From positions 18,228,001 through 18,292,000 of the forward strand of contig NC_135802.1 of assembly GCF_964213995.1 (NCBI RefSeq): 64,000 nucleotides of DNA. Direction: 5' to 3'. The notes beneath the pieces were generated by a model, which ran no database searches, was not told the DNA's origin, and worked only from the letters and a program-made list of their open reading frames with translations. Position 1 is the first letter of the stretch; each line of letters starts with the position of its first letter. Positions 1-64,000 of the stretch are shown piece after piece. This stretch comes from Mustelus asterias. Lineage: Eukaryota. The position numbers and the translations under genes were made by a program.

Positions 1-240
1 AACCACCCAGGTCTTTTTCCACCGTGAATACCGAGGTAAAATATTCATTAAGCACCTCTGCTATTTCTTCCGGTTCTGTACAGACTCTCTCTCCTTCACA
101 TTTTATAGGTCCTATTCCTTCAGATCTCATCCTTTTACTCTTCACATATTTATAGAACGCCTTAGGGTTCTCCTTAATCTTACCTGCCAAGGCCTTCTCG
201 TGACCCCTTCTGGCTCTCCTAATTTCTTTCTTAAGTCCCT
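1..240 (-). mobile_element. CR1 LINE ORF2 fragment (endonuclease-RT linker), cut by the window edge
   Basis: Minus strand reads LKKEIRRARRGHEKALAGKIKENPKAFYKYVKSKR...VLNEYFTSVFT, typical of CR1 ORF2. Confidence 0.85.
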
Positions 241-1809
241 TAATGATGTTCAGAATCTATATCATACCCATGGAAATGCATTGGTAATTGAAGCTCTATG
301 TTAATGCAGGAGAGAGGTAGTGAGGTTGCAAGGTTTAAGGAGGGAATTACACAATGTAGTTTAGAGACAGCTGAAGACTTGGCTCGGCAGCCATAGAAGA
401 GGCTCGAGAAAATTGGGGCGCACAAGAGTTCACTGAACATTGTAGGGCAGGCAATGGTGACAAGAGACTGGGAGGATACAGAGTTATCCATCCAAGCTCG
501 CAGATGACTACTTGAGGAATGGAATGGTTTGGAGTAGGAACTTACGAATGGACATAAGTAAACTGAGTGGGCAAAAGTAAGACAGGTAGAATTCGGTCTG
601 AAGGAGTGTGAGGTGGCAATTTGTCTGCAGTTCAAGGGCAATTTGTCAGAAGTTCTAATGCTCCACAGTGAAGCAGTTGCTTTATTATTTACTTTTATCT
701 CAAGTCTACTGTATTTACACATTATTATTTAGCTCAATGGTTGGTGCACCAAATGCACTTATTTAGATCATTAAGATGAGAATGATAACAAGAGTAAGAA
801 ATAAGACTAAGAAATATAAGCTATTGATCCAACTAGGAAGTCACGGTTCCTCTTTAAACATTGAGCCTCCTCTTGCCACGACATTATTTCTCCTATCTTT
901 AACAGCAAAGCTGATGACATTAGAAAGTGTATATCCCTAAGAACCAAGGAGGTTTCAGTCTTGTTGATAATCAGGCACGGTGATAAGAAGCACACATGCA
1001 TATCTTATTATTTCTCCCCTCTTCCAGTTTTTTAGTTAGTCTGAATATCTTCTTTGAAACCATCTCCTGTAATGACCCAAATCATGTTTGAGTGAGGCAT
1101 CTCATGGCAGATGCCTTTAATTAGACATTTTCCTGTACCCTTCAAAATGTTTTGTGCCTATTTTGTTCAAAGTCGACAGGAGCATGAGGAAGGCAATGGG
1201 GACTGGAGTAAGTGACAGGAACAACATTGTCTCCCCTCAATGAGATTTAAGGACTGAGGAAGAAACAGAGGAATGAAGTTGAAAGAGGGTGAATTAAAGT
1301 CAAATCAGGCATAGGAAGTAAAAAAGGAAAAATGGCTTAACAAGAGAAAAAGGCAAAGGAAAATAAAGTAAACTTAATGAATTTAGAATTTACAAAACCT
1401 CAAAACAATTTGTAGGAATGAGGTTGAATAACTTGTTCCCTTTCCTGGTCAGACAGGTTGATTGGCATTGCAGTATTAATTATCATGTGGGTAAAAGGTT
1501 AGTTACACTCTTAATCACCAATCCGAACTTTGTGTGGCAATCTTAATGGGCATTTAATGCATAACCAGCACGTTCTTAAAAATAACAGGAAGACTAAGGC
1601 AAGATTCAGTTTGTGAAAAGCCAATGGTGTATACTGACCAGCAAGTTCTGGAGATTCACAACTCATGGTGTATCTTTTAATCCCCTGGACCAGCTGGCTA
1701 ATTTGGGAATTAATGACGTGACCTGTTATCCTAGAGCCAGAGTATCTTCAATAACCTCCCGCCTGATCTAATGCATCTTTAGAGGCCTCAACACTGCTCA
1801 TCCCAGTTA

Positions 1810-2035
1810 TAGAACATAGAACATTACAGCGCAGTACAGGCTCTCGATGTTGTGCCGACCAGTGAAACCAATCTAAAGCCCATCTAACGTACACTATTCC
1901 AATATCTTCCATATGTTTATCCAATGACCATTTAAATGCCCTTAATGTCCACTACTGTTGCAGGCAGGGCATTCCACGTCCTTACTACTCTCTGAGTAAA
2001 GAACCTATCTCTGACATCTGTCCTATATCTATCAC
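1810..2035 (-). mobile_element. CR1 LINE 3' end fragment
   Basis: FFTQRVVRTWNALP motif and an (TTCTATG)n tail on the minus strand. Confidence 0.85.
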
Positions 2036-2115
2036 AAATAGGTATATCTAGTTTGAGTGTTTCCTCACATTTCACCCAGATGACTGCTCTTTTCCAGAAC
2101 ATGTTGTCACTATTG

Positions 2116-2645
2116 CGTGCAGTTCTGGTCACCACACTATCAGAAGGATGTTGAAGCTTTGGAGAGAGTGCAAAGAAAGTCGTTGCCTGGTCTTGAGGGT
2201 GTTGGCTATGAGGAGAGGTTGAATAAACCAGGATTGTTTTCACGGGAAAGACGGAGGCTGAAGGGAGATCTGGTAGAGGTCTACAAAGTTATGAAAGGCA
2301 TAGACAGGGTGGATAATCAGAGACTTTTTCCAAGGGTGGAAGTGTCAATTACAAGGGGGCACAGGTTCAAGGTGAGAGAGGAAAGTTTAAGGGAGATGTG
2401 TGGGAAAAGTTTTTTTTATGCAGAGGGTGGTGGGTGCCTGGAACGCACTGCCAGAGGATGTGGTGGAAGCAGGCACATTAGCAACATTTAAGAGACACTT
2501 GGATGGGTACATGAATAGGGAGGAAATAGAGGAATATGGACCGAGTGAGGGCAGAATGTTTTTTTTAAAGTTAGAGCATCACAATTGGTGCAGGCTTGGA
2601 GGGCCGAAGGGCCTGTTCCTGTGCTGTACTTTTCTTTGTTCTATC
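2116..2645 (+). mobile_element. 5'-truncated CR1 LINE (RT C-terminus and 3' UTR)
   Basis: QFWSPHYQKDVEALERVQR...RRRLKGDLVEVYK; 3' end gggccgaagggcctgtt...ttctttgttct. Confidence 0.92.
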
Positions 2646-3015
2646 TGCACTATTTTCTCAGAAAATACCATAGAAACTAACCACAAATTCACTAAAATGT
2701 TTACCTTTATCTGAGCCATGTTTTCAAATGAATATTAGGAATGAGGTTCAAGGTCAACATATTAAAACTGTTTGAATGCCTAGTTATTCTACTTTCTAAA
2801 ACTGATTTAAAAAGGTGCAGTTTAGTCATTTGTGCGCTAATATTTGAAGCAAAAAGAGTTAGCCACGGTAAAGTTTGTTAGTGCCATAGACAAAGTAAAT
2901 GGAGCTTTAGAAAGGAAGTTTTCAAAAAACACACACATGCATGCATATTTGCTTTCGATAAAGACAAAAAAGCACCAGACATGGGACTACTGCTATCCAC
3001 CATTTAGTCTCTTAC

Positions 3016-3063
3016 CAAATGGAGAAGGTGAATTCTCGACCTGGAAAGTGCATAAATCAAGAC
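3016..3063 (-). CDS. KMT2C: Probable alternative 48-nt KMT2C cassette exon, phase 1/1: (G)LDLCTFQVENSPSPF
   Basis: Acceptor gtcctgtag and strong donor TTG|gtaaga. Open and frame-preserving after exon ~28. Flanked by TGCATG motifs and a (TG)n tract. Confidence 0.7.
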
Positions 3064-3455
3064 CTACAGGACCCAAACCAGATAAAATGGATGAATAACT
3101 GGGAAATAAAGACCAAAAGAAAACGAAAGAAGCACACACACACACACGCACACAGTATACCCAACTCAACAGCATGCAACAGTCATTGGGCAATACAGCA
3201 TAAAGTAGCATAATCATTGATTGTTAATGGCTTTAGGTAATTGCATCAAGTAGCAAAGCAATTTACAACAAAATAAATCTTGGGAAAATTCAAACAGCTG
3301 CTGTTCAGGCACAAAAGCATCTTGCTACAAATAAGAACTGGACTAGAAGCAAGAGAAACTTAGCCAAAGTGACATGTTCAAACTTCACAGGAACCCACAT
3401 ACTTTTCCACTGCAAAGATGCTGTTCATGAGCTTCACAACATTGCACAGACCTAC

Positions 3456-3560
3456 CCGACTCATCTCCTGTTTTCCCCAGTTCATCAGAAAGCATTCCAA
3501 GAATATCATCTTCTGTGGTAAGGACTTCTGAGAGATCAGCTAATGCGTCATCTCCATTAC
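3456..3560 (-). CDS. KMT2C: KMT2C exon (~28), 105 nt, phase 1/1: (G)NGDDALADLSEVLTTEDDILGMLSDELGKTGDES
   Basis: Within ORF 3385..3624. Acceptor ttttgcttgttctgcag, donor CGG|gtaggt. Matches human DDPLADISEVLNTDDDILGIISDDL. Confidence 0.95.
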
Positions 3561-4018
3561 CTGCAGAACAAGCAAAACTTTCAGGGAAAATACAGTTAAG
3601 CACAACAACCACTTGCACGTACATAGCACTTTCTTAGCAGGAGGTCAAAGATCATGTAATGCTATTCAAAGATAGATGGTCGCCTTGTATCCTGACCAAC
3701 ATTACCCCTCAACCAATAGAGAACTAAGGAAATGTTCAGTCGCTCAGCTCATCAACGTTTGTGAATATTGCTGCCTACGTAAGAGTTACTGTACTACAGA
3801 AGACATTAAGTTCAATATTTTGAGATGTTTTAGTGATGTGAATTGTTATAGACCGCTGGGTCAAACATAATCAGGACAACAGCTGTGCTACTAACAAGCA
3901 AGAAAGATAGGTGCAAACAGAAAGGTTACACTAAAGGAGAATTTTGACAAGCTCAACATAAATTGGGAATGCCCTTACAATTATGAGTACGACTTCAGAT
4001 AAAGCAACTATCACACGA

Positions 4019-4833
4019 CTGGGCGGAGAAGTGGCAGATGGACTTCAACACAGATAAATGCGTAGTGGTCCATTTTGGCAGGTCAAATGGGATGAAGGAG
4101 TACAATATTAAGGGAAAGACTCTTAGTACTGTAGAGGATCAGAAGGACCTTGGGGTCCGGGTCCATAGGGCTCTAAAATCGGCCCCACAGGTGGAGGAGG
4201 TGGTTAAGAAGGCGTATGGTGTGCTGGCCTTTATCAATCGAGGGATTGAGTTTAGGAGTCCGGGGATAATGATGCAGCTATATAAGACCCTCGTCAGACC
4301 CCACTTGGAGTACTGTGCTCAGTCCTGGTCGCCTCACTATAGGAAGGATGTGGAAAAGATTGAAAGGGTGCAGAGGCGATTTACAAGGATGTTGCCTGGA
4401 TTGAGTGGCATGCCTTATGAGGATAGGCTGAGGGAGCTCGGTTTTTTCTCCTTGGAGAGACGTAGGATGAGAGGAGACCTAATAGAGGTATATAAGATGT
4501 GGAGAGGCATAGATCGGGTGGACTCTCAGAGGCTTTTTCCCAGGGTGGAAATGGCTGCTACGAGAGGACACAGGTTTAAGGTGCTGGGGGGTAGGTACAG
4601 GGGAGATGTTCGGGGGAAGTTTTCCACAGAGAGGATGGTGGGCGAGTGGAATCGGCTGCCATCAGTGGTGGTGGAGGCAAACTCAATAGGGTCTTTTAAG
4701 AGACTCCTGGATGAGTACATGGGACTTAATAGGATGGAGGGTTATAGGTAGGCCTAGAAGGTAGGGATATGTTCGGCACAACTTGTGGGGCCGAAGGGCC
4801 TGTTTGTGCTGTAGTTTTTCTATGTTTCTATGT
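4019..4833 (+). mobile_element. Young 5'-truncated CR1 LINE with an uninterrupted 237-aa ORF2 C-terminus
   Basis: ORF 4038..4751 (WQMDFNTDKC...LVRPHLEYC...RRRMRGDLIEVYK); (TTTCTATG)n tail. Confidence 0.95.
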
Positions 4834-5153
4834 TAAAGGGGCATTTGCATAAACTGGTAAAAGACAAGTTTAAGAGTGATACAAGGAAGCACTAATAGCG
4901 CATACAGAATAACTGACACATGAAATGGTTTTCCAAGTGGGGTAGTGGAGACAAGGAATTCACTGGAGATGCAAGTTAATGTTGTGACGAGACCATAGCT
5001 TGGGACAGAAGAATGAGTTGAATGGGACAAATGGCTTACCTTACCTGAACCTAAGTTATGGCTGTTGATATATGTCTAAAAAGCACACAATGGAGGTTCT
5101 TTTCATTCTTAATGGCAAACATTAGTACTGAGTGTTGTGTGTCCCATACGTAC

Positions 5154-5349
5154 CTTGGCCTCCCTGTTGTTTTGCAGCCACCTGAGTTGTGGCTGAACTC
5201 AGCAAAGGATCAGAGGAAGGATCCAGAAAATTTACATTTGTATTTGGTACTCTGTTTGGTAGCTGAGATGATTCTTCGTCAGATAGAGCATCCAGACTCA
5301 GCTTGCTCTGTTGACTTGCAAGCAGCAGATGTTTTCCAAAGAAAGCTTC
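5154..5349 (-). CDS. KMT2C: KMT2C exon (~27), 196 nt, phase 0/1: EAFFGKHLLLASQQSKLSLDALSDEESSQLPNRVPNTNVNFLDPSSDPLLSSATTQVAAKQQGGQ
   Basis: Within ORF 5122..5406. Acceptor ttcattccttttacag, donor AAG|gtacgt. Confidence 0.95.
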
Positions 5350-5709
5350 CTGTAAAAGGAATGAATGGAGGAAATAACTAATCCCATTATAACAGCCGTG
5401 TTTCAAAACAAACAGAGGCTACGGTTGTTTGGTCAGTGACTTGACTTTGGTTGGCTGGAGCCAATTTTTTTTCAAAATCGTCCTTTGACTTCAGAATGTT
5501 AATCAAACAAGAAAGTGTAGTTTGCTTATTCATTTGTCATCGGCGGTATGTTCTAAAGATGAACCAAAAGCAGAATTGTGAATATTTCATTCCACAATCT
5601 ATATTGAGTATTTTCAATATTTTGGAAGGCAGCAGCAAAGACCATCTCCAGAGGTTCAGGATCGTCATGAACCTTCATTCTACTATGTACATTTGTGTGA
5701 GGATCACTT

Positions 5710-6412
5710 AGAGGAACATTGGTGAGGCCACATCTAGAGTACTCTATGCAGTTCTGGTCGGCACGTTCTAGTCAGAAGAATGTGATTGCACTAGAGGGGG
5801 CGCAGAGGAAATTCACCAGGATGCTGCCTTGGATGGAACATTTAAGTTATGAAGAGAGGTTGGATAGACTTGGCTTGTTTTCATTGGAGCAGAGAAGACT
5901 GAGGGAGCGACCTGATCAGGTTTACAAGATTATGAGAGACATGGACAGAGTGGATAAGGAGCAGCTGTTCCCCTTATTTGAAGGGTCAGTCATGAAAGGT
6001 CATAGGTGAGGAGCAGGAGGTTTAGGGGGGATCTGAGAAAAACTTTTCACCCAGAGGTGGTGATGGCCTGGAATGCGCTGCCTGGGAGGGTGGTAGGGGC
6101 GAGTTGTCTCACATCCTTTAAAAAGTATCTGAATGAACACTTGACACATCATAACGGTTAATTGGATAGGCACATGGAGCACACCAGGATGATAGGGAGT
6201 GGGATAGCTTGATCTTGGTTTCAGATAAAGCTCAGCACAACATCGTGGGCCGAAGGGTCTGTTCTGTGCTGTACTGTTCTATGTTCTATAACATTCAGGG
6301 CTATGGGCCAAGTGCTGGCAGAAGGGATTAGGTGGGAGTTCAAGTGTTTCTAATGTGTCGGTGTGGACGTGATGGGCCAAAGGGCCTCTTCTGCGTTATA
6401 TGATTCTATGAA
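5710..6412 (+). mobile_element. CR1 3' fragment with a second short CR1 3' end (about 6156-6287) nested in it
   Basis: ORF 5719..6009 has CR1 motifs; the nested piece is flanked by an ATAAC duplication (6151-6155 and 6288-6292). Confidence 0.85.
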
Positions 6413-8088
6413 TGATCCTTGGGTAGCTGGTTAATCATAGATAAAATATTCTCCCTCTTTTCATGTTCATTAAGAGGAGCCATGTGGCACAGTGATAGCG
6501 TCCCTATCTCTGGACCAGAAGCTCTGGGTTCAAGTCTAACACTTGGACTTGTTGGCCAAGGAAGGAGCGTTCATAATGTGGTTCAACAGGTCCATGATCA
6601 GCTCAGGAATCCTTCCACCACTTCCCTATTATTCCTCAGAGGGAAAAATAGTGTGTGTGAAGATGCGCTGAAACAAAAATGCCCATTATGCTACTAGAAT
6701 CAATCCCAAAGAATTGCATTTTTCCCCTACTTTGGGAGCCTATGGCCTGATTTCGAAACTTCAGCAAAATCTGAGTCAGGAATGTCTGGCTGCCAGCACA
6801 AAGCTAGCCAAAGGTTCACAGAGGTGACTGAGCTGAATTCTGCAGTGCCAGCTTGTCTGATTTAGTAACTAGAACTTGCAGCATTGCTTTGGCTCTCTGC
6901 CTGAAACTAGCCTAATGGGAGCTGCAGGAAACCTATCCAGTAGCTCAACCTTCAAGGGACATACCGCTTAAAAATTATATATTGGGACAAATATTGTTTT
7001 ACCCTTCTCATTAAGAAATACTTGAGCATGAAAAATTTACAGAGAAAAGATTGAGACTAACTGGATAGCTCTTCCTATGAATCGGAACAGGTACAATGGG
7101 CCAAATGGTTTACTTTGCTGTAAAATCCTATGAAATAGATTTTAATTTATGGTCACTGTTATAGATGTGGGTGGAGATGAGGGGGGAGGAAAATAAATAC
7201 CAGGCAAAAATTAAACAAAGCCAAACCAAATGGGAGACAAAATAGCAAGTGGTGAAACACTGCAGTACCCTGCTTGATAGCTGGGAAAGAAGATGTGATG
7301 CTTCAAAGTTGGGTTGGAACAGCATTGCCCTGTTTGGCACTCCAGGGCATTTTTCCTGCAGCACAGCAGTACACATTACCTGTCAGAAGGTGGCAGTTAG
7401 CCTAGGCAGTTTATATAGCACAAGGGGGCCATTTGCAGTGCTCTGTACTCTTGGGATCTTAACTACCAGAAAAAGTTCTATACTTGTCCACCCGTGGTTC
7501 CTTTCCACAGAAAAATAATATATGTGGGCACTTTGCAAACAAAGTCGCCTCTGCTAAATATTCGATACACTTATAAAGAACAGATTCTCTGATCCATTTT
7601 GTAACTGGCCGTGGCTCGATGAAGGTTTAATGCAGGTTAAATCCCACCCAGATTGCTCAATATTTTAAAATCAGCTGAACGAAAATCTGTAGATAAAAAT
7701 CTGGTGTCATTAAGAGACCATGAAGCTATCAGATTGTCATTAAAACTTACCTTATTCCCCTTTAGGGAAGGAAATCTGCCAATCTGAATTGGTCTGGTCT
7801 TTGCCTGGAGGCAGTGCTACGGTAATGGGGCTAATTCTTAAGTGCGCACTGAAGTAGTCTAGCAAGCCAATCAGTTGGCCCACTATTACTTTCTAAAGGC
7901 AGCCAAGAATGGAAATAATGCTGACTTTGTCCTGAGAAATACGGTTTTTTAAAAAGAGAAAAATGACCTTAACACCCATGACAAGACTGGAACAAACTGC
8001 CTGCAGCTAAATAAGCTGAGTGACAGCCTTCTTTGTACAATGGGCAGGTTTCTCTGACATGTCCAGGAAATGATTGCCTGGGGAACTG

Positions 8089-8412
8089 AGGCGGCACGAT
8101 GGCACAGTGGTTAGCATTGCTGCCCCACAGCACCAGGGTTCAATTCTGGCCTCAGGTGACTGACTGTGTGGAGTTTGCACATTCTCCTCACGTCTGCGTG
8201 GGTTTCCTCTGGGTGCTCCGGTTTCCTCTCTCAGTCCAAAGATGTGCGGGTTAGGTTGATTGGCCATGGCTTAGTCAGGGGCAATTTCAGTGGGATTAGG
8301 AGGGTAAACATGTGGGGTTATGGGGATGGGGTCTGGGTGGGATTGTCGTCGGTACAGGTTCGATGGGCCAAATGGCCTCCTTCTGCACTGTAGGGATTTT
8401 ATAATTCTATGA
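8089..8412 (+). mobile_element. HE1/V-SINE-type tRNA-derived SINE
   Basis: Pol III A box (TGGCACAGTGG) and B box (GGTTCAATTC), central gtggagtttgcacattctcc core and a CR1-like 3' tail. Confidence 0.88.
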
Positions 8413-8647
8413 ACTGAAAGTGGGGAGTGGCCAATGGGTAAATATATCAGGTACACAAAATATATTCATACCTACCTTTCCTGCCCTCTCAATAATCCAA
8501 ATCCCGAGCTAAAATTCCCAAAATGCCCAATTCTACATTAAAAGCTGGAAGCAAAACTGCTAAGAATTTGGGTTACTAAATTCAAGTCTTCCAAGGTCAA
8601 AAAAAAAAGCATAAACAGAAACAAAATGAATGCATCAATGAAAACCT

Positions 8648-8746
8648 AGCTTTAACAAAGGGTCATCTGGACTTGAAACGTCAGCCCTTTTCTCTCCTTG
8701 CAGATGCTGCCAGACCGGCTGAGATTTTCCAGCGTTTTCTCTTTTA
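8648..8746 (+). mobile_element. Penelope-like terminal-repeat fragment with a decayed hammerhead motif
   Basis: ttaacaaag-ggtc..gactt-gaaacgtc followed by gatgctgccagaccggctgagattttccagc, matching the end of the element at 36297-37049. Confidence 0.6.
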
Positions 8747-9154
8747 GCATCATGCAACATTGGACAACCTCCAAAAGATCTATCTTAGTGCATCAATATG
8801 AATCTTCCCTCCCTTCACACCAGACACACTTACGGTTTTTCTGATCAAGAATAGCAATTTACTGGTCACATGTTTAGCTTGCAGCACTTCCCCCACTGGA
8901 CAACCGCGTTGTAACTGTCTAAGCTCATTTGTTGGAGGAACCTCGTTAAAAAAAAATTTGGGGAGCCATCTGAAGTGTATTGAAGCCTAGATCTCAGAGA
9001 TAACAAGTCTCTTATCATTCCATTCTCACTTACTCCCCTCAATCCAACATTTTATGAATCTAAACTTCTGCTTAAACCAGAAACTATGCTCTTCCCTGTG
9101 AAAAGGTTGCAAACACCTGCAGTCCTATCCTAATTCTTTATCAGTTTCACTGAC

Positions 9155-9343
9155 CAGGACTTTCCTTTTCCCGTGTGGCGTGTTTTCCGGCAGCGGAGAC
9201 AGCTTGCTACTGGCCGTTGGCGGGATCATCTGGTCCCGCCGATCTCTATGGCGTTTTGTCTGGCTCACCACAACTCACCGCGGGGATCACTTTCGGCAGG
9301 ACTGAAAAATCCCACCTGCGGCAAGCATCAGAAAATCCCACCC
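9155..9343. mobile_element. GC-rich MITE-like element (PIF/Harbinger-like termini)
   Basis: Ends in gaaaatcccaccc like the copy at 37517-37648; GC-rich island in an AT-rich intron. Confidence 0.5.
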
Positions 9344-9667
9344 TTTATCTTTCAGCAACAATTACTAAGGACAACAAAATTTCTCTCCTTATGTTTTATT
9401 AAGAATCTCACTCTCTTTCCACCTTTTCATTCTCCTGAACTCACTAGTTCATGACCATTGTGAGATTGATGCTTTCAAATCTGGAAACAAGTTTTTAAGG
9501 TACAGAATGATATTTTTATAAAATGAATTTATCAAGGGGCAGAGCGATGGTACAAGTAGTAAAGTTCTTATGTGCCAACCGGAACCCTGTCACAATTAAG
9601 ACCTTTGATACTATTCAGAATAATTAATAGAGAGGGAAGATGAAGTAAGCTTGTTGAGCAGTTATAC

Positions 9668-9798
9668 CTGCAGATATGCTGGAAAAATCTCTTCCAATTT
9701 GTTCTTCTTTTTCCTGTATCGCTTTTTCATTTTCTCCACAATCTCAGGGGCAGCAGCTGCCTCATCGCCAGGTACCTCTGTTAGTTGTTCCACCCAAA
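9668..9798 (-). CDS. KMT2C: KMT2C exon (~26), 131 nt, phase 1/0: (V)WVEQLTEVPGDEAAAAPEIVEKMKKRYRKKKNKLEEIFPAYLQ
   Basis: Acceptor tttttatttgtaatag, donor CAG|gtataa. Contains the conserved KKRYRKxKNKLEExFPAYLQ. Confidence 0.96.
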
Positions 9799-9892
9799 CT
9801 ATTACAAATAAAAATATAAAAGGAACTTGTTAAATGCTTTCTGTTTAATTTAATTTTGGGAGATTTGACTTCAATCTGTAAGGCAAGATAAA

Positions 9893-10028
9893 GGCCGGAA
9901 TGTTACTACCGCTCATGCCAGCTGGATTTTCCCATCTCGCTGCAGTGAATGGAGATTTGGCTGGGTGCCAAATTCTCCGACCTCGCTGCAGCAGGAGCGT
10001 GGCGTGGACGGCCAGTAAGATTGCACCC
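9893..10028. mobile_element. MITE, same family as 56017-56127 and 62329-62443
   Basis: Shared core gctgcagtgaatggagatttggctgggtgccaaattctcc; imperfect terminal inverted repeats ggccggaat...attgcaccc. Confidence 0.65.
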
Positions 10029-10712
10029 AAAGTCTCAACTTCAGCTCCAACTGCGAACACAGAATATACTCATTTACATGCGACTCAGCAGTCCTGCGAC
10101 TTTCTACTAAGATCAGAGGTTTAACACTGAACTGGTCGTGATATCATGCAATCTATCCAAAGTGCTTTCCTCTGCTAAATTTTGAGTTAAGAATATTAAC
10201 TGTGACCCATCAAACATACTTCAGTATGCAGAACGCGAGTTATCCCCTCAGGTGAACAATAATTTGGGAAATCTGATACAAATTGTTTCGGAGAGCACCA
10301 AGGTGCACAACTTCTGATTAGAGCTGTTTTTTGCAGTAAACGATGCCTTTGGGTGACCCATTTGCCTCATTGATAGTGGTCTGAAATATGATGGTTGCCA
10401 ATGTTGTTTATTGTTGGTGAGTAGGAATGTATTTACCCTTTCTAAACACAACCTGAGAAAAGGAAAATTCTGTGGATGCTCAAAATAAAAGCAGAAAGCA
10501 CTAGAAAAGCTCAGGTCATGAAGCAACTGGGGAGACAGAAATAGAGTTATTATTTCAGGTTAATGATCTTTGATGAAAGTCTATTGACTTGTTTCTCCCT
10601 CCACAAATACCGCCAGGCCTACAAGAAATGCTTCTCCAAAACACTACACTACATTATTTCAAATACTTGTTTCTTTGAGAGTGACTTCCGGAACATTTGA
10701 TAGATCGCTTAC

Positions 10713-10832
10713 CATCCTCCTTCCCAGTCATCATTTCAGAGACTGAGCCAGCAGAGTTCTTCCTGGACAGTGAACGCTTTGTCTTATTCTGTCCTGTCCG
10801 GCTCCTCTGACGCACCATAAACCCTCCAATTC
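10713..10832 (-). CDS. KMT2C: KMT2C exon (~25), 120 nt, phase 1/1: (G)IGGFMVRQRSRTGQNKTKRSLSRKNSAGSVSEMMTGKED
   Basis: Within ORF 10654..10863. Acceptor ctcgctctgatag, donor ATG|gtaagc. Confidence 0.96.
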
Positions 10833-10854
10833 CTATCAGAGCGAGACAAGAACA

Positions 10855-11033
10855 TAAGAACATAAGAAATAGGAGCAGCAGTAGGCCATCTAGCCTCTCG
10901 AGCCTGCCCCCCCATTCAATAAGATCATGGCTGATCTGAAGTGGATCAGTTCCACTTACCCGCCTGATCCCTATAACCCCTAATTCCCTTACTGATCAGG
11001 AATCCATCTATCCGTGATTTAAACATATTCAAC
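10855..11033 (-). mobile_element. Short young CR1 3' end inserted just upstream of the exon ~25 acceptor
   Basis: Near-identical to 24748-24928; (TTCTTATG)n tail; flanking ACAAGAACA duplication (10846-10854 and 11032-11040). Confidence 0.92.
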
Positions 11034-11580
11034 AAGAACACAGCTCTGAACTAAAAGTAATCAAGGTCGTATCAGTTGGGATTCTTAAACCTATTACCTG
11101 GAGAATGCAGCTGTTTGGTGATGGATTAGAGATCACATTGCCATCCATGCCCAAGACTATGGCCAGAAACGCAGTCCCACCAATTCCAGCAGTACTGCTG
11201 CCATTTCGTGCTCTAACGAGCGTTGACCATCAGAAGGTGGGACCTCCACCTTTCACCGGGAGGAAGGCCCACCTTGGAAAGCTGCAGGCCAATCAGATTA
11301 ACTGGCATATTTCAAAGAAAAGCTTCGGAAATATCTTAATATACCATCAAAATATAATTCAGGTGTTGATCCACTAGACTGGGAAGTGTGGGGAAAAGGA
11401 CAAGCATTCTGATATAAGTATCCTTACTTTGTAATTGGAGATTAACTCAAAAGGCTTCTGGACTTTTTAATTTGAGGTAGGGGGTGCTGAGGAGCGTAGA
11501 GTGACAGAATTCCTGAGGGGATAGATACAGTTTCTGTTGGCTCAGCTTCTTATAGTACGATGGAGCACAGACACTATTTG

Positions 11581-13280
11581 GGGTGGCACGGTGGCACAAT
11601 GGTTAGCATTGCTGCCTCACAGTGCTAGGGACTTGGGTTCAATTCCAGCCTTGGGTGACAGTGGTTATCAGTGAGGTGGAGTGTCTTGGGTTACTGTGCT
11701 CAATTCTGGTCGCCTCATTACAGGAAGGATGTGGAAAAGATTGAAAGGGTGCAGAGGCGATTTACAAGGATGTTGCCTGGATTGAGTGGCATGCCTTATG
11801 AGGATAGGCTGAGGGAGCTCGGTCTTTTCTCCTTGGAGAGACGTAGGATGAGAGGAGACCTAATAGAGGTATATAAGATGTGGAGAGGCATAGATCGGGT
11901 GGACTCTCAGAGGCTTTTTCCCAGGGTGGAAATGGCTGCTACGAGAGGACACAGGTTTAAGGTGCTGGGAGGTAGGTACAGGGGAAATGTTAGGGGAAGT
12001 TTTTCACACAGAGGGTGGTGGGTGAGTGGAATCGGCTGCCGTCAGTGGTGGTGGAGGCAAACTCAATAGGGTCTTTTAAGAAACTCCTGGATGAGTACAT
12101 GGGACTTAATAGGATGGAGGGTTATAGATAGGCCTAAAAGGTAGGGATATGTTCGGCACAACTTGTGGGGCCGAAGGGCCTGTTTCGTGCTGTAGTTTTC
12201 TATGTTTCTATGTTAAGATGGTCAAATGGGCGGATAAGTGGCAGATGGAATTTAACCCTGAAAAGTGTGAGGTGATGCACTTCGAAAGGAATAATTTGAC
12301 AAGGAAGTATACTATGAAAGGTCTGACACTGGGAAGTTTTGAAGAACAATGGGACTTTTGGCATGTTTGTCCATAAATCTCAGAAGGCGGAAAGGCAGGT
12401 AAATAGTGCGGTGAAAAAGGCATATGGCACACTCGCCTTTATCAATCGGGTTATAGATTACAAAAGCAGAGAGGTCATGATGGAGTTGTAAAGAACTTTG
12501 GTGAGGCCACAGCTGGAGTACTTTGTGCAGTTGTGGTTGCCACATTTTTGGAAGGACGTGAACGCACTGGAGGAGATGCAGAGCAGATTCACCAGGATGC
12601 TGCCTATGATGGAACATTTAAGCTATGAAGAGAGGTTGGATAGGCTTGGGTTGTTTTTGTTGAAGCAGAGAAGACTGAGGGGCGACCTGATTGAGGTGTT
12701 CAAGATTATGAGGGGCATGGACAGGGTGGATAGGGAGCAGCTCTTCCCATTAGTTGAAGGGTCAGTTACGAGGGGACACAAGTTAAAAGTGAGGGGTGGG
12801 AGGTTTAGGGGGGATTTGAGGAAAAACGTTTTTACTCAGAGTGGTGATGGTCTGGAATGCGCTGCCTGAGAGGGTAGCGGAGGCGGGATGCCTCATATCT
12901 TTTAAAAAGTACCTGGATGAGTACTTGGCATGCCATAATATTAAAGGCTATGGGCCAAGTGCTGGCAAGTGGGATTAGGTGGGCATTTCATGCGTCAGGG
13001 CAGATTTGATGGGCCGAAGGGCCTCTTCTGCACTGTCTGTATGAAGTTTGTACATTCTCCCTGTGTCTGCGTGGATTTCCTCCAGGTGCTCTGGTTTCCT
13101 CCCACAGTCCAAAGATTTGCAAGTTAGGTGGATTGGCCAAGCTAAAATTGCCCCTTAGTGTCAGGGGATTAACAGGGTAAATGGGGTTATGGAGATAGTG
13201 CCTGGGTGGGATCGTTGTCGGTGCAGGCTCGATGGGCTGAATGGCCTCCTTCTGCACTGTCGGGATTCAATGATTCTATT
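11581..13280 (+). mobile_element. Three-level nest: HE1-type SINE split by a CR1 (about 11660-13035), itself split by a younger CR1 (about 11692-12213)
   Basis: The SINE head ends at ...gggtgac and resumes ctgtctgtatgaagtttg at about 13033. The older CR1 reads VVISEVECLGL...KMVKWADKWQMEFNPEKC across the inner insert. Confidence 0.85.
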
Positions 13281-14079
13281 AAGGAGTGAGAGATGTCGAC
13301 AGGGACATGTGGCTGGAGAAGGTTGTTCAGACAAGAAAGAAGGAAATGAAAACAAGCATCTTGAAGTTGATTTACTGGCACAGCCAGTGGACCTTCACAA
13401 AAATGTGGTTCAGAGTTATGTGGTTGGAGGGGTTTGGATAAAATGAAGTTTTTGAACGATAAAGGCAGAGAATCCCTTCCTCGACAGCCTCCCCCCCCAA
13501 AGGAGAGCACAGAAGGTTTACTGTTTAAAAAATTGCATTATATGATCAAACAAGGCACATAACAAAATAAATAAAAATGCCTTGATTTTGGATATATGTC
13601 CCTGATTCGAGATTGGGAAGTATGAATTATACTTCAATCCCAATGGCAAAATGAATATAAAAAAATAATAATTACACAATGGGGCTAACTTTTGTTGCAA
13701 CATTACCCTTTCTTCCTCTCACCCTAAACCCTACACTAACCAGTCAATATGAACCTGAACTCCCGGACCTCTACCAACGACGTGTTAGCTAAGCTACAGA
13801 GACGCTCTCAATGTCACCCAGTATTTGCACATCTAATTGTCAATGCTCAGTAGAAATGTTAATCGTCTTTGTTTAGCATGACAGCACAATGAGACAACAA
13901 TACACATTTCATTATGTTGTAGTTGTGTGTGGATGCTACTGTACACTAAGCCACCGCAGCAGCAGCTCTCAAGAGAAATAAATTAATTGACGATCAGTAT
14001 CACATTAGCAAGAATGTACTTGCTTGTGAGGCTTAATAATTAAAATGTCACTGCATCCCAAAGTCTATAATTTAGTCCG

Positions 14080-14470
14080 AATGATGCAAGGTTAGGGAGA
14101 TAAAAGTGACAAGCATCATCCACCCCACGCCATGCAGGCAATGACCATCGCTAACAAGAATCTAACCATCTCCCTATGACATTCAATGTCATTACTATCA
14201 CTGAATCCCCACCAATATCAACATACCAATGAGCAGACACTTAATTGGACTAGCCACATAAATGTTTGTGGCGACAATGGTAGGTCAGAGGTTGGGAATG
14301 CTGTGGCGTGTAACTCACCTCCTGACTCCACACAAAGCTGTCCACCAACTACAATGCATGGAGTGTAATGGAATACTTTTCACCTGCCTGGATGAGTGCA
14401 ACTCCAACAACACTCGAGGCTCAACACCAACTAGGATAAAGCAGCCTGCTTCGGCACCCCAACCACCACT
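14080..14470 (+). mobile_element. Old degenerate CR1-like LINE fragment (family also at 26150-26460, 48630-48950 and 59100-60005)
   Basis: Shared blocks caatgaccatc..aacaaga, aactcacctcctgactcc, gcctggatgagtgca.ctccaacaacactc. Confidence 0.6.
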
Positions 14471-14482
14471 TCCCCAGTGTGC

Positions 14483-14613
14483 ATGCTGGAGGGAACCCAC
14501 ACAGACATAGGGAGAACGTGTGAACTCCCCACAGTCACTCGAGGCTGGAATTGAACCCGGGTCCCTGGCACTGTGAGGCAGCAGTGCTAACCACTGTGCC
14601 ACCATGCTGCCCC
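14483..14613 (-). mobile_element. HE1-type SINE 5' half
   Basis: Reverse complement begins gggcagcatggtggcacagtggttagcactgctgcctcacag, with B box ggttcaattcc. Confidence 0.85.
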
Positions 14614-14840
14614 GCGGAGATATTCTCCAACATCTGCCAAGTATTTTTAAAATGTTCCAAAGGTTCTTTGTCTAAATTCAATTTTAAACATTTCCATTAT
14701 CAATTTACATCAAATGCTTATTAAAATAGAAATAATCACAGGTCTCAACTTGAGCAACTCCCAACACACAGAAAATAGTCTTTAATCTAAATGCACTGCG
14801 CAGCCTGGTTGATTATATCTGTTGTAATCAGATTATTTAC

Positions 14841-14975
14841 CAGGTCTGTATGGTTTCCTTTTTCTCTTCTTTAGGTTGTCAGACCCCTCAGCTCCTTTAC
14901 AGTCATCATCTGCTGGTTCCCGCTCTGGACTAGTAAGTGTATCAGACTTTGCGTCACAGTCCATCAGGTCAGCTG
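14841..14975 (-). CDS. KMT2C: KMT2C exon (~24), 135 nt (132 with the distal NAGNAG acceptor), phase 1/1: (A)ADLMDCDAKSDTLTSPEREPADDDCKGAEGSDNLKKRKRKPYRP
   Basis: Acceptor aacttgacag|cag, donor CTG|gtaaat. Contains the conserved KKRKRKPYRPG. Confidence 0.94.
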
Positions 14976-15984
14976 CTGTCAAGTTAAGATTGAAGGGTTA
15001 ACTGAATGTACAATCGGCAGCTTTTACATCATTTTTACACAACATAATACTAAACTTTGTTGAAAATGTATCCAGAGATGTTAGATTAGTCATCCCCAAA
15101 GCACTCTGCATCAGTTAACTGAAGTCCAAACTCCACGTGCAAGTATAAATTAGTCACCTCATGGAGGAAAATCACTTGGAATAATCTCTCGAAGGAATCC
15201 GGGCCCTGCATAAGACGTTAACTTTATCTATTGCTGCATATAGTGCTTCTTTAACTTTCTTTGCTCACAGCAGACAGCACTGTGGCTTTAAGCCAAATGA
15301 GGAAGATTTCTCCAGTGCATAGTATATATTGAACTTCTAAACTCGTTTCTATTGACCAGGTTTATGATTTGTTAGGAGCCCATCAAGGAAATCTTTCCCA
15401 GCAAACCACTGAACCAAGCATGATGAACAAAGGGTGTTTAGGGATGGGGGAGGGAAAGGTTTATAGATAGATTACATGGATAGGGAAGTGAGGTCATGAA
15501 GTGGTTTAAACACGAGCGTAGAAATTTTAAATACGTTGCATTAGGAGACTTGGAGGCAAATGTAGATAATGAGAACAGGGGCAACAGGCAGAATTTGGCA
15601 AGGTAATACAGTTCTGTTATCAGTCCTCACCTCCTTGGGACACTTTAGTCTATTAAGCCTGCAAAATGGCTCTCCACCAGTTGAGTTTCTTGGAACCTGG
15701 GACAGTTTCATATAGCAAGGTAGGGGTGTTTCCAAACTCTCTGCTATTCTGTGGTCAAAGGCATGCTCAGCTAAGTTTTGATATTCCATTCAATCTAAAG
15801 CACAACTGCCATGGAAGAAGGTGGATCGGGTGGTGAAACAAAGAAGGGGAAGGATATTTGAATTTTTTACCAATAGAGTCTGAAATTTCAGGGTTTTAGA
15901 ACAAGAATTATTCTCTGCGCATATACATGGGTTTCATGTTTTATGTACAGGAATCCCAAGATTGTGTGTTTATTAAAGAAAGAC

Positions 15985-16290
15985 AGACTTGCATTTAAGA
16001 AGAATACCATGGAACCTCAAGAGCCATGAACTGTCTTACAGACAATGAAACACATGTTTTGAAGCATGTCACTATTGTAATGTAGGAAATAAGGTAGCAA
16101 TATGATAAGGGCCAGAAAATCTGCTTTTGTAATATTAGTTGACCAGGATACCAGGGAAAACTACCCTGTTTTTCTTTGAAATACGTCCAGGTTGTCTTTG
16201 AGCTAACATCTTACAAAAAGATAGCACACCAGAGCTAAGTCGATTGTCAGTCTAGATTTTCTGTTCAAGGTCTCAGTTTTGATCCTTAAT
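15985..16290 (-). mobile_element. Degenerate ancient SINE resembling the Deu-domain (SacSINE1/AmnSINE-like) group
   Basis: Plus-strand blocks gtcactattgtaatgtaggaaa, ccaggataccagggaaaactaccctg and cttgcattta resemble the reverse of the Deu domain as remembered. Confidence 0.5.
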
Positions 16291-16702
16291 TCTCAATCTC
16301 ACCTGAAGATCCCATTTACTTTACAAAAGGTCTCAATGACATGCTTTAAAAGGGATGAGGGCCATAATGGGTGAGCGAAGAGGAGCAAGGGGAAAGAGAG
16401 AGAGATTGCAAATGTGGAGGAGATTACATGCGTTGAAACACATAGAATAACTTCATAAAAACTGCAGCTGGCTACAAATGCAGCAAACAAATATAACAAT
16501 TAAATGATAACATCAACGAGTAAGGTCATTGCAGGAAGAAAATGTAAATAAATGAACTTAAAGTTCTTTATCTGAATGCACAAGACATCTGCAATAAGTT
16601 AGAAGAGCGAATGGTAGAAATAGAAGTAAATGGTTTAGATCTAATCACCATTACAAGGTGATCAAAGTTGGGAAATAAATATTCCAGGGTATGTTTTGGA
16701 AA

Positions 16703-17155
16703 CTGATAGCCAGGTTCCGCACACACAAGGACGGCCTCAACCGGGATATTGGGTTTATGTCACACTATTTCACATAAATATTTCTGCTTTTTTCCTCCTG
16801 AGTCTTTATCATGCGATCCTAGAATCAGAATTTATGTCACACTATTTGTAACTCCCACAGTTGCGTGGACCTGCAGAGTTTCACTGGCTGTCTTGTCTGG
16901 AGACAATACACATCTTTTTAGCCTGTCTTGATGCTCTCTCCACTCCCATTGTTTTGTTTCTTAAAGACTGGATTAGTTGTAAGTATTCGCATTCCAACCA
17001 TTATTCATGTAAATTGAGTCTGTGTCTTATAAGTTCTGTTTGTGAACAGAATTCCCACTCACCTGAAGAAGGGGCTCAGAGCCTCGAAAGCTTGTGTGGC
17101 TTTTGCTACCAAATAAACCTGTTGGACTTTAACCTGGTGTTGTTAAACTTCTTAC
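16703..17155 (+). mobile_element. Penelope-like element 3' fragment with a 13-bp target site duplication (TSD)
   Basis: GIY-YIG C-terminus KLIARFRTHKDGLNRDIGFMSHYL*, hammerhead motif and AATAAA; TSD TATGTTTTGGAAA at 16690-16702 and 17156-17168. Confidence 0.85.
17055..17099 (+). ncRNA. Minimal type I hammerhead ribozyme motif in the Penelope-like terminal repeat
   Basis: CAC-CUGAAGA(A)-GGGGCU cag AGCCUC-GAAA-GCUU-GUG: both catalytic boxes, 6-bp stem II, palindromic stem III (AAGCUU) and stem I CAC/GUG extended by CCAC/GUGG. Confidence 0.7.
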
Positions 17156-17849
17156 TATGTTTTGGAAAGGCAGACAGAATAGTAATAGTGGGGGATTTTA
17201 ACTTTTCTAACATTGACTGGGACAGCCATAGTATTAGAGGCTTGGGTGGAGAGAAATTTGTTGAGTGTATTCAGGAGGAATTTCTCATTCAGTATGTGGA
17301 TGGCCCGACTAGAGAGGGGGCAAAACCTGACCTCTTGGGAAATAAGGAAGGGCAGGTGACACAAGTGTTAATGAGGGATCACTTTGGGACCAGTGACCAT
17401 AATTCCATTAGTTTTAAGATAGCTATGGAGAATGATAGGTCTGGCCCAAAAGTTAAAATTCTAAATTGGGGCAAGGCCAATTTTGATGGTGTCAGGCAGG
17501 AACTTTTAACAGTTAATTGGGGGGGTCTGTAGGAAAGCAAAGGGATGCCTGGTAAGTGGGAGGCTTTCAAAGGTGTGTTAACCAGGGTTCAGGGTAAACA
17601 CATTCCTCTTAGAGTGAAGGGCAAGGCTAGTAGAAGTAGGGAACTCTGGATGACTCGGAATATTGAGGTCCTTGTCAAAAAGGAGGAGGCGGCATATGAC
17701 ATGCATAGGCAGCTGGGATCAAGTGAATCCCTTGAAGCGTATAGAGGGTGTAGGAATAGAGTTAAGAAAGAAATCAGGAAGGCAAAAAGGGGACACGAGA
17801 TTGTTTTGACAGATAAGGCAAAGGAGAATCCAAAGAGCTTCTACAAATA

Positions 17850-18193
17850 GGCGGCACAGTAGCACAGTGGTTAGCACTGCTGCTTCACAGCTCCAGGGAC
17901 CTGGGTTCAAATCCTGGCTTGGGTCGCTGTCTGTGTGGAGTTTGTACATTCTCCCTGTGCCTGCGTGGGTTTCCTCCGGGTGCTCCGGTTTCCTCCCACA
18001 GTCCAAAGATGTGCGGGCTAGGTTGATTGGCCATTCTAAATTGCCCTTTAGTGTCCCGGGATGCATAGGTTAGAGGGGTTAGTGGGTAAATATGTAGGGA
18101 TATGGGGATAGGGCCTGGGGTGGGATTGTGGTTGGTGCAGACTCGATGGGCCGAATGGCCTCTTTCTGCACTGTAGGATTCTATGATTCTATG
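17850..18193 (+). mobile_element. Full-length HE1-type SINE inside CR1
   Basis: A and B boxes, (ATTCTATG)n tail, and TSD AAATA splitting the CR1 codons FYK/YIK. Confidence 0.92.
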
Positions 18194-19890
18194 AAATACA
18201 TAAAGGCCAAAAGAGTAACGAGGAAGAGAGTAGGACCTCTTAAGGATCAACAAGGTCATCTATGTGTGGATCCACAAGAGATGGGTGAGATCCTAAATGA
18301 ATATTTCTCATCAGTATTCACTGTTGAGAAAAGCATGGATGTTAGGGACTTGGGGAAATAAATAGCGATGTCTTGAAGAGTGTACATATAACAGAGAAGG
18401 AGGTGCTGGAAGTCTTAAAGCGCATCAAGGTAGATAAATCCCCCGGAGCTGATGAAGTGTATCCCAGGACATTGTGGGAGGCTAGGGAGGAAATTGTGGA
18501 TCCCCTAACAGAGATATTTGAATCATCGATAGTCACAGGTGAGGTGCCTAAAGATTGGAGGGTGGCAAATGTCGTGCCTTTGTTTAAGAAAGGCTGCAGG
18601 GAAAAGCCTGGGAACTACAGGCCAGTAAGCCTCACATCTGGAGAAGGTATTTTGAGAGACAGGATCTACAGGCATTTAGAGATGCAAGACTGATTAGAGA
18701 CAGTCAGCATGGCTTTGTGAGTGGAAAATCATGTCTCACTAATTTGTTTGAGTTTTCTGAAGGGGTAACCAAGAAGGTAGATGATGGCAGTGCAATTGAT
18801 GATGTCTACATGGACTTTAGCAAGGCCTCTGACAAAGTACCATATGGCAGGTTATTGCATAAGGTTAAATCCCACAGGATCCAGGTTGAGGTAGCCAAAT
18901 GGATACAAAATTGGCTGGATGACAGAAGACAGAGGGCGATTATAGAGGGTTGTTTTTCAAACTGGAGGCCTGTGACCAGCGGTGTGCCTCAGCGATCGGT
19001 GCTGGATCCATTGTTATTTGTCATTTATATCAATGATTTGGATGAGAATACAGGAGGCATGTTAGTAACTTTGCAGATGACACCAAGATTGGTGGCATAG
19101 TGGACAGTGAAGAAGGGCAACGGGATCTTGATCAATTGGGCCAGTGGGCTGATGAATGGCAGATGAAGTTTAATTTAGATAAATGCGAGATGATGCATTT
19201 TGGTCGATTGAACCAGGGCAGGACTTACTCAGTTAATGGTAAGGCATTGGGGAGAGTTATAGAACAAAGAGATCTAGAGGTACAGGTTCATAGCTCCTTG
19301 AAAGTGGAAAGAGTAGTGAAGAAGGCATTTGGCATGCTTGGTTTCATTGGTCAAAACATGGAATACAGGAGTTGGGACGTCTTGTTGAAGTTATATAAGA
19401 CATTGGTAAGGCCATACTTGGAATACTGTGCACAGTTCTGGTCACCTTATTATAAAAAGGATATTATTAAAATAGAAAGAGTGCAGAAAAGATTTACTAG
19501 GATGCTACCGGGGCTTGATGGTTTGAGTTATAAGGAGAGGCTGGATAGACTGGGACTTTTTTCTCTGGAGCGTAGGAGGCTTAGGGGTGATCTTATAGAG
19601 GTCTATAAAATAACGAGGGGCATAGATCAGCTAGATAGTCAATATCTTTTCCCAAAGATAGGAGAGTCTAAAACTGGAGGGCATAGGTTTAAGGCGAGAG
19701 AGGAGAGATACAAAAGTGTGCAGAGGGCCAATTTTTTCAGACAGAGGGTGGTGAGTGTCTGGAACAAACTGCCAGAGGTAGTTGTAGAGGCGGGTACAAT
19801 TTTGTCTTTTAAAAAGCGTTTAGACAGTTACATGGGTAAGATGGCTATAGAGGGATATGGGCCAAACGCAGGCAATTGGGACTGGCTTAG

Positions 19891-20225
19891 AAATCATAGA
19901 AACCCTACAGTACAGAAAGAGGCCATTCGGCCCATCGAGTCTGCACCGACCACAATCCCACCCAGGCCCTACCCCCATATCCCTATATATTTTACCCGCT
20001 AATCTACGCATCCCAGGACACTAAGGGGCAATTTTTAGCATGGCCAATCAACCTAACCCGCACATCTTTGGACTGTGGGAGGAAACCGGAGCACCCGGAG
20101 GAAACCCAAGCAGACACGAGGAGAATGTGCAAACTCCACACAGACAGTGACCCAAGCCGGGAATCGAACCCAGGTCCCGGGAGCTGTGAAGCAGCAGTGC
20201 TAACCACTGTGCTACCGTGCCGCCC
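19891..20225 (-). mobile_element. HE1-type SINE inside the CR1 3' UTR
   Basis: TSD GGCTTAG at 19884-19890 and 20226-20232; intact tRNA-like head. Confidence 0.92.
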
Positions 20226-20870
20226 GGCTTAGGGGTTTAAAAAAAAAAGTGGGGCATAGACAAGTTGGATCAAAGGGCCTGTTTCCATGCTGCAAACCTC
20301 TATGACTCTTAGAGAATGACAAAGGAGGTGGGGTAGCCCTGATAGTAAAGGATGTCATAAGGACATTGGTGAGAAAAGATCTGGCCTCAGATCATGATCA
20401 TGTCAATATGGGTGGAAATTGGGAATAGCAAGCACCATAAAATAGTGGTGGGATTAGTTTTTTGGCCCGACAGTAGTTATACTGTATGACAGAGCACTAA
20501 ACAAGAAGTTAGTGCAGTTTGTCACAACTGAAATGTAACAACTATGGGAGACTTTAACCTTCATATAGACTGGGATGATCACTGGCAAGAATGGTCTGGA
20601 CAATGAGCTTGAAGAACATTTTTGTGACGGTTTCTTGGAGCAGCATGTAGTGGAACTAGTGAGGGAAATTGCTAACTTAGATCTAGTATTGTAGAATGAA
20701 GCATGGTTAATTAGTAATGTCATAGTAAAGGATTTACTGGGAAATGGTGATCAAAATACCATTCACTTCTATGTTAAATTTGAAAGTGACATATTCCAAC
20801 TGCAAACAAAAATCTTAAACTTATACAGAGTCAATTACATGGGTATGAGGGGAGAGCTGGCTAAAGTCAA

Positions 20871-21030
20871 TTGATTTGATTTATTATTGTCACATGTATT
20901 AGTATACAGTGAAAAGTATTGTTTCTTGCACGCTATACAGACAAAGCATACCGTTCATAGAGAAGGAAAGGAGAGAGTGCAGAATGTAGTGTTACAGTCA
21001 TAGCTAGGGTGTAGAGAAAGATCAACTTAG
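20871..21030 (-). mobile_element. Rex1/Babar-type LINE 3' UTR fragment
   Basis: Reverse complement matches 63069-63214 and 56580-56743, with an (AAATC)n tail. Confidence 0.8.
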
Positions 21031-21179
21031 GTAAAGTTGTCATGTAGGAAATGAGATAGTGTAAAATGGGGAACAGGCAAACACAACCGACCAGGGTCGC
21101 ACAGGTAAGTACAGCCCCTGGGATGAAAGAGTCATGCCCGAGCAATATCCAAGTTTAGAAAATTTGTAGGCTTCAACAG

Positions 21180-21525
21180 TTTGAAGGGACTTGACAAGGT
21201 AAATACTGAGAGGGTGTTTCCTCTAACTGCAGAATTAGAGCATGTAGGTACAGCCTCAGGATATCAACCATTTAGGACTGAAATGAGGAATTCTTTTCAC
21301 CCTGAAGGTTCTGAATCTTTGGAATTCTCTTCCCCAGATTTTGATGGATGCTCTCGCATTGAATGATTCAAAGCTGAGATCAATAGATTTTTGATCTTTC
21401 AGGGAATTAGGGATATGGGGAGTAGACAGGAAAAAGGAGTTGAAGCCAAGATCAGCACGATGGCAGAGCAGGCTCAATGGACCATGTGGTCTACTCCTAT
21501 CCCTATTTCTTATGTTATGTTCTTA
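21180..21525 (+). mobile_element. Degenerate CR1 3' end
   Basis: KGLDKVNTERVFPL...FRTEMR and tail ctcctat..tttcttatgttatgttctta. Confidence 0.8.
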
Positions 21526-22115
21526 TTATACTGAAATTGAGCAATCTGATTTTGCATGAAGCATAGAAAAGAGAACAGCTCTCATTTCTAGAAGTCTGCG
21601 TTATATGTCTATAGGATGCCTCAGAATTAAACATAAATGATGGAATGATCATTAAGCTGGAACAAGCATTAAGCAAATTATGTTGGAAGTGACTAAGATT
21701 ATGGTTAACAATTTTTTGTTAATTAACAATTATTTGTTTATTCAATTAGTCTTTTGCCATAAATGCATGACTTCAATGTTTATGAAACCCAATAAATGCA
21801 GCATCAGTCTCCCAACCAAGGAGGTCACAGACTAATCGCCCTTGCTTCAAGTTTCTGGAAATGAGAGTTAAGCAGTTGCACTCAGAAAAGTCAGAAGTAG
21901 GAAGTGGCAAAGCCATGTTTCTGCAGTAATGCACAAGACTGATATTTCAATACACTTGCCAGAGAATTTGTTATTTCAGATGCATGGAACATGCTTTGAA
22001 GCATGTTCTCTACTTGGTTATCCATTTCAGCAAGCACGTACAACATTTAGCAAACTAATCTTTTTCTTCCCTTTGCATGAGCATGTGATGAAGGGGATCA
22101 GACATAATATAGTAC

Positions 22116-22334
22116 CTCTGCTTTCATCCATATCTCCATCCATGTCTCTGGACTGTTCAGACGGAGGATCAGGTGGAGTTTGTAAGACAGCCACACTGTT
22201 CTGATTTATGATCTTTAGCTTCAACTTTGGCTTGGGTCGCTTCCGACGTGGTGGAGCAATACTGAGGCCTTGGAGCTGTGACATACCCATCTCAGTCAGA
22301 CACACACCATCCTGTGTATATGTCCGTGTTGGTT
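22116..22334 (-). CDS. KMT2C: KMT2C exon (~23), 219 nt, phase 1/1: (E)PTRTYTQDGVCLTEMGMSQLQGLSIAPPRRKRPKPKLKLKIINQNSVAVLQTPPDPPSEQSRDMDGDMDESR
   Basis: Overlaps ORF 22027..22305. Acceptor ttttcttggaaaacag, donor GAG|gtacta. Confidence 0.96.
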
Positions 22335-23027
22335 CTGTTTTCCAAGAAAATTATAGGTATTACTGAGTGACATGCAAATGAGATAGGAGATTTCTACAGG
22401 TTCAATTTGGAAACCTTCTGTAGGAGGCATCCAAGAGCTGTTCACGACTTTCACCAATTTTTATACTTTACATCAATACATCCGGTTTCGTAACACAACT
22501 TGATGAAGCCAATTCACTATTCGGGGAATCTGCCACAAACCCATGACAGGCCAATTGCTAGTTCCAGTTAATATACCGTGGGATCTTACCAATGCATGAG
22601 AAACTGAGTCAGAGACGAGAAAAGAGTATCTGGCCTGTCAAAACAAGTACACAGCCTACCCTTAATGGCACCTATTGGGAAAATCCAGAGGTTTTTGCTT
22701 CTGTTCTATTTGATATACATTTCCAAAATTTAACTAGAAAATACATTTTCCCTCCTGCCACCTTCACTTCACTGCCTTACTCGCAGAATTTAAAGCTTAC
22801 ACTTCTCTGATCTTCGTTCCTGGGATTCTCACATCTTCAATTCTATTGCACTTTTTAATCTATCCCTGGTAAACTGAGGCCAGCCAAAACAACATGATCA
22901 GTACCCCCTATTTCACTAGAAAATGGCTTGGTATCATCCAACCTCTGGTCGACAGCAGAAGTCATAGTCAGTTTCTTCTCAGTGTCTGCGCTCAAATAAT
23001 CCTGGCCCAGCCCTTGCTCTGTAACAC

Positions 23028-23160
23028 AGTGTGAAAGACGTGCTGGTTAGGTACATTGACCCGGACAGGCGCCGAAGTGTGGCGACTAGGGGAATTTCAC
23101 AGTAACTTCATTGCAGCGTTAATGTAAACCTTACTTGTGACTTATAAATAGACTTTATTT
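23028..23160 (+). mobile_element. 3' part of a second SINE family (also 31487-31760 and 41045-41325)
   Basis: gacgtgctggttagg..attgacccg..tggcgactaggggaatttcacagtaacttcattgc shared by three copies. Confidence 0.8.
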
Positions 23161-23194
23161 TACAGCCTCTAGCTATCCTTCATTACGATAGAAA

Positions 23195-23735
23195 GTGAAC
23201 ATTAAAGTAAGGATGTCATGCTTTAGTTATATAGGGTATTGGGGAGACCACATCTCAAATGGTGTGTCCACTTTAGTTTCCTTATTGAAGCAAGGATATA
23301 AATGCATTGGAGGCAATATGAGGAGGTTTACTAGATTAATACTTGGAATGAATAGGTCATCTTATAAAGATAGGCTGGGCTTGTTTCCATTGGAATTTCA
23401 AAGAGTGAGGGACGATTTGATTGAAGTATATGAGATCCTGAACGGTCTTGACAAGGTTGATGTAAAGAACCAGGACTAGGGGGCACTGTTTTAAAATTAG
23501 GAGTTTCCCTTTTAGGACAGAGATGAGGAGAAATCTTTTCTCAGTTATGTGACTTTGCAACTCTGCCTCAGAAGGATTAATTGAATATTTTTACCACAGA
23601 AAGGCTTCTTGTTAGGCAAGGAAATCAAAGATTATCCGGGGTAGATGAGAATGTGGAATTTGAAATACAAACAGATCAGCAGAACAATTTTGAGGGGCCG
23701 AATGGCCTACTTCTGCTTCTAATTTGCACGTTCGT
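23195..23735 (+). mobile_element. Degenerate CR1 3' fragment
   Basis: RRFTRLILGM...DRLGLFPLEFQRVRDDLIEVYEILNGLDKVD; gggccgaatggcctac end. Confidence 0.8.
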
Positions 23736-23744
23736 ATCAAAACA

Positions 23745-24532
23745 TGTGTCATTTTCTGCCTTGAATAAATTCAGTGAGCCAGCATCCACTGCTTTTTTAG
23801 GTTCCACATACCAACAACCCTCAGAAAAAGAATGCTCCTGACCTCTATCTTAAAAGGGAGGCCTCTTATGCTTAAACTGTGTCCTATAGTTCTAGTCTCC
23901 CCAGGAAGTGGAAAACCCTCAGTATCCTCCCCTATCAAGTTCCCTCACAATCTTGTACGTTTCAATGTGATCACGTTCTTCTAAAATTTCAATGGGTACA
24001 GCCTAACCTGTTCAACCTTCATAGGAAAGCTCCTCATCCCAGGAATGAGTCGGGTAAACATTTTCTGAACTACTTCTAATGAAGTTGTATATTTTTTCAA
24101 ATCAGGAGACCAAAACTGCTAACAGTACTCCAGGTGTGGTATGATTAATAGTCTGTACGATTAGAGCAAGACTTCCTACATGTATATTCCATTTCTTTTG
24201 CAATAAAAGCCAACATTCCATTTGTCCTAATCACTTGCTGCACGTGCATACTAACTTGTTGTGAGTCATGTGCCAGGATGGCCAGATCCCTCTGCATTGC
24301 AGAATTCTGAAATTTCTCTCTTTAAATAACATGCCGCTTTTCTATGCTTCCTGCCAAAGTGGGCAAGGTCACATTTTCCCACATTACACTCAATCTGGTT
24401 ACTTCTTTTGTCTATATTCCTTTGCAGACCAACTCCTCTATGCAACTTACTCTGCTACCTATCTTTTGTCATCGCCAAATTTAGCTACCATACATTCAGT
24501 CCCTTCATCCAATTAACTGATGTAGATTGTAA
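23745..24532 (-). mobile_element. Degenerate CR1 RT and 3' fragment
   Basis: Reverse complement shows remnants of YINxLDEGTECMVAKFGDD and WQEAxK CR1 motifs. Confidence 0.7.
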
Positions 24533-24747
24533 GTGATCAAGCCTGAACTTTAGTTTGTGCCTAATTGGAGTGTCTTGTATCCCAAGCTAGGCAGTCTAAA
24601 TTCAGCTTATTTTTCTGACCACTAGACAGTGATGACTGCTATAAAGGAAGCATACGCAGATGTCAACTGAAGATGGAAGCAAGCTTTGCTGCAATGCTTT
24701 CATTGGTAAATGCCCAACCATCACCATCACATCTCATTCTGGTGAAG

Positions 24748-25143
24748 CATAAGAACATAAGAAATAGGAGCAGGAGTAGGCCATCTAGCCCCTCGAGCCT
24801 GCCCCGCCATTCAATAAGATCATGGCTGATCTGAAGTGGATCAGTTCCACTTACCCGCCTGATCCCATTAACCCCCAATTCCCTTACCGATCAGGAATCC
24901 ATCTATCCGTGATTTAAACATATTCAACGAGGTAGCCTCCACCACTTCAGTGGACAGAGAATTCCAGAGATTCACCACCCTCAGAGAAGAAGTTCCTCCT
25001 CAACTCTGTCCTAAACTGACCCCCCTTTATTTTGAGGCTGTGCCCTCTAGTTCCAGTTTCCTTTCTAAGTGGAAAGAATCTCTCCACCTCTACCCTATCC
25101 AGCCCCTTCATTATCTTATAGGTCTCTATAAGATCCCCCCTCA
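24748..25143 (-). mobile_element. Young 5'-truncated CR1
   Basis: ORF 24947..25144 RGDLIETYKIMKGLDRVEVERFFPL; (TTCTTATG)n tail. Confidence 0.92.
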
Positions 25144-25381
25144 TTTAGATAATAATCCAATTATTATTAATAATCCAATTTGCTATTATTTCTTCCAAAG
25201 TGAATAACCTCGCATTTGTTAACGTTATACTCCATCTGCCAGATCCTCGCCCACTCACTCATACTGCTGCTGGTTCCTCTGGAATTATGCAAATCCTCAA
25301 CTTTATGACAGAAGGGGAGAAAATTGGAGTGGGGAAGGAAAGTGCAGATCAAGTATTTCACTTCCAAATCTGGCAATTTAC

Positions 25382-25450
25382 CTGGTTCTTTCGTCTTTAC
25401 AATAAATTGAGGTGTTACCAAAGATAACTCAGTCCCTTCTGAGGTAGTCA
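25382..25450 (-). CDS. KMT2C: KMT2C exon (~22), 69 nt, phase 1/1: (V)TTSEGTELSLVTPQFIVKTKEP
   Basis: Acceptor tttcttttgtcccag, donor CAG|gtaaat. Frame-compatible and positionally matches human ...ESSLVAQIVTKVKEL. Confidence 0.87.
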
Positions 25451-25639
25451 CTGGGACAAAAGAAATTAAAAACCTGTTAGCATATTTGTATTTTCTTACA
25501 GTCACTCAGACTGAATTCAGCACAAAGTTATCAAAAATGATCAAGTTTTTGTTTACAAGTCCAAGTTCCAAGTTACAATTTTAAGGCTTTTTAAGAAAAA
25601 AACCCATTAAGCAAACTGGTTTAAAATTGCAACTTTTAC

Positions 25640-25749
25640 CTGGAGAGGCCATTGCATATTGCCTACATGTGAAACAGTCATAGCCATTATCCGCTGCGGT
25701 CTCCACTTCATCTTCTGTGTTCAGGTTCTGGCAAATAGCATGAATCCAT
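25640..25749 (-). CDS. KMT2C: KMT2C exon (~21), 110 nt, phase 2/1, end of PHD6: WIHAICQNLNTEDEVETAADNGYDCFTCRQYAMASP
   Basis: Within ORF 25581..25766. Acceptor ccttattttctag, donor CAG|gtaaaa. Confidence 0.96.
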
Positions 25750-26489
25750 CTAGAAAATAAGGACAATCACAAATCAGATGTTGAAAAAAAGTATTGTAGA
25801 ACAGGTATTTATATTGTGTCAATGTCCGTAAACATCCAAAGGGAATACACAAGGGAGAAATGGACACAGACCTGACTTGTACACATTTCCACTCTCAACC
25901 CCTCACTGTCAAAATAAACACAGTTCTGGAGCCAGTAGAATTGGCCGTTTTTCCAGTGCTTCCCTTTTCTCATTCATGTCAGTTGACCAGGCCAGAATAT
26001 CTGATTTCATTAACGGGGACAAGATGGACTGTCTGGCACTGGGGGAGTGAATGGCTGAGGGGTATGGACAACTATGAGGGGACAAGAGGGAAGGAGTAGT
26101 GAAAGAAATGGGTGGCAATGAACAGCAGTGAAGTGGAGAAGGAAAGGGTAGAAGCTGGCAATGGCACCATTGTGGAGAACGACACCATTCTTTCAAACTC
26201 AGAGTGTACAGGCCTAAACTGCTCAATCTCTCTTCACTATTGTAGTGAATCACAGTATCGGTAGTGGAGGGAGTAATTTATGGATGAGGTGCCAATTAAG
26301 TCAGGTGTGTGATGGCTTTGCCCTGGATGGTGTTGAGCTCCTTAAATGTTGTTGAAGCTGTATTCATGCAGACAAGTGAAGAGTATTCCATCACACTTCT
26401 GCCTTGTAGATGGTCAACACATTTTGGGAGTCAGGAGATGAGTTACTCACCACAGAATTCTATCCTTTGATCCCCTTTCTTATTTAGGC

Positions 26490-27200
26490 ATGAATGATGC
26501 TTCTTTCTCCTACAGTATCTTTTACACTGATATTATCTTTGCTAAGAGTTAACTGTATCTCTACTGTCCTACCTTTTAACCTAGTTTCCCAGTTCACTTT
26601 AGCCAACTCTGTCTACATAGCCATTTACTACCTTTATTCATGTTTAAATGACTACTCTTTGGACAACACTCCTTGCCTTCAAACTGAATATGAAATTCTA
26701 TTATGTTATGATTGCTGTGACCTAGGAGGTTCCTTCGCTATGAGATTATTGATTAATACTGTCTCACTCCACATTACTAGGTCTAGAATAGCCTGCTCTC
26801 TGGGTGGTGGTAGGATGTACTATTCTAAAAAGATTTGTCCCAAATATACTCTATTAATTCATTTCTTGGCTACCTTTGATAATCTGATTCACCCAATCTA
26901 CATGTAGATTAGAATCACCCATGTTTATTTTGGTACCTTTCTTACACCCTCCACCACCATGTATTTCTTATTGTATGCTCTATCCTACAGTGTAATTACT
27001 ATTAGGGGCTTGATAAACTACCCCTGCAAGTGACCTCTTACTTATCTCTACCCAAATTGATTCTACATCTTGCTCTTTGAAACAAGGTCATTTCTCCTCT
27101 TTGTACCTAATTAACAGAGCTAGCACACCAGTTTTTGTTGGCTTCCTAGTCAAATCTCCTCAATATTCAAGGTTCCAACCTTGGTCATCTTGCCTAGCCG
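26490..27200 (-). mobile_element. Degenerate CR1 endonuclease-region fragment
   Basis: Reverse complement retains GDSNLHVDW, EQAILDLVMWSETVLINNLIAKEPPRSQQS-like AP-endonuclease remnants. Confidence 0.65.
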
Positions 27201-27834
27201 GTAATGCGCACATCCCAGGAGTGAATTAAAAAAACCTTTGAATAAATAATGACCTATTTCAATTGTTCAAAACTGAAAATGCATTTTTTGTGAAACTACC
27301 CATAATGTGTTTAAAAAAAAAGTCTTCCAGGTAGCAAAGCCTTAAACTAATTCAAAAATGCATCAAATAGTTTATGATTTCAGTGTGTAGGTACTTAAGG
27401 TTTCATCCCTACAAGTGAAGCATTTAGCAACAAATAAAATGCAAAGCCATGTAAATATCTGCTTTCACACATCACTGGTTCACAATTAGGTTCATTCTTC
27501 AGCTGCTGTCTATTCAGGACTCCTGTCGGCTATGGCTTAAGTTTCTAAATTGGCATGTGTCTTATTAAGGAGTACGAGAGCAATGTATAAGATCTTCTTA
27601 AAAGGCTGGAACTATCCAATTGACTGTTCCAAGCATTTCATATTCCCTTCTGTCCTATTCTTAACTTTGAAATGAGTCACAGCTACATCCTGAAGATGAA
27701 TTTCAAGTTGGGACAGGGTTCATTATCGTAATGATTCTTTTCTTTTTATTCAGTCACGGATTGTGGGTATCACTGGCAAAGCCACCATTCGTTGCCCATT
27801 CCAAAATGGCCTTCAACTGGACATTTCAGAGATA

Positions 27835-28035
27835 AAGTAAAATCGCCATAGTCCCAGATGTCCAGTGATTGCTGCCCCCTCTGAGGAGGAGAGCTGATTG
27901 GTAGTGATTTGACCTGATGACAGCACACCTTAGGCGAGGAGCAAGGTTGAGAAGGCAGGCCGATACAAGAATTGAACCCACGCTGTTGGTGCTGTTCTGC
28001 ATCACAAGCCAGCCATCCAATCACTGAGCTAAACA
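27835..28035 (-). mobile_element. tRNA-derived SINE (family shared with 42190-42435), nested in an older repeat (about 27745-28260)
   Basis: Reverse complement begins gtttagctcagtgattggatggctgg...gggttcaattc and ends ggactatggcgattttac. Confidence 0.7.
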
Positions 28036-29569
28036 GTTAAGAGTCAACCACATTGCTAGAGTCACATGTAGGCCATGCCAGATAAGGACAGCAGATTTCC
28101 CCCCTTAAAAGGACATTAGTGAACTAGGTGGATCTTTATGACCGTCACCATTAGGACTAGCTTTATATACCAGATTAATTTAATTTAAATTCTATCAGCT
28201 GCTGTGGTGGGATTTGAACTAATGCCCCCAGAGCATTAGCCTGAGCCTCTGGATTACGAGCAAATAATTCAAACTCTTTGTTTTTTCATTCACATTTTTC
28301 TATGTACAGAAACAATAACATTTACCATTGGCCTACCTCACAATTGAAAAGCATTTAATAGCTTTGAACACACAAAACATGTAGGCTTGGCCAAAGAATA
28401 CCTTCCATAAAGGACAATAGTGACCCAGATGGGACTTTACAAGAATTCTGCTGATTGCAGGTTCACCCATTACGATGCTAGATTTTTATTCCAAATTTAA
28501 ATTCCCTCCCCCATTTGCAGCTGTAGTATTACTAGATATTGTTCCAACTTCTAATTTAATGGACGATTTTAGAGAAGTGTGGGGAGAAACAGGTGGGCTG
28601 TCGCCAAAACCACAATTTCTCGGTTGAAGGTACAGCAACTGGAGTTTAAGCAGTTAAAAAGTAAGTTGCTTGTCCCTTTGCTGCATCCTTAAGACAGCAA
28701 GTAGTTCAAATGAATGAACAGGAGTGCACAAGCTGTAATTGTAGATAGTTAGGCTAATGGAAGAGAAAATTGTAGACGCAAATTAAACTGGTGCCCTCAA
28801 TTTAAGTAATAATAGATAGCTGCTTCCACTATACTGGAGAAGGTAAAGGCAACTGAAAGACAAACCCGTAGGTCAATTGGTTCACTGTATTCAATTCTAG
28901 AATCCAATGTTATTTAATACCACCATTTACCCACCAACTCTGACACAATTTGACTCATTAGTTTGTTTTTCTGGTCCTTCCAGATTGTAAAAATCATCCA
29001 GCACAAGTAGTGGTTGACCTCTCATCACAAAGGGTTACATAGATTCTATTTCTGTACTGTAAATCCTAAGTTGGACGTGGGGAGCATGGCAATGAGATGT
29101 CTGAATTAGAGAGGTCTTCCAGGGCTTACAATGTAGGTTGATGAGAGAAGAACGGAAAGCATTATGAACGGAACATCTTTGGTGGCTGATATCTCGAACA
29201 AACACTATATGGTCCAAGTGATCCTTGCCGGTTTTTCTGCTCCACTCAAACCTATTCCCAATTATTCTCATACTATTCATTTCAACTATTCCCCACATTA
29301 GTGAGTTCCACATTCTTACTGCTCTTTGGGTAGTTTCTCCTCAACTCCCTACTGGATGGCTTTGCAACTATCTTATATGAATGGCCTTTAGTTATGCCCT
29401 TCTTCACAGGAGGAAATATTCTCTCTGAATCTGAATCTCTGTCAGCCTTCACCTCCCCTCCACCCTCCCCCAACATCTTCTAAGGAATAAGTGACCTCGC
29501 TATTCTTCCTACCAGAATGTACTACCTCACATTTATCTGTATTGAACTTAATTTATCACAGAATAGCGT

Positions 29570-29878
29570 CATAGAATAGAATCCCTACAGTGCAGAAGGA
29601 GGCCATTTGGCTCATCGAGTCTGCACACAGCAATCCAACCAGGCCCTATTGCCGTCACTCCACATGTTTATCCTGCTAGTCCCCCCTGGTACTAAGGGGC
29701 AATTTAGCATGGCCAATCAACCTAACCTGCACATCTTTGGAGTGTGGGAGGAAACCACAGCACCCGGAAGAAACCCACACAAACACAAAGAGAATGTGCA
29801 AACTACGCACAGACAGTGGCTAGAATTGAACTTGGGTCCTGGTGCTGTGAGGCAGCAGTGTTAACCACTGTGCCAGCA
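29570..29878 (-). mobile_element. HE1-type SINE
   Basis: catagaatagaatccctacagtgcagaagg tail and ...aaccactgtgcca head on the plus strand. Confidence 0.85.
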
Positions 29879-29924
29879 CTATTTACTGGCCACTACTTTA
29901 TCATTCAGTGCAGTCACTGGGAGT

Positions 29925-30225
29925 AGAATTATAGAGGTTTACAGCATGGAAACAGGCCCTTTGGCCCAACTTGTCCATGCCGCCCCTTTTTTTAAACCCC
30001 CAAGTTAGTCCCAATTGCCCGCATTTGGCACACATCGCTCTATACCCATCTTACCCATGTAACTGTCTAAATGCTTTTTAAAAGACAAAATTGCACCTGC
30101 CTCTACTACTACTGCTGGCAGCTTGTTCCAGACACTCACCACCTTCTGCTTTTGAAAAAATGGCCCCTCTGGACTCTTTTGTATATCTACCCTCTCACCT
30201 TAAACCTATGCCCTCTAGTTTTAGA
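29925..30225 (-). mobile_element. CR1 3' end, same family as 17181-20310 and 37850-38525
   Basis: Reverse complement aligns by eye with 38240-38522 and the 3' end of the long CR1. Confidence 0.9.
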
Positions 30226-30839
30226 ATATATGAAGCTCAGGTCTATTCAAACTTTGCTCTGCTATAATTATATGCACACAGAATTTTTTGCTGCAAAATA
30301 ACTCAAGTCAATTTATGTTTTTTTAATAAGCAGAAAGTGATAGAAATGCAAAGGTCAGTCAATAGCTGCATGAGCAAAGATGTTATGATAATTGATGAAG
30401 TGCTTGCACTCAAATTGCGGTAACATGCTCTTTCCTCTGTAAAGATGCCGACTGATCAGCTGTGTATTTCTCACATTTTCTGTTTTTATTTCAGATTTCC
30501 AGCAGTTGCAGCTTTACCTTTTATTTTGCAGTCTCTTTTCCGATATTGGTGTTCATTCCACCACTTTCAGAAAGAACAATATTTTATATCTGATTCTGTC
30601 AAGGAATGTCAACACACCTTTCATGTGGCAAGTGCCCTGTTTAGCTCAAATGTCTTACTCTATTGACACGAAGATACAGCAATGGACATTTCTGGACTAG
30701 TTTTTTGACAGCATCCTTTGTTAATGATGTATGTAATTTATGATGTATGTAATTATAGTTATGTACTCATTATAATTCATCGGTCTCAGTTTACCACTTC
30801 ATACAGTCCATACGCTAGAAATATATTGGATGCACCCAC

Positions 30840-31004
30840 CTGTCACACTGCCGGCATTGTATGATAAGCTCCTCCTCCCTGTAGTTCTTATTGCAGACTG
30901 GGCAGACAGCCAAGCTGGCACAAGGAGCACACTGTGTATAATTGTTCTGCCATTCACACTTGAAACCAGGTGAGGTTGCCCCACACTGCATGCAAGAAAC
31001 ACAC
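30840..31004 (-). CDS. KMT2C: KMT2C exon (~20), 165 nt, phase 2/2: CVSCMQCGATSPGFKCEWQNNYTQCAPCASLAVCPVCNKNYREEELIIQCRQCD(R)
   Basis: Acceptor ctcttaattttgtag, donor AG|gtgggt. Contains the conserved CEWQNNYTQCAPCASL. Confidence 0.97.
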
Positions 31005-31486
31005 CTACAAAATTAAGAGAAGGCTGATTGCAACACAAGAATATGGTTGACCTCAGCAGACAGATCTTGAAGAATCTTTCAATGGTCCAGTGCTTAAGGA
31101 TTGAATAGTAAATACAAAAAAGGTTAGATATCCCAGAAACAGCAATAACTTAAGCAAAGAGTTGCTTTTGGAGAAAGAAAACCATTTTCTTGCCACTTCA
31201 TCTCCAAAAAATTGGTTTTAAGAAAGAATAGTCAAACATTTTAAACTCACAATCGCGATATAAATAACATCCATATAGTTGTACTTAAACCAAATTATGA
31301 GGAACATTTGTCATTAGATCAACTTTGTTGATTAATACATATTAATTTTAACAGGACAGAAAGTGAGCACAACATGAAAACTAGTGGGTTACGATTTATA
31401 AGCAAATTGAGAGCTTCCCAAAGCTAACTTCTATCTTGTTGCTAAGTTAAATAAGCCTTCAGTGGCCTTCATAATGGATTCTTGTG

Positions 31487-31760
31487 GGGCGGCACGGTGG
31501 TTAGCACTGCTGCTTCACAGCGCCAGGAACCCAGGTTCGATTCCCAGCTTGGATCACTGTCTGTGCGGAGTTTGCACATTCTCCCCGTGTCTACGTGGGT
31601 TTCCTCCGGGTGCTCTGGTTTCCTCCCACATTCTCAAAGACGTGCTGGTTAGGTGCATTGACCCGAACAGGCGCTGGACTGTGGCAACTAGGGGATTTTC
31701 ACAGTAACTTCATTGCACTGTTAACATAAGCCTACTTGTGACACTAAAAAATAAACTTAA
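31487..31760 (+). mobile_element. Full-length SINE of the second family (HE1-like head, different tail)
   Basis: gggcggcacggtggttagcactgctgc head, B box ggttcgattcc, tail ...cttgtgacactaaaaaataaactt. Confidence 0.85.
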
Positions 31761-33576
31761 CTTTTGTCTCTCAAGTTGAAAGATAATTGTTTAACACAAA
31801 ATATCTACACTATTTAGAAATAAAAATCAAACTCGTCTTTAAGTACACCTTCATTTTTAATATTTTCAAATATTTTGTACCTGAATGTCAGAGTATTATT
31901 GCAAGTTCATTTAACTTGCTTGATATTGCAGTGTAACCTACTGTGCATGAGAGTATGTCCTGGCCAATTACAAGCCCATGACCAATCAGAAGGAAACAGC
32001 AGACTCACTCCAAAGTTTTAATTCAAAAATATCTCATCAACAGCCCCAAATAACATGCTCCCAAGCCCAGCTGAAAAGGACTCGCGAAAAATAATCAATC
32101 TCAGTTTCCAGACCCAGTTACTTCCCAATTAACTATCCTTGAGAATGAAACTTTGTTTATTACAGACTTCTGAAGCAGAATTGTAGGGTCAGGAATCTGT
32201 TATTTACTTCTCTACAATACTGAGAACTCCAGGGCTCACACGCTTCCAAAAATAAAGTGATGGTGCACAGAAAACAAACATTTCTTTTACTGAAAAACAC
32301 TTAAATTAAAGGGTACGGGTAATGTCTGTAAGCCCGCAGTGTTGGCAGGGGAATTCCTGGATTTTGGAGAGAACTAGATTAGGAATCGGCCAGAGCTGAG
32401 GGGAGTACTCCATTGCCAACAGTGGAGAAAATAACTACTACAGGCCTCACTGAATTACAACTAGCAAATCTTCATTTGTCTCACCATCATCCAGCCCTAT
32501 TTCCTCAATGTACTCACTCCCTCTCTGTTTGGGAACCTGTGACATAGAAGCTCATGTTTCCAAAGGAGGAAGTAGTTATTCCTGTGGCTCATCCTTTCGA
32601 CCCAAAGTCAACTGGATCAATGTCTTCTTGAAGGAAAGCACAAGATAGATTTTAACCTGCACAACTACTTAAGAGCACCCTTATTGCCAATTATGTTGAA
32701 GTGTGTACAAGCTATATGAATTAGAAACAGCAATTCTTTATGCCAATAATTTCCTATCTGCTCAACAATTTGACTTTACCACAAATTGGTCCACCTCTGG
32801 CACACAACCTCATGCCCAAAATGTGAACAATTTGGTTGATGCCAAGCACAATAATTTGCTCCACATCAGATATTTCCCCTCACTTAAAAACGCGCCTGTT
32901 CCTCCAGCTTGCACATCCCCAGGTAACTATATCTCTCCTGTCAAAAGCACCAAATGTAACTGTTGCAACACGAAGAGCCCAGTTCCACACTTTCCTCCCA
33001 ATCTGTAATCAATCAGACTTCATTCTTCACTAAAGTTACTTTAGTTGCACCCTCTATGCTACCTGTATATATTAATATAAAGATCGGCGCAAAAGCCTTT
33101 GCTTTGGTAAATTCTGCAATGCCTCCATTAAACTTGCTACCTTTCTCTGGTGTTATTTCAGGCACATCTGTTGAGAAGGTGAAAATTATATTGATAGTTT
33201 TCTTCAACTGCAATACTGAAATGATTTTCAATTAACCTTTTGAAATATTTGTGCTGAGTTTCATCAACATTGAGTTTGTCATTTCAAATTGTCAGCAGCC
33301 TAGATTTATATACACCTGACCAAATTAGTAGGCTTCTTTATAAAAGTCTAATTTTTAAAGAAACTAGTAATGCCCCACTGCTGCAATTCATGTTTGTGTC
33401 GACCTTCACTTTACCAATATTATTTTATTCAATCATATCCCAATTAGAAATTTCTCAGCATGGATATACAATTATCCAAATAAGCTATATACTGCCTGTT
33501 TTACTGTTATTGCTTTAATATGCATTGTTTTCAACTATACTTTGACAAGAATAATCATCTTTCCTAATGAACGTAC

Positions 33577-33758
33577 CATCGGCATTTCCAGCCACCTTTC
33601 GGGACTGTCTGTAAAGGTGGATCCAAGCAATAGGTGTGATAGCTGATGTCACAATCATCACAGAGAAGCAAACGACCTGGATCAGAGGCTTTCCCACAGG
33701 ACTCGCATACTGTACATTCTAGACATCGCCAGCCTTTACTCAGCACCACTTTGGTGAT
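33577..33758 (-). CDS. KMT2C: KMT2C exon (~19), 182 nt, phase 0/2, PHD4 end and PHD5: [60 protein letters not shown](W)
   Basis: Within ORF 33564..33785. Acceptor ttttttcttctcctgcacag, donor TG|gtacgt. Complete C4HC3 PHD pattern. Confidence 0.98.
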
Positions 33759-36296
33759 CTGTGCAGGAGAAGAAAAAAGTCTCAATGCTTATCCTCCACA
33801 TCAAGTTTACGTTGCAGTCTACACCCTCAGCCTATTGACTAGAAACATGAGGCAGTACCTAGTAGAAGAGTAGACCCTGGTGCATTGCTATCATTCATAA
33901 GCTAGCCATCCACACATTATAAGCACCAATTTGAAAATATTTCTATACTCACTGTCTGTAGCTAAATATATTAGCACTTGAAAGGTGAAAAAAGCTGCTC
34001 TATTAGCAGTTAAGGCTAACAAATGGCTAACCCTGTTTGACAAGAATCAGAAGTAAGCTATATATATGGAAAATCCTCTGTAGCAAAGAATACTGCCAGA
34101 GAAAATTTTAAACATGCTAATTAAATAAACAGGAAAAAATATTTGCAAGTACATCTAGAAATGCAATCATACCAAGTGCACTAAATATTTCAGGTTCAAT
34201 CCCTGACTTATACTGAGACAGTTAACCTTAACCAGGGCTGCAAGGGAATCAATGCAGTTGACCTCCGAATCCTCTGAATTGTCAGCAGAATTGTACCTTG
34301 GCATAATACGTCACCTTCAGAAGGAGACTGTGGTTTCAATGTTGCCAGGGGAAGGAGAGGGGAGGGTTGCGTTGTTAGAAGATGTCACACTTAGAGCTCC
34401 CAGATCTTTACCTAGGCAGCATAATCACACTGAGTCAGCACTCACAAGTGCTAGAATGGCATGGCCTGAACCTCCCCTTCCAGGCTGAGGGCGATAATTG
34501 AATATGCAAGACCTGGGCATTCATTTATTTGAAGGTTGTTCTGGAAGATGGTCTCTGCATCCTGCTTTCATGTAAACTGTTTACTACCCTTCTCTGATCT
34601 GTCAGTTTCTGTGGTTCTTAAAAATCAAGATCAATCTACATTCTTCCTGTCTTCATTAACGAGTAGGAGCTGGATGAAATATGGGAGGTGTAACTTTTAA
34701 ATGAATAATGAATTGAGGTTTTTGATGTGACTGTAGAGATTATACTTTGGTTCTGAAATCTTTGGCTTTGATCTCTGAAAAATAGGATTGACTTTTACAT
34801 GGGCTTTATGAAAAAACATTTTTTTAGGCCAAAAACCATGGGTTAGATTTTTACACGAGTTCATGTATACAGTATAAAAGAAAAGGCCTTCTCTGCAAGG
34901 CAACATCAGAGCAGTATTATCGAGGGCTCAATGAAGATATTTTCAGTCAGCACTTCTGATTCAAAGCAGACGTTGAGATACCAAAGATGCTTTGGAAAAG
35001 CAGAATGTTTGCAACTTAAGTTGAGACCTAAAGAGCTATGTAAGTTTCACAAAGGAGGCCATTCGGCCCAGTCCCCCTCTACTGGCTCTTTGATAGAACC
35101 ATCCAAAGCAAATCCTGCAGCCTTCCTCCTCTCCCATCCTTGTATCTTCCTCTGCTACAGCCATATACCCAAATTCCCCTTCTGCCAGGGAGATAATTAA
35201 ATTCATCAATTAGTTAATCTCTTAAAGAAACAGCATACAACCAGGGGAATGCAGCAATTAGTGTTGCCTGTATTAGCTGAACAAATCGTGAAGAGTGTTA
35301 ACAAATTCTTCCCTTGTTTTACTAGACCGATCTGTGTGTAGTGCTAAAGAAAATTACATGCAGCAATAAGATTCGCAACTTTCATGGGCGAGGTTGGCTT
35401 TAATAAATTCTCCTCTTTCCTCAGATGGTGATTCATAATTACTTCAGTTGCAGACGACAAATCTGATTCAATTTTCTCACTATCTAATACTCAGGTATGA
35501 AGATATTGATTCATGCAGCAAATATCAAATGTTGATCATAAACTGAAGTGTGCTTCCTGTCAGGGAGAATGTCTCTTCATCTCAATTACCAAGGGCAGAT
35601 GTGGGGAGTGTTGCTGAAAGGCAAACTAACATTTCAGTTTGTAAATAAGCACGTTGTCAAAACTTACAGATTAAATGCTGGACTCATTTCACTCCTTCCT
35701 CAGCAGTTCAAGATAATCAATTTTTAAAATTCAGAATATGAAAAAGATATATCTATTGAAAATCAATAACTTGCAGTCCTACTGCAACAAGTTTTGCTAA
35801 AAATTGTAAAGGGTTCCAGAGGAGCAATGTCAAAGGTGAGGGTCATTTTGTGATGATTAGAGGTCGGAAAGTTGAGACTATTCTGGGACCGGGAAGGATA
35901 AAATAGGACGTAATAGAGATTTTCAAGTGAGAGGTTTTAATAGGACAGGTAAATATAAACTATTCCCTCTGGATCAATAAATAATCAGAAATCATAGATT
36001 CAAAATAATTGGCAAAACATTTAGAGGGAAGATGAGAATTCTTCCACTCAGTTGTAGTGATTTTCTTTTTTTTAAAATTTGTTCACGGGATTTGGGTGCC
36101 AATGGCGTCATCCCCAACTATTCTCAAGAAGGTTGAGGTGCTGAAGTCTGTGTGAGGACATTCCAACAGCAATTATACTCTGTCATAGCTGGTTGGTTCA
36201 ACTGGGTGGTTTGACAGGACATCTCAGAGGACAATTAAGAGCCAACCACATCACTGTGGGTCTGGAGTCACATAGAGGTCAGGCGTTTTTACAACA

Positions 36297-37049
36297 TAAT
36301 GAAGGTAAAATCATGCAGATGCTGGAAATTTTAAATAAACACAAAAATGCTACAAAAACTCAGCAGGTATAGCAGCATCAGTTAAAGTTATGAATCCATT
36401 TGACTCTTTTTCAGAGCTGAAGAGAGGTAGAAATGCGATGGATGTTGAAGAGGGGGTGGAACAGATGAAGCCAAATAGGTCATGGACAGGTGGGGGAGCT
36501 CAGGAGAGATTTGACAAATATGTGATGGGCACAAAATAAAGAAAGTGGTAATGATTGTGTTAAAGACTAAAGCTAATAGTGACATAAAAGGTAAGATAGC
36601 AGAACATGTTAATAGCAGAACAAAAGGCGATGCTCTCTGAAAGCAAAGAGTTACAGACTGGAGCTGTGGCGGGAGGGGATTGGGGAAAGAAAATCAAAAT
36701 GGAGGACAGAGTTTATGGTCTGAACTTGTTGGACTCAATGTTGAGTCCAGAAGGCTGCAAAGTGTCTAATCAGAAGATGAGGTGTTGTTCCTCCAGTTTG
36801 CATTGGGCTTCACTGGAACATTGCAGCAGGCCAAGGTCTGAAATGTGGGCATGAGAGCAAGATGGTGAACTGAAATGGCAAGTATAAAAAAGGTCGGGGT
36901 CATGTGTGAACTAAGTGAAAGTGTTCTGCAAAGCGCTCACCCAGTCTGCGTTTAGTCTCCCCACTGTGGCGGAGACCACATTGGAAGCAATGAACACAGT
37001 AGACCAAGTTGTACAAAATGCAAGTGAATTGCTGCTTTACCTGGAAGGG
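36297..37049 (-). mobile_element. Penelope-like element 3' part (GIY-YIG endonuclease remnant and terminal repeat) with a 12-bp TSD, inserted in an older repeat
   Basis: Minus strand reads FQVKQQFTCILYNLVYCVHCFQCGLRHSGETKRRLGERFAEH; TSD GTTTTTACAACA at 36285-36296 and 37050-37061. Confidence 0.85.
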
Positions 37050-37306
37050 GTTTTTACAACAATCTGGTAATTATATAGTCAACACTAATGGCACATTTTT
37101 GTAATTCTAGATTTATTTAATTAACTGAATTTAAATTTTCAGCTGCTCTGGGGGGGATTTGAACTCATGTCTCTGTAACATCAGTCCAGAGCTCTGGATT
37201 GCTACTCCAGTAACAATCACTAAGCACCAGTCCAGTAACTTGGGTTAAAAATTTCACAACTTAAGCTTCATCCTTCAGATTCAAGTCAAGCAGGAACATC
37301 TCTTAC

Positions 37307-37411
37307 CTTAATACTGACACAGTAGGGGTGATAACACTGGCCACACTGAGAGCAAACAAGTAGTCGTCCTTCAGAACCTTTTCCAAAGCTTCCACACACA
37401 ACACACATATC
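37307..37411 (-). CDS. KMT2C: KMT2C exon (~18), 105 nt, phase 0/0, start of PHD4: DMCVVCGSFGKGSEGRLLVCSQCGQCYHPYCVSIK
   Basis: Acceptor taatttcag, donor AAG|gtaaga. PHD Cys/His spacing. Confidence 0.97.
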
Positions 37412-37516
37412 CTGAAATTACATGAATCAACAGGTCAAACAATGCCCATCTATTCCTGCTTATGGAGGGGAAACCTATTCTTTCAATTTATACAGGAGAT
37501 GAAAACGGTTGATCAC

Positions 37517-37648
37517 CGCAATTCTCCCATCCCACCTGCCACGGGAATCATAGCGCGTGGGGAGGGGACACGACGACCATGCAAAGGTCAGTTGACCTGG
37601 GGTGGGATATTCCAGTTTTGGGGCGAGCGCGGCTGGAAAATCCCACCC
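37517..37648. mobile_element. GC-rich MITE-like element
   Basis: Termini cgcaattctcc...ggaaaatcccaccc form imperfect inverted repeats. Confidence 0.55.
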
Positions 37649-37849
37649 AATATGTTCTTGGTGACGGCACCTCCATAGCTTTTAAAATTTTTTCAAAAGC
37701 AAGCTTTTTGGCCAGAATTTCATTGCCCCTCCTCATTACCTCGCTGCTCATCATCCTTTCCCCTTAGCTACCTCTACTGTGAATTTTAATTTTTCATTAA
37801 GGATACTTTACAGCTATAAGTTGATATACAAAGCAAATAGATTAGCCAA

Positions 37850-38525
37850 GATCCTTGAAAGTGGAGTCACAAGTGGACAGGGTGGTGAAGGCGGCATTCG
37901 GCATGTTTGGTTTCATTGGTCAGACCATTCAATACAGGAGTTGGGACATCTTGTTGAAGTTGTACAAGACATTGGTGAGGCCACACTTGGAATACTGTGT
38001 ATAGTTCTGGTCACCCTACTATAGAAAGGATATTACTAAACTAGAAAGAGTGCAGAAAAAGATTTACTAGGATGCTACCAGGACTTGACGGTTTGAGTTA
38101 TAACGAAAGGCTGGATAAACTGGGACTTATTTCTCTGGAGCGTAGGAGACTGAGGGGGTGATCTTATAGAGGTCTATAAAATAACGAGGGGCATAGATCA
38201 GGTAGATAGTCAATATCTTTTCCCAAAGATAGGGAAGTCTAAAACTAGAGGGCATAGGTTTAAGGTGAGAGGGGAGATACACAAAAGGGTCCAGAGGGGC
38301 AATTTCTTCACACAGACGGTGGGGAGTGTCTGGAACAAGCTGCCAGAGGTAGTAGTAGAGGCGGGTACAATTTCGTTCTTTAAAAAGTTACATGGGTAAG
38401 ATAGGTATAGAGGGATATTGGTCAAACGCGGGCAACTGGGACTAGCTTAGGGGTTAAAAAAAGGGGTAGCATCGACAAGTTGGGTTGAAGGGCCTGTTTC
38501 CATGCTGTAAACCTCTATGACTCTA
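37850..38525 (+). mobile_element. 5'-truncated CR1
   Basis: Highly similar to 19295-19890 plus 20226-20310; ctctatgactcta tail. Confidence 0.92.
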
Positions 38526-38869
38526 CAAGATCAGATCATAATCACTGAAATAGAACAGAGACTGTAATCATTTCCTTACTGTTGTCGAGTTAAGTTTTTT
38601 TATAACTTGAGTGTTTGAATATCCCGATCTTTACTTCCACCCTATTATCGTTAAGGCCGTAGGTTGACGGCTACTGAATAAGCAGCACTCTTTTTTTCGA
38701 TGGAGGTTTGAGGCTTTTGCTACATGAGCATAATGCTCTGTAATCTTCCATTACAAGTATAAACCTTAGTCATATTACTTAAAAATCAAAAAGGTCATCG
38801 TAAAGATTCAGCCAAACAGTATGCCAATCATTTATCTAATTGTAGTTGGCTTTGTACACTGCTGAGCTT

Positions 38870-40680
38870 ACAGGGCATGGAACCTAAGAAATAGGGGTGG
38901 AGTGTCCTTTGAGCCTGATCTGACATTCCATAATATCCTGGCTGATCATTTATATTACCTAAACTCCACCTTCCAGTACTATTCATATATCCCTTAGTTC
39001 CCTTACTACCCAATAATCTATTATCTTCTTTAAAAGGCTCAAAGACAAGTATCTAAAGCTGTGACACAAACAATTCTAAAGGTTCACAATCATTTTGTCT
39101 AAATAGCTAACTGCTTATTTTGATACTGCAACCGCTAGTTCTGGACTCCCAGCTAGAAACATCCTCCCAGCTTCTACCCTGTCAAGTCCTTGAAACATTT
39201 TATATTTGTCAATGAAATCACCACTCATGCTTTCAAATTCTAAGAAATATAGTCAGAGTTTTACAGCACAAAAAGAGGCCCTTTGACCTACCATGTCTGT
39301 GCCGGCCATCAAGCACTTACCTGATCTAATTCAATTTTCCAGCACTTGGTCCATAGCCTCGTATGCTCTGACATTTCAAGTGCTCATCTAAATGCTTCTT
39401 AAATGTTGTGACGGTTCCCACCTCTACTATTCTTTCAGGCAGTGAGTTCTAGATTCCCATTACCTACCGGGTGAAAAAGTTTTTCCTCAAATCCCCTCCC
39501 GCTCACCTTAAACCTATGCCCCTTGGGTTATTCGCCCCTCCATTAAGGGAAAATGTTCCTTCCTATCTACAGTACTTATGTCCCTCATAATTTTGTACAG
39601 CTCAATCAGGTCTCCCCTCAACCTTCTCTGCAACCTTAGAATAATCAGCCTCTCTTCAAAGCTGAAACACCCCAGCCCAGGCAACTTCTTGGTGAATATC
39701 CTCTGCACCCTTTCTAGTTCAAGCACTTCCAATAGTATGGCAATCAGAACTGCACACAGTTCTCTAGCCTCTCCTGTGGCCAGAGAGGATTTGAAAATTA
39801 GCGCCTGAGCCTCTGGAATCTCCTCCCCTGCCTCATGCAGCCTGGGATACATCTCCTCTGGGCTTAGGAAGTTTTCCACTTTTAGGCCCGCTAAAACCGC
39901 TAATACCTCCTCCCTCCCAATGCTAATGTGTTCAATTATATCTCAGTCCCCCTCTCTGATTCCTATATCTACATCATCCTTCCCCTCAGCCTAGCCTACT
40001 CAATCTCTCTTTATAGGACAATCCCCTGAACTCAGGAATCAAATGAGGTCAATCTTGGTTGCATCCCTTCCAAGACAAGTATATCCTTTCTTAGGTATGG
40101 AGATCAAACTGTATGTAGTATTCCAGGTGCAAGGTCCTATATAATCATAGTAAGATTTGTTTATTATTGTACTCTAATCCCTTAAGGGGAAGAAAAAAGC
40201 CAACATGCCATGTGCTTTTTTAATTGCTTGCCGCTTCTACATGTTTACTTTCTGTGACTCGTGTACAAGGGCAACCAAGTGCCTCTGAATGTTAACATTT
40301 CCCAATCTCTCTCATTGAAAAATATTCTGCTTTTTAATGTTTCCTCCCAAAGTAGAGAACTCCACATTATATTCGGTCTGCCATGTTCTTGCTCACTCAC
40401 TTAAACCTGTCTCTGACCATTTGCAGCTTCTTTGTGTCCTCCTCGCAGCTTACTATGCCACTTAGTTTTGCATTAACAGCAAACTTGGGTGCAGTACACC
40501 CGGTCACCTCATCTAACTCATGAATCTAGATTGTAAATAGCTGAGGCCTGAGCTGAGGTACCTCAATAGTCACAGCCTGCTATCCTGAGGATGATCCATT
40601 TATTTCCACTTTTTAAAAATCTGTTCACCAATCATTCGTCAATCAAGATGCAACCTCCAGTCCTATGAGCCCTAATTTTG
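38870..40680 (-). mobile_element. Cluster of nested, degenerate CR1 fragments
   Basis: ORF 39514..39879 (IFKSSLATGE...LERVQRIFTK...RRLRGDLIELYKIMR) lies within an older CR1 whose parts are on both sides. Confidence 0.75.
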
Positions 40681-40761
40681 AAGACTATGCTTTAGATTAT
40701 CAAAGGCAAATAGGTTTCTACTAATCTAATGTTTTATTATTTAACTGAGAATGTTCCTTAC

Positions 40762-40863
40762 CTGTTTTAGAGTGAATTTATCACTTGTAGAGAACAAAAC
40801 AACGGTGTTGTGCATTGAGTTTTCATCCTCATCCTTATTAACGATCATCTCCATGACACCAGC
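40762..40863 (-). CDS. KMT2C: KMT2C exon (~17), 102 nt, phase 0/0: AGVMEMIVNKDEDENSMHNTVVLFSTSDKFTLKQ
   Basis: Acceptor cttcctactgtag, donor CAG|gtaagg. Contains the conserved NSMHNTVVLFS motif. Confidence 0.96.
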
Positions 40864-41044
40864 CTACAGTAGGAAGTGCACAATTAGTATTAGCTATCTT
40901 TTCTGATTAAATAAACTCACATCCTTCTATAAAGCACATCAGTCAAAAGGAAGAGGACCCAGTGACTTTTCTTAGTATTAGACTGCTCCAGTATGTCTCT
41001 CAACCATTGCTTGCCTTTAACACTATGGGTAGATTACTTAAAAG

Positions 41045-41325
41045 TTTTAAAGTTTATTTATTAGTCACAAGCAAGGCTTACATTAACACTGCAATGAAGT
41101 TACTGTGAAATTCCCCTAGTCGCCACATTCCGACGCCTGTTCGGGTCAATGCACCTAACCAGCATGTCTTTCAGACTGTGGGAGGAAGCTGGAGCACCCG
41201 GAGGCAACCCACGCAGACACGGGGAAAACGTGTAGACTCCAAACGGACAGGGACCCAAGCCAGGAATCGAACCCGGGTCCCTGGCGCTGTGAGGCAGCAG
41301 CGTTAACCACTGTGCCACCGTGCCG
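41045..41325 (-). mobile_element. Full-length SINE of the second family
   Basis: Reverse complement aligns with 31487-31760. Confidence 0.87.
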
Positions 41326-41632
41326 TCCATACTTAGCAGTTTATTCAATCTTTAAACAGGTTGAATATTTACATAACAAAAGGACTTCCATAATCCCATG
41401 CAAGAACAATCAATGAGGCCAATGGCTCTCTTAAGGGAATTATCCTCTGTCAGATGGCAACTCAACCCTCTGCTGCATTGCGGCCTCAACTGAGTGAAGA
41501 AATGGGTACGAGTCGAATGTCATGCTGGAACATTCCTGATCTGCAAGTCCCAATGTACCCCATCCCTAAATTTACCTCAGACAAGCAATGCTCTAAACAC
41601 TCAGCACCTCATTCAAATTACTTTTCTTAATT

Positions 41633-41947
41633 CATAGAATAGAATCATAGAATCCCTACAGTGCAGAAGGAGGCCATTCGGCCCATCGAGTCTGCACCGA
41701 CCACAATCCCACCCAGGCCCTACCCCCACATATTTTACCCGCTAATCCCTCTAACCTACGCATCTCAGGACTCTAAGGGGCAATTTTTAACCTGGCCAAT
41801 CAACCTAACCCGCACATCTTTGGACTGTCGGAGGAAACCGGAGCACCCGGAGGAAACCCACGCAGACATGAGGAGAATGTGCAAACTCCACACAGACAGT
41901 GACCCGAGTCGGGAATCGAACCAGGGACCCTGGAGCTGTGAAGCAGC
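41633..41947 (-). mobile_element. HE1-type SINE lacking about 25 nt at its 5' end
   Basis: Nearly identical to 19891-20200; stops at ...gaagcagc before the A box. Confidence 0.9.
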
Positions 41948-41952
41948 TGTTC

Positions 41953-42004
41953 TTCCTTTTTTAACCAAATTTCTGTTGTGTCAGAAATTTGGTTAAAAAA
42001 GGAA
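41953..42004. repeat. Perfect 23-bp inverted repeat with a 6-nt loop
   Basis: TTCCTTTTTTAACCAAATTTCTG-ttgtgt-CAGAAATTTGGTTAAAAAAGGAA. Confidence 0.95.
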
Positions 42005-42189
42005 CAATTGCAGTCTAGTCCAAAGCTTTGGACTCTTGCTCGATAGCCACACTCACATGTACTTCCCGTAGGGGCTACTGAACAACAACTAAAAGTAAGA
42101 ACCCGGCACCTGAAGGGGACCTCATCCCACAAACCTCCCATTTCATAGTAGTTGAGAACAGTTAAATCAACAGAGACAAATAATTATTA

Positions 42190-42435
42190 GACTGTAAAGG
42201 TAAGTGATGTTGCCATAATCACAGATGACCATAGACTGCTTGCCCCTTTAGGCGGTGGTGGGTGGGGCGCAGGGAAGTGTGTGGTGATTTAACCTGAGGA
42301 ACACCACACCTCAGGTGAGGGGTAAGGCGGGGCCTTCATGAATAACCTCAGCCGGTACAGAAATTGAACCCAGATTGCTGCCATTGCGCTGCATCATTAA
42401 CCAGCTGTCCAGCCACCTGAGCTAAACTGTCCCCC
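42190..42435 (-). mobile_element. tRNA-derived SINE
   Basis: Reverse complement ggggacagtttagctcaggtggctgg...gggttcaatttc; shares blocks with 27835-28035. Confidence 0.7.
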
Positions 42436-43165
42436 TGACTCAAGGGCAACTAGGGATGGGCAATAAATACTGGCCAGCCAACGACGCACAGGTCCCACGA
42501 ATGAATTTTAAAAACTGGACCGTATGATCCAAACCACTAACATGTAGTTTAGCCGGATTCGTCAGTGGCAGTTTTTCCTATTGTTTATCATCTATTTTGG
42601 AATGTTTCGTTGCGTAAGATTTTGGCATTAATACCAGTACCCACCACATCCTGACTTAAACAGCATTAGTCAAAATTCAGAACTTCAGTGAGAACCTCAA
42701 GCTGAATATCAGACCAGTAGGAGAATGACACCCCATTTCCCAGCCAAGGTTAATGGAAGATCAATAGGATGATACTTTTAAAAATATGAAACAATAGGTA
42801 AATACATAAGCAAATGATATTTTTAACCTTTCACCCTTTGATTTTGCTTTCAATAATTTTTGATGCAAATGGGACCGAGTGACATTACATTTGTCTTAGA
42901 GAAGTACACATCTTGGGATAATGCAGCTACCAGGGATAATTCTGAAACCTCACCAACACTGATATTAATTATTTCAACATGATTTTTATCACAATTCAAT
43001 TCACCAGTTAAGCACTTTTGAAAATCCTCCAAATGATATTCTTAATCAACCAAAAGAAACAGTTTTCCACATAAATGGTTTCGCTAAACCAGGTAAAAAT
43101 GGGGGAGGGTGCAAATGGGAGAAGAGAATTATCTCCTTAATTAGTTGTACTAGAAAAAGGATAAT

Positions 43166-43803
43166 GAACAAAGAACAAAGAACAGTACAGCACAGGAAAC
43201 AGGCCCTTCGGCCCTCCAAGCCTGTGCCGCTCATTGGTCCAACTAGACCATTTGTTTGTATCCCTCCATTCCCAGACTGCTCATGTGACTATCCAGGTAA
43301 GTCTTAAATGATGCCAGCATGTCTGCCTCCACCACCCTACTTGGCAGCGCATTCCAGGCCCCCACCACCCTCTGTGTAAAAAACGTCCCTCTGATATCTG
43401 AGTTATACCTCGCCCCTCTCACCTTGAACCCGTGACCTCTCGTGATCGTCACCTCCGACCTGGGAAAAAGCTTCCCACTGTTCACCCTATCTATACCCTT
43501 CATAATTTTGTACACCTCTATTAGGTCTCCCCTCATTCTCCGTCTTTCCAGGGAGAACAAGCCCAGTTTACCCAATCTCTCCTCATAGCTAAGACCCTCC
43601 ATACCAGGCAACATCCTGGTAAACCTCCTCTGTACTCTCTCTAAAGCCTCCACGTCCTTCTGGTAGTGCGGCGGCCAGAACTGGATGCAGTACTCCAAAT
43701 GTGGCCTAACCAGCGTTCTATACAGCTGCAACATCAGACTCCAGCTTTTATACTCTATACCCTGTCCTATAAAGGCAAGCATACCATATGCCTTCTTCAC
43801 CCT
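43166..43803 (-). mobile_element. Young 5'-truncated CR1 with an intact 187-aa ORF2 C-terminus
   Basis: ORF 43243..43806; (TTCTTTG)n tail. Confidence 0.95.
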
Positions 43804-44000
43804 CACTCTCCCAGTAAATTAATGAAAACTTCAGCTTTCTAAACTCAAGTGGTAAGTGGCAACTTAAAAGCTATTTAATAAATGCAATTGATAATACTGG
43901 GTGATAATGAAACCACATGGTTCCATCTGTAAAACACTCGTGTCAAAGGAATAGGATAGGTTTCCTTTTCTCCCATCTGCTGGGCATAAAAGAAACAAGA

Positions 44001-44176
44001 TAGTCCGAAGATGTGCAGGTTAGGTGGATTGGCCATGCTAAATTGCCCCTTAGTGTCAGGGGGACTGGCTAGGGTAAATGCATGGGGTTATGGGGATAGA
44101 GCCTGGGTGGGATTGTGGTCGGTGCAGACTCGATGGGCTGAGTTGCCTCCTTCTGCACTGTAGGATTCGATGATTT
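44001..44176 (+). mobile_element. HE1-type SINE 3' half
   Basis: agtccgaagatgtgcaggttagg...tgcactgtaggattc. Confidence 0.85.
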
Positions 44177-44656
44177 TAGGTTGCACAGAATTTGCAAATG
44201 TTTCTCTACCCCAGCAGGCAGTGGAAAGTTCAGTCACTGAGCATGTTCAAGAGAGAGATCAACAGATTTCTAGATACAAATGACGCCATGGGATATTGGA
44301 TAGCACAGAAAATGATATTGAGGTGGATGATCAGCCATGACCTAGCTTCATGACTTGAGGGCTGAATGGCCTGCTCCTGTTCCTATGTTCCAACAGAGCG
44401 GAGTCAAATGGTAATATTACAAAACAAGCCAATTTACAACATCAAAGCAGAATACAGCGCAAACACAGTTGGCAGGGCCAATAAAATGCCTCTCAAACAG
44501 ATTAATATGACCAGGATCAATTTGATAAATAACTAATTACACCATAACATCATTATCTTCAATAGTAAGTTTAAAGACTAGTCAACAGACTAATCGGTCT
44601 TTGAATAAATAAAATCCATCTCTAAAAACAGAAACAGTAATAAGATGTGCACTTAC

Positions 44657-44773
44657 TCCTGGTGTTATAGCAGCACCAATGCCATTTTTCAGTTTCGACC
44701 TGCCTCTAACTCCCCGACCAGGGTGCCCTGTACCACGTGGCCTCTTCTTCCCAGGAAAGCCAGCACCACGACC
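44657..44773 (-). CDS. KMT2C: KMT2C exon (~16), 117 nt, phase 0/0: GRGAGFPGKKRPRGTGHPGRGVRGRSKLKNGIGAAITPG
   Basis: Acceptor ctttcaatag, donor GGA|gtaagt. Matches human GRGSGFPGKRRPRG...GRSKLKSGIGA. Confidence 0.95.
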
Positions 44774-44859
44774 CTATTGAAAGCAGCACTTCAGAAAAGT
44801 CTGGTTTAGAATACAACGCACCCACAATATTTCCAACTAATAAAATTTTGCATTTTTGC

Positions 44860-46170
44860 AGCATCTTTGAAGTAATAAAACATCACCATAAGGTGCTTTA
44901 CAGCGGCATTATAGTACAGAGCAAGACACCAAACCATATAAAGAAACAAATCAGATGATCAAAAGCTTGGTCAAAAAGGTAGGTTTTAAGGAATGTCTTT
45001 AAGGAAGAGAGGCAAAGAAGTTTGAGGAAGGAATTTCATAGCCTAGGATCCAGGCAACTGAAAGCACACCAATGGAATCATAGAATCCTACAGTGCAGAA
45101 AGAGGTCATTCGGCCCATCAAATCTGCACCAACCACAATCCCACCCAGGCCCTATCCACATATCCCTACATATTTACCCACTAACCCCTCTAACCTATGC
45201 ATCCCGGGACACTAAGGGGCAATTTAGAATGGCCAATCAACCTAGCCTACACATCTTTGGACTGTGGGAGGAAACCGGAGCACCCGGAGGAAACCCACGC
45301 TGACACAGGGAGAATGTGCAAACTCCACACAGACAGCGACCCGAGCTGGGATTCGAACCCAGGTCCCTGGAGCTGTGAAGCAGCAGTGCTCACCACTGTG
45401 CTACCGTGCTACAATTATAATTGGGGATCCCACAAGAGGCCAAAATTATAGGAGCTCATAACTCAAGAGGGTTGTAGGGCTGGAGGAAATTGAAGTTCAG
45501 AAGGGTACACAGTCGGTGAAGTGGCTTGAAAACAAGGATGTCCATTTTAAAGTTCAGCTGTTGCTTAACCAAAGGCTACAATAGGTCAGCAAGCATAGAG
45601 CTAATAGGTGAAAGGGTTTGGTGCAAGTTTCGACAGGGGTAGAAGGGTTTTGGGTCACCTCAAGTCTGCAAAGAGTAGAATGTGTGATCCAGCCAAGGGT
45701 GGGTAAATTGGTCAGTCGGTTGATAGCTAAGAATATAACTGGGTGAGTGCAGTCCCATCTCATCAGCTGCTCAACTGTGGAGGGGTGCTGGAGGAAAATG
45801 GTCCAATCAACTGTGTCAAAGGCTGCAGACATGTCAAATAGGACAATGAGAGATAGTTTGCCTTTGTCAGTCACTAAGAGAGCTGTTTAAATATTGTGCT
45901 GGGGTGGAAAACTGACAGGAGGATGGAAAGATAGGTAGAAATTTGGGACACAAAAACAGGTGATGAAAGCAAATGGAGGTTGGTGATGGAGTGATAGCTT
46001 GCAAGACAGAGTTGCCAAAGGTTGTTTTTCTGAGGATGGGCGTGATGACAGCACGTTTGAAGACAGGGACAGAACCTGAGGAGAGACAACCATTGAGTGT
46101 TGGCTGATGTGGGAGCCAGCTAGGGAAGTTGGGTGGTCAGTAATTTAGTGGCAATAGGATCTCGACAGCA
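44860..46170 (-). mobile_element. Degenerate L2-clade LINE, interrupted by an HE1-type SINE
   Basis: ORF 45554..45874 DKGKLSLIVLFDMSAAFDTVD resembles the L2 RT motif LLDLSAAFDTVDH. Confidence 0.7.
45075..45410 (-). mobile_element. HE1-type SINE
   Basis: Reverse complement is very similar to 17850-18193. Confidence 0.9.
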
Positions 46171-48073
46171 TTTAAGTTTTTATCTTGCCTACCTTGATTT
46201 ACTTTACAATAAAGAAAAATGACAAAATATTAGTTTACGCAAAATTAAAAGTAAATTTAACAGTTAAACATTTTGTCAATAAATATTAAGAACAAAACTG
46301 AATTATCTGCTTTCAATATAGCCTACCTTATTCCTTGAAAATATGTTATGCTTTAAAGACATTAGGATAGATCTACCTTTAATAAGGATGGTGGTAATTT
46401 CAAGAACAGTGTATTTTAAAAGTTGTATATGCTGTCAGCTGGCAAAACAATATTTTTTTCCAAGAACACTGCAAATTAGTCACGGTTCTTAGATCAGTTC
46501 TTATGTCTTTTTGATGGACCTTATTTTCAAATTAAATATTAACCTGCAAGTACTAAAAATCGGCAATAAATCAGTGGAGAGGTTTGGAAACTATGCTCAA
46601 GGAAGAAGGGAGAATCTCTTTGTTACTGTTAAATAACACGGACTTGTATGCTAAAAATACATGTTTAGAAAATCTACAAATTGTGTTAAGGTCTCGTTAT
46701 TGACAGAAAACTTAAGACATTGCTGCTTTTATCTGCCTATTTTTGTAGTAAATGGTAAGCTCCTCCTCTGCAGTCATTTATTCAGATCTTTGGTCGGTTG
46801 GGTGGGGGAAAAGGAGATCTCCACGGGCTTCAGACTTCTCTGGTACCTTGCGCAAACGCATACTCTTCACTTTGTAAGACTGGGCAACAAAAACGAGACA
46901 ACTGTTTAACTCCTGGCAACCACAATCATGCCTGATCTGTCCTGAACTTCAAGCCGGATCACTGGATTGCAATCAAGTGCAGGTAGCCAGGTCATTTTCC
47001 CTTCCCCTAGAAGTCAACATTGGTACACAGAGGCAGCAATGCTTTGGTGGAACATTTGCTTTTGGAGATTATATTATAGGCGTTAAAGGCATCCATTAGT
47101 GCAGTTGTTAATGATGAATGGGGTTTTACTTTCTAACCAAGCAGTTTAAAACATTCCCAAAAGCCATGCAAAGTATATTGCTGCTGGAAAAGGAAAAGAG
47201 GCTTGAGAATCAAAAAGAAGTTACTGCACAGCTGTGGAGGTTACATCATTCCTATCAATATTGTATGCCAGATATCTAAATATACCTCCATAGTGAAATC
47301 TACAATCAATCTTTAAATGGTGCAGTAGGAAAAATTCTTTGAAAAATAATCTTTTCAAAAAGATGTTATAGATTATAATGTTAAGGTTAACAGTAGTGGA
47401 TGAGTTCCAAGGATCGCTGTAGTTGATAGACAACATTTGATGCCAGTCCGAAAAGAGCCCGAAGGTCATTAAATCAAACTGTCAAAACTGATGCCACAGC
47501 AGAAAAAAAAACTTTGTAACTTACTTTCTAGCAAAATGATTTTCTATCCTCTCTTAAAAAATGATTAACTAAATAATAGATACAATGCTTGTAAAGGCTT
47601 TTTCAGGTCACGAGGCTGATATTTTGTAGTTCTACCTTCCTCTGCGGTCACCATGGGTGCTCATAGATTTGGAAAGTAATCTGCATACATCTTAAAATTA
47701 GTCAACTGATACTTTGGTCCAGTTGGGAGCAAACTAATAACAAGTCCCAGTTGCCCACAATTCAAAACCTGAGGTCCAATTTGACTGCTCTCGAATACTG
47801 GAGGTAAATGGATCAAACATAGAAGAGACAATGACAAAAACAAATACATTTGAGGTAGGCCATCCAACATAACCTTCCATAGAAATTTCTGATCTCACTA
47901 TCACAGTGTTCAACACACTCAAATTATTTCAGAGTGTTTGTCTCAAGCATCCTTCTCAGAAGATTATCCTATGTGAAGTGGATACTGGCATCATCCTGAA
48001 ATGGTATTTTTACTACTTTGTACCTACTATCCACTCTGTTTCAATCAATAACAACATTTTCTAGATTAACTTT

Positions 48074-48200
48074 TGGACTGTGGGAGGAAACTGGAGCACC
48101 TGGAGGGAACCCATATAGACAGTCACCCAAGACTGGAATCAAACCTGGGTTGTTGGCGCTGTGAGCCAGCAGTGCTAACCATTGTACCACCGTGCCACCC
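48074..48200 (-). mobile_element. HE1-type SINE 5' fragment
   Basis: ttggactgtgggaggaaactggagcacc...aaccattgtaccaccgtgccaccc. Confidence 0.8.
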
Positions 48201-49389
48201 TCCCCCCACTTGCAAGGGTGAAGAGTGGAAATTTAAAACTCTTCTCAATATAATTCAGTTCTCTGATATTAGGGATTACCAATTGGATCTTCTCTGCACT
48301 GTTCCAAAGCTTGCATTTTTACCTTGTGCTTCAACTGAATGCAGTTCTCAAATATGACCAAATGAGAACATTATAATGTTTCAGCCTCAGTCTTGTACTC
48401 TGAAACTGCACTTAAGTAGTGCCCTATAACATCCCAAGTTGCTTCATGTATATTAGGTTGACAAACACAATCGTCACTTTGTGCACAGGGTCCCAGAAAA
48501 TGTAAATAAGATGAATAACCATTCATGCGTCTGTTTGTTGGTGTTTGTTAAGAGCAGGGTCAGATCACAGAGTCAATTTTCTGCCCCTCTATTTGAAGAG
48601 ACATTGGCTTTTCTATAGCCAAAGCCTTTCACCACCAGTGAGGCACAAATTAACAGTGTGATGGAGCAACACTCCATTTATCTGGAAAGGTGCAGATGCA
48701 CCAATAGTCAACAAGTTTGACACTATCCAGGAAAAGACAGATTGTTTAACTGGCACTTCATCCACTTGGGTAAACATCCACCATCTCCACTACCACTTAC
48801 AGTGCTGCAGTATTTACTAGCCACAGCTTCCTCTGCAGCACCTCCCAAACCTGGACCTCGACCAGCTAGAAGGACAAAGGCAACATGGGAGCAACATTAT
48901 TTCCAAGTAATACATCATCCTTACTTGGATATACAATATAATTCTTCAGACAGCCTTGGTTTAATCTCTCACCTGGAAGTTAGTACTTTGGGCAGTGCAG
49001 CACACCCTTGGTTGCACACTGACGTGTCAGCCTAAATTACGTGTTTAAGTCATGTAGTATGCTTTTGTTTTTAGTTTAGTTAGGGCATCATGTTCGGCAC
49101 AGGCTTTGAGGGCCGAAGGGCCTGTTCCTGTGCAGTACTTTTCTTTGTTCTTTCATCAGGATTGAATCACAATCTGCAACTTGACTGAAAGAAGCAGTGG
49201 TGCACCATAGAAAGGAAACTGAATGATAGAGAACTAGTCTGAAGATAAATGCCAAAAACACTGCCTCAAGACTCAGAATAAAATAACAGTGATCAAAACA
49301 GGAACACCGGTTAACAGTGACATTGAAAACAATCGCTGGACACCAGGCACCCCCAACAAAAATGGCTCTTTCAGAGCTTAGACTAAAAT

Positions 49390-50135
49390 ACAAAGAACAC
49401 TACAGCACAGGAACAAGCCCTTCAGCCCAACAAGCCTGTGCTGATTACGTTGTCCTATCTAGACCAACCGCCTGTCTCCCTCTAGTCCCCACCTGTTCAT
49501 GTGTCTATAAAGATAAGTCTTAAAAGTTGCTAATGTGTCTGCCTCAATCACCTCACTTGGCAGTGCATTCCAGACCCCCACCACCCTCTGTGTAAAAAAA
49601 ACTTTCCCCGCACATCTCTACTGAACATTTCCCCCCCCTTACCTTGAACTTGTGCCCCCTTGTAATTGTCATTTCTGCCCTGGGAAAAAGCTTCCAACTA
49701 TTCACCTTATCTATGCCCCTCATAATTATATAAACTTCTATCAGGTCGCCCCTCAGCCTCTGTCTTTCCAGGCAGAACAATCCCAGTTTATTCAATCTCC
49801 CCTCATAGCTAGGCATAGCATATCAGGCCACATCCTGGTCAACCTTTTCTATACACCCTCCACGTCCTTCTGGTAGCGTGGCAACCAGAATCTGTTAGAG
49901 GCCCTGCAATTTCCTCTTGCCTCTCTCAGTAATCTGGGATAAATGCAATTTGGCCCTGGGGATTTGTCTACCTTAATACTTGTTAATACACCTAACACTT
50001 CCTCCCTCGTAATGATGACTTGCTCTAGAGGGTTTACATTCCCCTCCGAGACACCGTCAATCAACGTGTCCCTCTCCTTTGTGAATACCGATGCAAAGTA
50101 CTCATGAAGGATCTCACCCACTTCCTTTGGTTCAA
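49390..50135 (-). mobile_element. CR1 with a large internal deletion (EN-RT linker joined directly to the RT C-terminus near 49890)
   Basis: ORFs 49849..50151 (EVGEILHEYFASVFTKE...KSPGP...YPRLLREAR) and 49553..49816. Confidence 0.85.
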
Positions 50136-53100
50136 CAATAGCAATCTGCATTAGTTACATTACCAAAAACAGTTGGGATAAATGGTGAAGATCTTTATAG
50201 CTGACAGGCAATACAGCTACCTTCTTACTCAGATCTTGGGATAAGAAATTAAAATTTCTTGTGAAACATTTCACAGCTTGATGATTTATCCTCAGCTACA
50301 TGAAATGCTAGAGAACCAATTCTGTATGTGTTCCTGTATTGGATTAATCCGCAAACTATTTGAAGTACAGTCCATCTTGTGTCCTGAGATAGATAGAAAG
50401 CTGGTTAGCAGACAGGAAGCAAAGAGTTGTAATAAATGGGATCTATGCTCGGACCCCAGCTGTTTACATGACATGTTAATGATCTGGACGTGGGAAATTT
50501 ATATATATACTCTTGCGGTGAAATAAAGACAGATCTAAGAATAAAGCAGGTAAATACTAATTTCTGCAAATGTTTGCGACTGGATCTACAGAACTTGAAG
50601 TGGGTAGAAGCCATTTTAAGAAGGATGCTACAATTTTTAAACCAGGGTATTTTAAATTGAAAGCAATGAAATCTACACATTCTACTGTTGGAGAAATATA
50701 GTCTTTAAAACTTTTTTTTAAGAAACACTGAAAATAAGATTATGGTTACAAATTTGAACAAGCGCCAAATCTGCCTGAGAGAAAGCAGGGCCAGTCAGAG
50801 CTACTTCCCTTGGAGATTAGAAAGCTCTTGCTGGAATCCAACAGAGTTTGGGCATATTCTAAAATCAGTTGAAAAAAAGCATTGTTCTCTATAAGCTAGA
50901 ATCCAAAATTTTAAATGTTAACTATGCTGCCCACTGTTGCAGCACAAGTGCATTTCTCTCTAAACATTTCACAAGAAAGCTAATTTTATTTTGGAGGGAA
51001 CAAATTAATTAAAGTCAAAGGGAATGAAGCAGGTCAGTTCGATGATGTAGTGAGACTGAAGGCAGCGAATAGAAGAATGTCCTTGGGATTTTGTTGGCAG
51101 ATTGTCATTGTCATTGACGCAGCATGTTAAAATCATTCCAAAGAATGTTTACTACAGAATCTTCTCACTGGCCAGTAATAGACCAAAGTGATATTTCAGT
51201 ATTAGTCAAGAGGACAGTTGACCAATGCTTTATAGGTCTAGGGAGAAATAAGTAGAAATTTAAAAAGAGAAAAGCAAGTTCCAATAATTGAGAAAAGTGA
51301 CCTGTTTAGGAAAATAAACTAAATATTTTATTAAGATTAATTAAAATGCATCACATTGAAGGGACAAAGTTTATCACATTCATTAGAAGTTATTTTCTAA
51401 GTACACTAAATGTATTCTGTGCATTTTTATCAGCTTCTGTTTGAACATTGATTTTACTGTCTTCAAAAACTTTTTCCATCCCTTACGAAAAATTTGCCTC
51501 ATTTTTTTGAGCTGGATGTTCATGTTCCCTAGTACTAATTCACTGTAACACCCAAGGGCAAGAAAGAAATATATATATAATACATATATATATAGTGCTT
51601 CAATTTTGACCTTTGTTGCTTCCTCACTCCTGTATAGAAGATTCTTGTTTTGCACTGCTTTTTAGTTTTTTGACTGGGACGGACAGCATTGAGATTTGAA
51701 TTCAACAACACCATAACACAATCTAAAACAGCTGAACTGTCATATCTGTATTATGAATTTGGACTTATTTCAAAGAATTAGTAAAGAAATAACCACTGTA
51801 ACATTTTTCTCATTCATTCAACCTTCACATAAAAATATTAGTCCAAATTTAGCACATTGGCAGAAAGATTCCGCTATGTTCACGTCAACTTGGAGCAATC
51901 CACACGTCATCTGCAACTAATCAGTCAAGACTGTAATATTTTGTGAAAGCATGCAAACTGTTCTAAGCAAGTGCCTTACAGACATTTTGAGAGAAACCCT
52001 ACATGTGCTGGCTGCGGGTTCATGAAGTGGTCATCTCAAGCGTTTTCAATCTTTGGGAAGACCTGCTCTAGGTCAAATAATGGATCTACTCAACTAGCAA
52101 TTCACTGTGTTTGATGATTCACAAGTATTGATCTGATATGGAAAAAATAGTTGCCAAGATTTGTTTAAACTTAATAGTGTCATTTGTATCGACAGCAGAA
52201 GCTCACAACCAAATGGTACCCCCTTACAATGAAAAAAAAGACACAGGTGGCTTGTATCGCAGTTTCAGAATAAATGTGGTGTTCCTCCCATTAACCTGGT
52301 TGAAGGACATGAACTCCACATCGACTCCACATTGAACTAGAGATTTCTGTGGTCTGTCAGGTACCATATCATTCCAGACTGTATATTTATCCACTAAAAC
52401 TTGGGATGGAGAAGAAAAAAAAATCCATGTTGAATTCTGGGAAGATTCCATGCAGCCTTCTCAGATTATCTGCTCATTGAAGGTTATTTCCACACTCAAG
52501 TGCTATAGTAGCAGTTCGGCACTGAGGGAGAGAAGGGCCAGTTGTGCACCAAAAATATTTCTTACAACACCAGGAGACACACCTTTCGGAAAGAAGGAAT
52601 GAGATGTCAGTGGGATGGGCTTAGCAGCTGCAGCTAATTCCTTCTGTGGTACACCAGTGCTCATTTGAATTGCAACTTACGAAGACCCTGTATTGATGAT
52701 TGTACCAAAAGTGCAGTGGTTAACCATTTGCACACCGATTAATAGAAATATGAATTACACTTCAGCCACTTGTTTGGAACTGAATACCTGATGACCACCA
52801 GTGCATGAGGCTGAATTCCAAACAAATTATCCATTGGTTTACCTTTCCTGCAATCTTACATGCTTAAGCCCAATCCCCTACCTGAACTGGGGCGGGGGTA
52901 TTTGGTACAAATGGAACAAGAGTTTCTTCTCTGCACCTGGAGGGCTTAATTTAGATATATCTGTACTTAGGGTAGCTTTTCAGTAAATAGGACTGTCATG
53001 AATTGAACTTGAAATCGGTGTCAAACCCGTGAAAATTAGATTATAAGGTACATGTACAGTATAATCTGGTTTAGATAGGATCTAGCAAAGTCAACACAGA

Positions 53101-53169
53101 TTCCAAAAATGGAAAGTAAGTACCAGGTACGAAAGGTATGTTGACTAGTTTGACTGGCGGGCTGATACT

Positions 53170-53596
53170 AATGGAGTATCTGGTAGAAGTCTTTGAGATA
53201 ATGAAAGGGTAAATGCAGGGGAAATGTTTGCCCTGATGGGGTGTTCGGAACTGGAGGCAATAAATATTACAGAGTCACTAATACAACCGATAAATAAATG
53301 GAGAATCCAGGAGAAACTGTTTTATCCAGAGGGTGGTATGAATGTGGAACACACTACCAGGTTTGAGCAGCCAGATCCCTGCTTCTACTCCTTATGTACC
53401 ACAAGGAGCATCTGAGGTAAGTAGCATAACTTTATTTAAGGGGAAGCTAGATTAAGATAAGGGAGAAAGGAATAGAAGGGTGTACTTATAGGATTAGATG
53501 AAAAGTGGCAAAAGAATACCTGTGTGGTGCATAATCTAGAATAGACAAGTTGGGCTAAATGGACTGTTTTTGTGCCATCAACTCTATATGACTCCT
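53170..53596 (+). mobile_element. Highly degenerate CR1 3' end
   Basis: VEVFEIMK...GEMFAL remnant, ttttatccagagggtggt, and gttgggctaaatggactgtttttgtgc end. Confidence 0.6.
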
Positions 53597-54143
53597 GTGT
53601 ATTGGATGAAGGAGGTTGTGTTACCCCCATAAAAAAAAACTTCATTGTGACTTTTCAAAAAGAAACCGTCCTTCAGTTTAAAAAAAATCTAGAGAATCTT
53701 GCAGAATTGAAAAATAAATCTTTTCTAGGGTGTAAAGCAGATTCAGTATACTAACGACAACAGGCAAACAAGAACAGTCAGTATGGTTCAGGGGAGAGCC
53801 ATTTGGAAATTCTACAATCCCAGAAGCAAAGCTGTACTTGTAGCATGTGCATGTTGGGAGACAAGGCTACAACAGCAGTCGCACTGATTCTCCAAGCTCT
53901 GTTGCCTTACGTGCAGAGACAGAAGAAGGGAAGACATCACCTGTCAAAAGCAGCATTAGTTTTTGAAGGAACAATCATCTTCTCTAATGCAGAACAGCTA
54001 TAATTCATGTTATATCAGAAGGTTGAATGAATAAAGAACAAAAATAATCATTTGACTACCTTAGCAGATACAAGAGAGAGAGAGAGAGACCCAAGCCAAA
54101 TGTAAACAGAAAAGGAATAAAAATCTGAAATAATATGAATTAC

Positions 54144-54260
54144 CACTTTGATGTTCCAAATGGTGTTCTGAGGTTGCTTTGTTTTTACCAGACTCTCCCG
54201 AAATTCATAATTGTCTGTAGACCAGGAAGGGGAACTCATGGCATTTGTCGCCCACATGCC
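54144..54260 (-). CDS. KMT2C: KMT2C exon (~human exon 15), 117 nt, phase 0/0: GMWATNAMSSPSWSTDNYEFRESLVKTKQPQNTIWNIKV
   Basis: Acceptor cttttttcacctaccatatcctag, donor GTG|gtaatt. Similar to human GAWSTHNTVSPPSWSPD...AIWSIKV. Lies within ORF 54048..54257. Confidence 0.88.
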
Positions 54261-54529
54261 CTAGGATATGGTAGGTGAAAAAAGATGTAATTGGGGAAAC
54301 CCCCAGCAAAATAAACTTAACTCCTAAACATGAAACTAATATGCAAAAAAAAGAAGAAAGCTTAGGACATTTTTTTCTCTTGTAAGGTATGAAGTTTTAG
54401 ATAAATAAAATTGCAAAATCAGACCGTGCACCGAAAAGGACGTGTATGAGGCCAAGGAACCAAAATTGTCATCCTGCGATCAATTTATTTATTTACAAAT
54501 GCACTCTGCCAAGGGAGACGTGAATGAAG

Positions 54530-54594
54530 GAAAAATTAAACAAGTCTCATTTTCTTCATGAAAAATTAAACAAGTCTCATTTTCTTCATGAAAA
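54530..54594. repeat. Perfect 30-bp tandem duplication
   Basis: GAAAAATTAAACAAGTCTCATTTTCTTCAT at 54530-54559 and 54560-54589. Confidence 0.95.
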
Positions 54595-56016
54595 TGAGAG
54601 ACTCTAACTTAAAGGAGCTGCATTTCTTAACCTTGCGTCACTTGTAACTAAATTGCTGACAGCGCCCAACCTTTCGCAATCAACAGTTTAATAAAAATAA
54701 GAAAAGTTAAGAGAGAAAAACGCAGCTACTGATAATCTGTAATGAAAACAGAAAATGCTCTTCATAGGCAGGAGTTCAAGAAGCATTCGAAGTAAAGAAT
54801 CAATTAAGGATCTGTATCAGAAACATTAACCCTTCTGCTCAAACCTGCTGAGCACTTCCAGCCTTTTCTGTTTCCTGATATCCACCCCCACTGGCCCCAT
54901 TTGCTCAACTAAGAATACACTTTAAGCCACAGAGATGCTTTTGCTTCTCTTCCAGGAATGCTGTTTTGATCGTGAGCGCACTAAGTAGATAGTAGAGGCA
55001 TTTCCAATCCATTCAAAACTGGGCTCCATCACTACAGCCTACAATGATGAGCATATTGACTCAATCACATTCATCACTCTACCCCAACCAGGATTGAGGA
55101 CGCATTCCATAATTCATAAAATGACCCTCAAGAGAAATACGAACACATGAAATTATGTTTCAAATAATAAAAAATACAGCTCCTTTAATTTTAACATTAT
55201 AATATGCATCAAAGTAGAATTAATTAAAAATAAGCTGTGAAAACTTCTAGTTCAATGGAAGAGCACTAGCAGTTCTCGGACACAATTTTTCAGAACTGAT
55301 AAACACCAAATTTCAGTAAAAGTTCAAAGATTCTAAATCACTACGAGTACGTCTTCCAAAGAACTGTGTCCTACTGCAAAAGCATCATAAATTTCATACC
55401 AAACTAAATCTTATGAAGGAAATGATTATTATAGGTGCTCTGATGGAATTATGTAACTGTGCAAAAGAATGAAACAAATTACACAAATGCAATGTGTAGT
55501 CAAAAAATAAAACATGTTTTATGCATTCCCAGCAATGATTTTATCACAGAATACCATTGACCGATTAGAAAAAAGTCTAATTTCGAAAATAAATACACCA
55601 GGCATAAATGACTACAAGTCGCGTCTTAGAAGATGAAAAAGGACTGTCAAAGGGCCAATCAATGGATGTCCTGTTTGTACAACCTCTCATTTAACAAGGA
55701 CACATTTTTAATTCTTAAGAGCATAAAATAAGGTGATGCAAATGTCCAAGTGTCATAATCTTATGTAAAGTGAGAGAGATAAAAACCTTCATTTGTTACT
55801 GTGCCACAAGTTATGTATAACCAAACTCAGTGAGGCTTTCCTCTCCCAATACCCCTAAAGGAATCACCTAACCTGAAAGATACAGATAATTCTGTATTAA
55901 ATACTTAGATAGTTTGAAGAAATGGTTGGAATAATTAAGAAGCTAAAAAATAGGAAATGCAATTCAAATAAAACATAATGTTCGCAAAGATCAAAGACAC
56001 ACGCACACACAGCCTA

Positions 56017-56127
56017 CGGATGGGATTCTCTGGTGCCGCTGCAGTGAATGGAGTTTTGGCTGGGCACCAAATTCTTTATTCCTGCTAGAAGTGGGGGAGG
56101 GGTGAACAAGATTGGAGAATTCTGCCC
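56017..56127. mobile_element. MITE (PIF/Harbinger-like)
   Basis: Termini ggatgggattctct...ggagaattctgccc and the shared core gctgcagtgaatggag. Confidence 0.65.
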
Positions 56128-56504
56128 ATGGTCTCAGAGTTGACTGCGAAATTTAACAGTAATCTGCGCAAACATCCAGATTAAATTAAAATTACCAACC
56201 TGAGTGGCAGGAAAACCTTAATCAGTGCACCTTTCGGGGCATGAATTACATCCTATCTCTTGTTTTCTCTCTTATGCAACCCCCTTCCCATCTAATTAGT
56301 TACTACAGTATTTACTGATGAAATCAGAATTGGGGATAATGGGCCAAATGATGGGCAATTATGTGAATTTTGGTGCCTGGAAAGCTTTCAGTTCACACAT
56401 ACATAAATCTAAACCTTTACCGCATGTGCATGAAATAATTATTTAGTAGCACATGGAATTTGCAAGTCTTCTTGAAACTATACAGTACTGAGTGCTGGTG
56501 GTGC

Positions 56505-56743
56505 ACCGAATCGCATCAACTGACTCAAGAACAGCTTCTTCCCTGCTGCCATCAGACTTTCAAATGGACCTACCTCGTATTAAATTGATCTTTCTCTACA
56601 CCCTAGCTATGACTAACACTACATTCAGCACTCTCGTCTTTCCTTCTCTTTGTATGGTAGGCTTTGTCTGTATGGCGCAAGAAACAGTACTTTTCACTGT
56701 ATACTATTCACTGTTCGCATGTGACAATAATAAATCAAATCAA
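56505..56743 (+). mobile_element. Rex1/Babar-type LINE 3' end
   Basis: ctcaagaacagcttcttccctgctgccatcagacttt (LKNSFFPAAIRL) and aataaatcaaatc tail. Confidence 0.82.
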
Positions 56744-57545
56744 TGACAATCTTTATTTTCAGTGAGGCTTGTTGATATTCTTTCATTTGGATGATCGTAT
56801 GGTTGCTGGTAAGGTATGACCTTTTCACACAGGTTATTGCAGGCAGAATGATCCTCAATTTTGAGGTGGAGGTGTGTAACAAGTAAAAAGGACATAACTA
56901 TCAGATGGAATACGAGTGGCTGAAGGAAACATTTTATTCTGCAGCATTGAAGATGCACAAAGTTCAAATAGGTCAGCACTGCTTGCCCCAACCTCCTCCA
57001 GCAGAACACCCAAGTTTGGAGTCTACGGTATTTGTTGCAAACTACCTGTTGCATTTAAGTCCATTACACTAGATATTAGCTGTCTCAAAAGGCATGAAAA
57101 CCAGATAGGATTTATCCCACCCTGCCCATCAGCTCATCATGAAGAATGTTTAACAACCACAGAGGTGTTCAACAAATGGAGTGACTGGTCTTTCTGGTTA
57201 GAGAATCAACCAACCGCAGTGGTTCAAAGAGAAGGCTCATTCATACCTTTGCAGGACAACTAAGGAGAGGACAATAAACTGTAGCCCACATCTTAAAATA
57301 TACGGCTAGTGAGAGCTAAGAGCACAAAAGGGAGTTCAAAACTAAATGACAAAGACAACTACATTTACTACAATGAGTAAACCACTAAATTCATAGATAC
57401 ATTGCATAAAATCAGGAGGTATATGGGCAGGATGATGTCTGATAGTGGTTTGAAGAAATTCATAGACACCACAAAATTTCAGAATAAAATTAAGTGGAAA
57501 ATGCTAAAATGTCCAATGCATGCTAAGGAAACCCAAAAGCTCCAG

Positions 57546-57576
57546 AATATATATATATATAATATATATATATATA
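57546..57576. repeat. Interrupted (TA)n microsatellite
   Basis: aatatatatatatataatatatatatatata. Confidence 0.9.
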
Positions 57577-59099
57577 AAATCACCTGGCAGTTCATACTCT
57601 GAAGGCTCAATCAGGTAAATGTCAAGTGATCTCACCTTTTATATAAGTGGTTTGAAAACACCATCAATAAGGCCTACTTTAATCAGTTTGGAATGTCACT
57701 GGCTCACATGAATACAGGGCCCCGATTTCTTAACTGGAGTTGAACTACATGAATCATTGTCCTTCCCTATGGCATTTGCACCAATCCCAGCCCAGAAAAC
57801 AATGGCAGAGACAAGACCAACAGGTCCATTGAGCCTGCCCTCAACTACCTGGACTGCATAGACAAAAGTCTTCATCCAATTCTATTCATCATTCCTTAGG
57901 CAATGACCTCACTCAAGGTGAACAGCAAAAATGGATACTAAATCCTTAAGTGATGAAGAGCTAGTATCAGGCACTGAAGGAACAGAGTTCAAAGGAACAG
58001 AGTTCATACTGCGCTATCCAGCTGTTGTGAGATCCTCTGCAGAGCCTTCTGCGAGGTACACTGCAGAAGGAGTGGATGCAACAACAAAGATGGGACATAT
58101 CAACTACGTGAAATGAACAGCGGACTTTGACAAACCCACAGTTATCCTAAAGAGCAAAAATACGTACCTGCTCAATAATCCTATTGTTAACTGGCTATGT
58201 CAGTCTGCAGATTAAGTACTCACATGGACACAGTCCATAATTTAGGTTGGACACAGCTGGCAGTGCACAATGACTCAAAAGCTAATCTATTGAACACAAT
58301 AAAAAACTAGCATCCCTCTTCCATGTTGATATGTATAGCTTTTAAAAGTCATGTAAGACAACTTTCCGGAAAGATTTTTAAGCCAGCTCCCAGTTCTGGT
58401 GTTGATAAGTCGGCTTGGGGGTTCACCACAGCACTTCCAAAGTGTGGCACCTAACACTTGGTTAGTCTGCTGATGGAACCAAGTTACAGATGTTAAGTGC
58501 ACGTTTACATAGAAATCATGCTAAAAACCTTTTGACATTTCACTGTTCTGACTATAGTTCCAATAATTAACACATTTGCTTTAGCACTGCAGATACTTGC
58601 ATAGACATATACTGTACTGGTAAAAGGTTATCCATTCCTTGGAGTCAGGCTGCACTAAAAATAGCTGCAATTAAATACATATTATACAGCAAGCGAATGT
58701 TTAATTTACCTTCTTGTCACTTTCATAGTTCTCAAGGTGTACATCCTCAGTGACATCTGCTTCTGATTTGACATCTGATGCCAACCTTTTCCAAGGTACA
58801 GGATAAAGAATTCCATTTGTATGAGTCACGCAGAGGAATATGAGAGGAGTGAGGGGATGAAAGACATACAAAGGAGTGAGCTAGAATCATACGCCACAAT
58901 GAGGAAAGGTTAAGAAATGGAAAGGAGAGCTCTCATGGATCAGGGTTTGCACCTTTGCAATGAGGTTGCTCAAGTTTGGAAATGTGGAATGATGCATGCT
59001 TCCGCTGAAAATTTGAGAGGCCTCAGTAAAGAGCTGACATGCTTTTTATTGATTGTTTATGAAATAAATATTGAAGTCAATGAGAATCAGAAGGAAAAC

Positions 59100-60005
59100 T
59101 CTCCACCTAGCACAAAGGAAGATGGTTGTAGTTGTAAGGAGGTCAATATTTCAGTTCCGGGACATCACTGAAGGAATTCCTCAAAGTAGTGTCCTGGGCC
59201 AAACCACCTCCAGCTGCTTCATCAATGAACCTTTCTTCATTTGAAGGCCAGAAGTGATACTATTCATGATTCCTCAGATACTGAAGCAGTTGTGTCCAAA
59301 AGTAGCAAGATCTTGACAATATTTCCAAGTACCAAGCAATGACCATCTTGAACAAGAGAGAGAATCTAATCACCTTTCCTCGACATTCAATGGCATTACA
59401 GTTGTCAAATTCCCACCATCAACATCCTGCGAGTCATCACTGACCAGGAATTTAACTGAATGAGCCACATAAATTCAGTGGCTACAAGATAATCTGCAGC
59501 AGGTGACTCACCTCTTGACTCCCCAACTTGCATGGCACAAGCCAGGAGTGTGATTGTATACTCTTCATCTCTGTGAATGAGTACAGCTCCAACAACACTT
59601 AAGATGCTCAACAGTACCTACCACCTTCCACTTCCTCCAACACTGGCACACTGTGTCTGCACTGCGTACACTGCAGCAACATTTCATGGCTTTTCAACCT
59701 CCCAAACCTGCGACCTCCAGCATCTAGAAGGGCAAGGCCAGCCAGTGCATTAGAACAGCACCATCTCCAAGGTTTGTCAAAGTCACACACCATCCTGATT
59801 GGGAAATATATTGCAGTTCATCATCGCTGGGTCAAAATCCTGGAACTCGCTCCCTAACAGCAATTTGTGGAGTATCTTCACCACATGGACTGCAACAATT
59901 CAAGAAGACAGCTCCATCTTCTCAAGGATAATTAGAAATGGACTTAAATACCAATCTTGCCAGCGATGTCCGCATCCAGTGAATGAAGAAATATTAAAAA
60001 TGAAT
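59100..60005 (+). mobile_element. Old CR1-like LINE 3' portion
   Basis: GIPQSSVLGQTTSSCFINE RT remnant and 3' blocks shared with 14080-14470. Confidence 0.65.
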
Positions 60006-60634
60006 AAATATCAGTTATCCAAGTCTTTGCATGCAGTATGGAGGGTGCAATTCTTTACAGCCATCTATTTAGGGTGTCCTTTTGTAGCAAAGATATATAA
60101 AATGTTAGTTCATTTTTTTCTTACTCCTATCTTTCCTACTCTCAACAGTATTTTGCACAATTAAACTAATTGGGCAAACCTTTCAAAGTCAGGAATTTCA
60201 TTCAAAAACTTCCTCCAACTGGAAAAATGGTATTGGCCTTCCAGACTTTTCCAACCTGCTTTATGTAAAGAATCATTGATTAGTATATGATATTCCCCTG
60301 AATAATTTGCCTTTTTGTTCTGAATACTCTTCCGTTATTTTCCTTATTATAGATATGGCCATTATGTAGTCCTCTAGGCAACTGATTTGCCCCCTTTTAT
60401 AGATTGACAATACAATATTTTTTCTTCTATCCTTCGAAAAAGTTTGTTTCTTTCAATTCATAAAAGGTGTTCACTCGAACATGACCAATTGCATAAGCTA
60501 CACACTTCTCCAGGGTGGAATCCACCTGGACCTAGGGCTCTGATTATTTTCCCCACAATGGTTTCAGCCTGTCATTTATATATATGTATATATAAGTGCA
60601 TCTTGACCTAAAAATTCATCCAAACAGTAAAATC

Positions 60635-61822
60635 ACAATCACATAATTGCTACAGGGCAAAACAAGGCATTACAGTCCATTGTCTGCACTTGCTCTCTGA
60701 AGGAGCAATTTACTTAATACCACTTCCCTGCCTTCTACCAGTAGCCCCACACATTCGTCCTTTTCAGATTAATCCAATTCCCTCTTTAATACATTGATTC
60801 TTATGGCCGCCACAATATAGGCAGTGTCCAGATCCTAACAACCACTCACGCATGGAAAATTTTTCATGTCACTGCTGCTTCTTTAGCCAATTCATTTAAA
60901 TCTGTGTCCTCTGGTTCACAATCCTTTGATCAACGGGAACAGGTTTTCTCCATCAGCACAAGACCCTCCATGATTTTGAACACGTCTGTTAAATCTCCTC
61001 AACCTTCTCTTGTCCAATGAAAACAATGCCAACTTCTCCAATCTCTCAATGTAACCATTTATCATCCCTGGAACTATTCTCGTTGACCTTTTCCGCATTT
61101 TCTCTAATGCCTTCACATTCTAAGGTGCTGCGCCCAGACTGGATGCAATACTATAAGTTAGGCTGAACCACTGGACTTACAAGTTTAACATAACTTCCCT
61201 GTTTTTATTGTCTGTGCCCTGATTAATAAAACCGAGGATACTGTATGTTTTATTAACCATGCTCTCAAACTGTCCTGTCACCTTCAATAACTAATACACA
61301 GAGGTCCTGCTACTCCTGCACTCTCTTTAGAATTATGCCCTTTATCTTGTGTTGTCTCAGTGTTATTCCTACCAAAATGAATCACTTCACACTTCCTTGC
61401 ATTAAGTTTTATCTCCTACTTATCCACCAACCTGTATGTGTCCTTTTGAAGTTCTACACTATCCTCCTCATAATTCACAATACTTCCAATTTTTGTATCA
61501 TCTGCAAATTTGGAAATTATGCCCTGTACACCAAGGTCTGGAGCATTAATATATAATCAGGAAAAACAAGGGTCCCAACATTGACCCCTACCAAACTCCA
61601 CTCCACACATCCTGAAGATCCCTGTACTTCCTGACTATTCCAACTCTTCCTGATGGCCACTTACCTGCTATCCTAAGCTCTTACAGCCTACAGGATGGCC
61701 ACCTCTCAGAATGTACGATCCATCCAGGGAACTATCATCTTCTGGCTAATGTTCCGCAGTGACTCCAGTTGCCCCACAAGCTCGGAAATCCTGAGCTCGA
61801 GTTCAAGCAGCAGGAGATACCT
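60635..61822 (-). mobile_element. Degenerate CR1: RT 3' part joined to an ORF1 leucine-zipper remnant (about 61615-61822)
   Basis: ORF 60916..61116 has CR1 motifs. Minus strand LLLELELRISELVGQLESLRNI resembles the CR1 ORF1 zf/lz region. Confidence 0.72.
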
Positions 61823-61897
61823 CAATTTTCTTTTTCTCTCATGAACACAAACACAGAATTAGTTTTAAAAACTTGCTGTTCTGTGATCAAATAATCT

Positions 61898-61987
61898 CTT
61901 TGTCTGTATAGTGGGCAAGAAACAATACACAAAAATAAATCAAATCAAATTCAAATCAAATACTAGAGTGAGAAGGCTCGTTACAGA
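61898..61987 (+). repeat. Exact 90-bp copy of 63151-63240
   Basis: Base-by-base identical: ctttgtctgtatagtgggc...gaaggctcgttacaga. Confidence 0.95.
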
Positions 61988-62328
61988 CCACAGTAGACCA
62001 TTCAGCCCACCATGCCTGTGTCACCTCTTGTAAGTCAGAATTATGCACTCCTCAGACTAGACTATTGCCTGCATTAACCCATCAGCTGCTGACCTCAGCC
62101 AAGATGCCGAACTTCCCTACCAGCAACAGCAACTTTATTGGTTGTTTTTGAAGTCTGCTCGTACTGCTTTAAAAGGTTGTTGTGAAGAAGCTACTTATCA
62201 AGTGTGACAAGTTAAAACATTTACATCAGGATTCTCAACAAATACAGGTGTTTGCAATTAGCTTCAGCATATCTACATAATAAAACTATTCAAAATTCTG
62301 TTTGCCTCACAAGTATTGTCACAGAACA

Positions 62329-62443
62329 GGGCTGGGAGCCTCCGGGTGCCGCTAAAAGTGAATGGAGCTTTGGCTGGAACGCTAACTTCTCCGTTCTCAC
62401 TTGCAAGCGGGGTGGGCTAAGACGAGATCGGAGAATCCAGCCC
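62329..62443. mobile_element. MITE (PIF/Harbinger-like)
   Basis: Terminal inverted repeats GGGCTGG...CCAGCCC and the shared core gtgaatggag.tttggctgg. Confidence 0.68.
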
Positions 62444-62849
62444 TACATATTTCAGGGAGATGATTACATGTTAAGCTCTCTGGTTCAGATTTACTGCTCT
62501 GAAACTTTTAGAAATTAGTAATGTAAATTACATTTGATTTTAAAAAAAATATAAGTCATTTTGAAACAGAAAACAACAGAGGAATCTTCCTACAGTATGA
62601 AAAGTTATTGCTTGCACTTACACAAACATCATGAACCCATGATGGGTCAATCACAGCTCATGCTCATACACTGCCACAACAAAATTATAATTCTATAAAT
62701 AAATTACTGCGGAACATACAATTGAGTGGTGCTAGGAGAGACAGAGAAGGCATGATCTACCTCCAATTAGGATTGAGGTTTTGTCATAGTCCTAAACTTC
62801 AAAAAATTCACTGAAGCTTAACCATCTGAAATTCCTTATCCTCCTAACA

Positions 62850-63214
62850 TATTGCAAACCAGCCTCCCATCCATTGACTCTGTCTACCCTTCCCGCTGCC
62901 TCGGCAAAGCAGTCAGCATAATTAAGGACCCCATGCACCTCGCACATACTCTCTTCCACCTTCTTCCGTCGGGAAAAAGATACAAAGGTCTGAGGCCACG
63001 TACCAACCGACTCAAGAACAGCTTCTTCCCTGCTGCTGTCAGACTTTTGAATGGACCTACCTCTCATTAAGTTGATCTTTCTCTACACCCTAGCTATGAC
63101 TGTAACACTACATTCTGCACTCTCTCCTTTCCTTCTCTATGGACGGTATGCTTTGTCTGTATAGTGGGCAAGAAACAATACACAAAAATAAATCAAATCA
63201 AATTCAAATCAAAT
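62850..63214 (+). mobile_element. Rex1/Babar-type LINE 3' end
   Basis: ORF 62852..63070 ...IIKDPMHLAHTLFHLLPSGKRYK...RTNRLKNSFFPAAVRLLN, typical of the Rex1/Babar RT C-terminus; (AAATC)n tail. Confidence 0.85.
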
Positions 63215-64000
63215 ACTAGAGTGAGAAGGCTCGTTACAGAACTCTCAAGTGAAGATGGTACCGATGCAATCCAATAGAGTAAACAGATTTCATTCTGGCT
63301 GTTTTCCTTTTATATAAAATCTGGAAAACCTAATCAGGAGAAGCCAAGCATAAAACCTGAACTTCCCCGAGCCTCTAAATTGTAGCTAATCTTATATTGC
63401 CCTTTAAAATTTTGTCTGATTATGGAAAATGCAATTTTAATCCTCAATCTCATTCCGATTTCTGATGACACATAGGACAGTCACATTAATTATCCTCAGT
63501 CTGCAACTATCAATAAATCTCCTCTTGGAAAAGGCTGCTACGTGGGATACAATCTAAATGCACAGCAGTTGCCCACTGCTGAGCTGCATTCAGCCTGCCT
63601 TCAGTTTAACCAAATATATTTCTAACAGGAGGCAAAAAGAATTCATAACATATTGCCTACCTCCCCAGCTGAACAAGTTACCACATTGGGGTGGAATGCA
63701 GAAATGGGGGAGAAAAGTTAGGCCAGAAAAATCTCAGCATGCAAGATAACATGGCGTACCAAGAGCTGTTTTGCAGGGGGGAGTTAGCGTATTAATAGGA
63801 AGTGGTAAAATTAGATGGAAAATTAAACTAGCATGAATCTGAAGATTTCAGGATGAATCTGCACAACAGAGCAATGTGTATGTAGAATGGACCAAGACAT
63901 CTCATGTCAGCAATGCCATCTTTAGTCTCTCGAAAGCCAAATGTAGCTAGACGCAAAATAAACATGTTTTCTTTACTAAAGTATTTTCGAGTCACAAACA

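What the first reader, a model, noticed from the sequence alone, without database searches (positions are those of the whole stretch)
2931..3178. Extra 48-nt KMT2C cassette exon surrounded by RBFOX and UG-repeat splicing elements
Seen: a 48-nt phase 1/1 exon (3016-3063, GLDLCTFQVENSPSPF) with a strong TTG|GTAAGA donor, 392 nt after exon ~28. Two overlapping TGCATG hexamers lie about 70-80 nt downstream (plus-strand catgca at 2936-2941 and 2940-2945). One more TGCATG (3173-3178) and a (TG)n tract (about 3132-3153) lie upstream. Established: downstream UGCAUG sites are RBFOX elements that promote inclusion in neurons and muscle, and UG repeats bind TDP-43 and CELF proteins. From memory, canonical human KMT2C lacks this peptide (SVDHS-DIGP), although similar peptides may occur in fish orthologues. 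Inference: a tissue-regulated exon adding 16 aa with SPSP phospho-sites.
Basis: partly seen in the sequence, partly recalled or inferred. Interest (0 to 1): 0.7.

Follow-up and report, generated by a model that had tools for sequence, protein, structure and literature searches.

The report
Ancient muscle/brain exon of KMT2C
A 48-base optional exon in a shark's gene for the chromatin enzyme KMT2C is kept from sharks to mammals together with a downstream RBFOX-type motif, and its likely human counterpart is used mainly in skeletal muscle, heart and brain, so these tissues likely make a KMT2C form with 16 extra amino acids whose job is untested.

Summary
Observation confirmed; interpretation largely supported. 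Window 3016-3063 (minus strand) is a real in-frame cassette exon of KMT2C. RNA-type contigs of related organisms show it spliced in (1 run) and skipped (2 runs). The 16-aa peptide occurs in database isoforms from sharks, fish, amphibians, reptiles, birds and mammals, and 14 species have both forms. Two orthologous loci (sauropsid-like, teleost-like) keep TGCATG at +73 and +62 (shark +71/+75); the 30 nt before the exon are 30/30 identical between shark and the sauropsid-like locus. A published GTEx table (ASCOT) lists a 48-nt human KMT2C exon at the expected place: inclusion 91% skeletal muscle, 48-64% heart, 9-52% brain, 2% liver. Not supported: the (TG)n tract is absent from the one orthologue where it could be checked, and the tandem SPSP is not conserved; the conserved core is GLD(L/F)C-FQV. 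RBFOX causality, tissue pattern in shark and peptide function are untested. The exon is annotated and catalogued, but I found no paper studying it. The scan had not noted it on other DNA.

The parts
3016..3063 (-). 48-nt phase 1/1 cassette exon of KMT2C, adds GLDLCTFQVENSPSPF
   Evidence: joint 3454|3061 in run X6; skip joint in X1, X9
3456..3560 (-). 105-nt upstream coding exon (itself skipped in two database isoforms)
3064..3455 (-). 392-nt GT-AG intron (351 nt in L011)
3064..3093 (-). 30-nt acceptor region, G-interrupted, with TCAT/CCAT pair at -31/-27 (likely branch point; also YCAY); 30/30 identical to L011
3098..3131 (-). U/C-rich tract upstream of the likely branch point; candidate PTBP-type repressor site (inferred); a U-rich tract sits at a similar place in L011
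3132..3154 (-). (TG)n tract; not present in L011, shorter in the C12 copy
3173..3178 (-). upstream TGCATG (-115); L011 has only GCATG at -73
3003..3015 (-). donor GTAAGA followed by ACTAAA; 16/20 nt identical to L011
2936..2945 (-). TGCATGCATG at +71/+75, RBFOX-type motif; TGCATG at +73 in L011 and +62 in L012
2877..2882 (-). ACTAAC at +134, QKI-type motif (motif recalled); ACTAAT at +108 in L011 and +19 in L012
1..3015 (-). window part of the 10,081-nt downstream intron; next exon begins at G000:C2:18220934

Best explanation
This is a frame-preserving 48-nt cassette exon of KMT2C, spliced in or skipped in RNA-type contigs of related organisms and conserved across jawed vertebrates, that is likely included mainly in striated muscle and brain, likely because RBFOX proteins bind the conserved TGCATG 60-75 nt downstream. 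Shown: exon, both junction types, frame, peptide conservation, position of the motif in three lineages. From a published table: the tissue pattern of the likely human orthologue. Inferred: in most cells a PTBP-type repressor on the upstream U/C tract keeps the exon out; RBFOX, probably helped by QKI at downstream ACTAAY, brings it in; the 16 residues add a short hydrophobic motif (GLD[LF]CxFQV..F) in a probably unstructured linker, about 30 residues before an invariant unannotated block, and so likely tune a protein partnership of KMT2C rather than its SET-domain chemistry.
For: Inclusion joint 3454|3061 with GT-AG ends in run X6; skip joint, upstream exon to L004:6935, in runs X1 and X9. Both forms in database isoforms of 14 species. 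Peptide letter-identical in sharks, gar, Xenopus, caecilian, turtles, alligator, birds and marsupials. TGCATG at +71/+75, +73, +62, the only copy in 1,427 nt of L011 and in 757 nt of L012; background chance of a TGCATG start in 25 nt is 0.010. Acceptor 30/30 identical shark vs L011, control upstream exon 16/30; synonymous codons unchanged 11 of 14 vs 12 of 24. Human 48-nt KMT2C exon chr7:152195522-152195569: muscle 91.2, left ventricle 63.9, atrium 48.4, 13 brain regions 9.3-51.6, and under 4 in 28 of the 33 other tissues with a value. RBFOX downstream-activation rule and brain/heart/muscle expression: PMC4317164 passages.
Against: No call shows RBFOX binding or dependence; the exon is not among the 4 Mll3 rows of a 16,036-row mouse table with Rbfox target calls. 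The three informative RNA runs are three different organisms of unknown tissue, none shown to be the window's species, and their RNA nature is the tool's guess, so tissue regulation in shark is extrapolated. Human cerebellum is low (9-14) and ovary (22) and pituitary (35) are raised, which RBFOX alone does not obviously explain. Orthology of the human row rests on gene, length and position, using a recalled hg19-to-hg38 offset, not on sequence. The structure model is low-confidence throughout (mean pLDDT 44). Acceptor pyrimidine content is ordinary (12/19), so a 'weak 3' site' is not shown.
Confidence: 0.75

Rival explanations
1. Same exon and tissue pattern, but the main switch is loss of PTBP1 and/or QKI activation; the TGCATG is only an accessory element.
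For: Muscle and heart exceed brain; ACTAAY lies within 150 nt downstream in 3 of 3 loci, background 0.086 per 150 nt (noticed after the fact); upstream U/C tract in shark and L011; ASCOT text attributes shared neuron/muscle exons partly to Ptbp1 down-regulation.
Against: ACTAAY position wanders (+134, +108, +19) whereas TGCATG stays at +62 to +75.
Confidence: 0.15
2. The peptide is a tolerated spacer; exon conservation comes mostly from RNA-level constraint on splicing signals.
For: Synonymous sites are unusually conserved (11 of 14 shark vs L011; 8 of 10 shark vs L012) and identity runs unbroken from 30 nt of intron into 25 nt of exon; no Pfam, PDB or atlas match for the region.
Against: Substitutions are conservative (L/F, E/D, V/I/M) and G1, F7, Q8 are invariant in 30 of 30 distinct variants; mean column conservation 0.86 vs 0.77 and 0.76 in the flanking exons; length almost always 16.
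Confidence: 0.2
3. In this shark the exon is not tissue-regulated; inclusion in X6 and skipping in X1/X9 reflect species differences or mixed low-level inclusion.
For: The three runs are different organisms; no shark species was seen with both forms (each shark protein cluster had one member).
Against: Both forms within 14 other vertebrate species; motif conserved in position; human pattern strongly tissue-specific.
Confidence: 0.07
4. The (TG)n tract (TDP-43 or CELF site, recalled) is a core regulator of the exon.
For: It is the only TG tract of this length in 108 kb of gene-sense sequence and lies at -70 to -91.
Against: No (TG)3 or longer run in 330 nt upstream in L011; length differs in the C12 copy, as for any microsatellite. 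It may still modulate splicing in this lineage.
Confidence: 0.05

Closest known systems
Human KMT2C exon chr7:152195522-152195569 (hg38), ASCOT Supplementary Data 2, PMC6952364 (one table row and main-text passages seen)
   Same: Same gene, 48 nt, lies about 950 nt upstream of the exon that starts DIGP (assembly offset recalled); lemur, loris and vole isoforms carry the peptide at this junction.
   Different: A row in a table of tissue-specific exons; no cis-element, evolutionary or functional analysis seen. Human sequence not retrieved here.
RefSeq predicted KMT2C isoforms, e.g. XP_041040301.1 (Carcharodon), XP_078393147.1 (Cetorhinus), XP_005162602.1 (Danio)
   Same: Contain the insert at the same junction; identical peptide in the two sharks.
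   Different: Automated models, no tissue or regulatory information.
RBFOX/PTBP1-regulated alternative micro-exons of 51 nt or less (Li et al. 2015, PMC4317164; abstract, passages and supplements 1-3 searched)
   Same: Length, frame symmetry, conserved flanks, downstream TGCATG, brain/heart/muscle use.
   Different: This exon is not in their 145 brain-specific or 310 novel lists (only another, 23-nt MLL3 exon); CLIP support not available here.
Tissue-specific micro-exons of chromatin and transcription regulators: KDM1A/LSD1 8a, TAF1 34', MEF2 beta (review PMC11701043, passages seen)
   Same: Small in-frame insert in a ubiquitously used regulator; MEF2 beta is also brain plus striated muscle.
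   Different: Those described as SRRM4 targets use UGC next to the acceptor; here no TGC lies within 55 nt upstream in shark or L011, and 48 nt exceeds 27 nt. KMT2C is not mentioned in that review.

Membership tests
Frame-preserving cassette exon | Canonical splice sites, length divisible by 3, open frame with both neighbours | tested here: met
Frame-preserving cassette exon | Both inclusion and skipping junctions exist | tested here: met
   Inclusion 5' joint in X6, skip joint in X1 and X9; both forms in 14 species' isoform sets. The exon-to-next-exon joint was not seen in RNA contigs (X6 gave 0 contigs), only in protein models.
RBFOX-activated brain/muscle micro-exon (51 nt or less) | TGCATG in the proximal downstream intron, conserved | tested here: met
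   +71/+75, +73, +62 in 3 of 3 loci
RBFOX-activated brain/muscle micro-exon (51 nt or less) | Conserved intronic flanks | tested here: met
   Acceptor 30/30 and donor 16/20 vs control exon 16/30 and 9/20; one pair only
RBFOX-activated brain/muscle micro-exon (51 nt or less) | Inclusion enriched in brain, heart, skeletal muscle | tested here: inconclusive
   Met for the likely human orthologue in a published table; no tissue labels for shark runs
RBFOX-activated brain/muscle micro-exon (51 nt or less) | RBFOX binding (CLIP) and dependence (knock-down or motif mutation) | not testable with these tools
   Exon absent from the one mouse target table searched; Rbfox CLIP and knock-out papers asked for were not held
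SRRM3/4-dependent neural microexon | 3-27 nt long | tested here: not met
   48 nt; size class from search listing abstracts
SRRM3/4-dependent neural microexon | UGC enhancer next to the 3' splice site | tested here: not met
   Nearest TGC at -71 (shark), -56 (L011), none in 32 nt of L012; kmt2c/mll3 absent from 12 supplement files of PMC12626424
TDP-43/CELF UG-repeat-regulated exon | Conserved UG repeat beside the exon | tested here: not met
   Present in shark, absent in L011, not checkable in L012
Proline-directed phospho-switch (SPSP) | Conserved tandem S-P sites | tested here: not met
   First S 27/30 and P 24/30, second S 13/30 distinct variants; a single S-P site remains possible; phosphorylation not testable

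The most novel reading that the evidence does not exclude
The exon installs a 450-million-year-old docking motif (GLD[LF]CxFQV..F) next to an invariant, unannotated ~43-residue block of KMT2C, creating a muscle- and neuron-specific KMT2C/COMPASS complex with a different partner; because the clinical reference transcript lacks the exon, variants in it or in its downstream TGCATG would be a hidden, tissue-restricted route to KMT2C disease.
Probability: 0.3. Interest if true: 0.75.

Novelty: new member of a known kind. Interest (0 to 1): 0.42.

Why it matters
KMT2C is an H3K4 methyltransferase mutated in a neurodevelopmental syndrome (PMC5656305, passages seen). If orthology holds, about 90% of human skeletal-muscle transcripts, half or more in heart and up to half in forebrain carry 16 residues that the reference numbering lacks. 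Small tissue exons in other chromatin regulators (LSD1, TAF1) change their complexes. The shark comparison reduces the candidate control elements to a short list (30-nt acceptor, one TGCATG, ACTAAY) and the peptide to a 10-residue core, which makes both regulation and function directly testable. It is not a new kind of system: the exon is in RefSeq models and in a published tissue table.

Tried and rejected
RNA structure as the cause of the conserved acceptor: no support, z from +0.9 to -1.7 in 9 folds; a hairpin over the shark donor (z -1.7) is not kept in L011 or L012. 'Weak pyrimidine tract': 12/19 pyrimidines is mid-range among 27 acceptors, only the G count (6/19) is the highest (other acceptors were picked as the best AG near each match). 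SRRM4-type control: rejected (length, no nearby UGC). No RNA holder on record was listed for the stretch; runs X2 and X4 covered only the LINE repeat, X8 gave nothing and X6 gave 0 contigs on the downstream exons (the tool warns this can be false). Fold prediction on a 30-row alignment was uninformative (mean pLDDT 44; insert coil at about 40; even the PHD region was poor); no fold search was run on it. PDB sequence search gave only a chance hit at E=1; atlas no usable hit; Pfam nothing over the region. The Mll3 exon in the Qki knock-out table (PMC6429586 supplement) is 105 nt, probably the upstream exon, not this one. PMC7935315 supplements gave only an unrelated KMT2C donor event (12 of 19 files searched); PMC5630039 gave nothing (16 of 27 files beyond the fetch limit and 1 unreadable). 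The 119 of 120 hits with the insert, 24 are biased by the query and were not used as a frequency. My regex marked P0283 as skipping although it has the insert; not counted. Earlier-findings look-ups returned nothing on this exon.

Full report
Setting. The window is G000:C2:18228001-18292000 of a 3.7-Gb genome. It carries KMT2C on the minus strand: exon translations match KMT2C proteins in order and match white-shark KMT2C P0102 at 80-100% in 27 pieces, so the host is a shark (inferred). Introns hold many LINE fragments.

Observation. The upstream 105-nt exon ends in phase 1, the 48-nt exon begins and ends in phase 1, and the next exon, 10,081 nt further on and outside the window, begins CT GGA TTG GAC. 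Inclusion reads ...DES-GLDLCTFQVENSPSPF-AGLDIGP, skipping reads ...DES-AGLDIGP. TGCATG density in 108 kb of gene-sense DNA is 0.41 per kb; three within 548 nt occur in 0.29% of windows, and this is the only 1 of 27 mapped exon matches with the hexamer in the 200 nt downstream. The two downstream hexamers overlap and count as one site.

Splicing evidence. Of 9 RNA-type runs listed (RNA status is the tool's guess) I laid 6. Run X6 (organism C) has a contig joining 3454 to 3061 across a 392-nt GT-AG intron with 46 letters on the exon side. Runs X1 (organism A) and X9 (organism F) join the upstream exon straight to the next exon, shown by the loose-end letters at L004:6935. X2, X4 and X8 were uninformative, and X6 gave no contig on the downstream exons. 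Tissues are hidden, and the three organisms differ.

Protein conservation. The insert is present in database isoforms of sharks, skate, gar, bowfin, teleosts, frogs, caecilian, turtles, alligator, birds, squamates, marsupials and placentals including lemur, loris and voles. No human, ape or mouse isoform with the insert was among the listed hits. Both forms occur within 14 species: Danio rerio, Lepisosteus, Xenopus laevis, Rhinatrema, Dermochelys, Pelodiscus, Petaurus, Dromiciops, Macrotis, Physeter, two Equus, Nycticebus, Acinonyx (predicted models, at most 15 members listed per cluster). Among 30 distinct full-length variants G1, F7 and Q8 are invariant and L2, C5, F16 are 29/30, while the second Ser of SPSP is 13/30. 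In a 30-row alignment the insert scores 0.86 against 0.77 and 0.76 for its neighbours. It lies between the PHD fingers and the HMG box, about 30 residues before a nearly invariant block without Pfam match (P0018 645-687).

Intron conservation. A degenerate exon pattern found 2 loci in metagenome contigs, evidently host DNA: L011 encodes a sauropsid-type and L012 a percomorph-type peptide (inferred). TGCATG lies at +73 in L011 and +62 in L012, the only copy in each locus; background chance per 25 nt is 0.010. The 30 nt before the exon are identical in shark and L011, against 16/30 for the upstream exon; donors 16/20 against 9/20; L012 keeps a near copy. ACTAAY, the QKI motif as recalled, lies within 150 nt downstream in 3 of 3. 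The TG tract is missing in L011 and cannot be checked in L012, which holds only 32 nt upstream.

Tissue pattern. ASCOT Supplementary Data 2 (PMC6952364; one row and main-text passages seen) lists a 48-nt human KMT2C exon, chr7:152195522-152195569, with GTEx inclusion of 91.2 in skeletal muscle, 63.9 and 48.4 in heart, 19.8-51.6 in 11 brain regions, 9.3 and 14.0 in cerebellum, 34.5 pituitary, 21.7 ovary, 8.1 testis, 7.4 adrenal, 5.4 bladder and under 4 in the other 28 tissues with a value (51 columns, 2 marked -1). Placement: c.4441C>T p.Arg1481* is at hg19 151891591 (PMC5656305, passages); Arg1481 matches the Arg 21 residues after the D of DIGP, and the loris skip isoform has it at 1479 against 1496 with the insert, so the reference lacks the exon and the DIGP exon starts at hg19 151891653. 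With the recalled offset of +302,915 the ASCOT exon is about 950 nt upstream of that acceptor, where the orthologue should be (the mouse intron after a 105-nt Mll3 exon is 1,220 nt). I put orthology at about 0.95; the human letters were not seen.

Mechanism. Most likely the exon is off by default, through a PTBP-type repressor on the U/C tract upstream of the branch region, and is switched on in striated muscle and neurons by RBFOX at the conserved downstream TGCATG, probably with QKI (all inferred; RBFOX and PTBP1 rules from PMC4317164 passages). The conserved TCAT/CCAT pair at -31/-27 is probably the branch point; it is also a YCAY pair in a place where NOVA represses (recalled), which could explain why brain, and cerebellum most of all, is lower than muscle; this is speculation. 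The product is KMT2C with 16 more residues in a probably flexible linker (model too weak to prove disorder). The conserved hydrophobic core points to a docking motif rather than a tandem phospho-site.

Against. No RBFOX binding or dependence data were found; the exon is absent from the mouse table of PMC5989265 (4 Mll3 rows of 120, 105, 213 and 162 nt; 12 of 15 files searched) and from the micro-exon lists of PMC4317164. Tissue regulation in the shark is extrapolated from human. Strong synonymous conservation leaves open that part of the peptide conservation is RNA-driven. Intron comparisons rest on three loci.

Literature. Ten full-text searches found no paper on this exon; the library lacks most subscription journals. 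Passages only were seen of PMC11701043 (no KMT2C mention), PMC11419088 (none), PMC6429586 (GO table and one supplement row), PMC11863264 and PMC8437376 (KMT2C isoforms, exon not named); supplement searches only for PMC5630039, PMC12626424 and PMC7935315. Porter 2018, Irimia 2014, Weyn-Vanhentenryck 2014 and Jacko 2018 were not held and were not seen.

Verdict. Real, ancient, alternatively spliced exon (about 0.97); muscle/heart/brain-enriched in shark too (about 0.8); RBFOX-driven (about 0.7). It works like, and on the testable features belongs to, the RBFOX-type brain/muscle micro-exons; it fails the SRRM3/4 tests. It is annotated and catalogued but apparently unstudied. Interest 0.42.

Noticed in passing
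G000:C12:92111071-92112710 (L002, L008), copy of window 1808-3433: A 1.6-kb, 95.6%-identical copy of the unspliced region including the cassette exon (with a 3-nt deletion) sits on another contig. It starts 23 nt into the upstream intron and ends exactly at the (GTTCTAT)n 3' tail of a sense CR1-like LINE remnant (family name recalled), as expected if LINE machinery reverse-transcribed intron RNA, possibly an excised exon-skipped intron. No clear target-site duplication. It can confuse read mapping at this exon.
   Followed up: partly
L004:6934-6443 (three exons; P0018 residues 645-687): A block of about 43 nearly invariant acidic-hydrophobic residues, predicted weakly as three short helices, with no Pfam or atlas match, 30 residues after the insert: an unannotated conserved KMT2C module.
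   Followed up: partly
window 3456-3560: The 105-nt upstream exon is skipped together with the cassette in Danio rerio X13 and Rhinatrema X7; a 105-nt mouse Mll3 exon, probably this one, drops from 0.81 to 0.66 in Qki knock-out cortex. Frogs add a 15-nt extension at this junction and some mammals use an acceptor 9 nt further into the next exon: a small splicing module.
   Followed up: partly
window 3039-3046: Inside the cassette, TTCCAG|GT is unchanged at the DNA level in all three loci; it resembles an internal acceptor or donor whose use would shift the frame (25 or 23 nt). No contig showed its use.
   Followed up: no
window 4020-4850, 1808-2660 and many other places: LINE fragments with reverse-transcriptase-like frames fill the introns; they dominate read laying.
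   Followed up: no
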